This document shows, one piece after another, positions 1 to 64,000 of a stretch of DNA of 64,000 nucleotides. Origin of the DNA: a virus (Duplodnaviria; Caudoviricetes); IMG/VR virus record IMGVR_UViG_3300028591_000072, positions 224,001 to 288,000 of that record. The stretch is one strand, 5' to 3'. The notes below the pieces were generated by a model. The model did no database searches and had not been told where the DNA came from. It worked only from the letters and a program-made list of their open reading frames with translations. Each line of letters starts with the position of its first letter. Within the stretch, counting starts at the first letter, position 1. The position numbers were made by a program, and so were the translations under genes.

Positions 1-4
1 GCAT

Positions 5-895
5 TTGGATAAAGATACGCTTGATGAAATAAAAAGATACATTGACCTTCAGTTTAAATCCACAAAAGATAGTTTGAAAGAAGACATAAATGTATTTACG
101 GCAAAAACCTCAACAAAAATAGAGCGTGTAAACGAGGAATTGGGCTCTAAGATAGAATTTGCTGAAAAACAATTGGAAGCAAAGAATGAACTATTGTCAA
201 ATAAGCTTGAGGCAGCATCAACTGCAATTACAACAGCCACAAAGATATTTGATTTGGAATCTGCAAATATAACAGTTGAGAAATTGAATAAGGCAATAGA
301 AGATTCTGCTGAGACTAAATTGTGGAAGGATTCTGCTGAAGAAAAAATAAATAACCATGATGAAATTGTTGAATTTTGTAAGAATAGCGTTGAGGATACA
401 AGTGTCATGGTTGGAAACCTTGGGGATAGACTTGAAGATTATAAGTCAAATACTTATAATAAAATTTCTGAAGTTGAGAATCAAGTTGAGTTTGTAAATG
501 CACGTGTTAGTAACATAATCAATGCATCAATTGCAATTCAAACAGCAAGTGATGTACAGTCAGAAACAGAACATATATTTGACCGTGGAATTGACAATGG
601 ATATGTTAGTGAAACAGAAACAATTGACAACGGTGATGGTACATTTGATGTTAACACAACAATTGGCGATGAAACATTTAATATAAAGGTTTTTGGGTAT
701 GGCAAAAAATTAAGGCCCAATGGCAATGAGGGCGTTAATGGGTTAATATTGGCTAATAATGGTATTAAATACTCAGATAAAAGTGGCTCGTTCATTTCAA
801 TTATAAACGGAAACATAAAGTTATCAAATTCAAATGGGAGTGGAAGAATTGAAATAAAAGATGACGGGGTTTATATAAATGGAGTAAAACAATAA
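5..895 (+). CDS. Probable virion structural protein, coiled-coil N-half; probably 5'-partial
   Basis: Frame is open to the window edge. Heptad-rich N-half, beta-rich C-end (IEIKDDGVYING), followed by a terminator. Confidence 0.5.
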   Translation: MDKDTLDEIKRYIDLQFKSTKDSLKEDINVFTAKTSTKIERVNEELGSKIEFAEKQLEAKNELLSNKLEAASTAITTATKIFDLESANITVEKLNKAIEDSAETKLWKDSAEEKINNHDEIVEFCKNSVEDTSVMVGNLGDRLEDYKSNTYNKISEVENQVEFVNARVSNIINASIAIQTASDVQSETEHIFDRGIDNGYVSETETIDNGDGTFDVNTTIGDETFNIKVFGYGKKLRPNGNEGVNGLILANNGIKYSDKSGSFISIINGNIKLSNSNGSGRIEIKDDGVYINGVKQ

Positions 896-918
896 AAATA
901 TTTTTACTTAAAATAATT

Positions 919-946
919 AAAAGGGTGCTTTTCGGCATCCTTTTTT
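919..946 (+). terminator. Intrinsic terminator
   Basis: aaaagggtgc-tttt-cggcatcctttttt hairpin plus U-tract. Confidence 0.7.
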
Positions 947-957
947 GTTTTTCTTTA

Positions 958-966
958 ACTATTTAT
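958..966 (+). promoter_or_regulatory. Putative phage late-promoter motif ACTATTTAT (representative copy)
   Basis: Same motif shortly upstream of starts at 12502, 15533, 27459, 43911, 47172, 59818, 61412, 62111 (+) and 21672-21680, 36301-36309 (-). Confidence 0.6.
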
Positions 967-988
967 ATGAAAATATATTTGTATTTAA

Positions 989-1909
989 ATGGGTAGGATT
1001 GTAACAAATAAGCATATAAATGGTGTCATTGTTCCTTACGAATATTTTTTTGATGGAATAAGTTCTGCATTAACTGAAAATGAGAGGCTAACTGTTGCAA
1101 AGGGTAGGATAATTATTTCAACATATCCGGAACAAGAGGGTATTTTTATCCTGAGTGAAGATGGTACAAGGTCAATTAAAGTTGCACAAAATGCAGCTTC
1201 TGAAATACCGGCTGGAATTTATGATTGGATAAACAATGAAATTGTGCCACAGATAAAAAGTTATGCGGATGATTCTGTAGAACGGGCGTTTGAAGAGTTT
1301 TCTTTGCTTGTTATTTCATCTGCTGACACAATGTACAACGACTTAAAGGGGTATGTTGATGAATTGTCGGCCAAAACTGAAACAAATGACAATAGGCTTA
1401 GCGATAGGATTGATGAGCTGTCTGCATACACAATGAACATGAAAATTTCAGACCATTTCATGCTTACTGAAGATGAATATAGGATGCTGTCTGCTCTTGG
1501 GGAACTTACCGTTGATGCTGAGGAATTTTTTGTTTCTAGAGAAACAAGAATTTTAAACGATTTAAATGTTGGTGATGTGATATATTACAGCGATGAAATA
1601 TATTATTGCCTTTATGAAGAAAACGGCTCAGGGGATGACGAAAGCGGATTGACACCGACAATAACAGGAACAACAATGGAAATATTTTACGATATTTCCG
1701 GACACACGATAATACTTGATAGTTCTGCAACTGTCAATTCTCATACGTTGGAATTTTCCGATGGCGGTGAGCATGGCGGAGATACTGAGATAGATGGTAC
1801 AACAATAGAAGATAATTCAATTTATATTGATACTGAAGACGAGCATACTCTTGTGCTTGGAAACAATTATGTATATGATGAAGAAAATAATGCATTTATA
1901 ATAAACTAA
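989..1909 (+). CDS. Hypothetical acidic virion protein
   Basis: 306-aa ORF after ACTATTTAT motif in structural cluster. Confidence 0.6.
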   Translation: MGRIVTNKHINGVIVPYEYFFDGISSALTENERLTVAKGRIIISTYPEQEGIFILSEDGTRSIKVAQNAASEIPAGIYDWINNEIVPQIKSYADDSVERAFEEFSLLVISSADTMYNDLKGYVDELSAKTETNDNRLSDRIDELSAYTMNMKISDHFMLTEDEYRMLSALGELTVDAEEFFVSRETRILNDLNVGDVIYYSDEIYYCLYEENGSGDDESGLTPTITGTTMEIFYDISGHTIILDSSATVNSHTLEFSDGGEHGGDTEIDGTTIEDNSIYIDTEDEHTLVLGNNYVYDEENNAFIIN

Positions 1910-1914
1910 AAATT

Positions 1915-4020
1915 ATGGCAAACGATAAGTACATAGACAAATTTAAAAAAGGTAACGATGAATATCAAATTCATGCTGAATATGCAGAAAGCGCAAGAAC
2001 TGCTCAAACAGCTGAAAGTGTTGATAAAATTGGTAATGTTAGAAAATATAGCGGATTTTATGATGGCAAGCAAAGAGAAGGCTTGCAAATCATAAATACA
2101 GTGGGTGAAGGTTCTGAGGCTTTGGTTGAACTTAATGAAAAGGGCAATTTTGCATTGGAGTCAAAGACAAAACATTTGAATTTGGAGTCTGCAAAAGGTG
2201 TCCAAATAAAACCAACGACAACAATAACGTTAGATTCAACTAGAAGAATAATTGGTGGAAAGGGAAACGAAATTCAAGTTGAAGCTAGATTTGATGATTT
2301 CGGAGATGTAACAGGATATAATGGCGCTGATGAAGAATGGGCTGAATTGAAAATAAACAGTAGGAATCTTGATTTAAGGTGCCGTGAACATGGAGGTATT
2401 GCATTACAAATTGCAGGAAAAGATAAAGATGGGAATGAAAATAAAATAAAATTTGAAAGTGATAGAACAAATTCAATTTCTGAAAATGGAACATATAATG
2501 GCGAAGGCGGAAAGGGACTTGAATTTGGTACTTTCAATAACTTACACAGTTCATTATATACAGGTGATTATCGCTTTAGGGGAAATGGAAAAGTGTTTGG
2601 TGTTTTAAGAGAAGTACCTGTACAAACAGAAACAGGAAAAATAGATTATCAAACCCAAAATGATGATTTCAAAGACCCAATAAATGAAGCAACTCCAAAT
2701 GCAACTTGGAACCAAATTATTGCTGCTGCAAATAAATGTAATGGAAAAGAAGAAATTGCATCAATTCAAGATGTTGCTGGAATGATAGCTGAAGCAAGCA
2801 TTCCTGATTATACCGGAACTACCGAGCATTTGGCAACACAAGAATATGTTCAAAATTATGTTAATGAACATGGAGGAGGCTCGTCATATGAAGCAGGAAA
2901 CGGAATACATATTGAAGATAATATCATAAGTGTTAATGGCTATGCAAATCTTGAGCCATTAACGGCGTTAACAAATAATGTTTCGGCTCTTAATGACATT
3001 AAATTTGGAAAAAGCAAGGGTAATTTTGCAATTGATGTTAAAGGAAAGTATACATATGAATTAACTGGTCCTAAATCGGCAACTACTGTTGATGAATATG
3101 AAATAGAACATGAAAAAGGTGATAGGGTTATAAATTATTCAGATGAATCGTTCTATTTGGATGCTGACAAGGTTTATTATAAAGCAGGTATGGAAACTAC
3201 ACTTGCCGATGGAGAAACGGTTGTTCCTGCTGATACTATAGTTTATAATACCAAATGTGAACTAAACTTTGATGAAAATTGCGGATATCAGCATTTTGAA
3301 CTTGGCGATGGTGAAAAATCGTATTATGAAGACCCGTCTAAGTTTGCATATAAGGCAAAAGTTAAAAATGCTGAAAAGTATGATGGCACAAAGGTTGCAA
3401 AAAACACAATGGTTCCTGGTGCTGGATTAACTCAAGAAGAAATTGATTATTATGAAAGTATGGGTGGCCAATATGATGAAGATGAGGGCAAAATGATTAA
3501 TGTTGTTTGGGAAAGAGTTGATATTTGGAAAAAGAGCACTCTTTGGACAAAGAACGAAATAAACATTAACCTTGAAACAGATAGTAAGATTAAGTTTGAT
3601 GGTAAAAAAATTGAAACCGTATGGTCATATCCTGAAGTTGAAGGCGGAGATGACGTTGACCATAAAATGGCTGAAATCCTTCTTTCAACAAATAGTTTAG
3701 TTGCTGATGCTAATGAGATTGTGTTTGAACAAAAAATATCAAAGAATGGTGATAGAAGTGGCCAAGATACCGAAATAGCGTATATATTTGGTAACAATGT
3801 CGCTGATACTGAAAAAGTTCCTGATTTGGCTACATTTATGGCTAATTACAGAAAGAAACATAGTGGAACATACACAGATGAGGAACTTACTGAAAAATAT
3901 AATGCATTTTTGGCTGAGGGTGAATCATATGAAGTTAGGGCTAAGGTAAGTGATTTACTCAAACTCGTTTCAAAGGTTGCTGAATTGGAAACAAGAATTG
4001 CTGCTTTGGAAAATCAATAA
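1915..4020 (+). CDS. Putative tail fibre/structural protein
   Basis: 701 aa; fibre-type YEAGNGIHIEDNIISV motif; C-terminal coiled coil VAELETRIAALE. Confidence 0.55.
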   Translation: MANDKYIDKFKKGNDEYQIHAEYAESARTAQTAESVDKIGNVRKYSGFYDGKQREGLQIINTVGEGSEALVELNEKGNFALESKTKHLNLESAKGVQIKPTTTITLDSTRRIIGGKGNEIQVEARFDDFGDVTGYNGADEEWAELKINSRNLDLRCREHGGIALQIAGKDKDGNENKIKFESDRTNSISENGTYNGEGGKGLEFGTFNNLHSSLYTGDYRFRGNGKVFGVLREVPVQTETGKIDYQTQNDDFKDPINEATPNATWNQIIAAANKCNGKEEIASIQDVAGMIAEASIPDYTGTTEHLATQEYVQNYVNEHGGGSSYEAGNGIHIEDNIISVNGYANLEPLTALTNNVSALNDIKFGKSKGNFAIDVKGKYTYELTGPKSATTVDEYEIEHEKGDRVINYSDESFYLDADKVYYKAGMETTLADGETVVPADTIVYNTKCELNFDENCGYQHFELGDGEKSYYEDPSKFAYKAKVKNAEKYDGTKVAKNTMVPGAGLTQEEIDYYESMGGQYDEDEGKMINVVWERVDIWKKSTLWTKNEININLETDSKIKFDGKKIETVWSYPEVEGGDDVDHKMAEILLSTNSLVADANEIVFEQKISKNGDRSGQDTEIAYIFGNNVADTEKVPDLATFMANYRKKHSGTYTDEELTEKYNAFLAEGESYEVRAKVSDLLKLVSKVAELETRIAALENQ

Positions 4021-4040
4021 AAACAACAATAAAGTAAACC

Positions 4041-4241
4041 ATGCCTACAATTAAAAGATACGGTTATGAACTAAAAGATATTGTACGTAAAAGGTATCCC
4101 TTAGCAAAAGTCTATCGCAAGGGATACCTTGTATGGCAAAAAGGTGGTGGTGGCGGAGATGTCATTGCTTCTTGCTTTGGCAATGGTTATTGGATAGACG
4201 AACTTCCATGGATTGATACTGATGCGTGGAGAGATAATTAA
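4041..4241 (+). CDS. Small tail-module protein
   Basis: 66 aa ending SCFGNGYWIDELPWIDTDAWRD, directly upstream of the giant gene. Confidence 0.6.
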   Translation: MPTIKRYGYELKDIVRKRYPLAKVYRKGYLVWQKGGGGGDVIASCFGNGYWIDELPWIDTDAWRDN

Positions 4242-4260
4242 AATCAAAAAAAATTATATA

Positions 4261-7200
4261 ATGGCAAAAACATATAATCAGAAAATTAATAGAAATACTG
4301 CTTGGGGCGGTGATATGTCAACAAGTGGATTACCTGTTGCTGGTGGTAGGGTTCAAGAATTTATAAAAGAAGAACTAAATGGGAAGGCTGGTGCGTTCTA
4401 TAGGCCATCTGGCGGAAATTTTGTATATTGCTTTGCTACAAAAGAAGATAGGGATACATATGCTGATGCATCAAATAAAGATGAGTATGAACATCTTATA
4501 ATTGACAGATTTGAGACTGAATCGAATTATAGTGTTTATATCAATCAAGACACACTTGTACTTTCAAAAAGTGTTATTGAGGGTTCAACTGGAAATACGG
4601 TTGAATTTCAATTTAAAATCACTGATAAGAATGGGATGGTTTCTGACTCAAAAGCGAGTATTGTTTTTACGTTCTTGGCTTCTGGAATTTTAAAAAAATA
4701 TACAACTGAGGTTCAGGTTAAGTCTGAAGGGTGGACAACTGTTGTTAGCGATGTTATTGATGAGTATTTAAGGAATGGTGAAAATAACATTTCTGTAACA
4801 ATAACAGGACTTTCCACTAAGACATCTACTCAATTTGTGATGACCTATAATGTGTTTGATTTGGAATTTAAGACAATGTTTCAATATAACGTTCCGAAAT
4901 ATGGGAGCGTTTTACAAGTTCCATATTATATAAAGTGTACTGAAACAAAATATTTGGAGTTTTATATTGATGGATATGAAGTTGAAAGCGTTGAAAGCCA
5001 AACAATAAGTGATGCTGTCAAGGATGGTACTGCAAATATAAGCATTGGAAACTTGGAAATTGGCCAACACAGTTTGCAGGTTAGGGCGTATGTAAGGGCT
5101 AAAGACGGAACAAAATTCTATTCTCAAATACATTATTACACATTTGCAAAAGAAGGAAACACGACTCCATCATTTTTGATGTCAATTAAGTTGGATAACA
5201 CCCAAGATATTGCAGTTGATGGAAACTTGCTGACGATAAATTCAGGACAGTTTGAACAGATTTCTTTTGATTGGTCAATGTATGATTATTTGTCAAGAAA
5301 ACTGGTTGTTAATTTTGAATATGATGGAAATATAATTTCAAAAAATGTTTTTACATTAAATGGAACTATAAGCGAATTTAGTTTCAGGCCATTTAATTAT
5401 GGCGATGATAAATATCTTAGGATTTTTTCTGTTGATGAAGATAACAATATTGTGTTTGAACATAATATAGTCTTCAATGTTGCTGGGAATGATAGTGGAC
5501 TTAAAGAAACTGTTGATGGGCTGTTGCTAAAATTAACTTCAAATGGTAGAAGAAATACGGATGAAGATAAAGATGTGTGGTCTTGCGTTGGAAATGACCA
5601 AAATGTCTATAGTGCAAATTTCCACAATTTTGCATGGAATGCACAACAAGGATGGAATCCTGAATATGAGGCACTTGTTGTATCTGACCAAGCATATGTT
5701 GATTTTAACATTAGACCAATGATGACTAATAATGGAATTAATAATGCTGGATGGGAAGAAAATGGTGGAACATTTGAAATTGACCTTGAAACTTTTGATA
5801 TTGAGGATGAAAATGCTGTTATATGCGAGTGCAAAAGCAATATAGAAGGAAAATCAACAGCATATTTTAGAATTACAGCAACAAATGCTGAATTTTCAAC
5901 TGCTGACGGTAAGAAAATAAATACGAGATATAAGGATAATGAAAGGCTGAAAATTGCATTTATTGGAAATAAGAAGGGAACGCATGAAGACGGTAATATG
6001 ATTTATATTATGGTTAATGGCGTTCTTGAGCGTGCTGCAATGTATTCAAATACAGATAGAATTTGGTCTGATGAAATATTGAGGATTGGTTCTGGCAATG
6101 GTGGGTGCAAAATACGTGTTCGCTCAATTCGTGTTTATGACCGTGCAATAAGTGTTGATGAAGAATTTAACAATTATGTCGTTGATTCTGAAAATTCTCA
6201 AATAATTTATGAGAAAAACAATATTTTTAAAAAAGGGACAAATGAAGTTGGGTTTGATGAAGTCGCCAATAAACTTCCTGTTATGATTTTTACGGGCAAT
6301 ATGAATGACCTGGTTAAAAATGGGCAAGATAAACAATGGAGATATTTTGATGTTGAATATATAAACAGACAAGAACCTGAAAGGAATTTTGTTTCGTTTA
6401 ATTGTCAGATGAAATTGCAAGGAACCTCTTCGTTAGGATACCCAAGAAAAAATTTCAAATTGAAGACAAAGGATAAGTTGGCAACTAAAGAATATTACGA
6501 ATCAAGTAATTATGTTCTTGATACTGAAGAAACTGAAGTTGGAAATAGAAGGCTTAGGAGTAAAGTTACTGGAAATTTAATTGATTTTGGGGATTTTACC
6601 GGAAATTGTTTTACTTTTGGTAATTTTTCAAGCGACAATCCGTTAAAGGGAGAATTATTAAAGAAAGGAAAATATAGATTTAGGGCTAATAGCCATAAAG
6701 CGGACAAATGGACATTGAAAGCCGATTATATGGAGTCATCTTGCTCACATAATGTTGGTGCAGGAAGAAGCTGGAATGATATTTTCGAAAATACTGAACT
6801 TAAGATTAGTAATTATGCTGGATATGTTAATAACACATATAAAGATACAGCACTTGTTAATAGAAACGATTATAGCGAATACACAAAGAATGGTATTTCA
6901 TATAAAATCAATATGAATACAGATTCTTTTAGGTCTCAAAAAAATTATGTTTGTAGGACTGACGCACAGAAAATATGCTGGTCTGAAGGTGCTGATGATG
7001 TTAGGACTGCAATAGATGGATTTCCAATGGTTTGTTTCTATAGAACATCTCATGCTGAAAATAATCTTGTGTTCATGGGGCAATATAACTTCGTAAATGA
7101 TAAAGGTTCTTATGAGGTGTTTGGGTTTGAAGATATTGAGGACCCTAATAATGAAGATGTTATGATTTATGATGCTTCTCAAGTTGAATGTTGGGAGGGC

Positions 7201-10200
7201 CTTAAAAATTCAAATCCAATATCATTGTTTAAAACAATTGAAGGTTGGAATGACCCTGACGGATGGAAATCAACATTCGAATCAAGATATCCCGACCCTG
7301 ATGATGAGGGCGTTGCTGGTAAAAGACAAGTTGATGGGTCGGTTGGGTCACCATTATATGAACTTTGCAAATGGCTTGTTTCTACAAGGCATGAAAGCGA
7401 TACTGTATATGGCGATACATTAGATATTGATTCAAGTTTTGCAACAAGGATTAATGGATATCAATATGCATATGTTACAGGACAAGAGCAAAATTATGAA
7501 TATGCAAGTGGCGTAAATTTGCCTGATAATGCTGAAAACAGGCAAAAGAAATTTGAAACGGAAAAGTGGGAACACTTTGATGTGTGGAAACTCGCCGGAT
7601 ATTACATTTATCTTATGAGATATGGAGCTGTTGACCAATTTGTAAAAAACACGATGTTATTTACTGACGGAAACGGAAGATACGACAATAGGACTGATAA
7701 AAAATATAGAAAATGGTTCTACATAAATTATGATAACGACTGTTTGTTTGGACTTCGTAACAACGGAGAACTTGCATTTCATTGGAAACTTGATAGGCAG
7801 ACGATTGACAATGCAAATGATATTATTGTTGATGAAAATGATGAATACAATGAAGGCAATGTTAATACATATGCAATGATGGGTCATGATTCAACATTAT
7901 GGAATAATCTTGAACGTGACGATGAATTTATGCGCATGGTAAGGGACCTTGATGATTCAATGAACAAATCTGGCCTTAATTATGAAAATATGGTAACTGA
8001 ATTTGATACCAAACAGACTGAGATGTGGTGCGAGCGTATTTATAATGCAAATGAAAGATATAAATATATTCAAGCAGCAAAGGGTGTTGGAGATATGGCT
8101 GGAAATCCTGTTGATAACTTGTGGATGCTTCAAGGAACAAGACGTTCTCACAGACATTGGTGGATTGCAAACCATTTTAACATGCTTGATGCAAGGTGGC
8201 TTTCTGGTGACTATAAAAACACGTATGTCCAAATTAAAACAGACTCTCCTGCGGGCTCAATAATAAGGGCAGTTGCCGGTGATGACTATTATTTTGCATG
8301 GGGACAACAAAAGAGAATTTACGAGAGTAATATTCAAAAGGAAAAAGGTGAAGAAATTGAATTTGTGTTTCCGACAGACCAAGTTCAAGGAGACCCTGTT
8401 TACATTTATGCGTATAATAAGATGTCAGAACTTGATTTTTCAGCAATAGCAAACAAAATTGCCGCTGGTTCATTTGAATTCAATGAAGGTGGCCTTGAGG
8501 TGGTTAATACGTTGAAAAAACTTGTTATTGGAAATCAAAATGTAATAAATAGAATTGAACTTCCAACAACAACATGGGGAAAACTAAAGAACCTTGAATA
8601 TCTTGATATAACAAATTATGCGGGTATAAAAGAAATTCCGTTTGATACGACAATTGAGACTGAAAACGGAGAAATCACTCACTTAAGCCTTCCTAATTTG
8701 CATACGTTGAAGGCTTTTGGAAGTGGATTGTCAAGTTTTGTTCCTGTTGAGGGTAGCAATTTTAATTTGGCCGAATTACCGGCTTCTGTTTCAACTATAA
8801 AATTAAATAATGTTAATTTCAATAATATAACTGAAGATTTTAAATACGTACCAACAACAAATTTGACAACTCTTGAGATTTCAAATACAAATGGTATAAA
8901 AATGGCTTATTTTAGAAAGATTGTTGAACCTTGGCTTAATGCAATGAACTCTTCTATAAGTTCAGATGCCTTATATGCATCTGCAAAGTTGGTGTTGAAT
9001 AATGTTGACTGGTCGTTTGATAAATTTAGTGACATTGAATTATTTGAAAATATAAGTAAAGTAAATGGTGCATTTGTTATTAGTGGTGTAATTGATTTGT
9101 CAACACTTAAATCAATATCCATGGAAAATATTGAGAAAATAAAGCAGATATTTGGTGAAAATTGCTTTAATAAGGTAATGTCTGCAATTTATATAAAAGT
9201 TCCGGAAACTGTATTTATACATACTGATAGTGATTCAATGGTTGCAGGTAAAACAAATGTTTTTTATAGGGAAATATATCCTGCCGAAAATGCAATAACA
9301 ATGGACCACTCAATAGTATACAATATTGTTGAAGAGTGTTCTGAAACAACGCCAGGCGCAATACATGATACAATAACCAACAAATATTATATTATTGTTT
9401 CAGATATATCAAGCATAAGACAAGGTACAATTACGTTTGAAAATCTTCGTGACGAAAATAACAAAGAAATTGCAGTTCTGACTTCTGAAGAGAATGAAAT
9501 TTCTGATACTGATTTAAAGATAATGTGTACACTTTCTATGGGAGGTGTATCGAAAGTTTCTGTGTGTGATTTTAAAATCAAAAAGCCAACATATGCATCT
9601 TCCGTTGTGATTACAGGAAATAAGTCAATTTATAAGAATGGGGAATATGTTTATGAGGCTGTACTTAAGGATAATTTGGGTAATGCTCCAATTGGAACTG
9701 AAAATGTGACTTGGACGCTTTCAATGAATAATGCAGAAAGGTATCTTGTTTCATATGAAAATGTTGATGAAAACGGAATTAGGTATAAAATAGTTACTTC
9801 AGAAAATGAGCCAAATGAAGAAGAGGTTTCTGAAACAATAAATTTAAGTATCATTGTGGAACATGGTAATGGAAGAAATCCATTAATTGCATCATATGTT
9901 TGCATGCTTTTAAATGAAAATGTTATTATGACAAGCGTTTCTAATCCAATTATGATGGAAAGATGCTATAATGCATTTGATTCCGTAATTAATAGGAATG
10001 CAATGACAAAAGCGCAAGCAGAGTCTGTTACTGATGATGACATAGACGGAGTGTTTTCCGGTATTGCTTCTGAATTCACATTTAATGAATTTAAATATTT
10101 TACTGGAATAACAAGACTTCCTTCTGGCGCATTTGGTGATTGTAGGAGAATGACTGAAATTACGTTACCAAGTACAATTGTTGAAATTGGTCCTTCTGCA

Positions 10201-12483
10201 TTTTCAAATTGTCAAAGACTTACTAAAATATCAACAGGAAACGATGAATATACTTTACCAAATATTAATATAATAAACGAGAGGACATTTATCGGTTGTG
10301 AATACCTTAAGAAACTTAAGTTACCAAACACAATTAAGGAAATAAAGGATTTTTCATTCGGAGGCACTGGATTTAGAAAGGTTCTTTTAAGTACAGAAGA
10401 ACTTAATGATGAAGTACTTTTATTACCTTCTGAAATAGAAATTATACGTGGCAATGCATTTGAAACATCAAATTGGTCGGCAAATGGAAGTAATAATAAA
10501 TTAACCGTATTTTCAATACCTTCTACATTGAGTTTGTCATCAAATGAAAATGTTGTTAGGGGGCGTTATTATACCGAGTATATTTCAGAACCCGGAAATA
10601 TGAATTACATTACCGATGATGGCGTTTTATATACGACAAACAACGGTTATGACAAGTATGAACTTGTTAAATATCCGGCTGCAAAGAATGAAAACTTTGT
10701 TGAAACAATTACAATGAATGGTATAAGGACTTTTTATAATTATGCATTTTTATATTGCGGAAATATTGGAACTGTTGTTATACCAAATACGATTTTGAAC
10801 TATAATATTGGTAGCCATTGTTTTGAAAAATCCACTGTTAGAATCATTGATGCCAGAGATGCACAATTCCTTAGCAGTATACCTGATTATTGCTTCTATG
10901 ACTGCTTGTCGCTTACCGATGTATTTATGCCGATAGAACCAAATATAAGAGAAATAGGGGCATATGCGTTCTATAATTGTCCTTCGCTTACAGGACTTAC
11001 ATTGCCTGACGGAATCGAAAAACTTGGATATTATGAGGTTAGCGGAAGAAAAGAGGGAAATAATTTCTATAATTGCGGATTTCATGAATTATTATTGCCT
11101 GATACAATTAAAACATATGGAAGGCATTGTATTACAAATTGCCAAAACATTGAATATCTTAAACTTGGTAAATACATGGTTTTAACAGGTGATGAGTTTG
11201 TGACAAATTGTAAAAACTTGTCTGAAGTTGTGTTGCCAATCTTTTCATATTATTCATTTGTTTCATATGAGGTTTATGATTCAGAAGGAACATTTATTGC
11301 AGTATATGACAATGAAGAAATTGCGTTGGCAGAACAAGAAAATTATCCTGGTGGTGAAATAAGAACTGTGTATGGAGAGAATATCGTTAATAATACAAAT
11401 ATGGATTATAGGTTCATAATTGGATGCGTTAATTTAATGAAGTTTTCAATTGCTGATGGCGATAATTCTCTTGTTGGCTGTATATATGACAATGCGTTGT
11501 ACAATGTTGTAAACAATACATTAATAAAGGTTCCTTTTGGCGTTTATGGTATTGAAATAATGCCTAATACAACCGCAATTGGTCCTGGTGCATTTATGGA
11601 TTGTTCAAGAATTCTTGAAGTTACATTAATGGAAACAATTAATTCAATTGGAAATGATTCATTTAATGGATGCTCTTCAATTTCATTGTTTAAAATAATA
11701 GATGGGATTAATACAATACCGGATAGATGCTTTAGGAATTGTTCAAATTTAAGGACTTTGTTTGTTAGTAAGGATGTAAATACAATTTCATTTGCTGCGT
11801 TTGCTGGCTGTACAAAACTTTCTGAAATTTATTTCTTTAGGGAAAATGCATGTAATTTAAGATGTAATGCAATTGGCTTTGATTATCACCCATTTGGTTC
11901 ATCTAATTCAGAATATGCTGGATATGAATATAGAAATAATGGAACAAATAAATTATACATTTCCTATAATGCAAATGGATATGATAATCCTGGTACTGGT
12001 GAAGGTTCCGTTAAAGATAACAGATGGGTGGGAAATCCTATTACAAACACTTCAATGTGTGGGTACTCATATGAACCAATGAAAATTAATTCAACGTTTG
12101 TCATTAAAATTTATGATGAAACTAATGAGTTGGTTACAAATAATGTTTATGCTGTAAGCCAAAGTATGAACTTTATATCCGAAGGCGTTTATGTCTCTGT
12201 TTCTGACGGGCATGTTTTTGCTGCACTTGGCGGTGAAAATGAAACATTATACCATGGGGAAATTTTAGAAATATATTCAGACCCTGAACACGTAAATAAG
12301 ATTGGTGAAATCAATATGGATTATAACACGAAAAAATATCAGATTGGCGAACCTTCATACGGAAGCCGTATGTTGAAGTCTGAAAATCCATCAGAAGATG
12401 ATACAGTTGTTATTAGTAAAAATGAATATAATAATATTATATCTAATATAGAACTTTTGAATAAAATTATATTTGGTAAATAA
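4261..12483 (+). CDS. Giant virion/tail protein with LamG-like region, CotH-kinase-like core and BspA-type leucine-rich repeats
   Basis: Likely start MAKTYNQ at 4261. Motifs QGTSSLGYPRKNFK, KADYMESS, GQYNFVNDK, YDNDCLFG. C-terminal repeats of the form AFxxCxxLxxIxLPxxIxxIG. Confidence 0.7.
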   Translation: MAKTYNQKINRNTAWGGDMSTSGLPVAGGRVQEFIKEELNGKAGAFYRPSGGNFVYCFATKEDRDTYADASNKDEYEHLIIDRFETESNYSVYINQDTLVLSKSVIEGSTGNTVEFQFKITDKNGMVSDSKASIVFTFLASGILKKYTTEVQVKSEGWTTVVSDVIDEYLRNGENNISVTITGLSTKTSTQFVMTYNVFDLEFKTMFQYNVPKYGSVLQVPYYIKCTETKYLEFYIDGYEVESVESQTISDAVKDGTANISIGNLEIGQHSLQVRAYVRAKDGTKFYSQIHYYTFAKEGNTTPSFLMSIKLDNTQDIAVDGNLLTINSGQFEQISFDWSMYDYLSRKLVVNFEYDGNIISKNVFTLNGTISEFSFRPFNYGDDKYLRIFSVDEDNNIVFEHNIVFNVAGNDSGLKETVDGLLLKLTSNGRRNTDEDKDVWSCVGNDQNVYSANFHNFAWNAQQGWNPEYEALVVSDQAYVDFNIRPMMTNNGINNAGWEENGGTFEIDLETFDIEDENAVICECKSNIEGKSTAYFRITATNAEFSTADGKKINTRYKDNERLKIAFIGNKKGTHEDGNMIYIMVNGVLERAAMYSNTDRIWSDEILRIGSGNGGCKIRVRSIRVYDRAISVDEEFNNYVVDSENSQIIYEKNNIFKKGTNEVGFDEVANKLPVMIFTGNMNDLVKNGQDKQWRYFDVEYINRQEPERNFVSFNCQMKLQGTSSLGYPRKNFKLKTKDKLATKEYYESSNYVLDTEETEVGNRRLRSKVTGNLIDFGDFTGNCFTFGNFSSDNPLKGELLKKGKYRFRANSHKADKWTLKADYMESSCSHNVGAGRSWNDIFENTELKISNYAGYVNNTYKDTALVNRNDYSEYTKNGISYKINMNTDSFRSQKNYVCRTDAQKICWSEGADDVRTAIDGFPMVCFYRTSHAENNLVFMGQYNFVNDKGSYEVFGFEDIEDPNNEDVMIYDASQVECWEGLKNSNPISLFKTIEGWNDPDGWKSTFESRYPDPDDEGVAGKRQVDGSVGSPLYELCKWLVSTRHESDTVYGDTLDIDSSFATRINGYQYAYVTGQEQNYEYASGVNLPDNAENRQKKFETEKWEHFDVWKLAGYYIYLMRYGAVDQFVKNTMLFTDGNGRYDNRTDKKYRKWFYINYDNDCLFGLRNNGELAFHWKLDRQTIDNANDIIVDENDEYNEGNVNTYAMMGHDSTLWNNLERDDEFMRMVRDLDDSMNKSGLNYENMVTEFDTKQTEMWCERIYNANERYKYIQAAKGVGDMAGNPVDNLWMLQGTRRSHRHWWIANHFNMLDARWLSGDYKNTYVQIKTDSPAGSIIRAVAGDDYYFAWGQQKRIYESNIQKEKGEEIEFVFPTDQVQGDPVYIYAYNKMSELDFSAIANKIAAGSFEFNEGGLEVVNTLKKLVIGNQNVINRIELPTTTWGKLKNLEYLDITNYAGIKEIPFDTTIETENGEITHLSLPNLHTLKAFGSGLSSFVPVEGSNFNLAELPASVSTIKLNNVNFNNITEDFKYVPTTNLTTLEISNTNGIKMAYFRKIVEPWLNAMNSSISSDALYASAKLVLNNVDWSFDKFSDIELFENISKVNGAFVISGVIDLSTLKSISMENIEKIKQIFGENCFNKVMSAIYIKVPETVFIHTDSDSMVAGKTNVFYREIYPAENAITMDHSIVYNIVEECSETTPGAIHDTITNKYYIIVSDISSIRQGTITFENLRDENNKEIAVLTSEENEISDTDLKIMCTLSMGGVSKVSVCDFKIKKPTYASSVVITGNKSIYKNGEYVYEAVLKDNLGNAPIGTENVTWTLSMNNAERYLVSYENVDENGIRYKIVTSENEPNEEEVSETINLSIIVEHGNGRNPLIASYVCMLLNENVIMTSVSNPIMMERCYNAFDSVINRNAMTKAQAESVTDDDIDGVFSGIASEFTFNEFKYFTGITRLPSGAFGDCRRMTEITLPSTIVEIGPSAFSNCQRLTKISTGNDEYTLPNINIINERTFIGCEYLKKLKLPNTIKEIKDFSFGGTGFRKVLLSTEELNDEVLLLPSEIEIIRGNAFETSNWSANGSNNKLTVFSIPSTLSLSSNENVVRGRYYTEYISEPGNMNYITDDGVLYTTNNGYDKYELVKYPAAKNENFVETITMNGIRTFYNYAFLYCGNIGTVVIPNTILNYNIGSHCFEKSTVRIIDARDAQFLSSIPDYCFYDCLSLTDVFMPIEPNIREIGAYAFYNCPSLTGLTLPDGIEKLGYYEVSGRKEGNNFYNCGFHELLLPDTIKTYGRHCITNCQNIEYLKLGKYMVLTGDEFVTNCKNLSEVVLPIFSYYSFVSYEVYDSEGTFIAVYDNEEIALAEQENYPGGEIRTVYGENIVNNTNMDYRFIIGCVNLMKFSIADGDNSLVGCIYDNALYNVVNNTLIKVPFGVYGIEIMPNTTAIGPGAFMDCSRILEVTLMETINSIGNDSFNGCSSISLFKIIDGINTIPDRCFRNCSNLRTLFVSKDVNTISFAAFAGCTKLSEIYFFRENACNLRCNAIGFDYHPFGSSNSEYAGYEYRNNGTNKLYISYNANGYDNPGTGEGSVKDNRWVGNPITNTSMCGYSYEPMKINSTFVIKIYDETNELVTNNVYAVSQSMNFISEGVYVSVSDGHVFAALGGENETLYHGEILEIYSDPEHVNKIGEINMDYNTKKYQIGEPSYGSRMLKSENPSEDDTVVISKNEYNNIISNIELLNKIIFGK

Positions 12484-12532
12484 AATATTTGAAAAAAAAT
12501 AACTATTTATTATTATAAAAAAAAACTATAAT

Positions 12533-14038
12533 ATGGCAAGGAAAAATCAAAAATTAATAAATTATCATGGTAGTGGTAATACGCCTGATAATTTGCTATC
12601 ACAGATAGATTATGGTGAAATTGCTGTTAAGCATTCTACTGGTAATACTGCCCAGTTAATTATTAAGACTTCAGACGAAACAAGTGCTATTTTTGTTGAA
12701 AGTGCTGCTGTTGTTAGTATGATTGATTCAAGCATTTCTAGCGTTGCTGGAAATGTTGTTGAAATCGCAAAAAGTTTGTCGGCAGTAAGTTCAACGACTG
12801 TTGCGACAGAGGCTGGCTTAGAAGAACTTAAAGGCTATTATAGTGCGTTTACATCAGATGTTACTACTAACTTATCAGGCTCTGTGTCAGCACTTAGTGC
12901 TTCTGTCGTTAATAATTATTGGACTTCAGCGACAACGCAAGGAAAACTTGATGCAATAACTAGTCAAACACAGACTTTAACAACTAATTTACAAAACTTA
13001 TCAGGTGCTGTTTCAGCATTTAGTGCTACAGTTGTTGCTGATTACACGACTCATGCTGAAGCAAGCGGCATGCGTGATACTGCAATAACGAGTGCACAAA
13101 GTTACACTGATACTATTAGTGGATATATTGTAACTGATTTGCATGAGCACTATTGGACTTCAGCCACAACGCAAGAGAAACTTAATGCAATAACTAGTAA
13201 TACTGAGTCTTTAACGACTAATTTACAAAACTTATCAGGCGCTGTTTCAGCATTTAGTGCTAGTGTTGTTTCAATGAGCGCTGATGTTAAGACTTATATA
13301 GATGATAAACTTTCTGTTGTCTATAAATTCAAAGGAAGCGTTGATAATTATGCTGATTTGGCTAATATATCACAGCCTGAGAATGGAGATGTTTATAATG
13401 TTGTAAACGCAAATGGCACAATTGGTCAGCCTGGATATACGCCAGCTGGAACTAATTATGCATGGAATGAAACAGGAAGCACGTGGGATGCTCTTGGAGG
13501 CACTATTGACCTTAGTAGTTATGTGACACAAGACGAGTTAGATGGAGTTACTGGTAATGTTGAAACAATAACACAAGATTTAGGTAATTTATATACTTAT
13601 TTTAGTGGATTTAGTGGCTCTATCGTTTCCGGCTATACGACTCATGCTGAGGCAAGTGGAATGCGTGACACTGCAATAACGAGTGCGCAAAGTTATACTA
13701 ATACTGTTAGCGGTGATATTTCTAATTATTTGTATAATAATTATTGGAATTCAGCGACAACACAAGAGAACCTTAATGCAATAAATAGTCAAACAGAGAC
13801 TTTAACATCTAATTTACAAAACTTATCGGGTGCTGTTTCTGCATTTAGTGCTAACGTTGTTACTGATATAGTTCCTAAGGTTAATTCAGCTTTACAGGGC
13901 TTTGGGTTCACTGGTGATGGAGTAACTCAAGGAACCGGAAATCAAACTTTACAAAGTGGTGCAAAGGCTGATTATACAACTGGCGGTACGGCAACACTTG
14001 ACTTAACTGAATTGATTATTGATTGTGGAGATTGGTAA
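12533..14038 (+). CDS. Fibre-like virion protein with internal repeats
   Basis: N-terminal YGEIAV motif; 3x YWxSATTQxxLxAI..LQNLSGAVSAFSA and 2x YTTHAEASGMRDTAITSAQSYT; ends IDCGDW. Confidence 0.65.
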   Translation: MARKNQKLINYHGSGNTPDNLLSQIDYGEIAVKHSTGNTAQLIIKTSDETSAIFVESAAVVSMIDSSISSVAGNVVEIAKSLSAVSSTTVATEAGLEELKGYYSAFTSDVTTNLSGSVSALSASVVNNYWTSATTQGKLDAITSQTQTLTTNLQNLSGAVSAFSATVVADYTTHAEASGMRDTAITSAQSYTDTISGYIVTDLHEHYWTSATTQEKLNAITSNTESLTTNLQNLSGAVSAFSASVVSMSADVKTYIDDKLSVVYKFKGSVDNYADLANISQPENGDVYNVVNANGTIGQPGYTPAGTNYAWNETGSTWDALGGTIDLSSYVTQDELDGVTGNVETITQDLGNLYTYFSGFSGSIVSGYTTHAEASGMRDTAITSAQSYTNTVSGDISNYLYNNYWNSATTQENLNAINSQTETLTSNLQNLSGAVSAFSANVVTDIVPKVNSALQGFGFTGDGVTQGTGNQTLQSGAKADYTTGGTATLDLTELIIDCGDW

Positions 14039-14059
14039 TCAGTAAAACATATTAAAAAG

Positions 14060-14090
14060 AAAATGGGGAGCGTTTAACTCCCCATTTTTT
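14060..14090. terminator. Bidirectional intrinsic terminator
   Basis: aaaatggggag-cgtttaa-ctccccattttt between convergent genes. Confidence 0.75.
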
Positions 14091-14583
14091 ATTGTTCTTT
14101 GTTTTTTCCTTTTTTTGTCCTTAGGGCTTTTTTCCTATCTTCTTCTTCTTTTTTGTCTTGTTGAATTTTTGCCATTATTGTTGCGTTATATAGTGCTGAC
14201 TTTACTGCATCATCGTTATTAATGCAATATCCAACAGGTAACACAACTGAATTACATCCAATTATAAGTTTTTCTTTTTCAGGGTCAAAAGAAACTTGTT
14301 CCATTGAAAGTCTCAATGCCTTGTATTTATCTTCTTCACTTGCATACGAATGACCTAATTGGTCAATTCCTTCAAAGAAATCTTCATAGCATACAACAAA
14401 AACTAAATCTTCTTCTTTTGCTTTGTATTTTGTAAAATCGTTTGCTTTTACGACTTTACATACTTCTTTTGCTTTTTTAACATAAACAGGTTCAAATTTA
14501 ACCCCGTAAATATCAAGTCCTAATTTGTTTGAAATTTCATTTACCATTTCAATGGTTTCATCGGTAGCTTTACTATATTTCAT
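14089..14583 (-). CDS. Hypothetical protein
   Basis: 164-aa ORF with phage-like composition. Confidence 0.6.
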   Translation of the reverse strand: MKYSKATDETIEMVNEISNKLGLDIYGVKFEPVYVKKAKEVCKVVKANDFTKYKAKEEDLVFVVCYEDFFEGIDQLGHSYASEEDKYKALRLSMEQVSFDPEKEKLIIGCNSVVLPVGYCINNDDAVKSALYNATIMAKIQQDKKEEEDRKKALRTKKGKNKEQ

Positions 14584-14658
14584 ATTAAAAATATTTATTA
14601 AAATGTTATTTTCTTTATATTTAATATAATATACAAATGTTTTTTTAAAAAATCAACT

Positions 14659-15504
14659 ATGGAAAAGAAAGAAATTTCTAAAGAAAAGAAAAAACGTAAG
14701 AAAAGTAAGCCAAAAAAGAAAAAAAGGCCAATTGGTAGGCCAAAAAAACGTGGCCCTAAGAAGAAATACAGAAAAAAGAAAAAAGTTCTTAAAAAAAGAG
14801 GGAGAAAAGCATTACCACCATTTGCATATAAAATTATTTCGTGCAAAAACGGAAAGCAAAACAAATTGGTGGGAAAATATAGGGATATAAAGGAAGCATA
14901 TGCCGTTTTTGATGAATTGAAAGAAGAAAGTAAAAAAGTTGTGTTTCCAATGTCTTTTACTGGATGCGAAGAGTTAAAAAATTCAATAGATGAATATATA
15001 TTGATTGAGAAGAGTGAAACCAAAGAAAGTTCCATGTTAAGAAATGAATATGGGGTTATTGTAGAGCATAAGACAAATTTAGACGGGTGGGTTATTTTGG
15101 ATAAATTTAGATATGCTAGGGAGGAGACTTTTTGGGTTTGGGGATATAGTAACAATCGTGACAGAAAGACTTTCATGTGGATTTTTGAAAATCTTATACT
15201 CGATTCGTTTGACAATGTTTATGACTATAAAAGGGTGTGTACATATAAAAACAAGGTCGTTATAAAATCCGATGACGGATACATGGATATAGTGTTTTGC
15301 AAATCTATGGAAGACGCTGTAAGATTTTATAATTTGTTGGAAAAGCATTCAAAGAAGAATAAATTAAAACGAATGCTATTTATTGGGGATTTTAGTAAAT
15401 TTGGGAAACAACGTCTCAAACTTGAGTCTGAATTGATTGAATTTACTGGCTTGCCAAAGGAAAAAATACGCATGAAAAACAATAGCTTTTTCTTAAAAAA
15501 ATGA
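14659..15504 (+). CDS. Basic protein with Lys/Arg-rich N-terminus, probably nucleic-acid binding
   Basis: RPIGRPKKRGPKK AT-hook-like segment. Confidence 0.6.
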   Translation: MEKKEISKEKKKRKKSKPKKKKRPIGRPKKRGPKKKYRKKKKVLKKRGRKALPPFAYKIISCKNGKQNKLVGKYRDIKEAYAVFDELKEESKKVVFPMSFTGCEELKNSIDEYILIEKSETKESSMLRNEYGVIVEHKTNLDGWVILDKFRYAREETFWVWGYSNNRDRKTFMWIFENLILDSFDNVYDYKRVCTYKNKVVIKSDDGYMDIVFCKSMEDAVRFYNLLEKHSKKNKLKRMLFIGDFSKFGKQRLKLESELIEFTGLPKEKIRMKNNSFFLKK

Positions 15505-15580
15505 AATAATTGTGCGTTTTTATGCTATTGCTACTATTTATGGTAGATTATTAATAATAACTTAAAAACTAAAAAACAAC

Positions 15581-16873
15581 ATGCCGGATATTAGACAAAA
15601 ATTAATTCATTTACACAGTTCTAGTGTAAAAGTACCAACCGCAGCTCAATTAGAGTATGGTGAAATAGCAGTTCAATATGATGCTACTGCTCCTGTATTA
15701 TACATTAAGAATTCAAGCGGCCAAATTGTAAAATTCATTGATGAAGTTGCGGTTAAAGCGCTTTTGACAAATGTATATACATACAAAGGAAGTAAGTCAA
15801 CTTATGAAGAATTACCTGAAAGTGGTAATGTAACCGGCGATGTGTGGAATGTTGTTTCTGCTCATGGAAATGTTCCGGCAGGTACAAACTATGCATGGGA
15901 TGGGAGCCAATGGGATTCACTTGGCGGTAGCGTTGATTTGTCAAATTACATTACAAATGAGACGTTTACTGCACACACAAGCAATAAAGATGTTCACGTA
16001 TCATCAGCAGAAAAGAATGTTTGGAATAATAAACAAGAAGCATTTGAAAATGCTTCCGTTTTGAAAGAGATTACAGCACAACAAGTTTCAAATTGGGATA
16101 CTGCTGTAACAAGTTTGAGTGGGCACATTGATGATGACACAATTCACGTTACAACGGTACAAACAGGCAAATGGGATGATGCTGTTTCTGATATAAATAC
16201 ACATATATCAAATGGAACAATACACGTAACAACAGATGATAAGGAAGAGTGGAGTGGAAAACAAGATGCATTTAGCAATTCAGGCACATTGGCAACAATT
16301 ACAGATACTAAAGTAACAAATTGGGATAATGCTGCAACAAATTCACACACACATTCTAACAAGGCTTTGCTTGACACTTATTTGCAATCAGAATCTGATT
16401 TGGCTGACGCTGTTTCAAAGAAGCACAATCACGCTAATTCTGCTGCATTGGAAACGATAACAACAGAAAAAATAGCTGATTGGGATGAAGCAGCCGCTTC
16501 AGCACATACTCATGATAACAAGAGTGTTCTTGATGGAATTGATTCAACAAAGGTTACAAATTGGGATTCTGCATATAATACGGTAACTGCTCATACAGCA
16601 GACACAGACATCCATGTAACAGCACAAGACAAGACTACTTGGAGCGGAAAACAAGATGCTATTGAAGATTTGACTGACATTAGAAATAATGCTACATCAG
16701 GAAAGAACGCATATGATACAGTTGTGGCCAATAAAGATAATTGGGACGCAGCATATGCAGTTTCACAAAATGCTTTAGTTGGTATTGAATCAGGTAAAGA
16801 AAGCGGTGCTGCTGTAAATGCAAGCAGGAAACTTGATTTCTCAGGCCTTTGTATTGATTGCGGAGAATACTAA
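15581..16873 (+). CDS. Fibre-like virion protein, paralogue of 12533-14038
   Basis: YGEIAV N-terminus; shared YKGS..GDVWNV..GTNYAW..WDSLGG module; HxH/IHVT..WxxKQD fibre repeats; ends IDCGEY. Confidence 0.65.
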   Translation: MPDIRQKLIHLHSSSVKVPTAAQLEYGEIAVQYDATAPVLYIKNSSGQIVKFIDEVAVKALLTNVYTYKGSKSTYEELPESGNVTGDVWNVVSAHGNVPAGTNYAWDGSQWDSLGGSVDLSNYITNETFTAHTSNKDVHVSSAEKNVWNNKQEAFENASVLKEITAQQVSNWDTAVTSLSGHIDDDTIHVTTVQTGKWDDAVSDINTHISNGTIHVTTDDKEEWSGKQDAFSNSGTLATITDTKVTNWDNAATNSHTHSNKALLDTYLQSESDLADAVSKKHNHANSAALETITTEKIADWDEAAASAHTHDNKSVLDGIDSTKVTNWDSAYNTVTAHTADTDIHVTAQDKTTWSGKQDAIEDLTDIRNNATSGKNAYDTVVANKDNWDAAYAVSQNALVGIESGKESGAAVNASRKLDFSGLCIDCGEY

Positions 16874-16925
16874 TTAACTGTTTCTAATAATAAAAAAGGA
16901 TGTCTTAAAGGCATCCTTTTTTGTT

Positions 16926-17177
16926 TTATAATGAGAATAAATTTTTTAGCCAACAAGTTTTCTTTTTTTCTTTTGGATTCTCTTCGGCGTTTAAAACCAT
17001 CGGAGGAGGTTGCTGAAGCGGAATATATGCTTGATTTGTAAATCCTAGTTCAATTTCTTTTCCGTATTGTTCAATTAGTTTTTTCTTAAAGGTTTCATTG
17101 CTTGCTTTTATTGCAATTTCGCTTGCCTTCAAGTCACCTTTTAAACCATTTAATTCTTTTTTTGTGAAAAAATCCAT
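16926..17177 (-). CDS. Hypothetical protein
   Basis: 83-aa ORF in minus-strand operon. Confidence 0.55.
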   Translation of the reverse strand: MDFFTKKELNGLKGDLKASEIAIKASNETFKKKLIEQYGKEIELGFTNQAYIPLQQPPPMVLNAEENPKEKKKTCWLKNLFSL

Positions 17178-17178
17178 A

Positions 17179-17589
17179 TTAGTGTACGTTTATTGTATCA
17201 TTATCTTCTTCAAAATCCTGTATTTGGTTTCCTTGGCCTAAATTTTCAAAGAAACTTTCAACATTATGCATAATCCATACTATTCCAGATGTAAAGAAAC
17301 AGTCTAATATTAAAGCGAGCCACCAGAGGCCAGTTCCTGCCAATAGAATGTTGAATGGTGTGAAAGCTATATCTTTTATCAAAAACCAATCAATAAGACT
17401 TAAAACCCACCCTAAATTAGCTGGAAAGCACATCATACATTTAAATAATGAGCCGAAATGCTCTGAAATCTTATCTGTAATGCTTCTTATGTGCTCAAAA
17501 ATTCTAAATGGCCCGCTTCCAAATACCATCATATTTGAAAACCCATAAGCGGCAATACAATATAGGAATAAAATAAACCAATTACTCAT
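17179..17589 (-). CDS. Membrane protein, DUF1360-like
   Basis: Three hydrophobic segments; IFEHIR and LFKCMMC motifs. Confidence 0.55.
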   Translation of the reverse strand: MSNWFILFLYCIAAYGFSNMMVFGSGPFRIFEHIRSITDKISEHFGSLFKCMMCFPANLGWVLSLIDWFLIKDIAFTPFNILLAGTGLWWLALILDCFFTSGIVWIMHNVESFFENLGQGNQIQDFEEDNDTINVH

Positions 17590-18052
17590 CTTTATCTTCT
17601 TCGTTTTTATTATTTATTTCTTCTTTTTTTTTAATGTCTTGTTTTGGTATAATTAGTGAAGATTCTTGATTTTTTGACTTGTAGTCAAATTTTAATGTCC
17701 TTAATTCTTCTATTGTTATGTTTTCATCTTCAAACAATGATTTTAGTTCTGTTGTTTTTTTTGAAAGCAGTTGTGCCCTTTCTATTGCTTCTTTCATTCT
17801 ATCAATATTGTAGTCTATTGCATCAAATAATACCTGTTCACCTGATTCGATGTCGGTACAGAAATAATATTCATTTATATTTGTTCCTTGGCTTATAGTG
17901 ACACCGAATTTTTGTTCTAAATCTTCATCTATAATCCATCCGTGTGGGAATGAAACAACTACATATATAACCTGTGAGCCATCGTCAACAGTTGTTATTT
18001 GCATTTGTTTAAAATATTTTGAAATTTTTTTGATTCTGTCTTTGATATCCAT
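17582..18052 (-). CDS. Hypothetical protein
   Basis: 156-aa ORF overlapping the next gene. Confidence 0.6.
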   Translation of the reverse strand: MDIKDRIKKISKYFKQMQITTVDDGSQVIYVVVSFPHGWIIDEDLEQKFGVTISQGTNINEYYFCTDIESGEQVLFDAIDYNIDRMKEAIERAQLLSKKTTELKSLFEDENITIEELRTLKFDYKSKNQESSLIIPKQDIKKKEEINNKNEEDKDE

Positions 18053-18148
18053 TATTTCTTTTTAGAAAAATATACAAATTTTGGTTTATAATGTCAAACA
18101 AAAAAAGCCGCTTTTGGCGGCTTATTTGTTAAATATATAAGATAGTTA

Positions 18149-18841
18149 TTATTCGTTATTAAATAAGACTGCAAATGTTGATGAATATTTCATTAAGACT
18201 CTTCTTATTTCTTCTTTACTTGGGATATTGTCTTTTGATGTATATACAACTCCGATTACGCCTGATGGATTATATGTTCCATACATCATTATTGCTGCCA
18301 TATATACAACATCTTCGTTTTTCAATCTGTAGTAAAGTTCAGGGTCTAAATTCACCAAATAATCAACAGGTTCTGCATAAAAGTTATTTTGGTATAATTC
18401 AGTTGCCCATGGATATCTTGATAGTCTTACATTTTTATATTCGCTTTCAAGCCATTGGTATGCTGATTTTGGTTCTGCATATGTAAGGTCAACATATAAG
18501 AACGGAAGACCGGCAAGATTTGAGCCACCGTTATGTGTTTCCAATATATAAGCTCTGTCTGCGTTCAATTCTGCTTTTAAAGCAATTAGGTTTTGTCTTA
18601 TGGATGGCTCATTGTTTAATCTTTTTATTACAGATTCTGTATGCTGTTCGCTGACGATTTTTTCAAAACGCTTTACCAATCCTTCTGGATTAAATACAAA
18701 TTGGCCAACGACAGAAACTAAGAAAACCATCATTAAAGTTATTATTATGTTTTGTATTCCTGCTTTTTTTATAAATCCGAATAATTTTTCAAACCATGTT
18801 AATGTGGCGTTTACTTGTTCAATTTTTTTATCGTTTTCCAT
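18149..18841 (-). CDS. Putative holin-like protein (single TM plus GAF-like domain, T4 gp t architecture)
   Basis: N-terminal TM followed by ADRAYILETHNGG GAF-like segment. Confidence 0.5.
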   Translation of the reverse strand: MENDKKIEQVNATLTWFEKLFGFIKKAGIQNIIITLMMVFLVSVVGQFVFNPEGLVKRFEKIVSEQHTESVIKRLNNEPSIRQNLIALKAELNADRAYILETHNGGSNLAGLPFLYVDLTYAEPKSAYQWLESEYKNVRLSRYPWATELYQNNFYAEPVDYLVNLDPELYYRLKNEDVVYMAAIMMYGTYNPSGVIGVVYTSKDNIPSKEEIRRVLMKYSSTFAVLFNNE

Positions 18842-18859
18842 TTTTTAACCTCAACTTTA

Positions 18860-20119
18860 TTATTTTATTTTTCTTGCGTTGTTCAAAGTTGAATTAAAGT
18901 TTGCGTCTTCGTTCAGCCTTGAGTTTAATGTTGTGTTTGTGTCTGTTGATGAATATGAATAAAGGTCTTTCATTCTATTTAATGCTTCGTTCATACCTTG
19001 TTTGTTGCTGTGACTAATGATAACTCCTTTGTTGTTTTTCCATTCAACTAAATAAGTATTACCTGTTTTATCTTTCATTTTGAATTGTTCGCCTTCAGTT
19101 TTAAATTCATCAGGAATTCTTGAAAGCATATGACCTTCAGTTAAGAATTCGGTCTTTTTGAAATAAACAGTCTTAATGTTTTTGTGTTCCATTAATCCTT
19201 GCGCTTTTGTTCCTAATTGTGCATTTTTAACACGTGTCATGAAATCATCATTGTATTCATTTTCACCTGGTGCTGATTCATCAACCATAAGTTGCCCATA
19301 AATGTCTTTGAATATAACATTTCCAACTCTTGTTATTTCTCTTCCGTGGTAACCATATCCACTTCCAAGTTTTTGCCAAGTAAATGGAACATATTCACAA
19401 CTAATTTCATTCCACCAAGACTTTAAATAGTCTTCTAAAGACATACCTTCTTCACTGGCTTCTTTTTCAAAGTTTTCAACGCTGTTATTCCACCCTATAT
19501 CATATGATTTAACCATTCCCGGTTCCCCGTATTCACCTCTGTCATCTTCTTCTTTGTAGAAATCATCAAGTGAGCCATCGAAATTTTCTTGAAGGATTCT
19601 CATTTTATTAATCATTTGCTTCATATCAAATCCTTCTTTGCTTTCGTACATTTCTTCTCTGTCAAAAACTTTTTCAGGCCATTCTCTTCCTTGAAGCCCG
19701 GATTTTTTCATGTATTTTTCTCCGTTGTTGAGTTCTTGTCCGGATTTTTTAATTCCGTTGTAAATGTTTTCGTTATCAGAAAAGTCTCCTGATTTTTCGA
19801 TTTTGTTGTTTTTTTCAAGTTCTGAAGTATAACCATTAACTTGTGCTTTTACTCTTTTTTTGTAATCGTCACTAACATTATCAGGCTCATAATCTAATGT
19901 GGTTCTGTTTGCATCATTTTTTTCGTATTTAACTCGTTTGCCTCCTACGTTTTCAAGGCCACCATCATAATTTTTGGCCCTTTGTTTTGCATCTTTGTAA
20001 GCCTTGTCGTTAATGGACTTATTGTCTTTTTCAACATTCGGGCCGAGAACTGGCTTGAATTCATTTGAACTTTCCGCAATAAATCTTTTTAAATCGCCTA
20101 CTTTGAATGTTTTTTCCAT
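18860..20119 (-). CDS. Putative internal head protein
   Basis: Repeated (I/L/M)xE motifs: IAES, LQE, LMEH, LTEG, MNE, LNED. Confidence 0.45.
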   Translation of the reverse strand: MEKTFKVGDLKRFIAESSNEFKPVLGPNVEKDNKSINDKAYKDAKQRAKNYDGGLENVGGKRVKYEKNDANRTTLDYEPDNVSDDYKKRVKAQVNGYTSELEKNNKIEKSGDFSDNENIYNGIKKSGQELNNGEKYMKKSGLQGREWPEKVFDREEMYESKEGFDMKQMINKMRILQENFDGSLDDFYKEEDDRGEYGEPGMVKSYDIGWNNSVENFEKEASEEGMSLEDYLKSWWNEISCEYVPFTWQKLGSGYGYHGREITRVGNVIFKDIYGQLMVDESAPGENEYNDDFMTRVKNAQLGTKAQGLMEHKNIKTVYFKKTEFLTEGHMLSRIPDEFKTEGEQFKMKDKTGNTYLVEWKNNKGVIISHSNKQGMNEALNRMKDLYSYSSTDTNTTLNSRLNEDANFNSTLNNARKIK

Positions 20120-20149
20120 TTTATTTTATTTTATTTAGTTATTATATTC

Positions 20150-20347
20150 TTAATATGGGTAATACCCACCTCTTACTATTCCAATTGTTCCTGCATTTAT
20201 ATCAAACCCACGGCACATTCTTTGCATTAAAAGTTTTGTTAATTCTTCAGGATTTTGCTCTTTTTTAATTTTTTCGTTTAAAGAATTAATGTCTTTTACT
20301 GCTTGTGGGTCGAATCCGTTATTATATCTGTCTAATGAATTATTCAT
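20150..20347 (-). CDS. Hypothetical protein
   Basis: 65-aa ORF in operon. Confidence 0.5.
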   Translation of the reverse strand: MNNSLDRYNNGFDPQAVKDINSLNEKIKKEQNPEELTKLLMQRMCRGFDINAGTIGIVRGGYYPY

Positions 20348-21392
20348 CGTAATTGAAAGTTGTTTTTAATATGTTTTTATGATTTAATGTTTCATCGTCA
20401 CCCGCAAACGGGACATCGTATTGGTAGTTTCCCGCATTACTTGTTGCTGTTGCCTCTTTTATATAGTCAATTTGTTCTTGAGTTAAATATACGCTTTTTC
20501 TTTTTATTGGTTTTCCGAATAGTGGTGTTGTAAATTGTCCGCTACTTTGTGCGTTTGTAGCACCAGCAACACCATCCATAGTTCCACCACCAACAGAACC
20601 GCCTTCGCCTTCTTCATTTATTCTTCTTTGTGCAATTGGCGTTTGTTCTGGCGTTGGAATTTCTTTCTGTGCGTTCATTATGTCATCCTGATATTGCAAT
20701 AATGAAACATCCTTGAGGACTTTTTTCAAACTTGATTTTATTTTTCTTGGCTCATCCCAAGAAGATACAAACTCTTCGTTGTTATATAAACTCCTTACTG
20801 CGTTTTTAACTAATTTAATTGCGTATGTGTATTTGTCGCTTAGTTGTATTTCATCGTCTTTGTATTTTTTAAGGAAATCAACCAAAACGCCAACGTGTGC
20901 CCATAAATTTTGGAAATCATATGAATACATTGAGTTTGAAACATTTGAACACAATACATTTAATGAAATTCCTGCAAATTCAGATTGTAAATCAAGTGCT
21001 GAATCGTTTTGTAGAATGTCATAACCCCAAGCGCCCTCTTCTAATGTTCTTGCTATTAAATTTTGTTCAAACAAATTAGTGTATAAGTTTCTTAACTTTT
21101 TCTTAAAGTCTTTTCTTGGTATGCAATATTTTATTTCAAATGTATCTTTATTTCTGTTTCCATTTTCATCATATCCATTATCCTTTATTCGTTCATTTCT
21201 TATGATAATTGCACTGTATTCATCATTTGGGTCTGTTTTCATTAAAAGCATTTTAAGTGCTGATGGGGCATCAATACCAAATCCATGCAAGAAATCGTCA
21301 GTATCTGCCTTTAATGGTTGATTTAACAATTCTTTCATGTAGTCTTTCATGTGCTCAATGAAAGCATATCGTGTCATTTTTTCTTTACCCAT
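20340..21392 (-). CDS. Putative internal head protein with DUF4259-like insert
   Basis: LEE followed by GAWGYDILQNDSALD; INEE and IKEA motifs. Confidence 0.5.
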   Translation of the reverse strand: MGKEKMTRYAFIEHMKDYMKELLNQPLKADTDDFLHGFGIDAPSALKMLLMKTDPNDEYSAIIIRNERIKDNGYDENGNRNKDTFEIKYCIPRKDFKKKLRNLYTNLFEQNLIARTLEEGAWGYDILQNDSALDLQSEFAGISLNVLCSNVSNSMYSYDFQNLWAHVGVLVDFLKKYKDDEIQLSDKYTYAIKLVKNAVRSLYNNEEFVSSWDEPRKIKSSLKKVLKDVSLLQYQDDIMNAQKEIPTPEQTPIAQRRINEEGEGGSVGGGTMDGVAGATNAQSSGQFTTPLFGKPIKRKSVYLTQEQIDYIKEATATSNAGNYQYDVPFAGDDETLNHKNILKTTFNYDE

Positions 21393-21395
21393 AGT

Positions 21396-21641
21396 TTATC
21401 CCCTTTTGATTTCATCTTCATAGAAGTTACGGCGTTGCCATAATGTCCTGAATAAAGTGTTAACGGATGCGGCTACAAGTTCCCTAACTCGTTTTTCGAT
21501 GTCTCCTTTAACCCTGTGGTCTTTTAATGCATCTTTAACGGCAGAAACAATGTCTTCTTTGTTGATTCCATTTTCCTCAAGAATTTGGTTTTCAACAATC
21601 GTTTTCATCATTTCTTCCGTTATTATCACTTTTTTTGACAT
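21396..21641 (-). CDS. Small putative head protein
   Basis: KKVIITEE..IVENQILEE; downstream of ACTATTTAT motif. Confidence 0.5.
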   Translation of the reverse strand: MSKKVIITEEMMKTIVENQILEENGINKEDIVSAVKDALKDHRVKGDIEKRVRELVAASVNTLFRTLWQRRNFYEDEIKRG

Positions 21642-21742
21642 GTTATATCAATTAACAATTTTTATTCACATATAAATAGTATAAATAAACAAAAAGCCAG
21701 TCAAAAGACCGGCTTTTATTATATTATCAAATATAATAACAA

Positions 21743-22258
21743 TTATGATTCTTTAATGTGATTTGCCATTTGCTCAAGCGTTGATGATTCCATATTCCAC
21801 TGCTCTTTCCAATTTTGGTAGAATCCGTAAAGTTTGTTAAGGATTTCCAAATTTTTGTCGTTAAGTAAAAGGCCATTTGTGGTTAAAAAACAACCATCAC
21901 CAGTATTTGTGCGTAATTTAAATTGGAACTTAAGATTGTTTAGGCAAGGAATAACTCCACTGAATATTAGGTTGTTTTCGTTTGGCATGTATATAAGTGG
22001 AGATTCGCTAACGTTGTTTGAATCTGGCTTTGAAAATTGTGCACCGCTTTCAACAGATACCCTAAACTGTTGTATTTGGTTTGTCAATGTGTTTTGCCCG
22101 AACATTGGGTCATCTGTAATTGCTATTCCGTCAGCTGCTATGTGTTTTTTTTCTTCTTCGTTAAGAAATGTTTTTTTCCTATTGCTTGATTCTTCTATTT
22201 TTCTGATTTTATCAAGCATTGTTCTTGTGTAGTCAATGTTTTCTATTTTTTTCCCCAT
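21743..22258 (-). CDS. Hypothetical protein
   Basis: 171-aa ORF. Confidence 0.6.
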   Translation of the reverse strand: MGKKIENIDYTRTMLDKIRKIEESSNRKKTFLNEEEKKHIAADGIAITDDPMFGQNTLTNQIQQFRVSVESGAQFSKPDSNNVSESPLIYMPNENNLIFSGVIPCLNNLKFQFKLRTNTGDGCFLTTNGLLLNDKNLEILNKLYGFYQNWKEQWNMESSTLEQMANHIKES

Positions 22259-22260
22259 AA

Positions 22261-22728
22261 TTACATGTCATATCCAATTCCATTCCACCAAGAAGTTATG
22301 TTATCATTTCTTTTTGTGGAATTTATTATTTTTTCAGCATCCTTTTTTAATAATTGTGCTCGTTTTAATTCTTCTTCTATTATTTTTTTTGCCTGCTCCG
22401 GCTCTTTTTTTAACTTATCATTAAACGCCTTTTTTGATTCTTCAAAATCGCTTATCTTTTCTTCAGTTTCTTTTATGGAAGCAATGGCCTCTTGTGTTTT
22501 CTTCTCTATTTCTTCTTCAATGCCATTTGTGCTAAATTCTGCATTGACGCTGTTCATTGAATCGTATATTTCGTTGAAATTCGGTCTGATTTCTGATACT
22601 TCTTGCTTTTCTTGCGTGTTTTCAAGTTCGTTTATTTTTTCTTCAATTATGTCAAGTTCACTTTTTTTTACTGTTTTCTTTTTTTTTGTGACTTGTTTTG
22701 AATCTTGATTTTTTGTCTGTTTTTCCAT
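22261..22728 (-). CDS. Coiled-coil hypothetical protein
   Basis: E/K-rich; ends WWNGIGYDM. Confidence 0.6.
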   Translation of the reverse strand: MEKQTKNQDSKQVTKKKKTVKKSELDIIEEKINELENTQEKQEVSEIRPNFNEIYDSMNSVNAEFSTNGIEEEIEKKTQEAIASIKETEEKISDFEESKKAFNDKLKKEPEQAKKIIEEELKRAQLLKKDAEKIINSTKRNDNITSWWNGIGYDM

Positions 22729-22801
22729 AAATTATTTATTTATAATAAATATAATGTTATAATAAATATTATCAATAAAAAGGCGGATTTTTGACACCTT
22801 T

Positions 22802-23518
22802 TTATTTGAACGTATCTGATGTGATTGAGTTTTTCAGCGCTTCAGTTCTTAGTTTTTTTAATGCACATTCTTTTATTTGCCTTATACGTTCTTTTGTTAA
22901 TCCTATTTTTGCGCCTATTTCTTCCAAAGTAAGTTCTTCAGTATAATTTAGGCCAAAGTAATTTGAAATTACGTATTTTTCACGGTCATTAAGTACATTC
23001 ATTAAATTATTTATTACAGACAAGTCATCTGTTTTTTTTATTTCATCAAAATTAAATACTTCGATAAAATTGTCATGCTCTATAATCTCGTATTCTGAAT
23101 CCTGACTTGATTCTTCTTCGTTGTTTTCTTGTGTAAGTGTTTCATCTCCTTTCAATAAATTTCGTTTTTTTAATGCCTCCAATATTGTTTGCCTAATCCA
23201 CCAAACAGAGTAACTAATTGTCTTAAAGCCTTTTTTGTGGTCAAATTTATCAAGTGCCTTAATCAGCCCAATGTTTCCTTCTGATATTAGGTCGGAATAC
23301 GATAATCCCATTCCAATATAAGGTTTTGCAACACTTGCAACAAATTTTAAATTTGATTTAATTATTTTATCTCGTGCTGATAAATCATTGTTTTTTTTAT
23401 ATTGTTCCCATAAAGTATATTCTTCTTCTTTACTTAATGGGGACAATTTGCTTATTTCTTTAAAGTAATCCACTGAACTTCTTTCAAAATCAATAATTTT
23501 CTTTTTCTTTTTATGCAT
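22802..23518 (-). CDS. Phage-encoded sigma-70 family RNA polymerase sigma factor
   Basis: Region 2 NLKFVASVAK..DLISEGNIGLIKA..SYSVWWIRQ; region 4 TLEEIG..LTKERIRQI. Confidence 0.92.
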   Translation of the reverse strand: MHKKKKKIIDFERSSVDYFKEISKLSPLSKEEEYTLWEQYKKNNDLSARDKIIKSNLKFVASVAKPYIGMGLSYSDLISEGNIGLIKALDKFDHKKGFKTISYSVWWIRQTILEALKKRNLLKGDETLTQENNEEESSQDSEYEIIEHDNFIEVFNFDEIKKTDDLSVINNLMNVLNDREKYVISNYFGLNYTEELTLEEIGAKIGLTKERIRQIKECALKKLRTEALKNSITSDTFK

Positions 23519-23542
23519 TTAACCATATAAGATACCTTATTA

Positions 23543-25912
23543 TTAATAGTTTGATTTAATACTTGAAATATTATTTTCTTTTACAATTGTAATTATATCT
23601 GTATACCAGTCTAAATCAACGTGACATACATTTAAAATGAAATCATAATATTCTGTTATCTTGTCATAAAGTTTTTTCATGTCATCGTAATTTTCTTTTG
23701 CTACTGTTCCTAAGATTTCATCAAGCAATATAAACGGGGGCTTTGATAACTTAGATAATCTTCCAAGAATAACACGCAAAGCCAAAGATGCTTGTGTTCT
23801 TTCAAGTCCTGAAGCGGCAGACAGCCTGGTTTTTATTCCGTCACGTATTAATAAGAAATCAATATCATTTTTATCATTCATAGTGATTTCTACGTTAAAA
23901 TCGGAAACATCGTTAAGAAGTCTATGCAATTCAGCATTGATAATTGGCAATGTATTCCTGAGCACCATTTTACTGATACCATCCTTTCCAATCATTTGTA
24001 AATAGAGCTTCCAATATTTTTCAACTTTTCTTTCTTCTTCAATTTTCACTATGAAGCTATTTTTTTGTGAAATTGCTTCAGTTATTCTTGAAATTTCCTT
24101 TTCGTCACTTGAAATTGTGGAAACTGAAGCGTTCTTGATTCTGTCTTCGGTCTTTATGTTTGTGTCTATTATATTGATTTGTGCATCAATTTCACCGTTT
24201 TTCGTTATAGCATCCTTGCTTTTGTTTACATCGGATAACAATTGGGATTGCTCTTTATAGTCAAGCCTCATTGTTGAAATGTCAGACCTTAATGTTGCAA
24301 TTTTCAATTCTAATTTTGATTTTTCTTGCGATTGCTTTCTTTTTTCTTCTATCAATGCAATTTCTTTTTCAACTTCTTCAAGCCTTTTCTTTGATTCAAT
24401 CCCTTCTTTTGTGTATGATTCGATTTTATTTTTATTTTCCTCTATAACTGATGAGTTATCTACATTGTCTAACTTTCGTTTGCAAGTTGGACAATATTCG
24501 GCTTTTTCCAATTTAACATTTGTATCTCTTAAATTGGTAATTAATACTCGTAATTCAGATGTTTTTGAAACCAAAGTTGATTTTTCATTGTTTAGTTTCT
24601 TGTATTCTTCTTCTGAAAATTCTATATTTCCGTATTGCTTAAGTTGCGATTCAAGGTATTTTAGGTCTTCACCTTTTTTCTTTCCGTCTTCAACAAGTGA
24701 TTTAATTTTTGCTTCAAGAGTCGTAACGTTTATTTTGAGCAAAGAAGGGTCTACTTGCTGTTTTGAAGATAATAATACATCTCTTGTTTTGCTATATTCT
24801 GTAATTTTTTTGTCACATTGTTCAATGATTGAATTGTTTTTTTCAATATCTTTTGAAATGGCTTCTTTTTGCTCTTTAAGACCGGATATTTCTTCTTCGA
24901 GTTGTACCTTATTGTACATATCAGAATATCTTCCAACTGATATTTCTTTGTTCCATTTTTCTCTTGCCCTTACGTCCTTATCTTCAATAACAGATAATCC
25001 AATCCATCTTGCAAGAAGTCTTCCTTTTTCTGTTTCTGTTAGCGAGATAAGGCTGTCAAGGTCCTTTGCGTTGGCGCTGATTATCAAGTCGAAATCACTT
25101 TCATTACCGAGTGCTTCTTTAATTATTGCACTTGTTTCTTTTGCTGAAGTTCCTTGTTGGTTTTCATCCGAAAGGAGTTCTTCACTTCCATCGCAAAGTA
25201 CCTTATAATATTCAACTTTATTGGTTACTGTCTTTGTCTTTTTACCCTGAGCAGGTCTTGTTAATGTTCTTTTAATGACATAATCATCACCATCAATGTT
25301 TATACAGCCTTCAACCGTTAATGTTCTTTCATCAGGCAAATAGTTATTAAACAATTCTCCTAATGTTTTTGCCTTATCGGTGTTTGTTTTTCCAAATAAC
25401 AAAAAATGCAAAATATCGTATGCAAATGTTGATTTTCCGCTTTTGTTTGCTGGCTCACCGTTGAGAAGGACCAATCCATGAAGTTTTGTAAAGTCAAAAA
25501 AGTTACTTGGACCATATGATAAGAAATTGCTCCACCTAACCCATTTAATGGAATAACTTTTTGCCTTATTGTATAATGTATAGTCAATAAGTGAATTTAT
25601 TTGGCTATCAATTTTTATAATTTCATTAAAGTCAATGTCTTCAATTTTGTTTTCAACAATGTATTGTTTCATTAATTCTTGTTGAAACTTTGGGTCATTA
25701 ATGTCTTGAATGGCTTCATATGCAATTGAGCCATCTTTTCCGTGTGATGTTGAAAATTTTGGTTCAACTTTAATGTTCTTTGATGGTATTCCATATTTTT
25801 GTGCCATCAACGAAATTATGCTTTTTTCTTGCTCTTTTGAATAATTTGTTGGTGATACGTTCCACACAATACAAACTTTTGCGTTTTGGCCTATTTCTAT
25901 TTTCTTCGTCAT
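23543..25912 (-). CDS. Rad50/SbcC-like (T4 gp46-like) recombination ATPase
   Basis: NFLSYG, Walker A NKSGKST, CPTC zinc hook, ASGLE signature, ILLDE Walker B. Confidence 0.92.
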   Translation of the reverse strand: MTKKIEIGQNAKVCIVWNVSPTNYSKEQEKSIISLMAQKYGIPSKNIKVEPKFSTSHGKDGSIAYEAIQDINDPKFQQELMKQYIVENKIEDIDFNEIIKIDSQINSLIDYTLYNKAKSYSIKWVRWSNFLSYGPSNFFDFTKLHGLVLLNGEPANKSGKSTFAYDILHFLLFGKTNTDKAKTLGELFNNYLPDERTLTVEGCINIDGDDYVIKRTLTRPAQGKKTKTVTNKVEYYKVLCDGSEELLSDENQQGTSAKETSAIIKEALGNESDFDLIISANAKDLDSLISLTETEKGRLLARWIGLSVIEDKDVRAREKWNKEISVGRYSDMYNKVQLEEEISGLKEQKEAISKDIEKNNSIIEQCDKKITEYSKTRDVLLSSKQQVDPSLLKINVTTLEAKIKSLVEDGKKKGEDLKYLESQLKQYGNIEFSEEEYKKLNNEKSTLVSKTSELRVLITNLRDTNVKLEKAEYCPTCKRKLDNVDNSSVIEENKNKIESYTKEGIESKKRLEEVEKEIALIEEKRKQSQEKSKLELKIATLRSDISTMRLDYKEQSQLLSDVNKSKDAITKNGEIDAQINIIDTNIKTEDRIKNASVSTISSDEKEISRITEAISQKNSFIVKIEEERKVEKYWKLYLQMIGKDGISKMVLRNTLPIINAELHRLLNDVSDFNVEITMNDKNDIDFLLIRDGIKTRLSAASGLERTQASLALRVILGRLSKLSKPPFILLDEILGTVAKENYDDMKKLYDKITEYYDFILNVCHVDLDWYTDIITIVKENNISSIKSNY

Positions 25913-25918
25913 ACTATG

Positions 25919-26275
25919 TTATTTTAATTCTCTTGTTCTTTTTTTTCTTGTTTCAGGCTGTTTTTTTGCCTCTTCTATATTTTCAGTAGGAATTTCATCG
26001 GGAAAAACTTCAGTTTTACTAATTGGCGTTACAGGAATTAGTTCTGTTGCAACTGGTTCAATATGCGGCTCAATTGGCTCTACATATTTAATGGGAACTA
26101 CATTACCTTTTAATTGCTCAACAATGCCAAATGGAATGTCACCATATTTTATTGTGTTTAGCCCTTTTTTTAGTAGGTCACAGCAAAATACGTTAACTTT
26201 CAGTCCGTTTAAATCACAATATTTTTTAATATCGTTATATAAATTATCGTTTATTGATATGCTATGATTTGCCAT
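25919..26275 (-). CDS. Hypothetical protein with possible ribbon-helix-helix N-terminus
   Basis: HSISINDNLYNDIKKYC. Confidence 0.5.
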   Translation of the reverse strand: MANHSISINDNLYNDIKKYCDLNGLKVNVFCCDLLKKGLNTIKYGDIPFGIVEQLKGNVVPIKYVEPIEPHIEPVATELIPVTPISKTEVFPDEIPTENIEEAKKQPETRKKRTRELK

Positions 26276-26375
26276 TTATATTTTTTATATTATATACAAA
26301 AAAAATGTGTAAACCACAAACTTTTTATTTACAAAATCAATTAAATATGTTATTTTTTATGAAAATTGTATATAG

Positions 26376-27191
26376 ATGGAAATTAATGAGAAAATATATC
26401 CGAGAATTATACTTGGAATGGATATAAGCACCGCTTGTATTGGCGTTTGTGTTGTTAAGGATTGTGGAGATGGCGATAAACCTGAAATATTGTATATAGG
26501 CCATAAAACCCCCAAAGTATCAAATAAGATTAAAGGAATAGAATCTTTGTTCATTAAAAAGCAAATATTTGAAGAAGAATTTTTGCCTGAAATATCAAAT
26601 GCTTTTAATATAACAGATGTTATTATAGAAGAGCCATTGCTTTCATCTAATAATGTAAATACGGTTGCTACGCTTTTAAGGTTCAACGGAATGATTTCGG
26701 AGGCAATTTACAGAATAATTGGCGTAGTTCCAAATTTCATATCTTCCTATGATGCGAGGCTTTATTCTTTTCCTGAACTTGTTTCTATAAGAAAATATAA
26801 CAAAAAAGGTGAAGAATACCCATTAAAACATATCAAAAAGGCTATAGAAGAACAAAAGGCCGTTTTATTTGGCTCTTATCCATTTGATGTGGACAAGAAA
26901 ATGGTTATGATGAATATGGTGAATGAATTGTACCATGACGGAGAAATTGAATGGATATATAATAAAAAAGGCGAATTAAAAAAGGAAAATTTCGATGCTT
27001 GCGATTCTCTTATATGCGCACTTGCTTATGTAAATATAAATCACCATGGAATTGATAGTGTTAAAATTGAGGAAGCAAAATATTTGCCAATAACAGAAAG
27101 CAAAGAAATAAGGATTGATTATAAAGAAAAAATATGGAATAGGGTGTATGACAAGGTTTTAATAATTGAAACTGACTACTCCCACAGTTAA
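26376..27191 (+). CDS. RuvC-like Holliday junction resolvase
   Basis: ILGMDIS, VIIEEP and FDACDS acidic motifs. Confidence 0.8.
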   Translation: MEINEKIYPRIILGMDISTACIGVCVVKDCGDGDKPEILYIGHKTPKVSNKIKGIESLFIKKQIFEEEFLPEISNAFNITDVIIEEPLLSSNNVNTVATLLRFNGMISEAIYRIIGVVPNFISSYDARLYSFPELVSIRKYNKKGEEYPLKHIKKAIEEQKAVLFGSYPFDVDKKMVMMNMVNELYHDGEIEWIYNKKGELKKENFDACDSLICALAYVNINHHGIDSVKIEEAKYLPITESKEIRIDYKEKIWNRVYDKVLIIETDYSHS

Positions 27192-27363
27192 AACTGTGGG
27201 GTTCTTGGGGCAAGATAATTGGGATTTGTTTAAAAAATTCTATTATGATAATTTTGTTTTGAATTGTGAAAAATTGACAAAAGGTATGGTAATTGAAATA
27301 GAAAAATTTTTAAGATATAGAGGCGTTGATGTTAATAAGGTTATAAAGTGTATAAGATGTTAA
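27166..27363 (+). CDS. Small hypothetical protein
   Basis: 65-aa ORF with TTG start overlapping the resolvase end. Confidence 0.4.
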   Translation: MKLTTPTVKTVGFLGQDNWDLFKKFYYDNFVLNCEKLTKGMVIEIEKFLRYRGVDVNKVIKCIRC

Positions 27364-27479
27364 TAAGGCTATAAAGTGTATAAATAGTATTTGTATTTTT
27401 AAAGCGGTTAAAACCGCTTTTTTTATTTTTTAAAATATAGTAATTTTGTGTAAAGATGACTATTTATGATTAAGTAATA

Positions 27480-28589
27480 ATGAGAAATAAATCTAATTTT
27501 ATGTCAGAATATTTAAACGACCCAAGAGAAAGGGCCATAAGGCCGGATAAAGGGATTACGCTTGAAGAAGACGATAGATTTGAAACAATGTATCATTGGG
27601 GCGCTATGGTGCTTGATTTGTGCGATTTTCCAATAGAAGAATACATGAAGCCTATGACTGTTATTTGCCAGGGTGGAAGTGGCGGAGGAGGAGATTCAGA
27701 ATCAGGTGGCACGCCAACCCCAACAAAAAGAAATGTTTCAATAATAATTGATGTCATAAGTCCTGAAGGCAATGTTATTGGTCCGGATGGAAGCATAATA
27801 GGAACAACTGATGGTGACGGAACGTGGAAAGTAAGATGGGAATGGGATAAGGATTATAGTGTTGTTATTGCATCTTCTGTAAATCTATATGATAATAATG
27901 GGCAAGAGTATGTTGTTAATGCCTTGTTAATGGATAATAACAATAATAAATATGAAGCCATAATACAAGGAATTGGTGACAATAGCATTGAAAGGATTGG
28001 AAGCTTTGGTATTGGTACAAATCCAAATGAAGCAACAAATACAGATATTAATATTAATGATTCCACATCAAATATTGTTTATTCGATAAGCATAAAGCCA
28101 AATTCAGGACAGGAATCCATTGAGTATAACATATATTATGGGGCAAAATCAAAAAGTGAGAATTTGCGTAACGATGAACTTGAAAATATATTATTAAAGG
28201 AAGCAAACAATGAAGGAGGAGTTGCTATTGAATTTTTAGTTCCAATTTCAGACGTTTACGAAGCGGAATCTGAATTGTTTGATAATGGTGAATCTCCATA
28301 TGATGGTGACGATGCACAAGATATTTGGGATTCGTGGTCAGAACAATATGAAAATGAAAATAGATATACATTTAGATTATATATACCTGTTGAAATAGAA
28401 GGAAATTATACCTATAATTTGTTTAATGACAATGCCGGACAATTAACAGATGCAAATCTTGTAAAAACAAATAACACACGAACAATTAATGATATTGAAT
28501 ATTCTGAATATGTTAATGAAGATATTAATTATGCATATGATGATAAAATTCGCTCATTTAAATTGGTTTTTATAATAACTGATAAATAA
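27480..28589 (+). CDS. Acidic virion-associated protein
   Basis: Follows ACTATTTAT motif; Gly/Pro linker then beta-rich domains. Confidence 0.55.
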   Translation: MRNKSNFMSEYLNDPRERAIRPDKGITLEEDDRFETMYHWGAMVLDLCDFPIEEYMKPMTVICQGGSGGGGDSESGGTPTPTKRNVSIIIDVISPEGNVIGPDGSIIGTTDGDGTWKVRWEWDKDYSVVIASSVNLYDNNGQEYVVNALLMDNNNNKYEAIIQGIGDNSIERIGSFGIGTNPNEATNTDININDSTSNIVYSISIKPNSGQESIEYNIYYGAKSKSENLRNDELENILLKEANNEGGVAIEFLVPISDVYEAESELFDNGESPYDGDDAQDIWDSWSEQYENENRYTFRLYIPVEIEGNYTYNLFNDNAGQLTDANLVKTNNTRTINDIEYSEYVNEDINYAYDDKIRSFKLVFIITDK

Positions 28590-28597
28590 ATTTAAGA

Positions 28598-30901
28598 ATG
28601 GCTAATTTAACTCAAAAACTAAATTATCCAAAAGGCTATGTGGATGAGGTGATGTCCGTTGAGACATTCGCTGATTTGTTGAATGTACCAAACGGAAATA
28701 GATTCATTGGTCTTACTGTTACTGTTTTGAATTTATATAACGGATTTCCTGCTGATTTTTGGCTAGTTGGAGGAACTGCAAAGAAAAACTGGAAATTAAA
28801 GAATTTGCCACAAGTAGATTCAAAAAACGATTTGAATGAAATTAAGGAGTTGTGCGTTTTTTCTAATTCGCAAGGAACTTTTAATTTAATAGATAATGGT
28901 TTTATTGCATCAACAAAGGATGGGAAAAGTTATACGTTTAATGGTGATGCGGGTATTTCTGAGTGGAATGAATATTTTGGAGAAATGGGGCCACAAGGCT
29001 ATCAAGGACCACAGGGTGCCGATGGCGCTAATGGTGCTGACGGAGAGCAAGGCTATCAAGGACCACAAGGTGCTGATGGCATTGATGGTGCTGACGGAGC
29101 GCAAGGCTATCAAGGACCACAAGGTGCTGATGGCATTGATGGTGCTGACGGAGCGCAAGGCTACCAAGGACAACAAGGCGCTGATGGGGTAGATGGTGTT
29201 GACGGAGCGCAAGGCTACCAAGGTCCTCAGGGTTCCGATGGCGTTAATGGTATTGACGGAGCACAAGGTTATCAAGGACCTAAGGGTTCCGATGGCGTTA
29301 ATGGTATTGACGGAGCACAAGGCTACCAAGGTCCTCAGGGTTCCGATGGCGTTAATGGTATTGACGGAGCACAAGGTTATCAAGGACCTAAGGGTTCTGA
29401 TGGAACAAGCGTTACTATATTAGGAACACTTGGCGATGAATCAGAACTTTATGATATAGAAAATCCTTCAAATGGTGACGGATATATTATATACGGTGAT
29501 TTGTGGGTTTATAATGGAGGCGATTGGACAAATGTCGGACCAATTAAAGGACCACAAGGTCCTCAAGGCGCTGACGGTGCTGACGGAGCGCAAGGCTACC
29601 AAGGACCTCAAGGCGCTGATGGTGCTGACGGTGCTGACGGAGCACAAGGTTATCAAGGACCTCAGGGTGCTGATGGCGCTGATGGTGCTGACGGAGCACA
29701 AGGTTATCAAGGACCTCAAGGCGCTGATGGTGCTGACGGAGCACAAGGTTATCAAGGACCTCAAGGCGCTGATGGTGCAGGTATTACAACAAACGATATA
29801 ATAGTTGCCGGTGGTCCACTTTCAGATGATGTTCAAGATAATTGGCCATCTGAATGGACTGATTTGCAAGGAAATAAAATAATACCATCGGGTTCTACAC
29901 TTGATGAAATTTTATCAAAGTTGTTCAGTAAAGAAACATGGTACATGCCATCTATAACATATGGATGGAATAATACAATAACGAAAGCACCAACTGTAAA
30001 TATTTCAACAGCACAAACTGGGAACATTGGAAACGCAACGTTAGAGGTTGGTACTATAGTATATTTCAATGGAGCAACAGCAAATACATCAGATGTAACA
30101 TATAAAGTTGAATCGAGTGGATGTGATAATGGATATAAGAAATTTGAAAACGGCTCTCATATTGAAGGAAACTATTCAAAAACATATACTTGCGTAAAAA
30201 CAGGTGACTATAATTTAGAAGCATATGCAACTGGATTCAAATCTGATACTGGTGGTACAGCAACTGCATATATAACTACGCCTAATGCTAATTCCAACAT
30301 TCCTGCTGAAAATAGTCCAATGTATGTGAATGATGGCCAAAATTATGTAACTGCAAGCCAAACAGGAAGAACATATAATCCTGTTAGCAGTGCCGATTTT
30401 GAATCTTTTGTTTTGCTTGCTGCATCAAATATGAATAATTATTCTCAAGATTATTCTGCTGATGTTAACTATTTACAATATGAAGGACGTTCAGTAACAG
30501 CAAGCGGAACAAAGAAAAGTTCTACTATAACTGGATATCGTAAGTATTTCTATGGATTATTGGATAATGAAATTTCTGCAAATATGATTAATTCAAATAC
30601 GATTAGAAATTTGACAGGCTCAACGGCAGCAGCAAATGGAAACCAATGGACATTAGACATTGTTGCAGGAAAAGCACAAGTGATAATCGCAGTTCCAAAG
30701 TCTCAGTTTAATTCAATTGAAGTTTTCCAAGTATCAATTAATGATAATATACAAAATGTTGCAAGGGCAAATTGGAAAGAAGTTAATGTGGCGGGAGCAA
30801 ATGGATATAAGCCAATAACATATGTTGTTTGGAGTTATTCAACGGCATCTGGCTCGTTCCCTGCAAACGATACGTATAAAATAACATTTAAAAATGTATA
30901 A
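28598..30901 (+). CDS. Collagen-like tail fibre/decoration protein
   Basis: Two Gly-X-Y tracts (GYQGPQGADGADGAQ) flanking a GDxYII.GDLWVY..W.NVG.IKGP knot. Confidence 0.85.
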   Translation: MANLTQKLNYPKGYVDEVMSVETFADLLNVPNGNRFIGLTVTVLNLYNGFPADFWLVGGTAKKNWKLKNLPQVDSKNDLNEIKELCVFSNSQGTFNLIDNGFIASTKDGKSYTFNGDAGISEWNEYFGEMGPQGYQGPQGADGANGADGEQGYQGPQGADGIDGADGAQGYQGPQGADGIDGADGAQGYQGQQGADGVDGVDGAQGYQGPQGSDGVNGIDGAQGYQGPKGSDGVNGIDGAQGYQGPQGSDGVNGIDGAQGYQGPKGSDGTSVTILGTLGDESELYDIENPSNGDGYIIYGDLWVYNGGDWTNVGPIKGPQGPQGADGADGAQGYQGPQGADGADGADGAQGYQGPQGADGADGADGAQGYQGPQGADGADGAQGYQGPQGADGAGITTNDIIVAGGPLSDDVQDNWPSEWTDLQGNKIIPSGSTLDEILSKLFSKETWYMPSITYGWNNTITKAPTVNISTAQTGNIGNATLEVGTIVYFNGATANTSDVTYKVESSGCDNGYKKFENGSHIEGNYSKTYTCVKTGDYNLEAYATGFKSDTGGTATAYITTPNANSNIPAENSPMYVNDGQNYVTASQTGRTYNPVSSADFESFVLLAASNMNNYSQDYSADVNYLQYEGRSVTASGTKKSSTITGYRKYFYGLLDNEISANMINSNTIRNLTGSTAAANGNQWTLDIVAGKAQVIIAVPKSQFNSIEVFQVSINDNIQNVARANWKEVNVAGANGYKPITYVVWSYSTASGSFPANDTYKITFKNV
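28988..29780 (+). repeat. Coding tandem repeats (collagen triplets)
   Basis: ~45-nt units such as caaggctatcaaggaccacaaggtgctgatggc. Confidence 0.85.
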
Positions 30902-30915
30902 TGGAGGTATAATAG

Positions 30916-31479
30916 ATGAGTGCTAAAGTATTTACAAAAGAAGAATTATCAAATATTTCTGTTATAAGTTTACCAAAAGCGTATCAAAGGGCTGACCAAA
31001 TACCGCTTGACCCAAGTACGATATTTGCATCATATGCAGATGCCATTGAATATGCAAGTGGTGAAAGTACTTATGGGGATATTTCATATGCTGGACAAAT
31101 TTTATCAGTAATAAATCAATCTGAAAGTAGGGTTGATGTTTATAAAATAGATTATGACGGAAGCTTAGTAAAAATTGGAGAAGGAGAATCTAAAACTCTT
31201 TCTGCACAAACATATAGCAGTGCTCTTTTGTTGGCTGAATCTGATAATATAGGAAGTATAATAAATGTAACTAATTCTGAAACAATAAGTGGAGAAACAT
31301 ATTCTTCGGGCCTTTATATTGTTACTGGTCAAGGAACCGTTTCAAAATTGGGTGTTACATCAGCAACTGGTGATGTTGAGGGTGATGTAGAGGCGCTTAA
31401 AGGTCGGGTTAGTGTGTTAGAATTAACTGTTTCTGCAATTTCAGAATCTTGTTATTGGATTGAAGGTGATAATGAATAA
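30916..31479 (+). CDS. Virion-associated hypothetical protein
   Basis: PLD..F.SY.DA..YA..SYAGQILSV module typical of fibre accessory proteins. Confidence 0.55.
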   Translation: MSAKVFTKEELSNISVISLPKAYQRADQIPLDPSTIFASYADAIEYASGESTYGDISYAGQILSVINQSESRVDVYKIDYDGSLVKIGEGESKTLSAQTYSSALLLAESDNIGSIINVTNSETISGETYSSGLYIVTGQGTVSKLGVTSATGDVEGDVEALKGRVSVLELTVSAISESCYWIEGDNE

Positions 31480-31505
31480 ATTTTAAAACAGTTTAATGAA
31501 TAGAT

Positions 31506-31937
31506 ATGGCAAAACACTTAGTTAGAAATTGGAAAGGGTCAAGGGGCTCATATAATTTGTTAAAGGCCAATAATATGATTGACCCATGGACAAAGTATTA
31601 TGTTGTTGACAATGATGGATTTAGTCAATCCATTACTGAATATTTTGGCCTAAACCCAATCAATACAAATAATGGGGATTTTGTTGCTGTTAATGATATT
31701 CTTGACGAAGCGCCATTAGAACCAAATCCATATGACAGATTTTTGATAGGTGATGATGAAAATGGCTATCATATATATGAATATACCCCAATTAAAAATA
31801 GCGATGTCCTTGATTGCTCAATAACAGATTTTGATTGGAAACGTGGAGTTAGAGTTCGTTCAATGGGCCTAAAATGTTATGTTTATTTTAATGGCAAACT
31901 AATCACATATGATGATGTTGATTGTGGAGAATTTTAA
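31506..31937 (+). CDS. Virion-associated hypothetical protein
   Basis: Ends VDCGEF like the two fibre paralogues. Confidence 0.55.
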   Translation: MAKHLVRNWKGSRGSYNLLKANNMIDPWTKYYVVDNDGFSQSITEYFGLNPINTNNGDFVAVNDILDEAPLEPNPYDRFLIGDDENGYHIYEYTPIKNSDVLDCSITDFDWKRGVRVRSMGLKCYVYFNGKLITYDDVDCGEF

Positions 31938-32042
31938 TATTCGATTTTTTTAATGTATTTATAGAATCCCATAACATTTTTGTTGTGGGATTTTTTGTTT
32001 TTTACAATTAATGTTTGTATCTTAGTATAAAATATTTGTTGA

Positions 32043-33092
32043 ATGCAGAGAATTTATAAAATGATTTCAAATTTGCTTGGAGAAAGCAAACAGGGGTCAT
32101 ATGATAATGGTATAACTCAATATCAGTTCAATTGTCCTAATTGTGCTGAGGAAAAGGGCTATGTGGACAACAAATATAATTTGGAAATATCATTTTCTAT
32201 CGGAAAATATCATTGTTGGTCTTGTGGCGTTTCAGGAAATATATCTTCGTTGATAAAAAATCTTGGAGGAAAAGAACTATATAATGAATATTTTAGAATT
32301 ATTTCAGACATTAAAGAGAGTAAATATTATAATCTTGATTTGTTTAAAGATAATGGTGATATTTTTTCTGAAAAATACATAAAATTACCATCAACATTTA
32401 CTAAAATAGATTTATCAACGTGTAAAAACACGAAGTTAGTTTCTTATCTTGAAAAAAGAAAAATAACACAAGATTTGATAGATTATTATAATATAGGTAT
32501 AACAAAGTGGGATGGGGAAGAATATGCTTGGAGAAACAGGATTATATTTCCATCATATAATTCTGCTGGTGATTTGAATTATTTTGTTGGAAGAACATAT
32601 TGCGACACGGACAAGAGGGTGAAATATAGGAATTGTGACGTTGACAAAACACAAATAATTTTGCATGAAGATAAGATTCAATGGGACTGTGACATTTATC
32701 TTGTTGAGGGTGCAATAGATTGTATATATTTTCCTAACACGATTTCAATGATGGGTAAATTTTTAAAAGAGGATACTGAATTATATAAAAAGTTGGTCCA
32801 AAAAGCAAATGCAAACATTATAATATGTCTTGATGGTGACACTGAAATAAATGAGACGAAAAGGATATATTGTACACTCAACAAGGGTAGATTAAGCGGT
32901 AAAATAAAATACATTAGGCTTGGAAGCGATGAACTTCCATGGAAAGATTTCGGTGAAATCTATGAGGATAAAGGAAAAGAAGGAATAATAATGGCCATGA
33001 AATCGGCAAAACAATTTACAACAATAGAAATAACAGGAATATATGGTAACAAAGATAATCGCATGCGCAGATATTCACATTCCGGCAGTTAA
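32043..33092 (+). CDS. DNA primase (DnaG-type)
   Basis: CPNC..HCWSC zinc finger, RIIFP, TOPRIM VEGAID and LDGD. Confidence 0.9.
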   Translation: MQRIYKMISNLLGESKQGSYDNGITQYQFNCPNCAEEKGYVDNKYNLEISFSIGKYHCWSCGVSGNISSLIKNLGGKELYNEYFRIISDIKESKYYNLDLFKDNGDIFSEKYIKLPSTFTKIDLSTCKNTKLVSYLEKRKITQDLIDYYNIGITKWDGEEYAWRNRIIFPSYNSAGDLNYFVGRTYCDTDKRVKYRNCDVDKTQIILHEDKIQWDCDIYLVEGAIDCIYFPNTISMMGKFLKEDTELYKKLVQKANANIIICLDGDTEINETKRIYCTLNKGRLSGKIKYIRLGSDELPWKDFGEIYEDKGKEGIIMAMKSAKQFTTIEITGIYGNKDNRMRRYSHSGS

Positions 33093-33900
33093 AGGAATTG
33101 ATGAATTAAAAGAAATTTTATCAAAATTTATTGACCAATGCAAAAATATTATTAATGAAGAAGGAAGCGATTCTGTTAGAATTGTTATAGCCGGCGATGT
33201 ACTTCATAATAAAATTTCAATTACAAACGAATCAATTCTTGCCGCACATTGGTTTTTTTCTGAATTGGATAAATTATGTAAGACAATTGTTATAATTGGA
33301 AACCATGATTTTCTTATGAATAATATGGACAGGGTTGATTCATTAAGTCCTTTGTTTGATATTGGTGGATATAAGCAAGTTATTTTCTTGGACAAAGAAC
33401 TTGGTTGCCAATCTGGGATATATGACGATGATAATGTATCGTGGTGTTTGTATTCTTCGTTTAGTGGCTTTAATAAGCCCGATATAGATGCACACAAGGC
33501 ACTTAATGCAGAAAACGATAAAAAGGATAACTTTTACGTTGGATTAATTCACGGAGAAGTAAACGGCGCAATAACAGTAACAAATTACGTTTCTGAAACA
33601 GGAGTTTCACAAGATATGTTCGATGGGTGTGATTTTGTCATAGCTGGGCATATACATAAAAGGCAGGAACTTAAAAAGAACGATGTAAAGATTGTATATT
33701 GCTCAAGCATAAATCAAAAAGATTTTGGAGAATCAATTACAGGTCATGGATTTGTTCTTTGGGATATTGACGTTGATGATAAATCAGACATATCATACAA
33801 ATATGTTGATGTACCAAATAAAGACTATGGATTTTATAAATTTGAAATAAACGATATTTCCGATTTGGAAAAAGATGAAGAAGAATTAATAAATTATTAA
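33043..33900 (+). CDS. Mre11/SbcD-like (T4 gp47-like) nuclease
   Basis: ADIH, AGDVLH, GNHD, GHIH motifs. Confidence 0.9.
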   Translation: MVTKIIACADIHIPAVKGIDELKEILSKFIDQCKNIINEEGSDSVRIVIAGDVLHNKISITNESILAAHWFFSELDKLCKTIVIIGNHDFLMNNMDRVDSLSPLFDIGGYKQVIFLDKELGCQSGIYDDDNVSWCLYSSFSGFNKPDIDAHKALNAENDKKDNFYVGLIHGEVNGAITVTNYVSETGVSQDMFDGCDFVIAGHIHKRQELKKNDVKIVYCSSINQKDFGESITGHGFVLWDIDVDDKSDISYKYVDVPNKDYGFYKFEINDISDLEKDEEELINY

Positions 33901-33911
33901 AAATTTGAAAT

Positions 33912-34580
33912 ATGCACGAAGATTTTAGAAAATTTGCAGTTAGCAATGGAGTAAATGGACTTGTTTTTGATGATTATGCAAAAAAAACAAACACTATTAT
34001 AAGTCCTACAATTGTTGAGGAACGTTCCCTTAATGCAGTTACTATTGATATTTTTTCAGCATTGATTAGGGAAAGAATTATATTCCTTGGAACTGAAATT
34101 AATAGCGATGTGTCAAATATCATTACATCACAGTTAATGTATTTGAATTCAATTGATTCTGATTCCGATATTAAATTGTTCATTAATAGCCCTGGCGGTG
34201 ACGTAATATCTGGCTTGGCTATTAGAGATATTATGGATTGGGTTGAACCAGACGTTTCAACATATGCAATTGGTATGGCCGCTTCCATGGGCTCTATTTT
34301 ACTTTCATCAGGGGCAAAAGGCAAAAGATTTGCATTACCAAACAGTAGGGTTATGATTCATCAAGTATCATCCTATACTGGATGGGCACAGACCTCAGAT
34401 GTAAAAATCCATTACGAGGAAACAAAATCATTACAAGATACATTGTATAAAATTCTTTCTGAAAACACTGGCAAAAGTTTTGAACAAATTGAAATTGATG
34501 CCGATAGGGACCATTGGTTTTCAGCTGAAGATGCTCTTAATTATGGCCTTATTGATGAAATAATCACAAAAAAGAAATAA
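33912..34580 (+). CDS. clpP: ATP-dependent Clp protease proteolytic subunit
   Basis: INSPGG, GMAASMGS, MIHQ, DRDHWFSAEDALNYGLID. Confidence 0.95.
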   Translation: MHEDFRKFAVSNGVNGLVFDDYAKKTNTIISPTIVEERSLNAVTIDIFSALIRERIIFLGTEINSDVSNIITSQLMYLNSIDSDSDIKLFINSPGGDVISGLAIRDIMDWVEPDVSTYAIGMAASMGSILLSSGAKGKRFALPNSRVMIHQVSSYTGWAQTSDVKIHYEETKSLQDTLYKILSENTGKSFEQIEIDADRDHWFSAEDALNYGLIDEIITKKK

Positions 34581-34586
34581 AAATAT

Positions 34587-34913
34587 ATGAAGAAATTTGC
34601 AACAAACTTAATAGAAGAAACTAAAAGAAACATTTGTTCTCATATCATGGAAATGCTTTGTAAATTAAAAGAATTTAAACCAATAACAACATTTGTTTCA
34701 AATGAGTGTAATATAGAATTACCTTCTAAATATATTATTGATAACATTAAAAAAATTATAATTGAAAATGATAACATATTATATTTTGTAAAAAATAATG
34801 GTGACCTAGTAAAATTAGAAGAACTTAATTTGTATAATTTTAAAAATTTATCTGATAATCTTGATTGCTTGTATGAGGATATTGTTTATAGTGCTGATAA
34901 ATTTGTGCTGTAA
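34587..34913 (+). CDS. Hypothetical protein
   Basis: 108-aa ORF in operon. Confidence 0.5.
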   Translation: MKKFATNLIEETKRNICSHIMEMLCKLKEFKPITTFVSNECNIELPSKYIIDNIKKIIIENDNILYFVKNNGDLVKLEELNLYNFKNLSDNLDCLYEDIVYSADKFVL

Positions 34914-34950
34914 TTTATATTCTTGAATAATTTAAATAAATTTAAAAACT

Positions 34951-36048
34951 GTGTCAAAAATATCTTACTTTAATCAAGTAACTCCTTGGAAAAGAGTGCT
35001 TAATGCGGCAAGAAGAACAATAGGGAAGGCTCCGTTAGATAAGGAGCCTTCAGATTCTTGGAAAGCAAAAATGCTTCTTGCTGAACATAGCCCAATTAGA
35101 CTTCTTGAATTTGATTGGGTTTGGGATGACATCCAGCAATGGATTACAACACACTTAGTAAGACACCATGAAGGATGCGAAAAGTTTGTTCATTCACAAA
35201 GACAAGACAGACGTGAACTTGGCTGCTCACGTGATGAATTGCCACAAGGTGCTTTAAATGATATGGGAATGTCTGCTAATGCGCAAGCATTGATTAATAT
35301 TTCAAGAAAAAGATTATGTTCTTGCGCATCAAAAGAAACTAGAGAGGCTTGGAAACAGGTTGTAGAAAAAATAAGAGAAATTGACCCTGTATTAGCAGAT
35401 AAGATGGTTTGTGAATGTTTGTACAGAAGTTTCTGCCCAGAATGGATGAATTCGTGTGGCTACGTAAATACCCCACAATATCAGCTTGCAAGAGTTAGAT
35501 ATTTAAGAACCGATTATAATGACCAATGGACTCCAATTAAAGGATATGAAGGCTTATACGAAATATCTAGATTTGGAATTGTAAGAAGTATAGAAAGAGT
35601 TGTTCCTGATGGCGAAAATCGTTCAAAAACAATTCACGGAAAAGAGATAGCAATCATTCCAAATAAAAACAGAAGAGGATATTGTTATGTTCATTTGTTT
35701 AAAGAAGGAAAAGAAAAGAGTTGTTTATTGCACAGACTTGTAGCTGAAACATTTATCCAAAATCCTGATAACAAACCAGAAGTAAACCATATAGACGGCA
35801 ATAAATATAATAACCAGGTATCAAATCTTGAATGGGTTACTTCGGAAGAGAATAAACAACATGCGTGGAAAAATAAACTTTGCAATGCAGAACATAGAAA
35901 AACTAAAATAAAATGTATTCAAAATGGAGTTGTTTATAATTCTGTAGTTGAATGCTCTAAATTGCTTAACGTTGACAGAAGAAGTATTTTTAGACAATTA
36001 AAAGGAGAAAAAGAGTATGTTAAAGGATATTCGTTTGAAAGAGTTTGA
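34951..36048 (+). CDS. thyX: ThyX-like flavin-dependent thymidylate synthase fused in frame to a NUMOD4-HNH homing endonuclease
   Basis: EHSP, HLVRH..HSQR, RLC..A..ETR; then WTPIKGYEGLYEISRFG (NUMOD4), HRLVAETFI..VNHIDGNKYNN..NLEW (HNH) and a NUMOD1-like tail. Confidence 0.8.
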   Translation: MSKISYFNQVTPWKRVLNAARRTIGKAPLDKEPSDSWKAKMLLAEHSPIRLLEFDWVWDDIQQWITTHLVRHHEGCEKFVHSQRQDRRELGCSRDELPQGALNDMGMSANAQALINISRKRLCSCASKETREAWKQVVEKIREIDPVLADKMVCECLYRSFCPEWMNSCGYVNTPQYQLARVRYLRTDYNDQWTPIKGYEGLYEISRFGIVRSIERVVPDGENRSKTIHGKEIAIIPNKNRRGYCYVHLFKEGKEKSCLLHRLVAETFIQNPDNKPEVNHIDGNKYNNQVSNLEWVTSEENKQHAWKNKLCNAEHRKTKIKCIQNGVVYNSVVECSKLLNVDRRSIFRQLKGEKEYVKGYSFERV

Positions 36049-36136
36049 ATTTATGCGTCTCTGTGGATATTCAAAGACAGAACAATTCCAAAAAGATTTG
36101 GAAAAATACAGGAGCACAAACTATGAAGACAAATGA
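36047..36136 (+). pseudogene. Displaced original thyX 3' end
   Basis: Reads EFMRLCGYSKTEQFQKDLEKYRSTNYEDK*, aligning with EWMNSCGYVNTPQYQLARVRYLRTDYND in the fusion. Confidence 0.75.
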
Positions 36137-36283
36137 TTACATGTGTCTTTTGAATATAACTTGCCTTCTTTGAACTTTTTTACTCGTGTTTTGGTTTGTT
36201 GAATGGACTTGTGGTTTTGTCTTTACAACTTGTTTCACTGCTGAAACTTGCCTTGATGAAGAATTTCCTTTACATGCGCACAT
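36137..36283 (-). CDS. Small basic protein (48 aa, MCACKGN...), not in the ORF track
   Basis: ATG at 36283, TAA at 36139-36137, ACTATTTAT motif upstream on the minus strand. Confidence 0.55.
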   Translation of the reverse strand: MCACKGNSSSRQVSAVKQVVKTKPQVHSTNQNTSKKVQRRQVIFKRHM

Positions 36284-36370
36284 AATATAATAGTTTTAAT
36301 ATAAATAGTTCATAAACAAAAAAAGTCAGCCGTTATATGGATGACTTTTTGCTATTTATTACATTTAATT

Positions 36371-36838
36371 CTACTTTTTAATTGGTTCTTCTTTTTTTTC
36401 TGCTTCTTTTTCGTCTTTAATCATACACAAAACAGAAAACATTCCATGACTTAGTTCTTTAACAATCTTTTCGGGCCTCAATATGAATGCATCGAAAATC
36501 TTGTTATCTACTATCTTAATGCTCAATATTATCAATTTGTAAGAATCAACAGAAAGCGCCGAATCATCGTTTGGGGTTTGTGACATGCTTAGTATCTGAT
36601 TTATGCTGTTAATATCACTCCTTGTTTTTGGCATTATTGCATAGCATTTATACCCCAATTTAGCGCATGGTATGAAATCTTCAAGTTTTGTTACTGATAA
36701 AATGTTGTTTTTCATACGTTCAAGTATTACACCGAATGAGCTGCATTCATACAGTCTGCATTGTTCTTCTTCATCAAACTCAGTTCCATCGAAAGCGATG
36801 TAAATGTTCTTCTTAATTTCAATTGTTGTTACTCTCAT
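36371..36838 (-). CDS. Hypothetical protein
   Basis: YIAFDGTEFDEEEQCRLYE N-terminal motif common in phage proteins. Confidence 0.6.
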   Translation of the reverse strand: MRVTTIEIKKNIYIAFDGTEFDEEEQCRLYECSSFGVILERMKNNILSVTKLEDFIPCAKLGYKCYAIMPKTRSDINSINQILSMSQTPNDDSALSVDSYKLIILSIKIVDNKIFDAFILRPEKIVKELSHGMFSVLCMIKDEKEAEKKEEPIKK

Positions 36839-37129
36839 AATACAGTCTTTTAAAATAAATATCTTTTATATTTGATTTTTAATTATTTTTTTTGTATAAT
36901 ATAATAAAATCATATCATTCCTTGCGTGATATTGATTTTAATAAACTGCAAGGTAATAATAATTTAATATTTTTTAAAGTTATGAAGTACTAGGTTTTAT
37001 GGCCCCATTAATCGTTAATTCTTATTATGTTGGGTTAAAAATATGTGAAAACAAAAAAATAATAATTACCTTGCGCTGCTGACAGTGCCATTGGATGTAT
37101 CTAATGTGGTTAATAAGTATAATTTATTA

Positions 37130-37249
37130 ACAAATACATGTTCTTAAAATTGGTTAAGAACCCCACGATTTCAATCGTGGGAGTATGTCAGGGAGTACAA
37201 CGTGCCGTGTGGAAGCGGATGTTTTCAGGTTCGAATCCTGATGTTTGCA
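37130..37249 (+). pseudogene. Interrupted/degenerate tRNA-His-like gene
   Basis: ACAAATA/TGTTTGC acceptor, GTTC..GAAC D-arm, GTGGA-AGCGG anticodon remnant, TCAGG-TTCGAAT-CCTGA T-arm; interrupted by an IS-end hairpin. Confidence 0.45.
37156..37190 (+). mobile_element. IS200/IS605-family right-end-like hairpin
   Basis: aagaac-cccacgatt-tc-aatcgtggg-agtatgtca. Confidence 0.6.
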
Positions 37250-37448
37250 CAATTTTTTAAAAAAAAATTATTGAAAATTGAACTTTTTGAAAAAAAAATT
37301 ATATTTATATAAGAAGTCTGCTACCTTATGTTCACAAAGGGATAAAGAACCTTTCTTGTTGGTTGGAATGGTATGGTAACTTTCGGATGCCCAAAATCAC
37401 CTCGGAAAAACAAGAAGGCAAGTCTGAAAACCAAGGGCTAAGCATATA

Positions 37449-37567
37449 TTTGGGACAGGGGAGGGCTACCTCTGTGTGGAGTTAAAGTAAGTCAATGGGC
37501 TATGCTTCCCAAAAGCACAATGTGCTTGCTCCCAAGAGCCCCACGGTTTTAACTGTGGGAGTAGTCA
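37449..37567 (+). mobile_element. IS605/TnpB right-end / omegaRNA-like remnant without ORF
   Basis: gggacaggggagggctacctctgtgtggag ... aagagccccacggttttaactgtgggagtagtca. Confidence 0.55.
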
Positions 37568-37865
37568 GAAGTGTAAAATATTGAAAAAATTAAAGGATTT
37601 ATGCAATTGATGAGTAATAATATGAGTTTGATTAAAAACACAGGCTGTAATCTCAAAGGCTACGGCAATGGCTCATCATATGCATGCTTACCAAGAAAAG
37701 ATTGGCACTTTAGGAGTAAAGGGAAACGAGCGATAGGAAGTTGAACATAAAAGCACATAGGTTTCTAACCACAACATATTCCCGACCTCTGAAAAGTTTC
37801 CCAATCGAAGAAAAAACTGAATCAGAGGTTTTTTTATTGCAAAAATTTGAAGAATAAAAAAACTT

Positions 37866-37882
37866 TGGCACGATATTTGATA
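37866..37882 (+). promoter_or_regulatory. Sigma54-type -24/-12 element TGGCACG-N4-TTGATA
   Basis: Further copies at 39377, 40887, 40993 and 52495. Confidence 0.6.
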
Positions 37883-37914
37883 GAAACTTATCTGATTCGA
37901 AATTCAACTTAAAC

Positions 37915-38166
37915 ATGGAGAAACGAAAATATAGGTCACACTATAAAATAGGTGTAAATGGAATTCTTGAGGAAAAGAAATCTTTTGAAACCGAAGGCGA
38001 GGCATTAAAAATGGCACAGTTTTTGAATACAAAAGAAAATATCATCCATAAAATGGTCGCCTATAAATGTGAAAAATGCGGCAAATGGCACGTTGGAAGC
38101 AACAACACCGTGCTAACTGATGAGGAAAGAAAAAAAATAAAAAAAAAGTTGCAGAAAAATTTGTGA
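37915..38166 (+). CDS. Small zinc-ribbon protein
   Basis: AYKCEKCGKWHVG. Confidence 0.65.
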   Translation: MEKRKYRSHYKIGVNGILEEKKSFETEGEALKMAQFLNTKENIIHKMVAYKCEKCGKWHVGSNNTVLTDEERKKIKKKLQKNL

Positions 38167-38191
38167 TATTCAAAAATAGTTTGTATATTTG
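38160..38191 (+). promoter_or_regulatory. Bacteroidota-type housekeeping promoter (TTTG ... TATATTTG)
   Basis: Matches the -33 TTTG / -7 TAnnTTTG consensus just upstream of the tRNA array; similar site near 52457-52486. Confidence 0.65.
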
Positions 38192-38202
38192 TTGTATCAA
38201 AA

Positions 38203-38213
38203 GTTCTTTGAAA
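38203..38213 (+). promoter_or_regulatory. boxA-like antitermination signal GTTCTTTGAAA
   Basis: Repeated at 38570, 39404, 40043, 41089 and 41221 (GTTCTTTGACATATTG). Confidence 0.6.
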
Positions 38214-38215
38214 AT

Positions 38216-38286
38216 AGGCGGTTGGTGTAATGGTAACATAGAGGTCTCCAAAACCTTTGTTGAGGGTTCGAATCCTTCACCGCCTG
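38216..38286 (+). tRNA. tRNA-Trp(CCA)
   Basis: Full cloverleaf; GAGGT-CTCCAAA-ACCTT. Confidence 0.92.
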
Positions 38287-38294
38287 CAAATAAC

Positions 38295-38375
38295 GCTCGT
38301 TAGGTCGTATAGGGGATTAGTACACTATAAGCGGGACGCTAAGAAACACTGGTTCGAAACCAGTCCAAACGAGCA
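38295..38375 (+). ncRNA. tRNA-like RNA lacking a normal anticodon arm
   Basis: GCTCGTT/AACGAGC stem and ACTGG-TTCGAAA-CCAGT T-arm; only an AGCG-GGA-CGCT mini-hairpin between them. Confidence 0.5.
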
Positions 38376-38380
38376 AAAAT

Positions 38381-38452
38381 GTTGATGTGGCCGAGTGGTT
38401 AGGTAATGCTCTGCAAAAGCATACGACATGGGTTCGAATCCCTTCATCAACT
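38381..38452 (+). tRNA. tRNA-Cys(GCA)
   Basis: ATGCT-CTGCAAA-AGCAT, U73. Confidence 0.9.
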
Positions 38453-38461
38453 CAAAAATAT

Positions 38462-38561
38462 GGAGGATGTGATGTAATGGTAGGCATAGCAGGGTAGACC
38501 TGTCGGGTGTAATAAATTGGCCATGAATAAGCCCGTGAAAGTTCGAATCTTTCCGCCTCCG
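38462..38561 (+). tRNA. Atypical Ser-like tRNA with 5-nt anticodon loop and very long variable arm
   Basis: GGAGG../..CCTCC-G; GCAGG-GTAGA-CCTGT; GAAAG-TTCGAAT-CTTTC. Confidence 0.5.
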
Positions 38562-38582
38562 CAAAAAAAGTTCTTTGAAAAT

Positions 38583-38666
38583 GGGGTTGTAACCGGTAAT
38601 TGGTAGCCGAAAGGTCTGTAAAACCTTTCCCTTTTGGGACTGGTGGTTCGAGTCCACCCAACCCCA
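38583..38666 (+). tRNA. tRNA-Tyr(GTA)
   Basis: AAGGT-CTGTAAA-ACCTT, long variable arm. Confidence 0.92.
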
Positions 38667-38747
38667 CGAATGTTCAGGTAGCGCCTGACTGAGTGCAGTT
38701 ATACATCACGGGGAATCTGCACGAGAAAAAAACAAAAGGTCCGTCAA

Positions 38748-38821
38748 CGGGGTGTGGTGCAGTTGGCTAGCACACGGCATTTGGGATGCTGAAGTCGTGG
38801 GTTCGAGTCCCGCCACTCCGA
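38748..38821 (+). tRNA. tRNA-Pro(TGG)
   Basis: CGGCA-TTTGGGA-TGCTG. Confidence 0.92.
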
Positions 38822-38876
38822 CTCAGGATGTCCACCGAGTAATGCAAGCATAGGTGGAAAATCGTCCTGAACGAAA

Positions 38877-39033
38877 GGTGCTCTGGCAGATATGGTATAT
38901 GCACTGGACTGAATACAGAGTAAACTGTAAATCAAACTCTATAGTAATTCAGTTGGTAGAAACGTGAGTCGGTGGTTCGAGTCCGCCCTATAGAGCAAAT
39001 CCAGCTAAAGTGGTTCGAGTCCACTGGGCACCA
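38877..39033 (+). tRNA. tRNA-Phe(GAA) with 84-nt anticodon-loop intron (~38914-38997) containing a nested tRNA-like domain
   Basis: Removing the insert gives CTGGA-CTGAAAA-TCCAG; acceptor GGTGCTC/GGGCACC. Confidence 0.8.
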
Positions 39034-39124
39034 CAACTAAAATAACTAAATTGGTACAGATTAAAAAATAAAATTAAACGACAATGATAAAACGAAAGTA
39101 CATAAAACGAAAACATTTAAGTAG

Positions 39125-39197
39125 GCGCTCTTAGCTTAATTGGTAGAGCTACACACTCTTAATGTGGGGGTTGTGGGTTCGATTCCCACAGGGCGCA
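39125..39197 (+). tRNA. tRNA-Lys(CTT)
   Basis: CACA-CTCTTAA-TGTG. Confidence 0.9.
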
Positions 39198-39215
39198 CGA
39201 AAATAAAAACAAGAT

Positions 39216-39293
39216 GCGCTCGTAGCTCAGTTGGTAGATAGCACCACACTTTTAATGTGGGAGTCCTGGGTTCGAGTCCCAGCGGGCGCACCA
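39216..39293 (+). tRNA. tRNA-Lys(TTT), encoded CCA
   Basis: CCACA-CTTTTAA-TGTGG. Confidence 0.9.
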
Positions 39294-39296
39294 AAA

Positions 39297-39368
39297 GCCC
39301 CAATGGTGTAACGGATAGCACTAAAGTCCACGGAACTTTTAGTGAGGGTTCAAATCCTTCTTGGGGTA
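39297..39368 (+). tRNA. tRNA-Arg(ACG) with C33
   Basis: AAAGT-CCACGGA-ACTTT. Confidence 0.8.
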
Positions 39369-39429
39369 CAAAAATCTGGCACGGTTTTTGATAATGTGCA
39401 ATGGTTCTTTGAAAAAATGAAAAAAAATT

Positions 39430-39947
39430 CATTGTGCATAGGCGGGAAACCCCTATGTAGAATCTCCTAAATTCGGTGGAAATCCTTTGGTGTGCTGGTT
39501 AAACTCCAGCCTTGTAGAAATACAAGAAGAGATTTGTCTGACTAGAAAGCACTAACCAATAATGTGTAAGGACTATACCGAGCGAAAATAAGATGTAAGG
39601 GTTGAATAAACAGGTCGGCACTTTAATATGTAGAACAGAAAGAGTGAATTACATCCACAGAAACTTACTATAAACTTATAATCGTGTAGACTGAAATGGG
39701 AGATACCTAAGTTGATTTTAGCCTCATAGGAGTAATATTCGAGTAGGGAGTATAAACAGGCACTATGTCTGTCTCACTGAAAGAAGGCTATCTTGCAAGA
39801 TTTCAATATGGTAATGTCAGTTAAGACTACAACAAGCATTTAGCTCCTTGGTTCGACTCCAAGGGATGCCTGTCACGTGTTGGAAAAGGTGTCATAAGTG
39901 GGTTCCACTTGTTTGGCTATGGTAACATAGTGTGGTAAATATCAATG
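39430..39947 (+). ncRNA. Free-standing group I ribozyme-like RNA, copy 1
   Basis: P2 hairpin, P3 tctcc/ggaga, P4 ttcggt/accgag, P5 tcctt/aagga, P7 gactg/cagtt, ctatggtaacatag hairpin; no host gene visible. Confidence 0.7.
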
Positions 39948-39959
39948 TAATTTATATAT

Positions 39960-40034
39960 GGCCCCGTAGCTCAATTGGATAGTAGCGACAGCCTTCTAAG
40001 CTGTAGGTTCTGGGTTCGACTCCCAGCGGGGTCA
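39960..40034 (+). tRNA. tRNA-Arg(TCT)
   Basis: ACAGC-CTTCTAA-GCTGT. Confidence 0.92.
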
Positions 40035-40072
40035 CAAATTTAGTTCTTTGAAAAAATTGAAAAATACAAATT

Positions 40073-40673
40073 CATTGTGCATAGGCGGGAAACCCCTATG
40101 TAGAATCTCCTAAATTCGGTGGAAATCCTTTACCTAGATATGAAAAGAAGTAGGAAAATTCATCCTAAGTTTCATTAATTTGAAATAGGTTCCGCAACAC
40201 TAACAAATAATGTGTAAGGACTATACCGAGCGAAAATGAGAATAGAATGAAAAGCAAGTACAAGCAGAAGCAATTGCCTCCTTGTAGACTTCTTTATTTC
40301 TTTATATGATACTTATTGGTGGCAATTCGTAAGTATCATTTATTCTTATAAACGTGTAGAGACTGAACGGGAGATGCCTAAGTTGGAATTATATTAAGAC
40401 GATGATAGCCCAGGATTCAAAAGAGCACCCATAATGAATGGGAGGTGGTTGGTATGAAATCCAACAATTCGTTGATAATATTACTTGCAAGAATTTCAAT
40501 ATGGTAATGTCAGTCAAGACCACAATAAATAAACATACATGTCTAATGGTGAAGACAAGCGACTTGAAAAGAAAGGCTGATGTCCGAGAGGAGACGCAAA
40601 TGTGGCATTGATGTGGGTTCGATTCCCACTATGTTTGTTCGGCTATGGTAACATAGTGTGGTAAATATCAATG
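40073..40673 (+). ncRNA. Free-standing group I ribozyme-like RNA, copy 2, with two tRNA-like inserts
   Basis: Same core as copy 1 (P7 gagactg/cagtc); tRNA-like cassettes at ~40398-40474 and ~40531-40637. Confidence 0.7.
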
Positions 40674-40686
40674 TAATTTATATATT

Positions 40687-40859
40687 ACTCCTATAGTTCA
40701 AGGGATAGAACGGAAGTTTCCTATACAAGAGTAAACTTGTTAAAATCAAAACTTCATGTTGGTGAAGATGGTCACACGTGCGTTAAAATGTCTACACGAT
40801 GGTTCGAGTCCATCACATGAAGCAAACTTCTAATCTTGGTTCGAGTCCAAGTAGGAGTA
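40687..40859 (+). tRNA. tRNA-Arg(CCT) with 101-nt anticodon-loop intron (~40723-40823) containing a nested tRNA-like domain
   Basis: Removal gives GAAGT-TTCCTAA-ACTTC; acceptor ACTCCTA/TAGGAGT. Confidence 0.82.
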
Positions 40860-40913
40860 CAAAAAAAAATAACCAGATGAAAATTCTGGCACGGTCTTTG
40901 ATAATATTGCAAT

Positions 40914-40984
40914 GGTGATGTAGTCTAACGGTAGAACGGGGCTCTCATAAGGCCCATACGGAAGTTCAACTCTTCCCATCGCCA
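40914..40984 (+). tRNA. tRNA with CAT anticodon (Met or Ile2)
   Basis: GGGCT-CTCATAA-GGCCC. Confidence 0.85.
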
Positions 40985-41295
40985 CAAAACTTTGGCACGA
41001 TTTTTGATAAGGAATGACTGCTGAGAAAAAATTTTGCAAAATATATTTGTTTTTTTCAAAAAAAAACTATATATTAGCAACATCAAAAGTTCTTTAAAAT
41101 AATGGTCAGGCAAGTCCAGGCAGCGTTTGGGTTGAGGTCGAAAAACTCCCCACCTTATATAGGTGTAATAATCCAGGTAGCTCAGACACAGAGATTAAAA
41201 AGGTGTTACTGACCATTAAAGTTCTTTGACATATTGTGAAATCTGATAAAATACAAAAAATAAGGTTGTCTGTAGAGATACACACAACCTATTAC

Positions 41296-41383
41296 GGAGG
41301 GGTGCCGAAGTGGTCATAACGGCCTAGACTTGAAATCTTGTGTGCTCTTTACGGGCCCGTGGGTTCGAATCCCACCCCCTCCG
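41296..41383 (+). tRNA. tRNA-Ser(TGA)
   Basis: CTTGAAA loop, long variable arm, G73. Confidence 0.9.
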
Positions 41384-41400
41384 CAGTTGTAATTGAAATT

Positions 41401-41522
41401 TGGGATGTGGTGTAATGGTAGCACACGTAGCACTTTATGATTTCAGACACGGAATTTTACAGCAATTATTTTAGCGATGAATTTGGGTTTCCGTGGTTTT
41501 GGTTCGATTCCAGACATCCCGA
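41401..41522 (+). tRNA. tRNA-Pro(TGG) carrying a 51-nt ACAGCAA-module insertion (41428-41478)
   Basis: Removal gives CG|GAA-TTTGGGT-TTCCG. Confidence 0.7.
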
Positions 41523-41532
41523 CTAATATGAT

Positions 41533-41616
41533 GGCCAAGTGTCGTAATTGGTAACCGAGCTGGTCTCAAAAACCAGTGGGCGAAAGCCCGTGTGGGTTCG
41601 AGTCCCACCTTGGCTA
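41533..41616 (+). tRNA. tRNA-Leu(CAA)
   Basis: CTGGT-CTCAAAA-ACCAG, variable arm GGGC-GAAA-GCCC. Confidence 0.92.
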
Positions 41617-41658
41617 CAATGGTTAAAAACCAAATAATAATTAAATTAAAAATAAATT

Positions 41659-42273
41659 ATGAAGAGAATTTTATCAGTATTAATGATTGCTTTGATGGCA
41701 ATTTCTTTGACATCTTGCGATTGGTTTAAAAAGAAAAACGACAATAAGAAAGAGATTGTTGTTGAAAATTTGGTTTCGGAAGATACCAAGTACATGGTAG
41801 AAAATTATGACACATGTTTTGTTTATTACGAGACACAAATTGTTTTAAATAACTATCTTGATGAGGAATGTGATGGTTCATTTGAAAGTGTAACAAATAT
41901 ATTCCAAGGATATACACTTGTTGATAGCACGTTCCAACCTACAGTAGTTATTTTTGAACACATTGGAGATTCGTCAAGCATTGAAAAGGTTAATGATGCA
42001 TGGATGGAAGATATGGTAATGAAAAAAAATGACATTGCCATTTCATATAAGGATGCATTCAAATGTATGAACGAAGTAAATTATCCAAAACCACACGCAA
42101 AGGCTTGTACTTTGAGAAAAGAAGTAGGACCTTGCCAAGCAAACGCCCAATATATTTTTGGTAACGTTGAATCACAATTGTATGTTGATGCAATAACAGG
42201 CGATGTTTCACCAAATAGTCCAACATTCAGTTGTCTTGGCGCTGAAGAAAATGTTGAAGAAGTGGTCGAATAA
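41659..42273 (+). CDS. Lipoprotein
   Basis: Signal peptide II ending LTS-C. Confidence 0.8.
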   Translation: MKRILSVLMIALMAISLTSCDWFKKKNDNKKEIVVENLVSEDTKYMVENYDTCFVYYETQIVLNNYLDEECDGSFESVTNIFQGYTLVDSTFQPTVVIFEHIGDSSSIEKVNDAWMEDMVMKKNDIAISYKDAFKCMNEVNYPKPHAKACTLRKEVGPCQANAQYIFGNVESQLYVDAITGDVSPNSPTFSCLGAEENVEEVVE

Positions 42274-42292
42274 TGATTAAGAAATAAAAGTA

Positions 42293-42359
42293 GAAAACCT
42301 AACAGCAATTTTTAGTAAAAAATCAGAACTTTCACTTCCGACAATAACTAATGGTTTTC
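42293..42359 (+). ncRNA. ACAGCAA-module RNA carrying a Glu(TTC)-like anticodon arm
   Basis: GAAAACC/GGTTTTC stem, TAACAGCAA, TCAGAA-CTTTCAC-TTCCGA. Confidence 0.65.
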
Positions 42360-42427
42360 GTTTTTAATAAAAGGTGACACTTTTAGGATTTTTTGCACAC
42401 CGATAGACAAGGTAAAAATCCAAGTAA

Positions 42428-42580
42428 GCCTCTTTAGTATAAAGGTTATTACACTTGACTTGTACATCAGAAGGAACTGATTAAAACCAAGCTATATTTG
42501 AAAGACAAAGCATATGCTGAAACAGCGATAGTTTCATATAGCTCAATCATGAGATGGCAGTTCGATTCTGCCAAGAGGCT
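42428..42580 (+). tRNA. tRNA-Thr(TGT) with 81-nt anticodon-loop intron (~42464-42544)
   Basis: Removal gives CTTGA-CTTGTAA-TCATG; acceptor GCCTCTT/AAGAGGC. Confidence 0.8.
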
Positions 42581-42704
42581 CTAAAATCTTCGAGGGATTG
42601 ATGCTTGGTTTAGTGTTTTGGTTACCTGACGAGGTAAACTGAGACAATAATAAGGAGTAAGAAGGAAGCATGCACTTGGCTTACTGTGTAGAAGATTTTT
42701 TAAT

Positions 42705-42776
42705 GCGTTGTTAGTACAACGGTCAGTATATGGGCTTCCCAAGCCTAAGATGTCAGTTCGATTCTGATACAGCGCT
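42705..42776 (+). tRNA. tRNA-Gly(CCC)
   Basis: TGGGC-TTCCCAA-GCCTA, U73. Confidence 0.9.
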
Positions 42777-42968
42777 CAAATACGGTGCGTAGTTTACGAT
42801 ATGGGTTTGACACGAACTGGAAGCATGGGCATCAGAGCCGTGCACGAAAGAGAATCAGGAGTGAAGCCTGACTAAACAACTATATCAAAGAATGGTACGA
42901 AGACCTGGTGACAAGAACTCACCGTTACTTGTTAAAAAAGGACCTCATCAGTAGTATCATTTAGATTT

Positions 42969-43050
42969 ACCTCAGTACCCGAACTGGTATAGGGACTACA
43001 CTTAGGATGTAGCGGCTGAGCCACTGTGGGTTCGACTCCCACCTGGGGTA
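42969..43050 (+). tRNA. tRNA-Leu(TAG)
   Basis: CTACA-CTTAGGA-TGTAG. Confidence 0.9.
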
Positions 43051-43205
43051 CAAAAATAAATGGGTGAAGCTTTGTTATTGAAGCCATGGATTTTACCGTG
43101 AGAAGACGAATGTCCGCCCAAAAACACAGAGGAACTTGCCAAATTGATACTGTACAGCTTTTGGTAATAAGGATAAGTAGACTCAGAAGGTTATATTCCT
43201 TATAT

Positions 43206-43277
43206 GCGGTGTTAGTACAACGGTTAGTATATCAGCTTGCCATGCTGAAGATGTCAGTTCGATTCTGATACACCGCT
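43206..43277 (+). tRNA. tRNA-Gly(GCC)
   Basis: TCAGC-TTGCCAT-GCTGA. Confidence 0.92.
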
Positions 43278-43279
43278 CA

Positions 43280-43366
43280 AGGAAACATGCAGCAATCTTT
43301 CTCAGGTTGAAAATTTTGACTGTAAATCAAATAAGGTGGTTCGAGTCCACAAAAATATTGTTTCCT
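43280..43366 (+). ncRNA. ACAGCAA-module variant (GCAGCAA) carrying a Tyr(GTA) anticodon arm and T-arm
   Basis: AGGAAACA/TGTTTCCT stem; TTTGA-CTGTAAA-TCAAA; GTGG-TTCGAGT-CCAC. Confidence 0.7.
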
Positions 43367-43374
43367 GTTTTTAT

Positions 43375-43448
43375 GGGAGAGTAGCGTAGCTGGTTAGCGC
43401 AACGGACTGTTAATCCGTGGGTCGTGGGTTCGATTCCCACCTCTCCCG
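43375..43448 (+). tRNA. tRNA-Asn(GTT)
   Basis: ACGGA-CTGTTAA-TCCGT. Confidence 0.92.
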
Positions 43449-43453
43449 CTTGA

Positions 43454-43585
43454 AGAAATCTAACAGCAATTAATAAATTCGTTTGACTGTAAATCAAAAG
43501 GTTGTGGGTTCGAGTCCCGCTGTCGCCAAAGATTATATTAGTTGAAGGCGACATAGCTCAATGGTAGAGAAAGAAAATGATTTCT
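43454..43585 (+). ncRNA. Circularly permuted tRNA-Tyr(GTA) closed by the ACAGCAA module
   Basis: 3' half (43480-43528) precedes 5' half (43547-43569); terminal stem AGAAATC/GATTTCT. Confidence 0.8.
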
Positions 43586-43782
43586 GAGAAAAACAATGAC
43601 GCTTAACCGTCAGAACATGTTTCTAAATTCATTAAAGATTTAGCGCACTTGTAGAGCGATAGGACTACACCTAAACCGAGGTGAGTGGTGAAGTACCGAG
43701 GAAGCTTTATTTGAAAGGTTACGAGCTCTTAAACAGATGATGGCATAGTTAAGAAGGTGCCATAAACATTTCTTTTTAATAT

Positions 43783-43855
43783 GGGGGTATGGTTGAATGG
43801 CTACAATGCGGGCTTGTCACGCCCTGTGGTGCGGGTTCGAATCCCGTTATCCCCG
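43783..43855 (+). tRNA. tRNA-Asp(GTC)
   Basis: GGGC-TTGTCAC-GCCC, G73. Confidence 0.9.
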
Positions 43856-43934
43856 CAATATTGGGGTTTCGAAAAAAAACGATAAAATTGCGTATAATTT
43901 GGCTTTCGAAACTATTTATAATAAAACAAAGTTT

Positions 43935-44654
43935 ATGTGTGATGGTTTAAATTTTAAATGTAAACAGTGTGGCGTAACATTTGAAAAAACAAAGTCTGAG
44001 TTATCAAAAAACCATAATGTTGTTCCTGTCTTTTGTTCTAAAGACTGTCAACAAAAATGGTATAAAGAAAATTCGTATATAACTGTAGAATGCAAATGTT
44101 GTGGAAAAGAATTTACAATAAAAAAAGGTGAATACAATAAAAATAAAAACAAAAACTTTTTTTGTTCACATTCTTGTGCTGCTAAATTTAATAATAAAAC
44201 TAGAACAATAAAAAAAACTGTTTTTGAAAAAGATAACAAAATTAAAATATCTAAAAAGAAAGAAGATATATATGGTGTATGTCCAATTTGCGGAAATAAA
44301 AAATTTAAGAAATCAATATTGTGCAAAAAATGTAGAAACGAGCAAAAAAGAAATAACATAAAAAAGAGAACACTTGGATATTTTATTGAAGGAAAAAAAT
44401 ATTTGGGTTCAAAATGTAATGAAATAAGAAAAGACGCAAAGAGAACAATTGAAGAAAGCTGTGTCGAAAAAACTTGTGCATATTGTCATAACCACGAGTT
44501 TGATGGCATATTAGAAGTACATCATATAAAAGGAATTTTGGAGTTTGATAAAAGCACGACAATAGAAGAAATAAATGATATTAATAACCTTGTTTGGTTA
44601 TGTCCAAATCATCACAGGATGCTTGAACTTGGATTAATTAAACTTGAAAAATAG
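43935..44654 (+). CDS. HNH endonuclease with Cys-rich N-terminal repeats
   Basis: CxxC..FCSxxC repeats; EVHHIK..NLVWLCPNHH; start moved to Met47 because the listed start overlaps tRNA-Asp. Confidence 0.85.
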   Translation: MCDGLNFKCKQCGVTFEKTKSELSKNHNVVPVFCSKDCQQKWYKENSYITVECKCCGKEFTIKKGEYNKNKNKNFFCSHSCAAKFNNKTRTIKKTVFEKDNKIKISKKKEDIYGVCPICGNKKFKKSILCKKCRNEQKRNNIKKRTLGYFIEGKKYLGSKCNEIRKDAKRTIEESCVEKTCAYCHNHEFDGILEVHHIKGILEFDKSTTIEEINDINNLVWLCPNHHRMLELGLIKLEK

Positions 44655-44660
44655 ATTAAA

Positions 44661-44789
44661 AGGAATTTAACAGCAAGTTACAATAGGTAAACACATTTGT
44701 AAACAAAACAAAGATTGTTGGTTCGAGTCCAACTGCGGCTTTAGGGGAACCGATGGCTGCATAGTGAAATGGAAGATAAATAGATTCCT
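44661..44789 (+). ncRNA. Circularly permuted Cys-like tRNA (ACA loop) closed by the ACAGCAA module
   Basis: AGGAATT/GATTCCT stem; TGCGGCT-T precedes GGCTGCA; break in the D-loop. Confidence 0.7.
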
Positions 44790-44919
44790 GTAATCTAAAA
44801 AATATAAGGAAAGAAGGACACACGTACCTTAAACAAGTACGAAAAGTTAGTGCTGGCCACATAAAGTCGCCAAGCGTCTCAGGGTGGATGCACGATAGTG
44901 AAATGTAAATTTCTTAGAT

Positions 44920-44992
44920 GGGGAGTTCATTTAGCGGTTTAGGATGCAGGTTCGACAGACCTGTCACTATGGTTCGATTCCATAACACCCCA
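44920..44992 (+). tRNA. Atypical tRNA, GAC anticodon (Val?) with C33
   Basis: CAGGT-TCGACAG-ACCTG; one A-A mismatch in the acceptor. Confidence 0.6.
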
Positions 44993-44997
44993 CAATC

Positions 44998-45225
44998 GGT
45001 TTGTTGTTGATAATCAAAGGAAAGTTGAGTTGGACATGGGTTCGAGTCCCATATGGTCCACTAAGTAATTGATTTTCAAGTAAATACGGGCCATCTTGGT
45101 TTTGACAGCTAATGAGTACAATGGAAGTAGACATCCGAGATGCCATAAAATAACTGGCAACGAAAATTATGCTTATGCTTATGCAGCAGCCTAAGGCAGT
45201 GCATTGAGCAGGTTGGCAGCGAACC
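44998..45225 (+). ncRNA. ssrA: Permuted (two-piece) tmRNA
   Basis: T-arm and ATGGTCC-A (to 45060) precede GGGCCAT-CTTGGTTTTGAC (45088); G3-U70 pair; tag GNENYAYAYAAA* at 45156-45194 after ATAACT. Confidence 0.9.
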
Positions 45226-45239
45226 AAATCGCTGCACAT

Positions 45240-45315
45240 GGTCGGTTCGTCTAGTCTGGCCTAGGACATCAGGTTTTCATCCTGGGAATCATGGGTTCAA
45301 ATCCCATACCGACTA
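45240..45315 (+). tRNA. tRNA-Glu(TTC)
   Basis: TCAGG-TTTTCAT-CCTGG. Confidence 0.9.
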
Positions 45316-45527
45316 CATCCAGATAACTACAAATCTGCATTGGCAAAGTTGCTTTCCATAACAATGTGCAACCAGTTTCAGCGTTTCAACTGTAAAAATG
45401 CGAGATTTTTATTTGTTTGGCTAAACGAAAACAAATCCTTATAGTTGGTATATTGGTAAAAAAGGCGGAATGGTAGATAACCGTTTTTATCCAACATTTA
45501 TGGCGATTCATGATGTAGCCATAAAAT

Positions 45528-45601
45528 CGGCCTGTAGCTCAGTTGGTTAGAGCATCACACTGATAATGTGGGGGTCGGTGGTTCGAGTCCACCCTGGCCG
45601 A
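45528..45601 (+). tRNA. tRNA-Ile(GAT)
   Basis: TCACA-CTGATAA-TGTGG. Confidence 0.9.
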
Positions 45602-45797
45602 CAAAATTTACAAATTTATTTGTTCTTTTAAAAAATAGTTTGTATATTTAAAATAAAGAAAGTAAAAATCCCACCAAGGGCGAAACAATTGGTGGTTAGT
45701 TCTATCCCGTTAGTAATCACGGTCACAAGGTAGGAGATAAAGAACTGTAAGAGGCTCAGAAGTCGGATGACAAGAAACGATAGTTCACTTTCTAAAT

Positions 45798-45871
45798 GGG
45801 CCCATGCCTTCAATTGGTACAGGACCGCCTTTGCACGGCGACATTTATCGGTTCGAATCCGATTGGGTCCA
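45798..45871 (+). tRNA. tRNA-Ala(TGC)
   Basis: CGCC-TTTGCAC-GGCG, G3-U70. Confidence 0.88.
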
Positions 45872-46042
45872 CATCTTTATTATTATTATAATATGAAGAT
45901 GGTAGCGCCACAACGTAACGTAATTGGTCCCTGATGTTCTTCAAACCAATTCCCTATCGTAGTTAGGGTAAAGTCTTTACACGAGTTTCTATAATACGAA
46001 AGCCAAAATGTACAGTTTATGTCGGAAGAAACTCTTTATAAT

Positions 46043-46167
46043 GCCAAGGTAGCTCAGTGGTTTAGAGCAATGGGAGTGTATAAATGATTTTTGATTAAAA
46101 ATCTAACAGCAACTTCCAAATACCTATGTAAACCCATTGGTCGGAGGTTCGAATCCTTCTCTTGGCT
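46043..46167 (+). tRNA. tRNA (GTA or TGT depending on junction) with a 51-nt ACAGCAA-module insertion (~46075-46125)
   Basis: GCCAAGG/TCTTGGC acceptor, ATGGG/CCCAT anticodon stem; insert contains GATTTTT-GATT-AAAAATC-TAACAGCAA. Confidence 0.7.
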
Positions 46168-46175
46168 CAAAAAAT

Positions 46176-46252
46176 GCATGTATGAAAGCAGACGGGATGT
46201 GCTTCTGTCGTAATTCGGACAGGATATGTTGGTTCGAATCCAACTGCATGCG
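46176..46252 (+). ncRNA. Atypical tRNA-like RNA with 8-nt anticodon loop
   Basis: GCATGTA/TGCATGC; CTGTC-GTAATTCG-GACAG; GTTGG-TTCGAAT-CCAAC. Confidence 0.55.
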
Positions 46253-46257
46253 CAATA

Positions 46258-46331
46258 GGAAAACATACAGCAAGTTTTATCAAATTCAAGTTACAATCTT
46301 TTAAATTGTGGGACTAAATTTTTTGTTTTCC
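46258..46331 (+). ncRNA. ACAGCAA-module RNA carrying a Lys(TTT) anticodon arm
   Basis: GGAAAACA/TGTTTTCC stem, TACAGCAA, ACAAT-CTTTTAA-ATTGT. Confidence 0.7.
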
Positions 46332-46337
46332 GTTTAT

Positions 46338-46419
46338 GGGGAAGTGGTGGAACTGGTAGACACGTATGCCCAAGGAGCATATGCCGAAAGGCGTGTGGGT
46401 TCAACTCCCACCTTCCCTA
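46338..46419 (+). tRNA. tRNA-Leu(AAG) with C33
   Basis: TATGC-CCAAGGA-GCATA, Leu-type D-loop and variable arm. Confidence 0.8.
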
Positions 46420-46427
46420 CTTAAAAT

Positions 46428-46498
46428 GCCTTGTTAGTTTAGTGGTAGAATGATACCCTCGTAAAGTATAGACGATGGTTCGATTCCATCACTTGGCT
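46428..46498 (+). tRNA. tRNA-Thr(CGT), two T-T mismatches in the acceptor
   Basis: CTCGTAA loop; GATGG-TTCGATT-CCATC. Confidence 0.75.
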
Positions 46499-46530
46499 CA
46501 ATATTTTTAAAAGAAAAAATTATATTAATT

Positions 46531-46770
46531 ATGAAGAAATTATTTTTAACAATTGCTTTTGTTTTTGCATTGCTTACGGGCTGTTTTGCACAAAGTGGTG
46601 ATGTATTATTCCAAAAAGAAACGGTTATTTATGAAAGTAATGAAAAGTTTGGTCCTGGACTTCCAGGACATGGACAAAGTGGTAATCAGTCAGCACCTAT
46701 TGGTGCCGGAACTGTCTTGCTGATTGGCTTTGGTGCTGCTTATGCAATGTACAAGAAAAACAAAAAGTAA
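46531..46770 (+). CDS. Small secreted protein with PID-CTERM-like sorting tail
   Basis: Signal peptide; C-terminal APIGAG + hydrophobic helix + KKNKK. Confidence 0.65.
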   Translation: MKKLFLTIAFVFALLTGCFAQSGDVLFQKETVIYESNEKFGPGLPGHGQSGNQSAPIGAGTVLLIGFGAAYAMYKKNKK

Positions 46771-47063
46771 AAAAACTCAATACTAACGAGTATAAAGACA
46801 GGCGTACAGCCAGAGGCGTAAACGGTAGCAGTAAGTGCTAAACTGTTAAAATAAAGGCAATAAGGGAGAGGTAACGTTACTCCTTAAAACTAGCGAATTT
46901 CAAGTAGATTCATGGATTATCGAAAGGCTTTAGAAATGTTAAGGAAAAAGACCTTATGCCAGCGAATGAGAACCACATCGGTTATGTGGCGCACGATGAA
47001 ACGTGTGGGCTGAAAAAGTGCCAGGGTTCAACTCCACTTGTCATTTTAGGAAATCCATTTTAC

Positions 47064-47138
47064 GGTGTATATAGTGTCAGTGGTCTAGCACGGTAGATTG
47101 TGATTCTACAAGCCTCAGTTCGAACCTGAGTATACACC
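47064..47138 (+). tRNA. tRNA-His(GTG)
   Basis: G-1/C73; GTAGA-TTGTGAT-TCTAC. Confidence 0.92.
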
Positions 47139-47196
47139 CGCTAATTTCGACTTTACTTTTTCACCCTTTTTACTATTTATGTATAAAAGTGGTTTT

Positions 47197-47871
47197 ATGA
47201 AAGAAAAAGAAATAGATAAAATAAGCGTGGAACAAATAAACGAAGCTTTTGAAAAGTGTGGTAATCTTAAAGAAGTTGTTTTTTATTTTGGAAAAAAATA
47301 CAATGGCGGAAGTCAACGATTTGTATATGCTTTAATGGAAAAAGCCGGAATAAAGTATTCTGATTTTTTCAAAAAAGGGAAAGAGTATTATAAAAAAAAT
47401 GTAAAGTATTGTGAAAATTGTGGAAAAGAATTGCCATATGAAAAAAGGAATAATAAATTTTGTTCTTCTTCTTGTGCAGCATCTAAAAACAATCTTGGGG
47501 TAAGAAGAAACTTTAATCCAAATAAACCAATAATACAAACAAAAGAAGAAAAAGAAAGACTGAAGTTGGAAAGATGGAAGAATGGAGAAAATTTTTTAGT
47601 TGGCTCTTGTGAAATACCAGTTTTTATAAGAAGATATTTGTTCAGTAAAAACGAATGTAAATGTGAGCGATGTGGGTGGGGTGAAATAAATGAGGACACA
47701 GGAAAAATTCCGTTGCAAATACATCACATAGATGGTGATTGCACAAACAACAAAGAAGAAAATTTACAACTACTTTGTCCAAATTGTCATAGTTTGACTA
47801 ACACATTTGGTTCGTTGAACAAAAAGTCAAAAAGATTCCATAGAAAAAAGAAAACTTTAAAAGATATATAG
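47197..47871 (+). CDS. HNH endonuclease
   Basis: CERCG..LQIHHIDGD..NN...NLQLLCPNCH. Confidence 0.9.
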   Translation: MKEKEIDKISVEQINEAFEKCGNLKEVVFYFGKKYNGGSQRFVYALMEKAGIKYSDFFKKGKEYYKKNVKYCENCGKELPYEKRNNKFCSSSCAASKNNLGVRRNFNPNKPIIQTKEEKERLKLERWKNGENFLVGSCEIPVFIRRYLFSKNECKCERCGWGEINEDTGKIPLQIHHIDGDCTNNKEENLQLLCPNCHSLTNTFGSLNKKSKRFHRKKKTLKDI

Positions 47872-48103
47872 CAAGTACAGACCACTTAGTAGCGTCCAGG
47901 GTAAGTCATAGAAGTATCAGCTGTATGTCTATGGCGTAGTCACGGGATTCAAAGCAATCTCACAGCCTGGTGAACGGTGTCAGTTACCGTGAGGTGCTGT
48001 AAGGTGCAACGCAACAGAAGAATAAAATCTAAAATAGATAATGCAATCCTCGTTTAGCCGAGGTTTCTTTAGTCCGTAGCTCGTAAATTTACTTGCTTTT
48101 TAT

Positions 48104-48189
48104 GGAGGGATACCCAAGTTGGTGAAGGGGACAGATTGCTAATCTGTTAGGCCTTTATAGGCGCATGGGTTCGAGTCCCATTCCCTCCG
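48104..48189 (+). tRNA. tRNA-Ser(GCT)
   Basis: ACAGA-TTGCTAA-TCTGT, long variable arm. Confidence 0.92.
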
Positions 48190-48363
48190 CAATAATAAAT
48201 GAGAGGTGATTTACGGATTGTACAACCGTAATGATGGCCAGTGGGAAAACGGTTACTGCAAATACTAACAATTGCGGGAGTGTAGCAAAGGAATATGGGT
48301 GTTAGTGAAACCCATATGTGTATCATTTATTTATTTTTCAGATTTTGCAATGTGTTGTTAATA

Positions 48364-48393
48364 AAAAAAGCCCCTAATAATCGGGGCTTTTTT
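48364..48393 (+). terminator. Intrinsic terminator ending the RNA island
   Basis: aaaaaagcccc-taataatc-ggggcttttt. Confidence 0.75.
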
Positions 48394-48457
48394 ATAATAA
48401 ATAGTTGTTTGTTTGGTATATTTTTTGTATAGTAATAATACTAATTTCCAAAAATAA

Positions 48458-49393
48458 ATGTCAAATAATAAATTAAAGCAGCGTTTTGTAAAAGATTACA
48501 ATCTTCCAATCAATGTGTTTGATGAAGAATTGTTTAATTATTATATGAATTTGTATCATTTTTTTCCTAAGGAAAAGTGGGAAAATTTGAAAAAAGACAT
48601 ACAAGACAAATATCGTGGGAATGTTGAAGTATGGCTTGAGTATTGCGCTGAAGTTAGGGATAAGGCCATTAATGGCGTTATGGAAACTCAAGAATATAAA
48701 GAGTTCAACAACAGTGATTTATCAAAATATAAATTAACGAAAAATATTGGAGAGCATAGTTATTATACCAATGAAACAAATGGGTGCAGGTTTGTGTCAA
48801 TTGATTTGAAGAAGGCAAATTTCCAAGCCCTTAAATACGTTGGTGTTATCGGCGATAAGACATATGGTGATTTTATTGAGCGTTTTGATGGAAGCGATTA
48901 CATTAAAGACAGCAAATATTTGAGACAGGTGATTTTTGGTAAGATGAATCCTGGCAGAATTATTACCATAGAAAAATATATTATGGAAAAAATAATGTCA
49001 ATTGCCGATGAGGTTTTACCTCCTGAGTTTAAATTATATTCTCAAAACAGCGATGAACTTGTATATAAACAGACAGGAAGTTTTTATGGTGACATAAGAA
49101 TTATATGCGCTGTTATTGAAAAAATGGTTCTTGATAATTTTGGTGTTGAGGTACGTGCTGAATATGTTGAGGTTACAAAACTTCCAATTGTTAATTGCAA
49201 TGGTAATAATGTTGATGCTTTTGTCCGTAAGAACATTAATACGGGAGAAGAGGTTCTGAAAAAGGCATCAACAACATTTTATCCGCAGATTTACAAATTA
49301 TGGAAAGGAATGGAAATTGAAGATAGAGACCTTGTTTTCTATTTCGAGGACCAATTATGTAGATTTAATAATCCTTTAAAATTGATTGAATAA
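48458..49393 (+). CDS. Hypothetical protein with polymerase-palm-like motifs
   Basis: FVSIDLKKANF and NSDELVY. Confidence 0.5.
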   Translation: MSNNKLKQRFVKDYNLPINVFDEELFNYYMNLYHFFPKEKWENLKKDIQDKYRGNVEVWLEYCAEVRDKAINGVMETQEYKEFNNSDLSKYKLTKNIGEHSYYTNETNGCRFVSIDLKKANFQALKYVGVIGDKTYGDFIERFDGSDYIKDSKYLRQVIFGKMNPGRIITIEKYIMEKIMSIADEVLPPEFKLYSQNSDELVYKQTGSFYGDIRIICAVIEKMVLDNFGVEVRAEYVEVTKLPIVNCNGNNVDAFVRKNINTGEEVLKKASTTFYPQIYKLWKGMEIEDRDLVFYFEDQLCRFNNPLKLIE

Positions 49394-50124
49394 TGAAAAT
49401 AATTGCGAGTAGTGACTTTCATGGGCGTATGCCTGAAATAAAAGAGCCTTTTGACTTATTTTTGATATGTGGGGATATTTGTCCTGTGGAATGCCACGGA
49501 AAAAAATTCCAAGAAGATTGGCTTCAAAATGATTTTATTGAATGGGTTAATGGATTACCGTTTAAGACACCTTGGAGCAAAGTTGTTATGACTTGGGGAA
49601 ATCATGATTTTTATGGCGAAAAATGTTCTGAAGATGATATGTTTATGCTTGAAAGACTAACAAATTTCAGGCTTAGAATATTGAGGCATAATTCATATGA
49701 ATTTGAGTTTCCTGTTAGTGATGGCATTGATTCTTTGAAAATTTTCGGAACGCCTTATTGCGGACAATTCGGAAGATGGGCATTTATGGATGATGATGAG
49801 ACACTTCGTCACCTTTTTACTGAAATACCAGATGATACTGATATTTTAATTAGTCACGATAGTCCAAACGTTTATGGGCTTGGAGATATTACACAAGGAT
49901 ATTGGAAACAATCAGGAACAGGAAACAGGGTTCTTTATGACCATGTATTGAGAGTGCGCCCTAAATTGTTTGTGTGTGGACATTTTCATAGTGGAAACCA
50001 TCAATTGCAAAACATTGATGGAATATATATGGCAAATGTTTCATATATTAACGAAGATTATGAGCCATTTTGGGATGTTTTAACTATTTATTATGATGAA
50101 GAAGCAAGAAAAATAATTGAATAA
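49393..50124 (+). CDS. Calcineurin-like metallophosphoesterase
   Basis: SDFHG, CGDI, GNHD, SHDSP, GHFH. Confidence 0.9.
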   Translation: MKIIASSDFHGRMPEIKEPFDLFLICGDICPVECHGKKFQEDWLQNDFIEWVNGLPFKTPWSKVVMTWGNHDFYGEKCSEDDMFMLERLTNFRLRILRHNSYEFEFPVSDGIDSLKIFGTPYCGQFGRWAFMDDDETLRHLFTEIPDDTDILISHDSPNVYGLGDITQGYWKQSGTGNRVLYDHVLRVRPKLFVCGHFHSGNHQLQNIDGIYMANVSYINEDYEPFWDVLTIYYDEEARKIIE

Positions 50125-50134
50125 AAAGAATAAT

Positions 50135-51262
50135 ATGGGAAAAGATTTTTTACTTGAAGTCAAGTCATTAATTAATAGAATTGAAAATACAGAAACAATA
50201 AACGAAACAAAAGTTGGATTCAGGTTTATAGACAAAGCTGAAAATCTTCCTGATTTACTTGCCGGTCTAAAACCAGGCAAAATGTTCACTTTTGGATACG
50301 TTAATGTGGCCCAAATTGTTGTACCAACAGTAAAAAGAAGAAATCCTGAAACAAATAGGATGAAATCATATGAAGATTACGCCCAACTTGGCAAAAATTT
50401 GGGAGAAGAAGGCGAAGTGGTAAATGTAATTAAATTATCAATGTATAATTTCCCATGGCAGGAACAAAACCGTGTAAAACAAAGATATTCAGATTGGAGG
50501 ACTAAAAGGGATGAACTTGCAGGAAGATTTGGCGTTACATATGGAAAAGCAAGATATGGAACTGAAATGAATAATTTCGGTGGTGGTATAGAAAGTTACA
50601 AAGGAAATAATCCAGAACTTTCAGACCACACATATTTGAATTTCAATCTTCATAACATACGCCCATTTAATACTGCCTATTATTTGCTTTTTGATGATGG
50701 TACAATTAAGCAAGTTGATGAAAAGAAATTGGAATTTAAAGCAAAAAATTCTTATGATGAACTTCAAAAATTAAGAGATGCCGGAGCAACAGAAGCGGAT
50801 TTGGTATGCCTTATTGGTATGAATTATCATAAATTTGAAAATTCAAAGATTTTGTTCGTATCAGGAACTGAAATGGATGGTGTCCCAACACTTTTAATTA
50901 ATGACAATTTATCTGATAAAATAAGCGGAATAGCTGGTGTAAATCGTGATGCAATTGTTCAAATTGCCAAAGATAGATATTCAAAAGTGCTTAATGTTCA
51001 AGAGGGAAAAGACATTATTTTCAATGAATTAATAAATGAAAACGAAGAATTTATTCCTCAAGGATATAAAGCAGATAGTAATTTTGGGGGAAAAGAAATT
51101 CAAATAAGCAATAGTGGCGATGCTGCAAGAATTAGAACAAATTATAGCGGACAGCCAGATGAGCCTTCTGAATGGATGGAAATACAATTCGATGATGAAG
51201 GCGTTGCATATGTGGATACGCCAAACGGTATTGAGAAGTTATCTGATTATATGAAATATTAA
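50135..51262 (+). CDS. Putative internal head protein
   Basis: LLE, INE, VQE, LINE motifs delimiting domains. Confidence 0.45.
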   Translation: MGKDFLLEVKSLINRIENTETINETKVGFRFIDKAENLPDLLAGLKPGKMFTFGYVNVAQIVVPTVKRRNPETNRMKSYEDYAQLGKNLGEEGEVVNVIKLSMYNFPWQEQNRVKQRYSDWRTKRDELAGRFGVTYGKARYGTEMNNFGGGIESYKGNNPELSDHTYLNFNLHNIRPFNTAYYLLFDDGTIKQVDEKKLEFKAKNSYDELQKLRDAGATEADLVCLIGMNYHKFENSKILFVSGTEMDGVPTLLINDNLSDKISGIAGVNRDAIVQIAKDRYSKVLNVQEGKDIIFNELINENEEFIPQGYKADSNFGGKEIQISNSGDAARIRTNYSGQPDEPSEWMEIQFDDEGVAYVDTPNGIEKLSDYMKY

Positions 51263-51363
51263 AGTGAATTATATGTAAGTTATCATAAAGTCAGTCAGAA
51301 ATGGCTGACTTTTTTTTGGTTTTTATTTTTATTTTTGTATATTAATTAAAAATTTAAGTTTTT

Positions 51364-52236
51364 ATGATTAGTAAAGAAGATAGATTAAAGTTGTTTGTCA
51401 ATGAACTTGACGATATTACCGAAGAAAATTTAAGGAAATTTGCTGAAGAGCTTATTTCCAATGCAGATGAATACTTTTTCACTGTTGCTGCTTCAACAAG
51501 CGGTAAATACCATCCACAGTTTGACCTTGGCGAAGGTGGGCTTGTAAGGCACACAAGGTGTGTTGTGTTTTTTGCTGAGTGCGAATCAATTTCAAGAATG
51601 TTTACTGACCACGAAAAGAATCTTATGATTGTTGCGGCCATAGCACATGACATAAAGAAATTGGGTGATGGAAAGGGAAAACATACGGTTGATGACCATC
51701 CAAGATTTGCGGCTGAATACATTAACGACACAAATAAGAGAACTGAGTTGTTAAGCGCAGATGATGAGAATATTTTGGCTAATATGGTATTATCACATAT
51801 GGGTAAATGGGGGCATGAAAAGATTGCTGATTTACCATTGCCAAAGACAGAATTGGAAAAGGCATTACAAGCGGCAGACTATATTGCAAGCAGAAAAGAA
51901 CTTCTTGGGTTTGATTTTAGACCGACAGAAAAAGTTGATATTAAAATTGACCCCGTTAAGCCTTGTGATTTTGTCGTTGGCTTCGGAAAACATTCCGGAA
52001 AAACAATAAAGCAAATATATGAAGAAGGTAAAAAAGGTGACACATATCTTCATTGGATGATGAAGCAGGAAGAGTTCAATAACCAAGAAGCACGATTAAA
52101 CGGAATGCTTTATCTTTATGAACTTGGAGAGTTGCCAAAGCAATATGAAAAGGAAATAAGCAATGAGCCACAAAAAGAAGAAACAACTATTGTTGAACAA
52201 AATCAATCAGCGCCTGAAGATGATTTACCATTTTAA
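51364..52236 (+). CDS. HD-domain phosphohydrolase with C-terminal FGKH motif domain
   Basis: ASTSGKYHP, GGLVRHT, AHD, SHMGKW, ADY; FGKHSGKTI..YLHW. Confidence 0.85.
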   Translation: MISKEDRLKLFVNELDDITEENLRKFAEELISNADEYFFTVAASTSGKYHPQFDLGEGGLVRHTRCVVFFAECESISRMFTDHEKNLMIVAAIAHDIKKLGDGKGKHTVDDHPRFAAEYINDTNKRTELLSADDENILANMVLSHMGKWGHEKIADLPLPKTELEKALQAADYIASRKELLGFDFRPTEKVDIKIDPVKPCDFVVGFGKHSGKTIKQIYEEGKKGDTYLHWMMKQEEFNNQEARLNGMLYLYELGELPKQYEKEISNEPQKEETTIVEQNQSAPEDDLPF

Positions 52237-52266
52237 TACTATTTAATAATCTAAAATGGTTTAATT

Positions 52267-52449
52267 ATGAAAATAGCAAAGATTACTGTCTTTGATGACG
52301 GAAAAAGTGTAGTTACACTAAAAGATGGGTTGTTTGAAGAGTGGTACTGGGGTGATGAATTTGTTGACGAAGCAAAAGCAAAAGACTACACTAAATCGCT
52401 CAAATGTACATTTACTCTTGTAGAACACGAACACGAAAATAAAAGTTGA
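52267..52449 (+). CDS. Small hypothetical protein
   Basis: 60-aa ORF. Confidence 0.5.
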   Translation: MKIAKITVFDDGKSVVTLKDGLFEEWYWGDEFVDEAKAKDYTKSLKCTFTLVEHEHENKS

Positions 52450-52550
52450 AATTAATTTGTAGATTTCAACTTTTTTTGTATATTTGTAATAGTTTGGCAT
52501 GATATTTGATAGTGGTATGGTACAACATTAAAATTTAATTAAATATTAAA

Positions 52551-52886
52551 ATGACGCACGAAGAATTGAAAAAGGCCGTTAATGACGTTAACGAGTATTA
52601 CAGAAAACAAATCGAAGAACTTGAAAGCAAAAAGAAGTCATTTGTTCAACAGCTAATGAATGATTGGGCCAATGAAAACTCAGAATTTAAAGTTGGTAAC
52701 ATCATCGAATCAAATATGAATGTCATTAAAGTCACAAAAATCACTGGTGAATATTCAAAATATGATTCATATTTTTATCCTGTTTACCATGGAATTATGC
52801 TGACAAAGCAATTTAAGCCAAGAAAAGACGGTTCCACTTTTACAATTTATGGCAATAAAGGAAGAGTAATAACTAAACTTAAATAA
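52551..52886 (+). CDS. Hypothetical protein
   Basis: Downstream of host-type and sigma54-type promoters. Confidence 0.65.
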   Translation: MTHEELKKAVNDVNEYYRKQIEELESKKKSFVQQLMNDWANENSEFKVGNIIESNMNVIKVTKITGEYSKYDSYFYPVYHGIMLTKQFKPRKDGSTFTIYGNKGRVITKLK

Positions 52887-52890
52887 AGAA

Positions 52891-53514
52891 ATGACAACGA
52901 ATAACATTTTTATTTTATTATTAATTCTTGGAATTCTATTCTTGTGTGTTGCAATTTCAAAATTATTAAAAAGAAAAAATTGCAATCATTCTACAGGGAA
53001 GATGCATAATTTTCCTGTAAATGTAGATGGCAAGGAATATTGGATTAGTCGTTCCAATGCTGTTGTTGGTATTGTTTTCAAATGGGAAAATGGCCAATAT
53101 CACATTCTTGCTAACAAGAGAGGTAAGGGATGTCCTGATTATGTTGGTAAGTGGAACATAACATGTGGATATGTTGATTATGATGAAAGCATTTTTGATG
53201 CTGTTTCAAGAGAAATATTTGAAGAAACAGGACTTTTAGTTCCTAAAAAAGATTGGAAATTATGGGTTGTAAACAGTGACCCTTCCGATGAAAAGCAGAC
53301 AATATCTTTCAGATTTTATACCATTTATTGGAATGGATATGGAAATCTCACATCAGAAAATTCAGAGCCTAATGAGGTTGATGAAATCAAGTGGATTCCA
53401 TTTAGCAAAGTAGAAAACTATGAATGGGCATTTAATCAATTGCAAGTTATTAAGGATTTCATTGAAGAAGTGGAATCTGGAGAATTATCTAATGAAAAAG
53501 TAAAAGTGTATTAA
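52891..53514 (+). CDS. NUDIX hydrolase with N-terminal TM segment
   Basis: GYVDYDES..DAVSREIFEETGL Nudix box. Confidence 0.9.
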   Translation: MTTNNIFILLLILGILFLCVAISKLLKRKNCNHSTGKMHNFPVNVDGKEYWISRSNAVVGIVFKWENGQYHILANKRGKGCPDYVGKWNITCGYVDYDESIFDAVSREIFEETGLLVPKKDWKLWVVNSDPSDEKQTISFRFYTIYWNGYGNLTSENSEPNEVDEIKWIPFSKVENYEWAFNQLQVIKDFIEEVESGELSNEKVKVY

Positions 53515-53516
53515 AT

Positions 53517-53717
53517 ATGAACATTGAAGAATTTAAAAACTTTGTAAAAAAAGAGAATCCTTTTAAATTGGATAGCATTGATATGGAACACGGCAGAATG
53601 ACAATCCATAGATGTAACATTAACAAGTATTTAGAACAATACGCTTGTAAGAACGAAGAGGATTTAAATGACACGCTATGGTATTCTTATGGCTGTTTGG
53701 TAACAGTTATTGATTAA
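53517..53717 (+). CDS. Small hypothetical protein
   Basis: 66-aa ORF in operon. Confidence 0.55.
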   Translation: MNIEEFKNFVKKENPFKLDSIDMEHGRMTIHRCNINKYLEQYACKNEEDLNDTLWYSYGCLVTVID

Positions 53718-53790
53718 TTTTTTTTGGAAATTGAAAAATAATTTGTATATTAATTGAAAAACTTATAAATTAACTTTAAAAAAATAATTT

Positions 53791-54939
53791 ATGTCACAGG
53801 TATTTTTAAGACGAGGTGATTTTTATTCACAAACCGAAGGTAATTTTGAGGTAATGCCAACACTTGATGATGGTATTTACCAAATACACCAAAACCCAAT
53901 GACTGGCGAAATTTTCCTTGAGAGAATTGCCGATAAGTTTTATTTTGGGTTTAAACTTTACGGCATTGATGAAACATTTGTTACTCATGTATTGGATACA
54001 TATAGTAAACAAGCATCAAAGCATAATTTGGGCGTTCTTTTGAATGGGGCAAAAGGAACAGGAAAAACTGTTACGGCAAAAATGCTTTGTAACAAACTTG
54101 GTTTGCCGGTACTGATTGTTGACAAGCCGCTTCAAGGCCTTTCAAACTTTTTAGCAGGAATTAATCACGATTGCGTGTTTTTGTTTGACGAGTTTGAAAA
54201 GAATTTTAGATTGACAGATGACGATGGCGAAGATAGGGCTGGCGAATCTTTGCTTTCAATTATGGACGGTGTATATAATGGTGAAAATTGCCATATTTTC
54301 ATTATGACAACAAATGAACTTAGGGTTAATGATAATTTGCTTAGTAGACCCTCACGTATTAGATATTTGAAGTCATTTGGCGATGTCATTGATAGGAAGA
54401 TTCTTGAAGAGTACGTTGATGACAATCTTAAATATCCACAATACAGGGATGAGATTATGGATTTCTTTGACACATTAACAATTGGAACCATTGACATTTT
54501 GCAAAGCCTTGTTGATGAAGTTAATCTTCATAATTGTGGGGTTTCTGAGTTCAAGGATTTCTTTAATGTTAAAGAAGCCCATTATAGTTACTCTTGCAAG
54601 TATTGGAACATTGATTTGACCGAAAAGGACAATCCAACGCTTGAAGAGTTCATTAAACACGCTAAGGCCCCTTATAGTAAGGAACTTGATTGGAGGCCAA
54701 ATTGGACAACTCTTAAACTTAAAAAGAGCATTAAGAGATATAAGGTTGGCGAATTCATCAATGAACGCTATAAGATTGAAGAAATGCACCTTGATAAGAG
54801 CGTAATCGTTCTTGTTGACACAAGATATAAAAATAATAAGCAATTTTATTATTTTGAGGATGTTGACGAAAAGCCAAGCATCTACGACACAAATTATAGA
54901 TACACCTACGGATATGGTGGATACTATGATTATGATTAA
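53791..54939 (+). CDS. AAA+ ATPase
   Basis: GAKGTGKT, LFDEFEK, TTN..SRPSRI. Confidence 0.9.
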   Translation: MSQVFLRRGDFYSQTEGNFEVMPTLDDGIYQIHQNPMTGEIFLERIADKFYFGFKLYGIDETFVTHVLDTYSKQASKHNLGVLLNGAKGTGKTVTAKMLCNKLGLPVLIVDKPLQGLSNFLAGINHDCVFLFDEFEKNFRLTDDDGEDRAGESLLSIMDGVYNGENCHIFIMTTNELRVNDNLLSRPSRIRYLKSFGDVIDRKILEEYVDDNLKYPQYRDEIMDFFDTLTIGTIDILQSLVDEVNLHNCGVSEFKDFFNVKEAHYSYSCKYWNIDLTEKDNPTLEEFIKHAKAPYSKELDWRPNWTTLKLKKSIKRYKVGEFINERYKIEEMHLDKSVIVLVDTRYKNNKQFYYFEDVDEKPSIYDTNYRYTYGYGGYYDYD

Positions 54940-54983
54940 TAATAACTAATAAAAATTTAAAAAAACTTAAAAATTAAAAAAGT

Positions 54984-56105
54984 ATGAAGAGAATTTTTTA
55001 TTTTTTGATGGCTGCATTTATGATTATGAATGTTGCAGCAAATGCACAAACAATTAAAAATGATGGTGTGTTTTCACACATGTACATTGGACTTAACTGT
55101 GGCGCAAACCAAAAAACCGTTTCAGATTACTCAAATTGGAATAACGGATTTAAAGAAGGTCTTAAGTCGCTTACTTATAATGCCGGTATTGAACTTGGAA
55201 AGGATGTTACTCCAATTACAGGGTTTTCATTGCAAGGTGTTGTTTCACCCATCTATCACAATGTGACTAATGGTTCTGGTGAGTGGAAAATGAATCGTTC
55301 AGACGTTTTCGGAAATATAAAGTTCAATCTAATGAACTTATTTGGCGGATACAAAGGCTATCCGAGACGTGTTGAAATTAGAACAGTTACCGGTATCGGT
55401 TGGAATCATGATTTTGAAATCCCAAAAAATGACTTAGCTTTACAAGCAGGACTTGAATTTGATTTTAACCTTGGAAAGAACCGTTCATGGTACATCACTT
55501 TCACCCCAATGGTGCAAGCGAATGAAATTCTTAAAGGTGAAGAGATTCAATATTTATGGACAGGTGGGCCAAATAAAGACAAAGCAGCTGACTTGAAAGC
55601 CAATATTGGTGTTGCATATCGTTTTGGCCGTGGAAACAAATCACATAATTTCACTATTTGCCCTTATACCTATACGGATGAACAATACGCTGAACTTTAT
55701 AACATGTATGATGAGTGCATGAATAGACCAACAGAAACAACTACGGATACGATTATCGTAGAAAAGATTGTTGAAACGGTTGTCGAAAAGGTGATTGAAA
55801 AGCCGGCAAATACATTTATTGATTTTGAAATTGGGACATCAAAATTAAATCCAACGGCGCAAAGAACAATTGATTTCTTTGTTGGTCAGGCTGAAAACTT
55901 TAAAGACGAAAAGATTAAGGTTATCGGTTCAGCAGATAGTAAAACAGGAACAAAGAAATTGAATGAAAGACTTGCTAATGAACGTGCAAATGTAGTAGCT
56001 TCTGAATTGGTAAAGGAAGGATTCAAGAACGTTGTTACTGAAGTTGTAATTGACGTTGATGAAGTTGCTGAATCAAGCAGATGCGCAATCATTGTTATGG
56101 AATGA
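54984..56105 (+). CDS. OmpA-family outer membrane protein (Bacteroidota type)
   Basis: Signal peptide, beta-barrel strands, GSADSKTG..N.RLA..RA..V peptidoglycan-binding motif. Confidence 0.85.
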   Translation: MKRIFYFLMAAFMIMNVAANAQTIKNDGVFSHMYIGLNCGANQKTVSDYSNWNNGFKEGLKSLTYNAGIELGKDVTPITGFSLQGVVSPIYHNVTNGSGEWKMNRSDVFGNIKFNLMNLFGGYKGYPRRVEIRTVTGIGWNHDFEIPKNDLALQAGLEFDFNLGKNRSWYITFTPMVQANEILKGEEIQYLWTGGPNKDKAADLKANIGVAYRFGRGNKSHNFTICPYTYTDEQYAELYNMYDECMNRPTETTTDTIIVEKIVETVVEKVIEKPANTFIDFEIGTSKLNPTAQRTIDFFVGQAENFKDEKIKVIGSADSKTGTKKLNERLANERANVVASELVKEGFKNVVTEVVIDVDEVAESSRCAIIVME

Positions 56106-56316
56106 TAATAATGCTTTTTGTAAAATAAAAGGTGGCGAATTATTTACCACCTTTTTTTGTTTGTAATATTCATATTGTTTTAATTGTGTTTCCATACAAG
56201 TTAATTGTCCATTCTTCAGGCTTGCTTATCAATTCCATTTATTGATTTTTTATAAATATATTATTGATTTTTTAAAAAAATATTTGTATTTTTATAGAAA
56301 AGTAAATTTATTTGTT

Positions 56317-56775
56317 ATGAGTTTAGAAGAAATAATTCAAAATGATTTGTTGAATGCAACAAAAGAAAAAGATACGTCTAAAGTAGATGCATTAAGACTT
56401 GTAAAGTCAGAAATAATGAAGGCAAGAACGGCGCCTGGTTTTGACGAAAGCAAATTTAACGATGAAGCCGTAATGAAGATTTTGCAAAAAATGTGTAAGG
56501 AACGTGAAGAATCTTCTGAAATCTATAAATCAAATAACAGAGAAGACTTAGCTGAAAAAGAACTTTCTGAAAAAAAAATAATAAGTAACTATTTACCAAG
56601 ACAAGCTTCCGAAAAGGAAGTTGAAGCGGTTGTTAAAAGCATTATTTGCGAACTTGGTGCAAAATCCATGAAAGACATGGGTAGGGTAATCAAAATTGTC
56701 TCAAATGAACTTGGTAGCCGTTCAGATGGAAAAACCATAAGTGAAATTGTTAAAAATGCATTATCCCAAAAATAA
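56317..56775 (+). CDS. GatB/YqeY domain protein
   Basis: ALRLVKSEI, REES..Y....REDLAEKE..E..II..YLP, MKDMGRV. Confidence 0.9.
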   Translation: MSLEEIIQNDLLNATKEKDTSKVDALRLVKSEIMKARTAPGFDESKFNDEAVMKILQKMCKEREESSEIYKSNNREDLAEKELSEKKIISNYLPRQASEKEVEAVVKSIICELGAKSMKDMGRVIKIVSNELGSRSDGKTISEIVKNALSQK

Positions 56776-56829
56776 TGAGTTGTGCCTATTTTTTTTATTT
56801 AGGTACTACTTATAATAAAAATATTATTA

Positions 56830-57855
56830 ATGGGTAATACGGCAAAAAAAACTTCAGAAATTTTTATTAATCAGGCAAAACAAATTCATGGTGATAAATA
56901 TGATTATTCAAAAGTTGAGTATGTAAACCAAAAAACTAAGGTGTGTATTATATGTCCTAAGCACGGTGAATTTTGGCAAACACCTAAGTCACACTTAATG
57001 GGTCATGGGTGTAGACTTTGTGGAAATGATAAGTGTAGTACTGTAAACAAGGGAATAAAAAAACCGTATTTTAAACGCATAAAATATAATAATGATACCT
57101 TTAAAATTGAGGCAAAAAAAATCCATGGTGATAAATATGATTATTCAAAAGTTGAGTATGTAAATAATCGTACTCCAATTTGTATAATTTGCCCTAAGCA
57201 CGGTGAATTTTGGCAGAGGCCATACGACCATATAGATGGTAAATCAGGCTGTCCAAAATGTGCAAATGAAAAACGACATGATTTTTTTGTTGAAAAAAAA
57301 GACAATTTTATAAAAAAATCAACCTTGCTGTTTTTAGGCAGATATTCTTATAATAAAGTTACTTATTACAATAATTCAACCAAAGTAATAATAACATGTC
57401 CAACTCATGGCGATTTTTTATGTACACCTCAGAATCATTTAAAAGGAAGAGGGTGCCCAATATGTAAGGTAGAATTGTATGTGTATGAAAATAGATTGTA
57501 TATACTTCTTTTGACACTGTTTAAAGAAGATGAAATAAAAAGACAATATAAAGACACATGGCTTACAAATAACAAATCACTTGATTTTTTTATACCAAAA
57601 TATATGATAGCTGTAGAACATCAAGGTGAACAACATGCAAATCCTGTTGCAATATTTGGTGGAATAGAAAAATTCAACAGAACAAGAGAACTAGATATTG
57701 AAAAATATAATGAATGTAAACAGAATAATGTTAATTTGCTTTATTTTTCATATCAACCAAATGTTCATTTTGATGGATTTATTGACAAAGTATTTTTAGA
57801 TGAAAACAGTTTTATTAATAAAATAAAAGAAATAATAAATAATTTTAATAAATAA
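56830..57855 (+). CDS. Putative homing endonuclease (three HGxKYDYS..CPxHG zinc repeats plus PD-(D/E)xK/Vsr-like domain)
   Basis: Repeats; LDFFIP...AVEHQGEQH. Confidence 0.8.
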   Translation: MGNTAKKTSEIFINQAKQIHGDKYDYSKVEYVNQKTKVCIICPKHGEFWQTPKSHLMGHGCRLCGNDKCSTVNKGIKKPYFKRIKYNNDTFKIEAKKIHGDKYDYSKVEYVNNRTPICIICPKHGEFWQRPYDHIDGKSGCPKCANEKRHDFFVEKKDNFIKKSTLLFLGRYSYNKVTYYNNSTKVIITCPTHGDFLCTPQNHLKGRGCPICKVELYVYENRLYILLLTLFKEDEIKRQYKDTWLTNNKSLDFFIPKYMIAVEHQGEQHANPVAIFGGIEKFNRTRELDIEKYNECKQNNVNLLYFSYQPNVHFDGFIDKVFLDENSFINKIKEIINNFNK

Positions 57856-57861
57856 TCAATT

Positions 57862-59754
57862 ATGAGTAAAATAATAGGAATAGACCTCGGCTCTTGTTTA
57901 AGTGAGGTTGCAATAATGGAAGGAAATCAGCCAACTATTATTGTGAATGATGAAGGACACAGAACAACTCCATCCGTAATTTCTTTTTCAAAGGATGGCG
58001 AAAGAAAAGTTGGAGATGCCGCTAAAAGACAATCCGTTACTAACCCAAAAGGAACGGTTGTACTTATTAAGCGTTTTATGGGTAACACTTATGATGAAGT
58101 TAAAGAGGCAATTAAACATGTTCAATACGATGTTGTAAATTCAAATGGACAGCCAAGAATTAAAATTAATGACAAAGAATACACGCCTGAAGAGTTGTCT
58201 GCAATGATTCTTACAAAGATGAAGACAACGGCTGAAAACTATCTTGGTGAAAAGGTAACAGATGCTGTTATTACCGTTCCCGCTTATTTTAACGATGCGC
58301 AAAGAGAGGCAACGAAGAAAGCCGGTGAAATTGCGGGTCTTAATGTAAGAAGAATTGTTGCAGAACCGACAGCTGCTATTTTGGCATCAAACATTGACAT
58401 GAACAAGGGAGGTAAATACATGGTTGTTGACTATGGTGGTTCAACCCTTGACTTTTCAATTGCCGACATTTCAGATGGGGTTGTTGAAATAAAGGCTTCA
58501 AACGGCGATGTATATTGTGGTGGTAGTGACCTTGATAAGATTGTTTCTGATTATGTTGTTTCAGAATTCAAAAAGACCGATGGTGTTGATTTGCACAAAG
58601 ACCCAATGGCAATGCAAAGAATTCTTGAAGCCGTTGAAAAAGCAAAGATTGAACTTTCAAATTCAACATCAACTGAAATAAATTTGCCATATATAACAGC
58701 TGTTGACAACAATCCAAAGCATCTTATTGTTACTCTTACAAAGGCAAAATTCGAATCATTGATTGACAATGAAATCCAAAAAGTAATTAATTTAGGAAAA
58801 GATGCTCTTGTAAAGGCGAATATGCAATCAAGTGAATTGGAAGGCATTCTTCTTGTCGGTGGTTCAACAAGAATTCCAAAAGTACAGGAAGAACTTACTA
58901 AAGCGTTTAATCGCCCATTGATTAAGAATGTAAATGTTGATGAAGTAGTTGCACTTGGTGCTGCTGTACAAGGGTCAATTATTAGTGGAGAAAAAACAGA
59001 TGTTTTGCTACTAGATGTTACTCCATTATCTCTTGGTATTGATACAATGGGAGGAGTTATGGCAAAAATCATTGAAGCAAATACAACAATTCCTTGTAAA
59101 AGAAGTCAGATTTTCACAACGGCAGAAAATAATCAGCCGGCAGTGACTATTGTCGTTGCACAAGGTAATAGGCCAATGACAAAGGATAACAAGATGATTG
59201 GCATGTTTACTCTTGATGGAATTACGCCTGCGCCAAGAGGCGTTCCGCAAATTGAGGTTACGTTTGATATAGATACAAATGGAATCCTTTCAGTTTCTGC
59301 TCTTGATAAGGCAACCAATAAAGAACAGCACATCACAATTGAAAATTCTTCTTCACTTTCAGACGAAGATATTGAAAGAATGAAGAAAGAGGCTGAAGAG
59401 CATGCTGAAGAAGATAAAAAAGAAATGGAAAGGGCTAATAAGATTAACGAGGCTGAAAGTTTTGCATTTATGATTGAAAAGTCGTTGGATGAAGTAAATG
59501 TTGAATCTTTAACTGACGATAAAAAGGAAGAGATTAAAACGGCAATTGGAAATCTGAGAGATGAAATCAAAAATGGTGATTTGGAAAAAATTGAAGAAAA
59601 GAAGAAGGAAGTTGAAAACCTTTGGAATCCAATAGCAGAAGAATTGTACAAATCATCTTCAAATAATGAAAACGGACAAGGACAAAATTTTGAAGGCGGA
59701 AATCCATTTAGTGGGTTTACGGGAGATTTTACAAGCAATCCATTTGCTAAGTAA
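57862..59754 (+). CDS. dnaK: Hsp70 chaperone DnaK
   Basis: [49 protein letters not shown]. Confidence 0.97.
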
Positions 59755-59839
59755 AAATCAATAGTTTTTTTAGATAAAAGGCAGCACAAAGTGTTGCCTT
59801 TTATTTTAGGAATTAATACTATTTATATAAAAACGATTT

Positions 59840-61372
59840 ATGCAAAAAAAGACATCAGAAGATTTTATAAAGAAGGCTATAGAAATCCATGGTAACAAAT
59901 ACGATTATTCGAAAGTGGAATATAAAGGAAATAAGACAAAAGTATGTATAATATGCCCTGAGCATGGAGAATTTTGGCAAACGCCTTCAAATCATTATAA
60001 AAACGAATGCCCTTATTGTGCCGGGCATAAAATGGATACTGAAAATTTTATAAAAAAAGCAAGCATAATTCATAAGAATAAATATGATTATTCTAAGACT
60101 GTTTATGTTAAAGATAAAGTAAAAGTATGCATAATTTGTCCCGAACATGGTGAATTTTATCAAGACCCAAATTCGCATCTGAATGGATGTGGATGCCCTG
60201 AGTGCTTTGGAGTTAAAAAATTAACAAAAGACGATTTTATAACTAGGGCAAAAAAAATCCATGGTAACAAATACGATTATTCGAAAGTAAATTATAATTC
60301 TTTTAACAAAAATGTAATTATAACATGTCCTAAACATGGTGATTTTTTACAAAAGCCTTCAAACCATCTTGATGGATGCGGGTGTCAAAAATGCGCAAAT
60401 GAATCACGTGCAAGAATTAAGTCTGATTCATTTGAAAATTATATAAAAAAGGCGAAACAAACACATGGCGAAAAATATGACTATTCAAAAGTAGTATATA
60501 AAAATGCAAAATCCAATGCGGAAAATGAAATTTTTGACTATATAAAAAGTATTATTAACTTAAAAATAATAAGAAATGCAAGAAACATAATACCACCTCA
60601 AGAAATTGATTTATATATTCCTGAATTAAAATTTGGAATAGAATATAATGGGTTATTATGGCATTCAGATAAATTTAAACATGAAAGCAAATATCATTAC
60701 AATAAAATGATAGAATGCCAAAAAAGAGGAATAAACCTAATACAAATTTTTGAGGATGAATATGTTAACAATAAAGAAATAGTTTTAAGCAAAATAAGGC
60801 ACTTGCTATTAAAAGACAATGGCTCAAAAATATATGCAAGAAAAACAAAAATTAAAGAAATTACATATAAAGAATCTTCTGTTTTTTTGGAAAAAAACCA
60901 TATACAAGGAAAATGTTCTTCGACTGTATATCTTGGCTGTTTTTACAATGAATGCTTAATTGGAGTGATGCTTTTTAAAAGAATAAAAGAAAAATATTGG
61001 CGTTTAGAAAGGTATGCGTCAGATATAGAACATATTTGCATTGGTGTCGCAGGCAAACTATTGAATCATTTTCTAAAAAATTATGAAGTTGAAACAATAG
61101 ACACATTTGCAGATAGAAGATGGACATTTAATGAAATTGACAATTTATATGTAAAATTAGGATTTAAATTTAATGGGTATGTTAAACCTGACTATTCATA
61201 TTATATTCCACAAAAAGGGTTATTTCGTATTCATAAATTTAATTTAAGGAAAAAGCAAATGAATGCAAAATATGGCTTTCCTTCTTCAATGACAGAGGAA
61301 GAAATGCGAAAAAAAATAGGAGCCTATAAAATATGGAATTGTGGGCTAATAAAGTATACGTTTAATTTGTAA
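59840..61372 (+). CDS. Putative homing endonuclease (zinc repeats, nuclease and GNAT-like C-terminal region)
   Basis: HGNKYDYS repeats; EIDLYIP..IEYNGLLWH; IQIFEDE; ADRRW; IWNCG. Confidence 0.8.
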   Translation: MQKKTSEDFIKKAIEIHGNKYDYSKVEYKGNKTKVCIICPEHGEFWQTPSNHYKNECPYCAGHKMDTENFIKKASIIHKNKYDYSKTVYVKDKVKVCIICPEHGEFYQDPNSHLNGCGCPECFGVKKLTKDDFITRAKKIHGNKYDYSKVNYNSFNKNVIITCPKHGDFLQKPSNHLDGCGCQKCANESRARIKSDSFENYIKKAKQTHGEKYDYSKVVYKNAKSNAENEIFDYIKSIINLKIIRNARNIIPPQEIDLYIPELKFGIEYNGLLWHSDKFKHESKYHYNKMIECQKRGINLIQIFEDEYVNNKEIVLSKIRHLLLKDNGSKIYARKTKIKEITYKESSVFLEKNHIQGKCSSTVYLGCFYNECLIGVMLFKRIKEKYWRLERYASDIEHICIGVAGKLLNHFLKNYEVETIDTFADRRWTFNEIDNLYVKLGFKFNGYVKPDYSYYIPQKGLFRIHKFNLRKKQMNAKYGFPSSMTEEEMRKKIGAYKIWNCGLIKYTFNL

Positions 61373-61433
61373 TTAAAAAGTCAGCCATATGGTTGGCTTT
61401 TTTGTTTTTGTCTATTTATACTAAAACAAAGCA

Positions 61434-62099
61434 ATGAACACTTTCAGATTTTTTACAGAAAAAAAAATACGTATAATTTGTTCCATAATTACTATTTTGA
61501 TTTTTATGGCGATTGGGTTTTATCTTGGAAGAAAAACCGTTAATATAGAAAGCCCGCATACAGAAGTCATATATGTAAAAGGCGAAACAATAGTAGATTC
61601 AATACCATATCCAGTTCCATATGAAATAATTAAACCAGTGGATACGGCAGATATAATAAGACAATGTGTAAAAGACGGAATATATTCAGAATTGTTCCCC
61701 GAAAGGATAATAACAGAACACATTGAAATAATGAAAGAAGACACATCTGAAATAATTCTGGATTGGGGAACGAGAAGGTTATATTCTGAACAAATTTTTG
61801 ACATTGATACAGTTGGGAAATGCACTATTAATGCAAGCGTTCAATATAACAGGCTAACATTGCTTTCATACAATTATGTTCCAATAACGAAAACGACAAC
61901 AATTATAGAATCACGAGTTAAGTTATTTAGTCCATATATTGGAGTTGGATTTTTATTTGATAAAGATATTTCAGATTATATTCTGACAGCAAATGCAGGG
62001 TTTTTCATAAAAGAAAAATATGGAATTAATTTTCAATATGGAAACGTTCCCAAAACTAAAAATAATTTATATGGAATATCATTTTTATATAAGTTTTAA
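61434..62099 (+). CDS. Membrane-anchored protein, possibly lysis/spanin-like
   Basis: N-terminal TM; C-terminal beta strands ending YKF. Confidence 0.45.
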   Translation: MNTFRFFTEKKIRIICSIITILIFMAIGFYLGRKTVNIESPHTEVIYVKGETIVDSIPYPVPYEIIKPVDTADIIRQCVKDGIYSELFPERIITEHIEIMKEDTSEIILDWGTRRLYSEQIFDIDTVGKCTINASVQYNRLTLLSYNYVPITKTTTIIESRVKLFSPYIGVGFLFDKDISDYILTANAGFFIKEKYGINFQYGNVPKTKNNLYGISFLYKF

Positions 62100-62134
62100 T
62101 GCCATTTGACCTATTTATATAAAAAAATAGTGTT

Positions 62135-62449
62135 ATGTCCAAAAATAATGTAAAAAATGCTAAAAAGCCATTAGAAAAATTTAAGTCAAAAATAAATGAA
62201 CTTGATGCCAATGGAAGAAAATGGATTGGATATGATGGCCTTTTGAACATGGAAACATTTGCTTTAATAACAATGTTTTTTATGATTTTTTTTAATGCAT
62301 ATTTATCAGCTGGATTCAGCTTGATAATCGCACTTATAAAATGTTATACTGACAAAAAGAAAGGGCATTTAAACGAGAAGCATGATATAATGTGTGCAGG
62401 AATTGGAATAGTTTTTGGATGCATAATTGGTCTTGCTCTTGCAATTTAA
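62135..62449 (+). CDS. Small membrane protein
   Basis: Three hydrophobic segments. Confidence 0.55.
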   Translation: MSKNNVKNAKKPLEKFKSKINELDANGRKWIGYDGLLNMETFALITMFFMIFFNAYLSAGFSLIIALIKCYTDKKKGHLNEKHDIMCAGIGIVFGCIIGLALAI

Positions 62450-62471
62450 TTACTTTTAAAAAACAAATTAA

Positions 62472-64000
62472 ATGGAAGAAAATAGAAATGTTGGAATTCA
62501 GGGTCCAATGGGGCCTCAAGGCCCGTCAGGAAGAAATGGATGTGATGGAATCAATGGTGCACAAGGCTCAATGGGATATCAAGGTCCTAAAGGTGAAAAA
62601 GGTAGTCAAGGCCTTGTTGGAAATATAGGAAAACAGGGATATCAAGGATACCAAGGGAAAATTGGTTTTCAGGGGCCAATAGGCGTTGGTGAGCAAGGAT
62701 ATCAAGGTGTACAAGGAAAAACTGGTACACAAGGTTATCAAGGTTATCAAGGGCCAATTGGAAAAGGAGAACAGGGATATCAAGGAAATCAGGGCCTACA
62801 GGGATATCAGGGTAGACAAGGAAGAATTGGAGATTATGGCCCTATAGGACCACAAGGCTATCAGGGTTACCAAGGGACAACTGGCCAACAGGGTAACCAA
62901 GGTAATCAAGGTAGGCAAGGCAGACAAGGATATCAAGGTCCGATAGGCCCACAGGGTAACCAAGGATGGCAGGGCTATCATGGATGGCAAGGCTATCAAG
63001 GGCTAAATGGTCCACAGGGTAACCAAGGTAATCAAGGTAGGCAAGGCAGACAAGGATATCAAGGCCAGATAGGCCCACAGGGTAACCAAGGATGGCAGGG
63101 TTATCAAGGATACCAAGGAAAAACAGGTCCACAAGGAAGACAGGGTTATCAAGGTGCAATCGGAAAAGGAGAACAAGGATATCAAGGTTACCAAGGGACT
63201 ATAGGTATGCAAGGATTACAAGGACCAATTGGCTTACGTGGATATCAAGGAAGACAAGGATATAAAGGAGATGAAGGAAGTCAGGGATATCAAGGATACC
63301 AAGGAGTTATAGGTGCGCAAGGATTACAAGGTCGCCAAGGAACCATGGGTATGCAAGGATATCAAGGAGAAATTGGTTACCAAGGGCCTGAAGGAAATGT
63401 TGGATATCAGGGATATCAAGGCATTGAAGGAAAACAGGGTAGACAAGGACAAATTGGTTATCAAGGTCCCGAAGGAAGAGGTGAACAAGGTTATCAAGGT
63501 CCTGAAGGAAAACAGGGTAGACAAGGAAGAATAGGCTACCAAGGTCCCGAAGGAAGTCAGGGGCCAAAGGGTGATAGTGGAAACACTGGTCCAACAGGTA
63601 ATATGGGGCCAACAGGGCCAACCGGAGCAGATGGGGCGACAGGGCCTGAAGGGGCAACAGGACCAATTGGACCAACTGGAAGTCAAGGTCCTCTAGGACC
63701 ACAGGGCCCTGTAGGATATCAAGGACCGGCAAGCGATATAACAGGGCCTCAAGGATATCAAGGCCCAATAGGATATCAAGGGCCTATTGGATATCAAGGG
63801 CCTGCAAGTGATGTTCCGGGCCCACAAGGATATCAAGGGCCAATAGGATATCAAGGACCGGCAAGTGATATAACTGGTCCTCAAGGTTATCAAGGCCCTA
63901 TTGGATACCAAGGGTCAAGAGGATATCAAGGGCCTGCAAGTGATATAACAGGCCCACAAGGATATCAAGGTCCAATAGGATATCAAGGACCACGTGGACT
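62472..64000 (+). CDS. Long collagen-like protein, 3'-partial, not in the ORF track
   Basis: ATG at 62472 gives MEENRNVGIQGPMGPQGPSG..., then Gly-X-Y (GYQG-rich) with no stop seen to the window end. Confidence 0.85.
   Translation, partial: MEENRNVGIQGPMGPQGPSGRNGCDGINGAQGSMGYQGPKGEKGSQGLVGNIGKQGYQGYQGKIGFQGPIGVGEQGYQGVQGKTGTQGYQGYQGPIGKGEQGYQGNQGLQGYQGRQGRIGDYGPIGPQGYQGYQGTTGQQGNQGNQGRQGRQGYQGPIGPQGNQGWQGYHGWQGYQGLNGPQGNQGNQGRQGRQGYQGQIGPQGNQGWQGYQGYQGKTGPQGRQGYQGAIGKGEQGYQGYQGTIGMQGLQGPIGLRGYQGRQGYKGDEGSQGYQGYQGVIGAQGLQGRQGTMGMQGYQGEIGYQGPEGNVGYQGYQGIEGKQGRQGQIGYQGPEGRGEQGYQGPEGKQGRQGRIGYQGPEGSQGPKGDSGNTGPTGNMGPTGPTGADGATGPEGATGPIGPTGSQGPLGPQGPVGYQGPASDITGPQGYQGPIGYQGPIGYQGPASDVPGPQGYQGPIGYQGPASDITGPQGYQGPIGYQGSRGYQGPASDITGPQGYQGPIGYQGPRG

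What the first reader, a model, noticed from the sequence alone, without database searches (positions are those of the whole stretch)
38877..42580. Distinct class of small anticodon-loop tRNA introns (Phe, Arg-CCT, Thr-TGT) with a shared architecture
Seen: three inserts (84, 101 and 81 nt) lie at or just 3' of the anticodon. All read: hairpin with a 6-nt purine-rich loop (ACAG-AGTAAA-CTGT; ACAAG-AGTAAA-CTTGT; ATCAG-AAGGAA-CTGAT), then AAATCAAA or AAACCAA, then a long closing stem (CTCTATAG/CTATAGAG; CTTCATGT/ACATGAAG; GCTATAT/ATATAGC), then C|AA into the 3' exon. They are too short for group I/II cores, have no terminal G, and show no obvious bulge-helix-bulge. No uninterrupted Phe, Arg(CCT) or Thr(TGT) gene is in the window, which suggests real splicing. 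Inference: a protein-assisted (nuclease plus RtcB-type ligase) or new ribozyme intron class that could also hide anticodons until needed. tRNA introns have been predicted in gut megaphages, but I know no family with this consensus.
Basis: partly seen in the sequence, partly recalled or inferred. Interest (0 to 1): 0.88.

Follow-up and report, generated by a model that had tools for sequence, protein, structure and literature searches.

The report
Two-part tRNA-shaped introns in phage tRNAs
Three tRNA genes of a sheep-gut jumbo phage are each split in the anticodon loop by a mobile 81-101-base insert made of a small hairpin signal plus a miniature tRNA; it belongs to the still unexplained intron family first seen in Lak megaphages, and its ends appear to be set by its own shape, which suggests a testable way of cutting it out.

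Summary
Each insert is: W-Y-A start, hairpin with an ARNRAA loop, A-rich linker, tRNA-like domain (8-bp acceptor, T arm, D-loop GG, dispensable anticodon arm), terminal C. All four 'enigmatic' Lak introns (Devoto 2019) share this layout (Phe intron 71% identical), so this is a new member of a reported but undefined family. I found 25 introns in 10 anticodons; all 16 modelled pairs covary. Intron-less orthologues exist for all three genes. The intron, not the exon, fixes the ends: sites are 35/36 or 36/37, and the published Lak 'Tyr' intron gene is really Asn. Not group I, group II or BHB. The 5' module also stands alone upstream of genes in other phages. Best reading (about 0.4): an RNase Z-type 3' cut, a hairpin-directed 5' cut and an ATP-dependent RNA ligase. 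Splicing is not shown; RNA data were inconclusive; no ligase was found in this 82%-complete genome. This scan reported leaderless tRNA-shaped introns on other DNA before.

The parts
38877..38912 (+). tRNA-Phe(GAA) 5' exon (ends at position 35)
   Evidence: the spliced product is 75/75 identical to an intact gene in L160
38913..38996 (+). Phe intron, 84 nt, site 35/36 (38914-38997 is sequence-equivalent)
   Evidence: CM 82.6 bits (training member); 71% identical to the Lak Phe intron
38914..38936 (+). 5' module of the Phe intron: 5-bp hairpin with AGTAAA loop (38914-38929) and A-rich linker (38930-38936)
38937..38996 (+). Nested tRNA mimic: 8-bp acceptor, D-like arm, no anticodon arm, canonical T arm, terminal C
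38997..39034 (+). tRNA-Phe 3' exon
40687..40722 (+). tRNA-Arg(CCT) 5' exon
   Evidence: intact orthologue in L395, 97% identical
40723..40823 (+). Arg intron, 101 nt, site 36/37: hairpin 40725-40740, linker 40741-40751, nested tRNA 40752-40823 with a decayed anticodon arm
   Evidence: 76% identical to the intron in tRNA-Trp of L161
40824..40860 (+). tRNA-Arg(CCT) 3' exon
42428..42463 (+). tRNA-Thr(TGT) 5' exon
   Evidence: intact orthologue in L395, 89% identical, anticodon arm identical
42464..42544 (+). Thr intron, 81 nt, site 36/37: hairpin 42466-42481, linker 42482-42489, nested mimic 42490-42544 with a degenerate T loop and no D-loop GG
   Evidence: 76% identical to the L152 Thr intron, with compensatory T-stem changes
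42545..42581 (+). tRNA-Thr(TGT) 3' exon

Best explanation
These are mobile, protein-spliced tRNA introns that carry their own two boundary signals. SHOWN (sequence comparison): two-part architecture under pairing selection; precise presence/absence; ends fixed relative to the intron's own structure and independent of exon sequence; spread among tRNA isotypes. INFERRED: (1) in the precursor the exons close the anticodon stem and hold both splice sites together; (2) an elbow-reading RNase Z-type nuclease (host) cuts after the single unpaired C that follows the 13-bp acceptor-T stack, leaving a 5'-phosphate on the 3' exon; (3) an endonuclease directed by the hairpin and A-rich linker cuts 1-3 nt upstream of the hairpin, leaving a 3'-OH on the 5' exon (host RNase E/G is a candidate: +1 is A/U in 24/24, +2 is U in 22 and C in 2); (4) an ATP-dependent RNA ligase (PF09414 type, phage-coded where found) joins the exons. 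RNase P alone cannot define the 5' end, because the nested tRNA starts 23-31 nt downstream of it. Odds: spliced at all about 0.8; by proteins about 0.6; by this set of enzymes and end chemistry about 0.4.
For: Covariation: 94% of cells paired, 16/16 pairs with two-sided changes, 0/500 shuffles as high, slid controls 24-40%; hairpin 83/88, acceptor 175/176, T stem 108/110. Acceptor, T loop and D-loop GG (20/22) are kept while the middle varies from 15 to 60 nt; RNase Z reads the elbow and acceptor-T arm (10.1101/2024.04.04.588063). Fixed ends: Lak-C1 intact Thr gives an unambiguous T...C insert at 36/37; the intron-less allele of the Lak 'Tyr' gene reads GTT (Asn), which only the 35/36 reading gives; 7 of 7 informative Tyr/Asn genes get the anticodon that matches their variable arm and base 73. 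Exon junction bases vary (a Pro member has G on both sides). RNase E prefers U at +2 and accepts some C (PMC5222698). B. thetaiotaomicron gives matches to the RNase Z and RNase E/G models in the control lists. PF09414 ligases lie inside the tRNA arrays of two carriers (about 2 and 5 kb from the nearest intron) and in Lak genomes. Exons stay functional: two intron-bearing Phe alleles differ by a compensatory anticodon-stem change.
Against: No spliced junction was seen; RNA contigs cross the Phe and Thr inserts unspliced and the joint table was truncated. No RNA ligase was found in this record or in two partial genomes of its clade. By elbow-based tRNA numbering the terminal C is position 74, so RNase Z would have to treat an 8-bp stem as the acceptor (own knowledge: done for tRNA-Sec, not for tRNA-His). 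The +2 U is often paired at the hairpin base and +3 is A, not U, so the RNase E match is weak and may reflect common descent. Thr introns have degenerate T loops. RNase P could cut inside the intron; the effect is unknown. Sequences are related, so shuffle counts are not probabilities.
Confidence: 0.42

Rival explanations
1. A dedicated (probably phage) endonuclease reads hairpin and tRNA mimic, cuts both sites leaving cyclic phosphate and 5'-OH ends, and host RtcB ligates.
For: One enzyme would explain exact ends on both sides; host-type RtcB rings in B. thetaiotaomicron (control); it needs no phage ligase, and none was found in this clade.
Against: No EndA-like or RNase Z-like gene in 7 carrier records; no candidate nuclease identified; ATP-dependent ligases sit in carrier tRNA arrays.
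Confidence: 0.18
2. The intron is a compact new ribozyme: conserved loop and linker adenines and the terminal C dock on the tRNA-like scaffold and catalyse cleavage or full splicing.
For: About ten unpaired bases are nearly invariant; the 5' module occurs alone in 16 viral contigs, with 0 hits for the reversed pattern and 0 in GTDB; theta ribozymes are a precedent for ribozyme-based tRNA processing in gut phages (PMC10879173); no protein common to all carriers was found.
Against: 74-118 nt, no guide pairing with exons, stems freely variable, and the conserved shape is the one that tRNA-processing proteins read; the sister class lacks the 5' module altogether (earlier scan notes, unchecked).
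Confidence: 0.15
3. Not spliced: selfish or decoy inserts that inactivate dispensable phage tRNA genes, the nested mimic being the useful product.
For: Only unspliced RNA contigs were seen; phage tRNAs can be dispensable; Lak-A1 also has an intact Asn gene.
Against: All 25 inserts lie at 35/36 or 36/37 with intact exons in 10 anticodons; compensatory exon changes between intron-bearing alleles; the first intron base varies freely where the mature tRNA needs A37; the nested anticodon arm, the part a decoy would need, is what decays.
Confidence: 0.17
4. The two very abundant exon-less group I-like RNAs of this cluster splice the inserts in trans.
For: They lie beside the introns and reach depth up to about 10,000-12,900 against 13-75 nearby in RNA runs; homologues occur in two other carriers.
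Against: No convincing homologue in complete Lak genomes or in G008, whose array carries a Phe intron; no U-G at the 5' site, no terminal G.
Confidence: 0.03

Closest known systems
'Enigmatic' tRNA introns of Lak megaphages (Devoto et al. 2019, PMC6784885, Fig. 4, Table S6); echoed in PMC13037316
   Same: Same family: all four Lak introns parse into hairpin, linker, nested acceptor/T arm and terminal C; Phe intron 71% identical with an identical hairpin; presence/absence between strains.
   Different: The paper gives sequences, no Rfam hit, and notes a nested tRNA for Thr only.
Leaderless tRNA-shaped introns noted earlier in this scan (AI notes, unchecked; e.g. e1-5481721, e1-1968979)
   Same: tRNA mimic nested in the anticodon loop of large-phage tRNAs; trimming enzymes plus ligase proposed.
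   Different: Those run from the inner tRNA's first base to a CCA-like tail, so RNase P could set the 5' end. Here a 23-31-nt hairpin leader precedes the mimic and the intron stops at one C.
Group I introns in bacterial tRNA anticodon loops (own knowledge)
   Same: Anticodon-loop position, mobility.
   Different: No P3-P7 core, terminal C not G, no U-G pair or guide sequence, 74-118 nt.
Archaeal/eukaryal BHB introns (EndA/TSEN plus RtcB or Trl1; own knowledge)
   Same: Short, probably cut-cut-ligate by proteins.
   Different: No BHB (0 of 28 form the 4-bp central helix); the site is set by the intron rather than the exon or junction; no PF01974 in carriers.
Theta ribozymes (PMC10879173)
   Same: Small RNA elements that process tRNA in Bacteroidota gut phages; carriers are enriched in RNA ligase genes.
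   Different: HDV-like double pseudoknot at tRNA 3' ends, one cut, no splicing; no such fold or Rfam match here.

Membership tests
Lak-type tRNA introns (Devoto 2019) | Short non-coding insert in the anticodon loop of a large-phage tRNA, no Rfam match | tested here: met
Lak-type tRNA introns (Devoto 2019) | Sequence/structure homology to the published introns | tested here: met
   blastn 69.8% over about 130 nt, E 1e-4; 71% global identity; same parse
Lak-type tRNA introns (Devoto 2019) | Precise presence/absence among relatives | tested here: met
   L160, L043/G008, L395, L375
Lak-type tRNA introns (Devoto 2019) | Removal from the RNA in vivo (not shown for Lak either) | tested here: inconclusive
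   contigs only, joint table truncated
Group I intron | Catalytic core P3-P7 and terminal G | tested here: not met
   81-101 nt, terminal C in 24/24, no Rfam group I hit
Group I intron | U-G pair at the 5' site in an exon-pairing P1 | tested here: not met
   last exon base T 16, A 5, C 1, G in one more member; no consistent exon-linker pairing
Group II intron | GUGYG start, AY end, domain V | tested here: not met
   starts W-Y-A, ends C; no Rfam hit
BHB (EndA) intron | Bulge-helix-bulge at the junction | tested here: not met
   central helix 0-3 of 4 pairs in all 28; relaxed forms not exhaustively tested
RNase P + RNase Z excised tRNA-shaped intron (proposed in scan notes) | 5' splice site coincides with the first base of the nested tRNA | tested here: not met
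   nested tRNA starts 23-31 nt downstream
RNase P + RNase Z excised tRNA-shaped intron (proposed in scan notes) | 3' splice site one unpaired base after the acceptor stem | tested here: met
   8-bp stem plus C in all members; enzyme action not tested
Self-cleaving/self-splicing ribozyme | Protein-free activity | not testable with these tools
   needs in vitro transcription

The most novel reading that the evidence does not exclude
The 74-118-nt intron (or its 25-nt 5' module, which also stands alone upstream of phage genes) is catalytic RNA: a new ribozyme class using a tRNA-shaped scaffold, and the smallest known splicing RNA.
Probability: 0.15. Interest if true: 0.95.

Novelty: new member of a known kind. 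Interest (0 to 1): 0.7.

Why it matters
How phage tRNA introns are removed has been open since 2019, in cells with no known protein-based tRNA splicing. The consensus, the covariance model and the exact boundary rule make this directly testable with 150-nt transcripts and three purified enzymes. Either outcome would be new: splicing assembled from ordinary RNA-processing nucleases plus a ligase, or a new ribozyme. The rule also changes annotation: the split position decides the anticodon, so published Tyr calls are Asn and ARAGORN mislabels all three genes here (Cys, Gly, Glu). The 'kind' is known only as unexplained sequences; I found no description of the architecture or boundary rule in the papers I could search.

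Tried and rejected
Uniform 36/37 exon-ruler model: rejected by Tyr/Asn identity elements and by the intact GTT allele. Uniform 37/38: rejected (it would put U at 37 in Thr, Lys and Phe members). Exon-linker guide pairing: fits Phe only. RNA evidence: four runs laid, contigs only, dominated by the group I-like RNAs; nothing can be concluded. Ligase or nuclease search in this record: PF01139, PF09511, PF09414, TIGR02308, PF13671, PF01974, PF12706, TIGR02651, PF10150 and a custom ligase HMM were all negative; the two Rnl1 models rang in no control, and about 18% of the genome is missing. Conserved ORF 48458-49393 as a ligase: rejected; it has a polymerase-type palm fold and relatives carry it without an adjacent tRNA array. 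Covariation in stand-alone modules: 3 of 60 fully paired against 0.94 expected, p about 0.06, inconclusive. Host chromosomal copies: one GTDB hit, a contig resembling this phage's tRNA array binned with a Bacteroidales MAG. Literature searches for the motif or a later description gave nothing. One search used a mistyped structure (off by one column) and is superseded. The parser required a terminal C and mis-registered one member by one base (fixed); searches had no such requirement.
Full report
SOURCE. The window lies in a 302,581-bp linear virus record, 82% complete, held in sheep, goat and cattle gut runs. Bacteroidota-type promoter words precede the tRNA array, and a related contig is binned with a Bacteroidales MAG, so the host is probably a rumen Bacteroidales (inference).

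OBSERVATION. The three inserts are as described. Their removal gives normal Phe(GAA), Arg(CCT) and Thr(TGT) genes, of which the record has no intact copy. ACA is among the frequent codons of this genome (28.6 per 1000). Rfam has no matching intron family.

ANATOMY. The 'closing stem' is the acceptor stem of a tRNA mimic stacked on a T arm. Layout: W-Y-A start, 3-6-bp hairpin with loop consensus ARNRAA, linker with consensus AAAYYAA, 8-bp acceptor, variable middle (15-60 nt, D-loop GG in 20/22, anticodon arm absent, decayed or complete), T arm, one C. On 24 aligned introns, 94% of cells pair and all 16 pairs show two-sided changes; no shuffle or slid register comes close. The sequences are related, so these are not p-values.

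FAMILY. The Phe insert matches Lak phages. Table S6 of Devoto et al. lists four introns, all with this layout. Pattern and model searches gave 25 distinct introns in Phe, Tyr, Asn, Thr, Lys, Gly, Trp, Pro and two Arg genes of gut jumbo phages. In this record the model's three best matches (44-83 bits) are the three inserts; the next scores 30 bits and is an ordinary tRNA.

MOBILITY. L160 has an intact Phe gene identical to the spliced product but an intron in Tyr, where this phage is intact. Intact Arg(CCT) and Thr(TGT) orthologues occur in L395. The Phe site holds a different intron in L043. Closely related introns sit in different isotypes: Tyr/Phe 91%, Phe/Trp 85%, this Arg intron/Trp 76%. 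The route of movement is unknown; HNH genes lie in the array, so homing is plausible but untested.

BOUNDARY RULE. Read at 36/37, six genes with a short variable loop and G73 would carry a Tyr anticodon, and one long-arm A73 gene an Asn anticodon. If the intron ends at the C after the nested stem, all seven switch to the identity their bodies predict (about five lineages). The intron-less allele of the Lak 'Tyr' gene reads GTT with otherwise identical exons, and Lak-C1 fixes the Thr insert at 36/37. So the sites are 35/36 or 36/37, set by the intron. Exon junction bases are free, there is no BHB and no guide pairing. The 5' site lies 1-3 nt before the hairpin and 6-8 nt before its loop, but 23-31 nt before the nested tRNA, so RNase P cannot set it.

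THE 5' MODULE ALONE. The 21-base Phe-type module matched 18 viral contigs, 16 of them outside tRNA introns, mostly 5-60 nt upstream of a start codon and often 6-9 nt behind another stem, at one or two copies per record. The reversed pattern has 0 hits and GTDB has 0. Fourteen of 19 copies keep TA or AT just before the hairpin, as introns do. Many come from related phages and covariation was inconclusive. This is a lead that the module is an autonomous processing signal, not proof.

MECHANISM. RNase Z reads the elbow and acceptor-T arm (10.1101/2024.04.04.588063), the parts conserved here, and cuts after the discriminator base leaving a 5'-phosphate (own knowledge). RNase E cuts two bases before a U (PMC5222698) and leaves a 3'-OH (own knowledge); intron position +2 is U in 22/24. 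These ends suit an ATP-dependent ligase; PF09414 genes lie within the tRNA arrays of G006 and G007 and in Lak, while RtcB, EndA and RNase Z are absent from the carrier records searched. Against: no ligase in this clade's sampled DNA, a one-base uncertainty in the RNase Z register, and no spliced RNA seen. I put this route at 0.42, nuclease plus RtcB at 0.18, unspliced at 0.17, ribozyme at 0.15, and trans-splicing by the neighbouring group I-like RNAs at 0.03.

NOVELTY. The elements are new members of a set reported in 2019 and mentioned again in 2026 but never defined or explained in the literature I could search. Earlier notes of this scan describe a leaderless sister class; none of those shown describes the hairpin leader, the stand-alone module or the Asn/Tyr boundary test. 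Verdict: real, family-level known, mechanism open and now testable; interest 0.70.

Noticed in passing
window 41401-41523, 42290-42360, 43280-43366, 43454-43590, 44660-44790, 46043-46168, 46258-46331: A second family: a 6-8-bp stem followed by TA-ACAGCAA, found in 51-nt inserts of two tRNA genes, at the start of apparently circularly permuted tRNAs (3' half before 5' half) and around tRNA fragments. Its upstream context resembles that of the stand-alone hairpin modules.
   Followed up: no
window 39430-39900 and 40070-40680: Two exon-less group I-like RNAs, several hundred times deeper than their neighbours in RNA runs of two studies; homologues in G006 and G007, not in Lak.
   Followed up: partly
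window 48458-49393: Conserved 311-aa phage protein of no known family (708 relatives) with a confident polymerase-type palm fold (pLDDT 94.7; best Z 9.4, rmsd 5.0 over 160 residues, to B-family polymerases), usually followed by a metallophosphoesterase and an HD-domain gene.
   Followed up: partly
window 44971-45285: Permuted (two-piece) tmRNA encoded by the phage.
   Followed up: no
window 43797-44654, 47179-47871, 34951-36048: HNH endonuclease ORFs inside the tRNA array; a Thy1 fragment in one ORF with NUMOD4/HNH domains.
   Followed up: no
L001:16351-16515 versus L224 and L149: The Lak gene published as intron-containing tRNA-Tyr(GTA) is tRNA-Asn(GTT).
   Followed up: yes
L266 (G010:70146-70236, minus strand): Family variant in tRNA-Pro(TGG) with a 7-nt hairpin loop and G37 as the first 3' exon base.
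   Followed up: partly
L017, upstream of 2243 (minus strand): A stand-alone module sits directly behind a T-arm-like hairpin, similar to the position of theta ribozymes behind tRNAs.
   Followed up: no
L226:1393-2061, L227:1390-2061, L228:1393-2055: A 220-223-aa stand-alone RNA ligase domain next to tRNA genes in three jumbo phages, with no convincing solved relative.
   Followed up: partly

Follow-up and report, generated by a model that had tools for sequence, protein, structure and literature searches.

Three tRNA genes of a phage genome, tRNA-Phe(GAA), tRNA-Arg(CCT) and tRNA-Thr(TGT), were found to be interrupted in the anticodon loop by inserts that, judged from their sequences, are further members of the tRNA intron family of the Lak megaphages. 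Each insert combines a conserved 5' leader with a nested tRNA mimic that ends in an invariant C. The best model as a whole, to which we assign a probability of about 0.5, is that the introns are removed by proteins and that the mimic acts as the 3' splice-site signal: splicing in bacteria would then follow an undescribed route in which the mimic borrows a host 3'-end nuclease, the leader directs the 5' cut and a phage ligase joins the exons.

The window, a stretch of 64,000 nucleotides, corresponds to positions 224001-288000 of a virus record of 302,581 bases (G000; 32% G+C, estimated to be 82% complete). The stretch occurs in sheep-gut RNA runs, and a second assembly, which may come from the same sample, was 100% identical over 6431 bp. 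The split genes lie inside a 10-kb cluster of approximately 30 tRNA genes and other structured RNAs. The host of the G000 phage is presumed to belong to the Bacteroidota, given the gut habitat and the presence of the same introns in Lak phages, whose host is Prevotella (PMC6784885).

When the inserts were removed in silico, each of the three genes gave a normal tRNA with an anticodon loop of exactly 7 nt (Table 1). A covariance model of the family, R1, gave exactly three matches in G000, which were the Phe, Arg and Thr introns, and matched no ordinary tRNA. The fold of the whole Phe intron had a z score of -3.5, with 0/200 shuffles as stable, and a G38985A difference in two other RNA runs converted a G-U pair to an A-U pair in the inner T stem of the Phe mimic. 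For the Arg intron, a 74-nt version was present in the same host tRNA in L001. No relative of the window Thr intron leader was found in IMG/VR.

Table 1. Coordinates of the split tRNA genes, their introns and associated features. Positions are those of the window unless a contig or G000 is named.
Feature	Position	Strand	Basis or remark
tRNA-Phe(GAA) exon 1, to position 35	38877..38912	+	In-silico splice gives tRNA-Phe; intronless alleles L489 and L492 with identical 26-nt junction
Phe intron, 84 nt, site 35/36 by family rule	38913..38996	+	R1 71 bits; BLAST to Lak Phe gene and intron, E 8e-5
Phe intron leader: A+1, U+2, A+3, 5-bp hairpin 38914-38929 (AGTAAA loop), A-rich linker 38930-38936	38913..38936	+	Fold, family conservation
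Phe nested mimic: 8-bp acceptor (-1:73 pair C-G), D-like arm with GG, T arm 38971-38987, C74 = 38996	38937..38996	+	
tRNA-Phe exon 2 (A73 at 39033, C74 at 39034)	38997..39034	+	In-silico splice
tRNA-Arg(CCT) exon 1, to position 36	40687..40722	+	In-silico splice; intronless orthologue in G006/G008 with the same 7-nt loop
Arg intron, 101 nt, site 36/37	40723..40823	+	R1 77.6 bits
Arg intron leader (hairpin 40725-40740)	40723-40751	+	
Arg nested mimic (T arm 40798-40814, C74 = 40823)	40752-40823	+	
tRNA-Arg exon 2	40824..40860	+	In-silico splice
tRNA-Thr(TGT) exon 1, to position 36	42428..42463	+	In-silico splice
Thr intron, 81 nt, site 36/37	42464..42544	+	R1 48.1 bits (Thr intron was in the seed)
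Thr intron hairpin and linker	42466-42481, 42482-42489	+	
Thr intron 8-bp stem	42490-42497/42536-42543	+	
Thr intron divergent T arm and terminal C	42519-42535, 42544	+	No GG
tRNA-Thr exon 2	42545..42581	+	In-silico splice
Pol-beta nucleotidyltransferase fused to HEXXH-like domain	G000 74026-75357 (L469)		In all complete intron-bearing genomes
RlaP	G000 293275-294489 (L467)		In all complete intron-bearing genomes
Published Lak 'Tyr(GTA)' genes, read here as tRNA-Asn(GTT)	L002:16351-16515, L005:3284-3499		Intronless alleles L157, L281, L002, L003

A first-pass annotation of this DNA had described the Phe and Arg payloads (38937-38997 and 40752-40824) as tRNA elbow mimics with an 8-bp acceptor. 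The Phe element was as described, with an 8-bp acceptor-like stem (38937-38944/38988-38995), a D-like arm containing GG and a T arm, and with only a few bases in the place of the anticodon arm, which had been noted as missing. The 8-bp stem and T arm of the Arg element were likewise present, but this element retains a degenerate segment of anticodon-arm length (ARAGORN 'tRNA-???', Rfam tRNA 31.9 bits). Both elements had been drawn to end in CA; the letters are there, but by the family rule the last intron base is the C (38996, 40823), and the A belongs to exon 2 as its first base. The Thr intron had been credited with a non-tRNA branch, from which it was argued that the payload is exchangeable. 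The Thr intron in fact shares the 8-bp stem and the terminal C, and its 5-bp stem closes a 7-nt loop in which C56-G57-A58 are retained; only the GG is lacking. The case for exchange fails as put: the 13-bp stack and the C are invariant, and only the segment between acceptor and T arm is free. The conserved 5' leader, absent from that annotation, is the other half of the element. A functional nested tRNA gene was rejected, as a 7-nt loop on a 5-bp anticodon stem is absent from the Phe and Thr introns and degenerate in the Arg intron.

Pattern scans, an excision test and R1 yielded 28 family members with 22 distinct cores, in addition to a Pro member in G005; a second member in L277, the 3' end of which looks recombined, was left out of the counts. 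The 29 introns are 72-141 nt long and lie in tRNAs of nine isotypes (Phe, Arg, Thr, Asn, Tyr, Gly, Lys, Glu and Pro). BLAST matched the window Phe gene with its intron only to Lak megaphages (the Phe genes of Lak-A1/A2/C1). The Lak introns listed in Table S6 of the original report (Phe, Gly, Thr, 'Tyr') all have the leader, 13-bp stack and terminal C seen in the window, and R1 finds both the window and the Lak introns (Lak Phe and Asn were in its seed). Scans of bacterial and archaeal genomes gave one match, to one strict pattern, which was judged to be due to chance.

Conservation was scored over the distinct cores; because family members are related, these counts overstate the number of independent events. 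Intron positions +1 to +3 read W-Y-A, with A+3 in 22/22 cores, and are followed by a leader hairpin of 3-6 bp (66/66 paired) with an ARNNAA loop (7 nt in Pro) and by an A-rich linker that carries two pyrimidines in most members. The eight pairs of the acceptor were paired in 176/176 cells, compared to 103 ± 4.5 (maximum 119) in shuffles, with 72 two-sided changes, and the five pairs of the T stem in 105/110 cells. GG was present in the middle of the mimic in 21/22 cores, where 14 were expected from composition. The terminal C was found in 22/22, exactly 14 nt past the T-loop, a distance that was constant even where the stack splits 7+6 or 9+4. The middle of the mimic, corresponding to the D and anticodon part, ranged from 11 to 79 nt, that is, from a bare GG loop (L190 Glu) up to a full cloverleaf (L047, in the orthologue of the window Phe gene); the payloads of G006 and L011 are near-complete cloverleaves. 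Retention of the GG and of a T-loop-like 7-nt loop bears out the term elbow mimic; the window Thr member, with no GG and a divergent T-loop, weighs on the other side. T-loop conservation is inflated, as most homologues were found by patterns that required the T-loop; members found without this requirement also have it.

All 16 pairs changed on both sides in a model-fitted alignment, which leans to structure and includes a few weak non-member rows, and the covariation score was 0.89, compared to 0.23 when shuffled and 0.10-0.17 when slid. Because compensatory pairing was far above the shuffled and slid controls, the intron pairing pattern is not due to chance. Two other sequences were observed during these scans. 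A tRNA-Arg(TCT)-like gene at L155:14313-14465 (G002) carries a 78-nt insert with a different leader and no R1 match, possibly another intron subclass, and at L277:62-179 (minus strand) the family leader and mimic 5' half are fused to the 3' part of another tRNA, which has the look of a recombinant or a misassembly.

The boundaries were established from intronless alleles, which matched the predicted junction 26/26 for the window Phe gene, Lak Phe, Lak Thr and two different Lak Asn genes. Intronless Phe was present in 20 contigs and an intronless Arg(CCT) orthologue in G006/G008; no intronless allele was found for window Thr. The splice register of the window Phe and Arg genes could slide by one base and is fixed by the family rule; in members without possible sliding, the intron ends at C. 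When applied to L267, the rule gave GTT to a G73 body with a short arm and GTA to an A73 body with a long arm, and both identities were right. The insertion site varies (35/36 or 36/37) while the intron ends are constant and the adjoining exon bases are free; the cut sites are therefore determined by the intron rather than by the tRNA that carries it. To judge by G73, the short variable loop and their intronless alleles, the Lak intron hosts published as Tyr(GTA) are tRNA-Asn(GTT). Lak-A1 and a baboon Lak carry a closely related intron in different Asn genes, which implies movement between genes.

RNA-library contigs from four sheep-gut RNA runs gave unspliced forms only. Contig X1 reads through the Phe (38785-39480) and Thr introns in unspliced form and with no differences, and no excision joint was found among the 15 joints listed out of 106. 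As such contigs can contain DNA and lack short modified tRNAs, they count neither for nor against splicing. Unspliced forms would also fit a reading in which the genes are not spliced, being dead tRNAs hit by tRNA-derived insertions, or in which the unspliced RNA or the excised mimic serves to decoy tRNA-binding proteins or anticodon nucleases of the host. The many other tRNA-fragment RNAs of the cluster favour this reading, as do the payloads of G006 and L011, which point to derivation from a real tRNA. However, the exons are intact and agree letter for letter with the intronless alleles, the 7-nt loop is restored exactly in nine isotypes, compensatory conservation is strong up to the boundaries, and ARAGORN listed no further gene for any of the three anticodons in G000, a record 82% complete. 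A decoy role for the excised mimic does not explain the boundaries. We consider the unspliced reading quite improbable, and tRNA introns that are spliced at the RNA level very probable.

In tRNA numbering the mimic comprises a 7-bp acceptor, a -1:73 pair and C74, and the 3' splice site lies directly after C74. Position 74 was C in all 25 ARAGORN calls of the window; among intact tRNA genes of nine loci/genomes, C74 was present in 131/136, and CCA was encoded in only 6/136. At position 75 the ordinary phage tRNA genes have A > T > G, and the first base of exon 2 is alike. From its sequence, the 3' splice site looks like an ordinary phage tRNA 3'-processing site, which gives indirect support to the earlier idea that the mimic recruits a 3'-processing nuclease near the splice site. 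C74 without CCA in the phage tRNA genes points to cleavage after C74 by a 3' nuclease of the host.

The first-pass annotation had also suggested recruitment of RNase P. The RNase P site lies 24-29 nt inside the window introns, and the 5' side of the mimic differs from that of ordinary phage tRNAs: U at -1 was found in 6/22 mimics compared to 99/136 ordinary genes, and a G-C -1:73 pair in 15/22 compared to 9/136, a comparison between related sequences for which P values are optimistic. Both the position of the site and the changed 5' side argue against RNase P making the splice cut. The RNase P site is not a splice site, and the extra G-C pair probably disfavours the enzyme.

Bacteroidetes tRNA genes are mostly without CCA (PMC5143459), RNase Z grips the tRNA elbow to cut CCA-less precursors (PMC4810234), and a spinach chloroplast tRNase Z fraction cut after C74 (PMC3161902); a host 3'-end endonuclease is therefore proposed for the 3' cut. 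Against this, the usual cut of bacterial RNase Z enzymes is after N73, and the majority are inhibited by CCA (PMC3161902, PMC5499597). In the proposed route, the D/T elbow and acceptor stack would be offered to the host enzyme responsible for maturing ordinary tRNA 3' ends. This would most likely be an RNase Z-type endonuclease, cutting after C74 and leaving exon 2 with a 5'-phosphate. That an ordinary tRNA 3'-end nuclease makes this cut is considered fairly probable.

The leader (W-U-A, ARNNAA hairpin and A-rich linker) would mark the 5' splice site for a second hydrolytic endonuclease that leaves a 3'-OH on exon 1. W+1 was found in 22/22 cores, U+2 in 21/22 and a purine at -2 in 17/22. Whether position -2 is a purine depends on the register in Asn, Tyr, Thr and Pro, and each of these uses the register that gives one; in Phe both registers allow a purine and both are used. 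The RNase E motif 'RN/WUU' (PMC5222698) is close to this site, but the invariant A+3 and a hairpin 1-3 nt past the site do not fit the preference of RNase E for single-stranded WUU. An RNase E/G-like enzyme is for that reason a lead only, and a doubtful one, with an unknown phage protein as likely to make the cut. No 5'-site nuclease was found among the proteins common to G000 and Lak.

Sealing of the anticodon loop would fall to an RNA ligase of the ATP-grasp (Rnl2) type, probably one encoded by the phage. RNase Z and RNase E/G types leave 5'-phosphate and 3'-OH ends, which suit ATP-grasp ligases. PF09414 ligase genes are present in G001, G002 (inside the tRNA cluster; L474:1390-2061), G003, G004 and Lak-A1; no RNA ligase was found in G000, an incomplete record, and synteny comparison could not place a ligase in its missing part. 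Searches of the phages did not turn up RtcB, Lactamase_B_2, RNase Z, RNase E/G or EndA; in the B. thetaiotaomicron controls, matches for the RNase E/G and RNase Z families were obtained. T4 Rnl1 was not found in the phages, and the Rnl1 control gave no match anywhere either. RlaP and a CCA-adding enzyme occur in G000 and Lak. RlaP, which adds nucleotides rather than ligating (10.64898/2025.12.29.696909), and a second nucleotidyltransferase were rejected as splicing factors suggested by co-occurrence, because kinship explains the co-occurrence. A terminase search gave no match.

The invariance of the 13-bp plus C distance, even as 7+6 or 9+4, would also suit a dedicated, unrecognised phage endonuclease responsible for both cuts, for which the elbow would serve as a 13-bp ruler and the leader as a second site; a ligase would then join the exons. 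The leader keeps sequence as well as shape, and most phage genes are of unknown function, both of which are in keeping with such an enzyme. EndA/TSEN, however, is absent from five genomes, and there was no unexplained nuclease in 43 G000-Lak common matches examined (approximately 28 scanned, at BLAST level only). As the match of C74 to ordinary tRNA ends is more simply explained by an ordinary enzyme, a dedicated endonuclease is judged unlikely.

A new small ribozyme was weighed against the protein route. Such an intron would either splice itself or cleave itself at both ends and leave the sealing to the RtcB of the host; its core would consist of A+3, the ARNNAA loop, the linker and the last C, and the elbow would act as a scaffold. 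An A+3 and a terminal C that are unpaired as well as invariant, boundaries that are independent of the exons, the mobility of the intron between tRNA genes, and the presence of RtcB in B. thetaiotaomicron (control) when the phages have neither RtcB nor EndA are in agreement with this. In contrast, no Rfam ribozyme was matched even at E 10, and no guide pairing or pseudoknot covariation was seen among exon loop, linker, hexaloop and T-loop, with no excess over shuffles; furthermore, nearly all of the unpaired bases that are conserved are A, with a spacing that ranges over 12-17 nt, and the smallest intron is 72 nt. A ribozyme is less likely than a protein route, and is rated as improbable as the absence of splicing. 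The known small self-cleaving classes in Rfam (HDV-like/theta, hatchet, twister and others) were rejected, with no match to E 10 and no covarying long-range pairing; a hatchet-like look of the leader was dropped since Rfam gave no match.

The tRNA cluster contains several other features. Two paralogous group-I-like RNAs without evident exons and with no Rfam match (39426-39940 and 40072-40690) each carry a tRNA-like T arm or cloverleaf cassette (39847, 40533-40637); their summed contig depth in four RNA runs was 10^2-10^4 compared to 5-50 in the flanks, a sum over relatives that is a poor measure of expression. A circularly permuted tRNA-Tyr-like gene, 3' half first, lies inside a stem at 43454-43585 and is followed by ACAGCAA. 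Modules with this motif (41401-41523, 42293-42359, 43280-43366, 44661-44789, 46043-46168 and 46258-46331; relatives in L134 and L153) form a second insert class, of which some interrupt tRNA-like genes and some enclose lone anticodon arms. The sequence TGGCACG-NN-TTTTGA, which we take to resemble sigma-54 -24/-12 promoters, precedes tRNA and ncRNA blocks at 37866, 38012, 39377, 40887 and 40993 (five found, 0.18 expected). Two HNH endonuclease genes (43797-44654 and 47179-47871) are candidates for tRNA-allele homing, and a permuted two-piece tmRNA gene (Rfam RF04321) is located at 45002-45194.

If introns are removed by proteins as proposed, tRNA maturation depends on a phage enzyme, and phage-infected bacteria carry out protein-dependent tRNA splicing with repurposed maturation enzymes; to our knowledge, such splicing is known only from archaea and eukaryotes. 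The fixed ends, 13-bp ruler, C74 and leader make the question of the Lak introns, posed in 2019, directly testable. The published annotation of the Lak 'Tyr' genes is corrected to Asn, and R1 provides a model for annotating such genes. Any benefit to the phage is speculative: anticodon loops might be hidden from host anticodon nucleases until the phage ligase is present, or the introns might be selfish.

The closest known system is that of the Lak phages. Devoto et al. 2019 (PMC6784885, Fig. 4, Table S6) reported introns, termed 'enigmatic', in the Phe, Gly, Thr and Tyr tRNAs of Lak phages and noted a possible nested tRNA in the Lak Thr intron only; a 2026 survey (PMC13037316) restates this in two sentences. 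The published introns are alike in being anticodon-loop inserts of huge-phage tRNAs, in restoring a normal tRNA on excision, and in having alleles with and without the intron. The available parts of the two papers give no common architecture, leader, C74 rule or mechanism and a nested tRNA for Thr only, whereas the mimic was found here in every member, with boundaries at 35/36 or 36/37 and five further host isotypes. We did not find an earlier description of the architecture or the C74 rule, and no splicing route for Lak introns was found in the literature searched.

Group I and II introns of bacterial tRNAs are similar in their anticodon-loop insertion, patchy distribution and mobility. They were rejected on the basis of length (72-141 nt, compared to over about 200 nt), the terminal C rather than G, and the absence of a catalytic core or Rfam match. 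The archaeal and eukaryotic introns cut by EndA/TSEN at a bulge-helix-bulge (BHB) are also short anticodon-loop introns, and the present introns probably share with them a reliance on proteins that cut and ligate. That class was rejected because the BHB was present in 0/28 members, the sites are 35/36 and 36/37 rather than 37/38, PF01974 (EndA) is absent and the host is bacterial. Rfam mascRNA gave no match on the introns. In mascRNA and menRNA, a tRNA mimic without an anticodon arm is embedded in a longer RNA and docks the nucleases that process tRNA ends; the functional cut, by RNase P, falls on the 5' side of this mimic and is not followed by ligation. The phage introns resemble mascRNA in presenting an elbow (GG and T-loop) on an acceptor/T stack with no need of an anticodon arm, but differ in that the functional boundary is the 3' end of the mimic and the RNase P site is not a boundary.

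Follow-up and report, generated by a model that had tools for sequence, protein, structure and literature searches.

Among group I introns, which are known as mobile elements that splice, one offshoot that took on a new role, GIR1, is well described. Introns of subgroup IC3 reside in tRNA anticodon loops, as in the Azoarcus pre-tRNA-Ile type (PMC13168695). In GIR1, branching has been ascribed to a shortened joiner without the last two residues of J8/7 and to a P10 helix in the pocket (PMC2219692). GOLLD and ROOL, in turn, are large structured phage RNAs of unknown function near tRNA islands, and GOLLD sometimes holds a tRNA in its variable region (10.1101/2024.12.08.627333). Here, we analysed two large RNAs in a phage tRNA cluster for which a group I origin had been predicted; no published description of an exon-less group I RNA of this type was found in the literature covered, outside which most subscription journals lie.

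The window, i.e. the whole 64,000-nt stretch of DNA that was analysed, corresponds to positions 224001-288000 of a 302,581-nt single-contig virus record that is 82% complete. The genome is that of a gut jumbo phage of ~303 kb, and a sheep gut DNA run contains 94% of its sampled words, with long exact pieces, and possibly represents the source sample (sequencing runs with small word shares were left out of the analysis). In a cultured phage collection, its terminase has matches at 22-28% only and the first of the two elements has none, and 0 of the 47 pattern hits in bacterial and archaeal genomes parsed as an element of this type. The terminase large-subunit gene is split by an ordinary short group I intron (L196 1511-1771; genome ~93887-94147), which is adjoined by an endonuclease-like ORF on the opposite strand.

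The tRNA cluster comprises more than 26 tRNA genes and a permuted tmRNA, and is flanked by tail-fibre and HNH genes. The tmRNA is in two pieces at window 44971-45285 and overlaps tRNA-Val and tRNA-Glu, while three free-standing HNH endonuclease genes (window 34951-36048, 43797-44654 and 47179-47871) lie in or beside the cluster. The genome has nine boxA-like motifs, all on the + strand, seven of which are located in or just ahead of the cluster. It also has about 30 sigma54-type motifs (e.g. at window 37866, 39377, 40887 and 40993), which we take to be promoters on the basis of the RpoN consensus, many of them in clusters that precede short genes in the 17-34 kb part of the genome; a sigma70 scan returned 11 sites against 9.5 by chance.

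The two elements and their group I (IC3) ancestry

The two elements, copy 1 (~39425-39953) and copy 2 (~40068-40679), are built of five common blocks with unrelated inserts between them. At the 5′ end 64/64 nucleotides are identical (E 1e-27) and at the 3′ end 50/51, to which three further blocks are added, so that the near-identical core and unrelated peripheral domains of the original prediction are borne out. Its placement of the elements also holds, as each lies between tRNA genes after a boxA-like motif (39404 and 40043) and interrupts no tRNA or credible ORF. Copy 1 is additionally preceded by a sigma54-type motif, and both the promoter motif and boxA serve tRNA genes too. No third copy was found in the 302,581-nt genome. 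The parts of the elements, in window coordinates, are as follows.

39377-39392, + strand: sigma54-type, presumably promoter-like motif (TGGCAC-G, 4 nt, TTGAT; after the RpoN consensus) ahead of copy 1
39404-39414, + strand: boxA-like motif before copy 1
39425-39953, + strand: copy 1, exon-less IC3 group I scaffold, whole, including the closing helix
39425-39434, + strand: copy 1 closing helix, 5′ strand (over the former guide sequence), pairing with 39943-39953
39435-39487, + strand: copy 1 P2 with GAAA tetraloop, then the 5′ strands of P3, P4 and P5
39487-39543, + strand: copy 1 L5 cassette
39592-39674, + strand: copy 1 L6 cassette
39683-39711, + strand: copy 1 P6 3′ strand, J6/7-P7 5′ strand (2-nt deletion), P3 3′ strand and P8 receptor
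39721-39789, + strand: copy 1 L8 cassette, 93-94% identical to those of L140, L142 and L143
39814-39823, + strand: copy 1 J8/7 (4 nt) and P7 3′ strand; T39822 makes the G-binding pair a G-U, and A39823 alters the end pair
39839-39907, + strand: copy 1 L9 cassette with a T-arm hairpin at 39846-39864
39917-39939, + strand: copy 1 GUAA-capped P9 hairpin, P9 3′ strand and former terminal-G position A39939
40043-40053, + strand: boxA-like motif before copy 2
40068-40679, + strand: copy 2, exon-less IC3 group I scaffold, whole; closing helix 40068-40077 with 40669-40679
40130-40191, + strand: copy 2 L5 cassette
40240-40344, + strand: copy 2 L6 cassette, sharing 88.6% identity across 105 nt with the L6 loop of an intact tRNA intron in L025
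40353-40375, + strand: copy 2 J6/7-P7 5′ strand (intact-type) and P3 3′ strand
40391-40482, + strand: copy 2 L8 cassette, sharing 97.8% identity across 92 nt with the L8 loop of an intact tRNA intron in L065
40507-40516, + strand: copy 2 J8/7 (4 nt) and P7 3′ strand, last base A, not C
40532-40633, + strand: copy 2 L9 cassette, a degenerate tRNA-like cloverleaf (Rfam tRNA 25 bits, below the cut-off) with a T-arm at 40613-40629
40643-40665, + strand: copy 2 P9 hairpin, P9 3′ strand and former terminal-G position A40665

The core blocks read as an Azoarcus-like IC3 intron with P2 (GAAA loop), P3, P4-P6, P7, P8 with a tetraloop receptor and P9 (GUAA hairpin), helices that we assigned on the assumption that they follow the Azoarcus structure. 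At Rfam gathering and E-value thresholds the copies do not match RF00028; because intact long-form relatives are likewise missed by this model, the result is uninformative for group I, and the proposal that the absence of a group I model hit would speak against the original prediction is misleading. Short relatives with the same core do match RF00028 (48-50 bits, E <3e-9), and a profile made from them has the two copies as its sole hits in the genome, their cassette-free cores scoring 50 and 59 bits and shuffles giving 0 hits. Scaffold pairs outside P7 are intact at 54/56 and 56/56 in the two copies, and the core is 87-96% identical to that of the nearest intact phage intron. Both copies are descendants of IC3 tRNA introns, without exons.

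Neither copy has the guide G or a P1 with a U-G 5′ splice site, in agreement with the original prediction that no such P1 is evident, and no junction of their flanks rebuilds a tRNA. The terminal G is replaced by A39939 in copy 1 and A40665 in copy 2. The guanosine pocket in P7 is altered as well, by a G-U pair and the 2-nt deletion in copy 1 and by a G·A at the end pair in copy 2, where the G-C pair is kept. The P7 strands had been read correctly as CAGTT in copy 1 and CAGTC in copy 2, but the G-U at the G-binding pair (T39822) occurs in copy 1 alone, and C is found at this position in all relatives from the same context. Since four of the defining features that were tested are absent or altered, the copies stand outside group I introns as a functional class, yet they are clear derivatives of an IC3 tRNA intron. 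Judged by these sequences, both are probably non-catalytic, and we hold with moderate confidence that they are stable scaffold RNAs that display cassettes.

Relatives, shared lesions and closing helices

Pattern scans recovered 60 distinct long-form elements; the family to which they belong is large and consists of Azoarcus-like IC3 introns located in the anticodon loops of phage tRNAs. Forty-six are of the intact type, 12, including both window copies, form a second class, and two (L006 and L015) stand separately, having lost catalytic residues through lesions other than those of the second class. The flanks rebuild a tRNA at a U/...G junction in 38/45 intact-type cases, and in none of the second class except L098, which is seated in a tRNA shell. 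Both L098 and L015 are core-damaged and still lie in a tRNA body, replacing the anticodon loop, and are possible intermediates between intron and exon-less RNA. In three intact-type tRNA introns (L094, L123 and L131), the 3′ strand of P7 is itself interrupted, possibly by a nested intron.

Intact members with non-tRNA exons exist (L092 on the - strand, L019 at 4350-4790, L104 and L048), and the window copies might by analogy be ordinary cis-splicing introns in an unrecognised host RNA. However, these four members keep the 6-nt J8/7, the guide G and the terminal G, which the copies do not, and no tRNA arises from any junction of the copies' flanks, so that cis-splicing is scarcely credible. As the flanks of L092 and L019 form a simple hairpin, splicing there would mainly release the intron RNA.

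Members of the second class are set apart by their catalytic strands and splice-site signals. J8/7 measures 4 nt in 12/12 of them and 6 nt in the intact introns (43/43), CC at the end of P7 is found in 1/12 versus 43/43, and the terminal G and the guide G are present in 3/11 versus 42/45 and in 3/12 versus 43/45, respectively. A 2-nt deletion in J6/7-P7 is found in nine of the 12, including copy 1. The lesions common to both copies, namely the 4-nt J8/7, C-to-A at the P7 end pair, A for the terminal G and loss of the guide G, had been overlooked in the original prediction, as had the J6/7-P7 deletion of copy 1 and the inserts common to intact introns of other phages. A pattern that contains the lesion retrieved five of the 12 members; seven relatives retrieved by the 3′ end alone all have the short J8/7. 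The second class is spread over about five phage groups; compared with this genome, the proteins encoded next to the element show 92% identity, 44-66% identity or no relationship. A core tree groups the 12 members with a support of 0.86, which is not proof of a single origin, because recombination makes the tree unreliable.

The fold has been kept to a similar degree in both classes, with 4.1% of scaffold pairs outside the catalytic centre broken in the second class versus 5.9% in intact introns. Within the second class, the mean core distance is 11%, the stem under the L2 tetraloop shows compensated pair variation, and the five central pairs of P7 together with the 4-nt J8/7 are nearly invariant. 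Helix alleles private to this class keep pairing in 7/12 cases versus 38% expected under neutrality, a difference that is not significant. Of the proposal that these are domesticated group I scaffolds, the ancestry, the lack of exons and a probable loss of catalysis are supported, and domestication itself is plausible. Folding of the whole RNAs gave z-scores of -1.9 and -2.5 by a method that is blind to the P3/P7 pseudoknot.

The pairing ends (CATTG/CAATG) of the original prediction extend to a closing helix of 10 bp with a bulged U in the window copies, although for these AU-rich ends by themselves the pairing does not exceed that of shuffles (p ~0.1). In every second-class context the ends can pair, through sequences that differ between contexts; against shuffles, p ranges from 0.002 to 0.48, and most helices are individually not significant. 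In four contexts, one of them L006, the helix stops exactly at the old guide position, where a C faces the G of the former U-G wobble. In the window copies, the tail begins to pair 3 nt downstream of the former terminal G; across members this spacer is 3 to 5 nt, and L144 is without the P9 hairpin.

Alternatively, the copies may be functionless relics, passengers in the tRNA cluster that are refreshed by recombination with intact introns of co-infecting phages, with selection acting only against an active core and for harmless folding. This is possible, if somewhat doubtful. A tidy core is explicable without function because recombination with intact introns is constant, and the private-allele test does not reach significance. 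The small deletions, which are located in dinucleotide repeats, and the alteration of the P8 receptor and L2 loop in several members also fit a relic, as do the independent broken copies L006 and L015. On the other hand, a relic would hardly be expected to show one lesion common to about five phage groups in place of a separate lesion in each, two copies kept side by side, or near-invariance of the central P7 pairs and J8/7. Functionless passengers account for the tidy core as well as stable, cassette-bearing scaffolds do, and less well for the spread of the lesion and for closing helices rebuilt with different sequences.

Cassettes, RNA depth and neighbouring tRNAs

Cassettes, mostly of 30-150 nt, occupy the slots L5, L6, L8 and L9. 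Where a cassette is shared between two elements, its slot is retained in 80/83 pairs, and sharing crosses the boundary between intact and broken elements; cassettes of the sub-lineage have matches, among the hits inspected, only in the same slots of family members. In copy 2, the intact J6/7-P7 strand lies between two cassettes shared with intact introns, which fits crossovers inside the conserved blocks, and it was probably re-imported along with the L6 and L8 cassettes. Both this regained strand and the movement of cassettes and core segments between intact and broken copies are also in line with a relic refreshed by recombination. One may speculate that the HNH endonucleases of the tRNA cluster drive the recombination that shuffles the cassettes.

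The cassettes have no common motif. T-loop motifs number 24 versus 1.5 expected and occur in both classes, and 14/206 cassettes score as tRNA at a relaxed threshold; tRNA mimicry is a family-wide trait, present in a minority of cassettes. That the elements carry tRNA mimics, as had been suggested, is therefore true of the whole intron family and not specific to the two copies. The predicted T-arm of copy 1 was located at 39846-39864. Of the two tRNA-like domains predicted in copy 2, the one in L9 was recovered weakly (40533-40637; Rfam tRNA 25 bits versus a cut-off of 29, E 0.14), and the one in L8 was absent by Rfam and relaxed ARAGORN.

In one sheep sample, RNA-run contigs identical to copy 1 and copy 2 have depths of 199 and 144 versus 5-11 for the exact flanking contigs, the copy 1 contig spanning its J8/7 and T39822, and DNA depth is flat across the region (74-93). 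For a relative with the short J8/7 in a second study, the depth is 106 versus ~4 for most neighbouring contigs (one at 56). These values are a weak hint that the RNAs of both copies accumulate, contig depth being no measure of expression and giving neither ends nor strand, and as a stable by-product would pile up too, they are no proof of function. Among the RNA contigs listed, no circle or splice joint of the window copies appeared, and contigs cannot show absence. In an RNA contig from bovine run X19, the terminal G of an intact-type relative is followed directly by the 5′ region of that intron (window 39938 joined to 40084), consistent with an excised intron circle. Elsewhere in the window, raised RNA contig depth was seen in the second study at 46790-47050, and the segment 47866-48100, the ends of which pair, recurs in L144 with 78% identity over 233 nt; both are possible non-coding RNAs with no convincing Rfam match.

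Three neighbouring tRNAs carry inserts after position 36, namely tRNA-Phe (window 38877-39038), tRNA-Arg(CCT) (40687-40861) and tRNA-Thr(TGT) (42428-42581). Each insert consists of a hairpin whose loop is rich in A, a short linker that is likewise A-rich, and a tRNA-shaped domain; the same tRNAs have no insert in some relatives and different payloads in others. Stems with a repeated ACAGCAA motif occur at window 41458, 42301, 43462, 44669, 46105 and 46266, with the variant TGCAGCAA near 43280, and several of them have tRNA-like arms or are set inside tRNA bodies.

These ribozyme-less inserts, and the fact that no RtcB was found in this 82%-complete genome, would accommodate the suggestion that the copies act in trans, splicing or cleaving the interrupted tRNAs of the cluster or those of the host, and the 5′ strand could indeed pair with several anticodon loops at 6/7 positions. 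The suggestion nevertheless breaks down at the splice sites and at the co-occurrence with the element, and we consider it very unlikely. The tRNA inserts contain no group I splice sites of the U/...G kind, as they begin with A and end with C or A. Relatives that carry the element have an uninterrupted tRNA-Arg(CCT) (L137, L141 and L142) or tRNA-Thr (L140). No unique anticodon-loop target of the 5′ guide was found, with 0 tRNAs matching at 7/7 and eight at 6/7. Moreover, the catalytic strand is shortened and defective, and the tail of the same RNA masks the guide. The terminase intron was also considered as a trans target and rejected, as it has its own core.

The interpretation of the copies as stable scaffolds starts from what was observed: group I ancestry, absence of exons, a short active-site strand, loss of both splice-site signals, retention of the scaffold and cassette exchange in four loops. 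The copies would be transcribed together with the tRNA cluster and released when host enzymes process the flanking tRNAs. They would then adopt the group I fold, in which the 3′ tail, paired with the old guide sequence, closes and protects the ends, and the released RNAs would accumulate. Most speculatively, their purpose may be to show cassettes, some of them resembling a tRNA elbow, as decoys or as binding sites for host proteins. Excised introns of the relatives might already do the decoy job, which the copies could perform without interrupting a tRNA.

Comparison with known systems

The second class represents a sub-lineage that has been spreading, with exons and catalytic residues dropped and the fold kept, and the dozens of intact relatives serve as natural controls. 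The four exchangeable slots mark natural insertion points on a stable RNA scaffold. Should the copies prove functional, they would illustrate a route from ribozymes to large phage RNAs of unknown function, and would point to a payload role for the inserts in phage tRNA introns.

Compared with IC3 tRNA introns, of which the long-form phage family was seen in 46 loci, the copies have the same helix order P2-P9, the GAAA tetraloop on P2, the 11-nt-type receptor in P8 and a GNRA-capped P9. They differ in lacking exons, the U-G splice site and the terminal G, in their 4-nt J8/7 and changed P7 end pair, and in having their ends closed by a helix.

Like the lariat-capping ribozyme GIR1, the copies have an IC3-related core in which the joiner leading into P7 is shortened; in both, the 3′ tail pairs with the 5′ strand and exons are absent. 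By analogy, they could be ribozymes with a new chemistry, in which nucleotides of the 3′ tail fill the space left by the shortened J8/7 and cleavage or branching takes place close to the 3′ end of the RNA itself, a scenario that we regard as improbable. Its active site would conceivably consist of the 4-nt J8/7, a re-registered P7 and the tail paired over the guide, and the copies would then be, at long odds, another case in nature, after GIR1, of an IC3 intron evolving into a ribozyme of different chemistry, and the first such case from a bacterial virus. The precedent of GIR1, whose joiner lacks the last two J8/7 residues and whose pocket holds the P10 helix (PMC2219692), is matched by a J8/7 two residues short and by a tail that pairs 3 nt past the former terminal G in the window copies; in members with the J6/7 deletion, P7 could, by inspection, be restored through a U-A pair together with a bulged A. 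However, GIR1 keeps its terminal G, which is A in both copies and G in 3/11 members, and the variable spacer to the helix (3 to 5 nt) and the missing P9 hairpin of L144 count against this chemistry as well. Furthermore, GIR1 has a P15 pseudoknot in place of P1-P2, whereas P2 and P8 of the copies are canonical and intact, which leaves no P15, and GIR1 is compact and caps a downstream mRNA with a 3-nt lariat, whereas the copies are followed by a tRNA gene and most contexts have no mRNA downstream.

The copies resemble GOLLD and ROOL in being large structured phage RNAs near tRNA islands. The GOLLD and ROOL covariance models did not match them even at E 5, though ROOL was detected in another locus. 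Their fold is unrelated to that of GOLLD and ROOL, and they differ from both in having a traceable ribozyme ancestor.

What the first reader, a model, noticed from the sequence alone, without database searches (positions are those of the whole stretch)
41428..46125. Two ACAGCAA insertions of identical length and spacing in unrelated tRNAs
Seen: the Pro insert (41428-41478) and the insert at 46075-46125 are both 51 nt, laid out as 11 nt + 18-nt hairpin + 9-nt T(T/A)ACAGCAA + 13 nt. Their sequences and insertion sites differ (anticodon stem 28/29 versus about 31/32). Inference: a ruler-like constraint, as expected for a fixed protein footprint or an endonuclease cutting at set distances. Caveats: the second junction can slide, giving a GTA or TGT anticodon, and the Pro insert contains an ACGGAA that can also pair with the 3' anticodon stem.
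Basis: partly seen in the sequence, partly recalled or inferred. Interest (0 to 1): 0.7.

Follow-up and report, generated by a model that had tools for sequence, protein, structure and literature searches.

The report
Shared RNA handle inside two tRNAs
Two spare tRNA genes of a 300-kb gut phage each carry a 51-base insert that is a conserved RNA "handle", the same one that closes many small tRNA-mimic RNAs in related phages and probably docks a Ro60-like protein, so the inserts are unlikely to be introns cut out by a measuring enzyme.

Summary
Both inserts (41428-41478 in tRNA-Pro UGG, 46075-46125 in a tRNA-Tyr-like GUA gene) are 51 nt, laid out 11 + 18-nt hairpin + 9-nt WWACAGCAA + 13.

In ten more insert-bearing tRNAs from seven related phage contigs, the hairpin (17-19 nt) and the 9-mer stay constant. 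The linkers vary: 7-14 nt and 4-19 nt, total 42-60 nt, at sites 28/29 to 31/32.

The constant 27 nt is a handle: a covarying 6-7-bp helix followed by NWRCAGCAA. I collected 54 copies from the window and nine related contigs. In 42 of them the two helix strands are the ends of a free-standing RNA that holds an anticodon arm, an arm plus T arm, or a circularly permuted tRNA.

At least 10 of the 12 interrupted tRNAs duplicate an intact tRNA with the same anticodon.

Relatives encode a DUF2828/vWA protein whose model matches Ro60. In three relatives the handle sits in that gene's leader and ends 4 nt before the ATG. This contig (82% complete) has no such gene.

Best reading: Y-RNA-like tRNA mimics. 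This scan has noted the same handle before on other DNA. I found no paper or Rfam family for it.

The parts
41401..41523 (+). tRNA-Pro(UGG) body interrupted at 28/29 of the anticodon stem; second copy of an intact tRNA-Pro(UGG)
   Evidence: ARAGORN -i; junction search; not detected without intron mode or by Rfam
41428..41478 (+). 51-nt insert: 5' linker 41428-41438, P1 hairpin 41439-41456, 9-mer TTACAGCAA 41457-41465, 3' linker 41466-41478
41447..41457 (+). ACACGGAATTT, an internal copy of the spliced exon junction (ACACG 41423-41427 + GAATTT 41479-41484); competes with P1 for pairing
46043..46168 (+). tRNA-Tyr-like body (GUA, short variable region) interrupted at 31/32
   Evidence: ARAGORN -i; Rfam tRNA 50.5 bits
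46075..46125 (+). 51-nt insert: 5' linker 46075-46085, P1 hairpin 46086-46103, 9-mer TAACAGCAA 46104-46112, 3' linker 46113-46125
42293..42359 (+). free-standing handle RNA: P1 GAAAACC/GGTTTTC + TAACAGCAA, payload an anticodon arm with loop CTTTCAC (Glu UUC-like)
43280..43366 (+). handle RNA: P1 AGGAAAC/GTTTCCT + ATGCAGCAA, payload anticodon arm (GUA) plus T arm
43454..43585 (+). handle RNA: P1 AGAAATC/GATTTCT + TAACAGCAA closing a circularly permuted tRNA-Tyr-like body (break at 24/25, acceptor closed by an 18-nt loop)
   Evidence: (YrlA model 26.8 bits, tRNA 29.3 bits)
44661..44789 (+). handle RNA: P1 AGGAATT/GATTCCT + TAACAGCAA closing a second permuted tRNA-like body
46258..46331 (+). handle RNA: P1 GGAAAAC/GTTTTCC + ATACAGCAA, payload anticodon arm with loop CTTTTAA (Lys UUU-like)
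38748..38822 (+). intact tRNA-Pro(UGG), makes the interrupted copy redundant
38583..38667 (+). intact 85-nt tRNA-Tyr(GUA) of the bacterial long-variable-arm type, makes the interrupted copy redundant

Best explanation
The two inserts are copies of one conserved RNA handle. The handle is a 6-7-bp helix (P1), here closed by a 4-6-nt loop, followed by single-stranded NWRCAGCAA. It is joined through two free-length linkers into the 5' strand of the anticodon stem of an otherwise complete tRNA body.

The same handle also occurs opened up. In that form its two strands are the 5' and 3' ends of free-standing RNAs that display an anticodon arm, an arm plus T arm, or a circularly permuted tRNA. Interrupted and permuted forms therefore give the same object: a tRNA or tRNA part with the handle projecting near positions 24-32.

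These RNAs are most likely kept whole and act as Y-RNA-like tRNA mimics. The handle would be the docking site of a Ro60-like ring protein (DUF2828 N-domain plus vWA/MIDAS C-domain) that related phages encode.

Shown here: the layout, the covariation of P1, the invariance of CAGCA, the topological variants, the redundancy of the interrupted tRNAs, the Ro60-like fold of the relatives' protein, and the handle in that gene's leader.

Inferred: that the protein binds the handle, that the inserts are not removed, and what the RNP does. The equal 11 and 13-nt linkers in this genome are not a family rule.
For: 1. P1 pairs in all 42 cells of seven aligned hairpin copies. Two pairs change on both sides. 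Covariation score is 0.571 against 0.272 for shuffles (0/500 reach it) and 0.08-0.18 for slid registers.
2. Across 54 modules there are 23 different proximal strands, with A-T/T-A/C-G/G-C or A-T/G-C alternation at pairs 2, 5, 6 and 7. CAGCA is invariant.
3. Partner enrichment is 61/117 against 17/117.
4. A permuted tRNA-Thr in G014 breaks at 29/30, with 10 + 10-nt linkers. That is the same site as the inserts in G004, G006-G009 and one of the G003 inserts.
5. For at least 10 of the 12 interrupted tRNAs, an intact tRNA with the same anticodon lies in the same island. The exceptions are G004 Lys UUU (none in the fetched 20 kb) and G003 'Gly', whose anticodon reading is uncertain. The Tyr copy here lacks the long variable arm that the phage's own intact tRNA-Tyr has.
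6. DUF2828 + DUF7788/vWA ORFs of 537-557 aa are present in G001, G002 and G009, and more weakly in G006-G008 and G014.
7. The AlphaFold model (pLDDT 72.6) has Ro60/TROVE structures as its 11 best PDB matches over its full length, probability 1.00, TM 0.34-0.57.
8. In G001, G009 and pig-gut contig L161 the gene's leader holds the handle. P1 differs in sequence but stays paired (AGAATTT/GAATTCT, AGAAATT/AATTTCT, AGAAAAT/ATTTTCT), and its 3' strand ends 4 nt before the ATG each time.
9. Among genomes at least 90% complete, three have both handle and protein and one has neither.
Against: - This contig has no DUF2828, DUF7788 or TROVE gene. Pfam searches, tblastn and a profile of six homologues found nothing at E <= 10.
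- The closest relative, G002, carries the gene within about 8.8 kb that is absent at the matching place here. Here the partner must lie in the missing ~18% of the genome, come from the host, or not be needed.
- Only 3 of 8 leaders examined hold the handle.
- No binding or expression data exist.
- Thermodynamic folding forms P1 in only 5 of 11 precursors, and not in the Pro one.
- Two unrelated linker pairs of identical length in one genome remain mildly improbable under this reading.
Confidence: 0.6

Rival explanations
1. The handle is a splice and processing mark, a bacterial-virus analogue of the archaeal bulge-helix-bulge motif. An unknown endonuclease and ligase would remove it from interrupted tRNAs. 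They would also rejoin permuted tRNAs, whose acceptor loop is then opened by RNase P and RNase Z. The product would be working tRNAs.
For: - The same module occurs both as a closed hairpin inside tRNAs and as a leader-trailer stem around permuted tRNAs. This is the way BHB motifs are used in archaea and red algae (established knowledge).
- Removing the inserts restores clean cloverleaves.
- The phage also carries a permuted tmRNA, so permuted RNA genes are processed in this system.
Against: - The junctions lie 7-14 and 4-19 nt from the module, at four different stem positions, so there is no fixed cut geometry.
- The contig has no EndA, RtcB or Rnl2-type ligase.
- The interrupted tRNAs are redundant with intact ones.
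- Many members carry only an anticodon arm and cannot become tRNAs.
- No bulge-helix-bulge appears in the folds.
Confidence: 0.15
2. The RNAs are decoys or sponges for host factors that attack or use anticodon arms, such as anticodon nucleases or modification enzymes. The handle would serve only as a stabilising or end-defining chassis, with no Ro60-like partner.
For: - The payloads are mostly well-formed 7-nt anticodon loops of Lys UUU, Glu UUC, Gln UUG, Tyr GUA, Pro UGG, Cys GCA and Gly UCC.
- This genome keeps at least ten handle RNAs (eight free-standing, two inside tRNAs) without any Ro60-like gene.
Against: - A plain chassis would not need seven near-invariant single-stranded bases.
- It would not explain the handle in the leader of the Ro60-like gene.
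- No nuclease or target was identified here.
Confidence: 0.15
3. The interrupted tRNAs are dead genes hit by a small mobile DNA element, and the equal lengths reflect one element size.
For: - Homing-type HNH endonuclease genes lie in the island.
- The interrupted copies are redundant.
- The two adjacent G004 inserts are 80% identical (35/44, counted by eye from the sequences printed).
Against: - P1 keeps pairing through compensatory changes.
- The CAU insert is nearly identical, position for position, in G001 and G003, and the tRNA bodies remain intact.
- Insert sizes differ from 42 to 60 nt.
- The two linker pairs here are unrelated in sequence.
Confidence: 0.05

Closest known systems
Ro60 (Rsr) with Y RNAs, especially the tRNA-like YrlA (Rfam RF02553; Chen et al. 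2014, PMC4201824)
   Same: - A small RNA whose closing stem with a conserved unpaired element is joined to a tRNA-like module.
- The permuted order T arm, closed acceptor stem, D arm is the same; the YrlA model aligns to 43476-43605.
- Relatives encode a full-length Ro60-shaped protein.
   Different: - The score is far below the family threshold (26.8 against 69 bits).
- The handle sequence is unlike the YrlA stem.
- The protein is DUF2828 and does not match TROVE by sequence.
- A full anticodon arm is kept.
- The handle can sit inside an uninterrupted tRNA body.
- No Ro60-like gene is present in this contig, whereas YrlA genes lie next to rsr.
Class I RNAs of dictyostelid social amoebae (Kjellin et al. 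2021, PMC7919456)
   Same: - A short stem joins the 5' and 3' ends.
- A conserved unpaired motif lies directly 3' of the 5' stem strand, and the rest of the RNA is variable.
- The paper's invariant T3, C6, C9, A10 and A11 of an 11-nt motif fit xxTTACAGCAA. The full motif letters are from my memory only.
   Different: - No Rfam match to a Dictyostelium Class I model was seen at E <= 1 (island) or E <= 10 (46245-46345).
- The host kingdom, promoters and known protein partner (an RRM protein) are different.
- The phage RNAs carry tRNA parts.
Protein-spliced tRNA introns and permuted or split tRNA genes of archaea and red algae (BHB motif, EndA, RtcB; review PMC4090602)
   Same: - One structural module is used both inside tRNAs, at non-canonical stem positions, and as a leader-trailer stem around permuted tRNAs.
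   Different: - No bulge-helix-bulge motif and no EndA.
- The distances from the module to the junctions vary.
- The setting is bacterial-virus.
- The interrupted tRNAs are redundant with intact ones.
'Enigmatic' tRNA introns of Lak megaphages (Devoto et al. 2019, PMC6784885)
   Same: - Short non-group-I inserts in tRNA genes of very large gut phages.
   Different: - Those lie just 3' of the anticodon and end in a nested tRNA-like element.
- ACAGCAA does not occur in the stored intron table, which was cut when stored.
- This window holds three inserts of that other kind separately (38877-39034, 40687-40860, 42428-42581).

Membership tests
YrlA / Y RNA with Ro60 | Match to the Rfam YrlA covariance model at its gathering score | tested here: not met
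   26.8 bits against 69, for the permuted element only. The two inserts give no match.
YrlA / Y RNA with Ro60 | RNA gene encoded beside a Ro60/TROVE-type protein gene | tested here: not met
   G000 has no TROVE, DUF2828 or DUF7788. In relatives G001, G009 and L161 the handle does lie in the leader of a Ro60-like gene.
YrlA / Y RNA with Ro60 | tRNA-like module attached to a closing stem that bears a conserved unpaired element | tested here: met
YrlA / Y RNA with Ro60 | Physical binding of the RNA by the Ro60-type protein | not testable with these tools
   Needs EMSA or RIP.
BHB-type protein-spliced tRNA introns | Splicing endonuclease (EndA, PF01974) available | tested here: not met
   None in G000 at E <= 0.1. 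The host was not examined.
BHB-type protein-spliced tRNA introns | Bulge-helix-bulge at both junctions, with a fixed relation of cut sites to the motif | tested here: not met
   No BHB in the folds. The junctions lie 7-14 and 4-19 nt from the module.
BHB-type protein-spliced tRNA introns | RNA ligase (RtcB or Rnl2-type) available | tested here: not met
   None in G000. Bacteroides thetaiotaomicron, a control genome that may be unrelated to the unidentified host, has RtcB, so a host ligase remains possible.
Group I self-splicing tRNA introns | Group I core (P3-P9), usually more than 200 nt, inserted in the anticodon loop | tested here: not met
   The inserts are 51 nt and lie in the stem. No Rfam group I match covers them.
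Lak-type tRNA introns | Insert just 3' of the anticodon, with a short hairpin and a nested tRNA-like element | tested here: not met
   Different site and content.
Dictyostelid Class I RNA | Terminal stem plus conserved motif next to the 5' strand | tested here: met
   The architecture and the invariant positions agree for the free-standing members.
Dictyostelid Class I RNA | Match to the family's covariance model | tested here: not met
   No such match at E <= 10 on 46245-46345 or at E <= 1 on the island.

The most novel reading that the evidence does not exclude
The helix + ACAGCAA module is the recognition mark of a still unknown cut-and-rejoin system in bacteria or their giant phages. That system would turn interrupted and circularly permuted tRNA genes into working tRNAs. 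It would be a functional counterpart of archaeal BHB splicing with a different motif and different enzymes. The Ro60-like ring protein could be its RNA-holding subunit.
Probability: 0.1. Interest if true: 0.9.

Novelty: new variant of a known kind. Interest (0 to 1): 0.55.

Why it matters
If the handle docks a Ro60-like protein, these phages carry a second, sequence-unrelated kind of Ro/Y-RNA particle. Its RNA partners include whole tRNAs with the docking site built into the anticodon stem. That would show how a virus can tag tRNA look-alikes for one protein.

It also bears on annotation. Short "introns" called in phage tRNA genes by intron-tolerant tRNA finders need not be introns.

For the finding as written, the practical result is negative. 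Equal insert length is not a conserved rule and gives no evidence for a measuring nuclease.

Tried and rejected
1. A trans or cis pairing partner for ACAGCAA. No TTGCTGT occurs in the island, and the G-U-tolerant variants fall only at unrelated sites.
2. A second conserved helix (P2) between the U-rich run after the 9-mer and the A-rich run before the distal P1 strand. Mean duplex energy was -1.22, against -0.95 +/- 0.21 for permuted partners. That is not significant and reflects only a compositional bias. One A-U to U-G double change between G006 and G008 was seen by eye.
3. Known RNA families, including small ribozymes. Rfam gave nothing on the inserts.
4. Phage-encoded RtcB, TROVE, Rnl2 ligase, EndA, DUF2828 and DUF7788 in G000. 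All were absent. A weak tblastn hit at 221.7 kb lies in a 1597-aa ORF and is spurious.
5. Whole-collection pattern scans. Most hits were chance; they added about 20 free-standing members and no new interrupted tRNA.
6. DUF2828 genes in bacterial MAG contigs. Six loci were found, with no handle within 3 kb.
7. Literature searches for phage tRNA introns, permuted tRNAs in phages and anticodon decoys found no description of this module.
8. A CRISPR-repeat mimic (RNA anti-CRISPR) reading was considered from memory only and not tested.
9. Thermodynamic folding alone does not support P1 in most precursors. The case for P1 rests on covariation.
Full report
**Setting**

The window is bases 224001-288000 of a single 302,581-bp virus contig. 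It has 33% G+C and an estimated completeness of 82%. A tRNA island runs on the + strand from about 38.2 to 48.2 kb. ARAGORN finds 26 genes there (25 tRNA calls and a permuted-tmRNA call), and 29 tRNA genes when introns are allowed. Rfam adds a permuted tmRNA at 45002-45194, scoring 65 bits against a threshold of 47.

**The observation**

Both inserts are exactly as described.
- Pro, 41428-41478: TAGCACTTTAT / GATTTC-AGACAC-GGAATT / TTACAGCAA / TTATTTTAGCGAT.
- Tyr, 46075-46125: AGTGTATAAAT / GATTTTT-GATT-AAAAATC / TAACAGCAA / CTTCCAAATACCT.

ARAGORN -i reports Pro(tgg) i(32,51) and Tyr(gta) i(33,51). A search that fixes the T arm and acceptor stem, then asks which deletion restores a 5-bp anticodon stem and a 7-nt loop, gives these results:
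- Pro: break at 28/29, stem CG|GAA, loop TTTGGGT.
- Tyr: break at 31/32, stem ATGGG, loop ATGTAAA. A 53-nt sliding alternative also exists.

Identity between the two inserts is 3/11, 10/18, 8/9 and 3/13 for the four parts. Only the hairpin and the 9-mer are related.

Both interrupted genes are second copies. An intact tRNA-Pro(UGG) lies at 38748-38822. An intact 85-nt tRNA-Tyr(GUA) with a long variable arm lies at 38583-38667. The interrupted Tyr gene has a short variable region.

**The same module in other topologies**

In the window, the 7 nt just before each intergenic WWRCAGCAA pair perfectly with 7 nt lying 44-109 nt downstream.

| Coordinates | P1 strands | Payload |
|---|---|---|
| 42293-42359 | GAAAACC/GGTTTTC | Glu-like anticodon arm |
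| 43280-43366 | AGGAAAC/GTTTCCT | GUA arm plus T arm |
| 43454-43585 | AGAAATC/GATTTCT | permuted tRNA-Tyr-like |
| 44661-44789 | AGGAATT/GATTCCT | permuted tRNA-like |
| 46258-46331 | GGAAAAC/GTTTTCC | Lys-like arm |

Two or three more lie on the minus strand near 18 kb of the contig. One of them sits directly behind a promoter-like TTTG..TATATTTA box.

In the whole contig the 9-mer is intergenic nine times. Seven of these are handle copies: six in the island and one at 18.4 kb. One at 4.5 kb and one at 19.4 kb showed no handle. The other 49 occurrences lie in coding sequence, mostly in sense orientation.

Cutting the loop of the insert hairpin and closing the acceptor ends gives the permuted form, so the two forms are circular permutations of one object. 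The Rfam YrlA model aligns to the T arm, closed acceptor and D arm of 43476-43605, but only at 26.8 bits against a threshold of 69.

**Relatives**

A protein encoded just downstream of the island (48458-49393) retrieved 18 related IMG/VR contigs, 29-73% identical. I located their tRNA islands with the Rfam tRNA model and fetched them.

A scan for NWRCAGCAR with a perfect partner found the module in G001, G003, G004, G006-G009, G014 and G018. G017 has a variant, TGCAGCAA.

Controls:
- 61 of 117 motif sites have a perfect 7-bp partner.
- With the strand reversed, 17 of 117 do.
- Three control motifs gave 1/29, 4/51 and 14/48.

Across 54 modules there are 23 distinct proximal strands. Pair types alternate at positions 2, 5, 6 and 7, and CAGCA is invariant.

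On seven aligned hairpin copies:
- All 42 cells pair.
- Two pairs change on both sides.
- The covariation score is 0.571, against 0.272 for shuffles (0 of 500 reach it) and 0.08-0.18 for slid registers.

**Test of the ruler**

Twelve tRNAs carry the hairpin form (G004 Lys read by eye).

| Genome, tRNA | Site | 5' linker + hairpin + 9-mer + 3' linker | Total |
|---|---|---|---|
| window Pro | 28/29 | 11+18+9+13 | 51 |
| window Tyr | 31/32 | 11+18+9+13 | 51 |
| G004 Lys UUU | 29/30 | 8+18+9+9 | 44 |
| G004 Pro UGG | 29/30 | 8+18+9+9 | 44 |
| G009 Gln UUG | 29/30 | 7+18+9+10 | 44 |
| G001 CAU | 28/29 | 13+18+9+12 | 52 |
| G003 CAU | 28/29 | 13+18+9+12 | 52 |
| G003 Gly-like (uncertain) | 29/30 | 10+19+9+4 | 42 |
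| G003 Lys UUU | 28/29 or 29/30 | 13-14+19+9+18-19 | 59-60 |
| G007 Thr UGU | 29/30 | 11+17+9+11 | 48 |
| G008 Thr UGU | 29/30 | 10+17+9+11 | 47 |
| G006 Ile UAU | 29/30 | 10+17+9+11 | 47 |

Permuted members add 10+10 at 29/30 (G014) and 9+10 (5' + 3' linker) at 24/25 (window).

Only the 17-19-nt hairpin and the 9-mer are fixed. The linkers and the site are not.

Equal layouts within one genome occur twice:
- In G004 the two inserts sit in adjacent genes and are 80% identical (35/44, my count by eye from the sequences), so they are recent copies.
- In the window the linkers are unrelated in sequence, so the equality is either coincidence (roughly a few per cent, my estimate from the observed spreads) or a soft, genome-specific constraint.

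G003, with three different layouts, argues against a general within-genome rule.

**Are these introns?**

At least 10 of the 12 interrupted tRNAs have an intact tRNA with the same anticodon in the same island. The exceptions are G004 Lys UUU and the G003 Gly-like gene, whose anticodon reading is uncertain. CAU is ambiguous between Met and Ile.

The contig has no EndA, RtcB or Rnl2-type ligase. Many family members carry only an anticodon arm. The folds show no bulge-helix-bulge.

Devoto et al. (PMC6784885) reported unexplained tRNA introns in Lak megaphages. Those lie 3' of the anticodon and contain a nested tRNA-like element, and ACAGCAA is absent from the stored intron table. The window has three of that other kind.

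Splicing cannot be excluded without RNA data. I rate it at 0.15.

**A likely protein partner**

Earlier notes of this scan, made on other genomes, named DUF2828 as a Ro60-like partner. I tested that here.

PF11443 is absent from G000. It is present in G001, G002 and G009, and more weakly in G006-G008 and G014. These 537-557-aa proteins combine DUF2828 with a DUF7788/vWA domain and an invariant DTSGSM.

A sequence profile finds no solved relative. An AlphaFold model built on 36 sequences has pLDDT 72.6 and pTM 0.70. Its 11 best PDB matches are all Ro60/TROVE proteins over the full length, with probability 1.00 and TM 0.34-0.57. They include Xenopus and human Ro60, Deinococcus Rsr and the Ro60 of Thermus phage phiLo.

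In G001, G009 and pig-gut contig L161, the leader of this gene contains the handle. P1 differs in sequence but stays paired. The 3' strand ends 4 nt before the ATG each time. That arrangement would let the protein repress its own translation; this is an inference. Five other leaders lack the handle.

Among genomes at least 90% complete, G001, G006 and G014 have both handle and protein, and G013 has neither.

The exception is the genome under study. A profile of six homologues finds nothing in its ORFs at E <= 10. G002 carries the gene within about 8.8 kb that has no counterpart between the matching genes of G000.

**Other resemblances**

Dictyostelid Class I RNAs have a short terminal stem and an 11-nt motif next to the 5' strand. 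Their invariant T3, C6, C9, A10 and A11 (PMC7919456) fit xxTTACAGCAA. No Rfam model of that family matched, so this is a likeness of design and does not establish membership.

**Oddities of the two inserts**

The Pro insert contains ACACGGAATTT (41447-41457), an exact copy of the spliced junction. In the minimum-energy fold this copy pairs with the 3' strand of the anticodon stem, and P1 does not form.

In the Tyr precursor, ACTTCCA just after the motif can pair with TGGGAGT (anticodon-stem 5' strand plus linker) around an intact P1.

Three other inserts (G001 CAU, G003 CAU, G003 Lys) have a second upstream partner for the 5' strand of P1. Whether these alternatives are switches or traces of origin is open.

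**Verdict**

The ruler and measuring-nuclease inference is not supported. The fixed-footprint idea holds only for the 27-nt core.

The object is a handle-tagged tRNA mimic of a family that is not in Rfam and that I did not find in the literature. It is best compared with Y RNAs.

Noticed in passing
window 45002-45194 (+): Circularly permuted (two-piece type) tmRNA gene inside the phage tRNA island. Rfam tmRNA_permuted scores 65 bits against a threshold of 47. ARAGORN reads the tag as GNENYAYAYAAA*.
   Followed up: no
window 38877-39034, 40687-40860, 42428-42581 (+): Three tRNA genes with 81-101-nt inserts just 3' of the anticodon. Each insert is a short purine-loop hairpin, an A-rich linker and a nested tRNA-like element. 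This is the Lak-megaphage type and is distinct from the ACAGCAA inserts.
   Followed up: partly
window 41447-41457 (+): ACACGGAATTT inside the Pro insert is an exact copy of the junction made by joining 41427 to 41479. GTAGCAC is also repeated, at 41418-41424 and 41427-41433. This may be a trace of how the insert arose, or an alternative-pairing switch.
   Followed up: partly
L151:1230-1443 (G001), L152:1230-1440 (G009), L161:1400-1503: The handle (P1 + WAACAGCAA + 19-23-nt loop) lies in the 5' leader of the Ro60-like DUF2828 gene. Its 3' strand ends 4 nt before the ATG in all three, and P1 differs in sequence but stays paired. It looks like translational autoregulation.
   Followed up: partly
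G000 contig about 18.06-18.45 kb, minus strand (outside the window): A second small tRNA cluster holds two more handle RNAs. One (AGAAAAC TAACAGCAA .. GTTTTCT) sits directly behind a Bacteroidota-type promoter box. The other (AGAAAGC GTACAGCAA) has its partner GCTTTCT about 215 nt downstream, around a larger unknown RNA.
   Followed up: no
L133 (G001) and L134 (G003) CAU inserts; L134 Lys insert: The 5' strand of P1 has two possible partners, one on each side (AAAAGC-GCTTTT-AAAAGC; CTGAAAA-TTTTCAG-..GGAAAC). The upstream one wins in minimum-energy folds.
   Followed up: no
window 43797-44654 and 47179-47871 (+): Two cysteine-rich, HNH-type ORFs lie within the tRNA island; I judged them by eye as likely homing endonucleases. 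The first ends 7 nt before the handle RNA at 44661.
   Followed up: no
L138 (G017), reverse-complement coordinates 5082 and 5260 of L138: Variant handles with TGCAGCAA in place of ACAGCAA and G+C-richer P1 (AAGGTGA/TCACCTT, AAGGCAG/CTGCCTT), in a more distant relative that showed no DUF2828 match.
   Followed up: no
window 39380-40690 (+): Two ~600-nt paralogous structured RNAs lie between tRNA genes. Each ends in a T-arm-like element. Earlier notes call them exon-less group I-like RNAs. They contain no complement to ACAGCAA.
   Followed up: no
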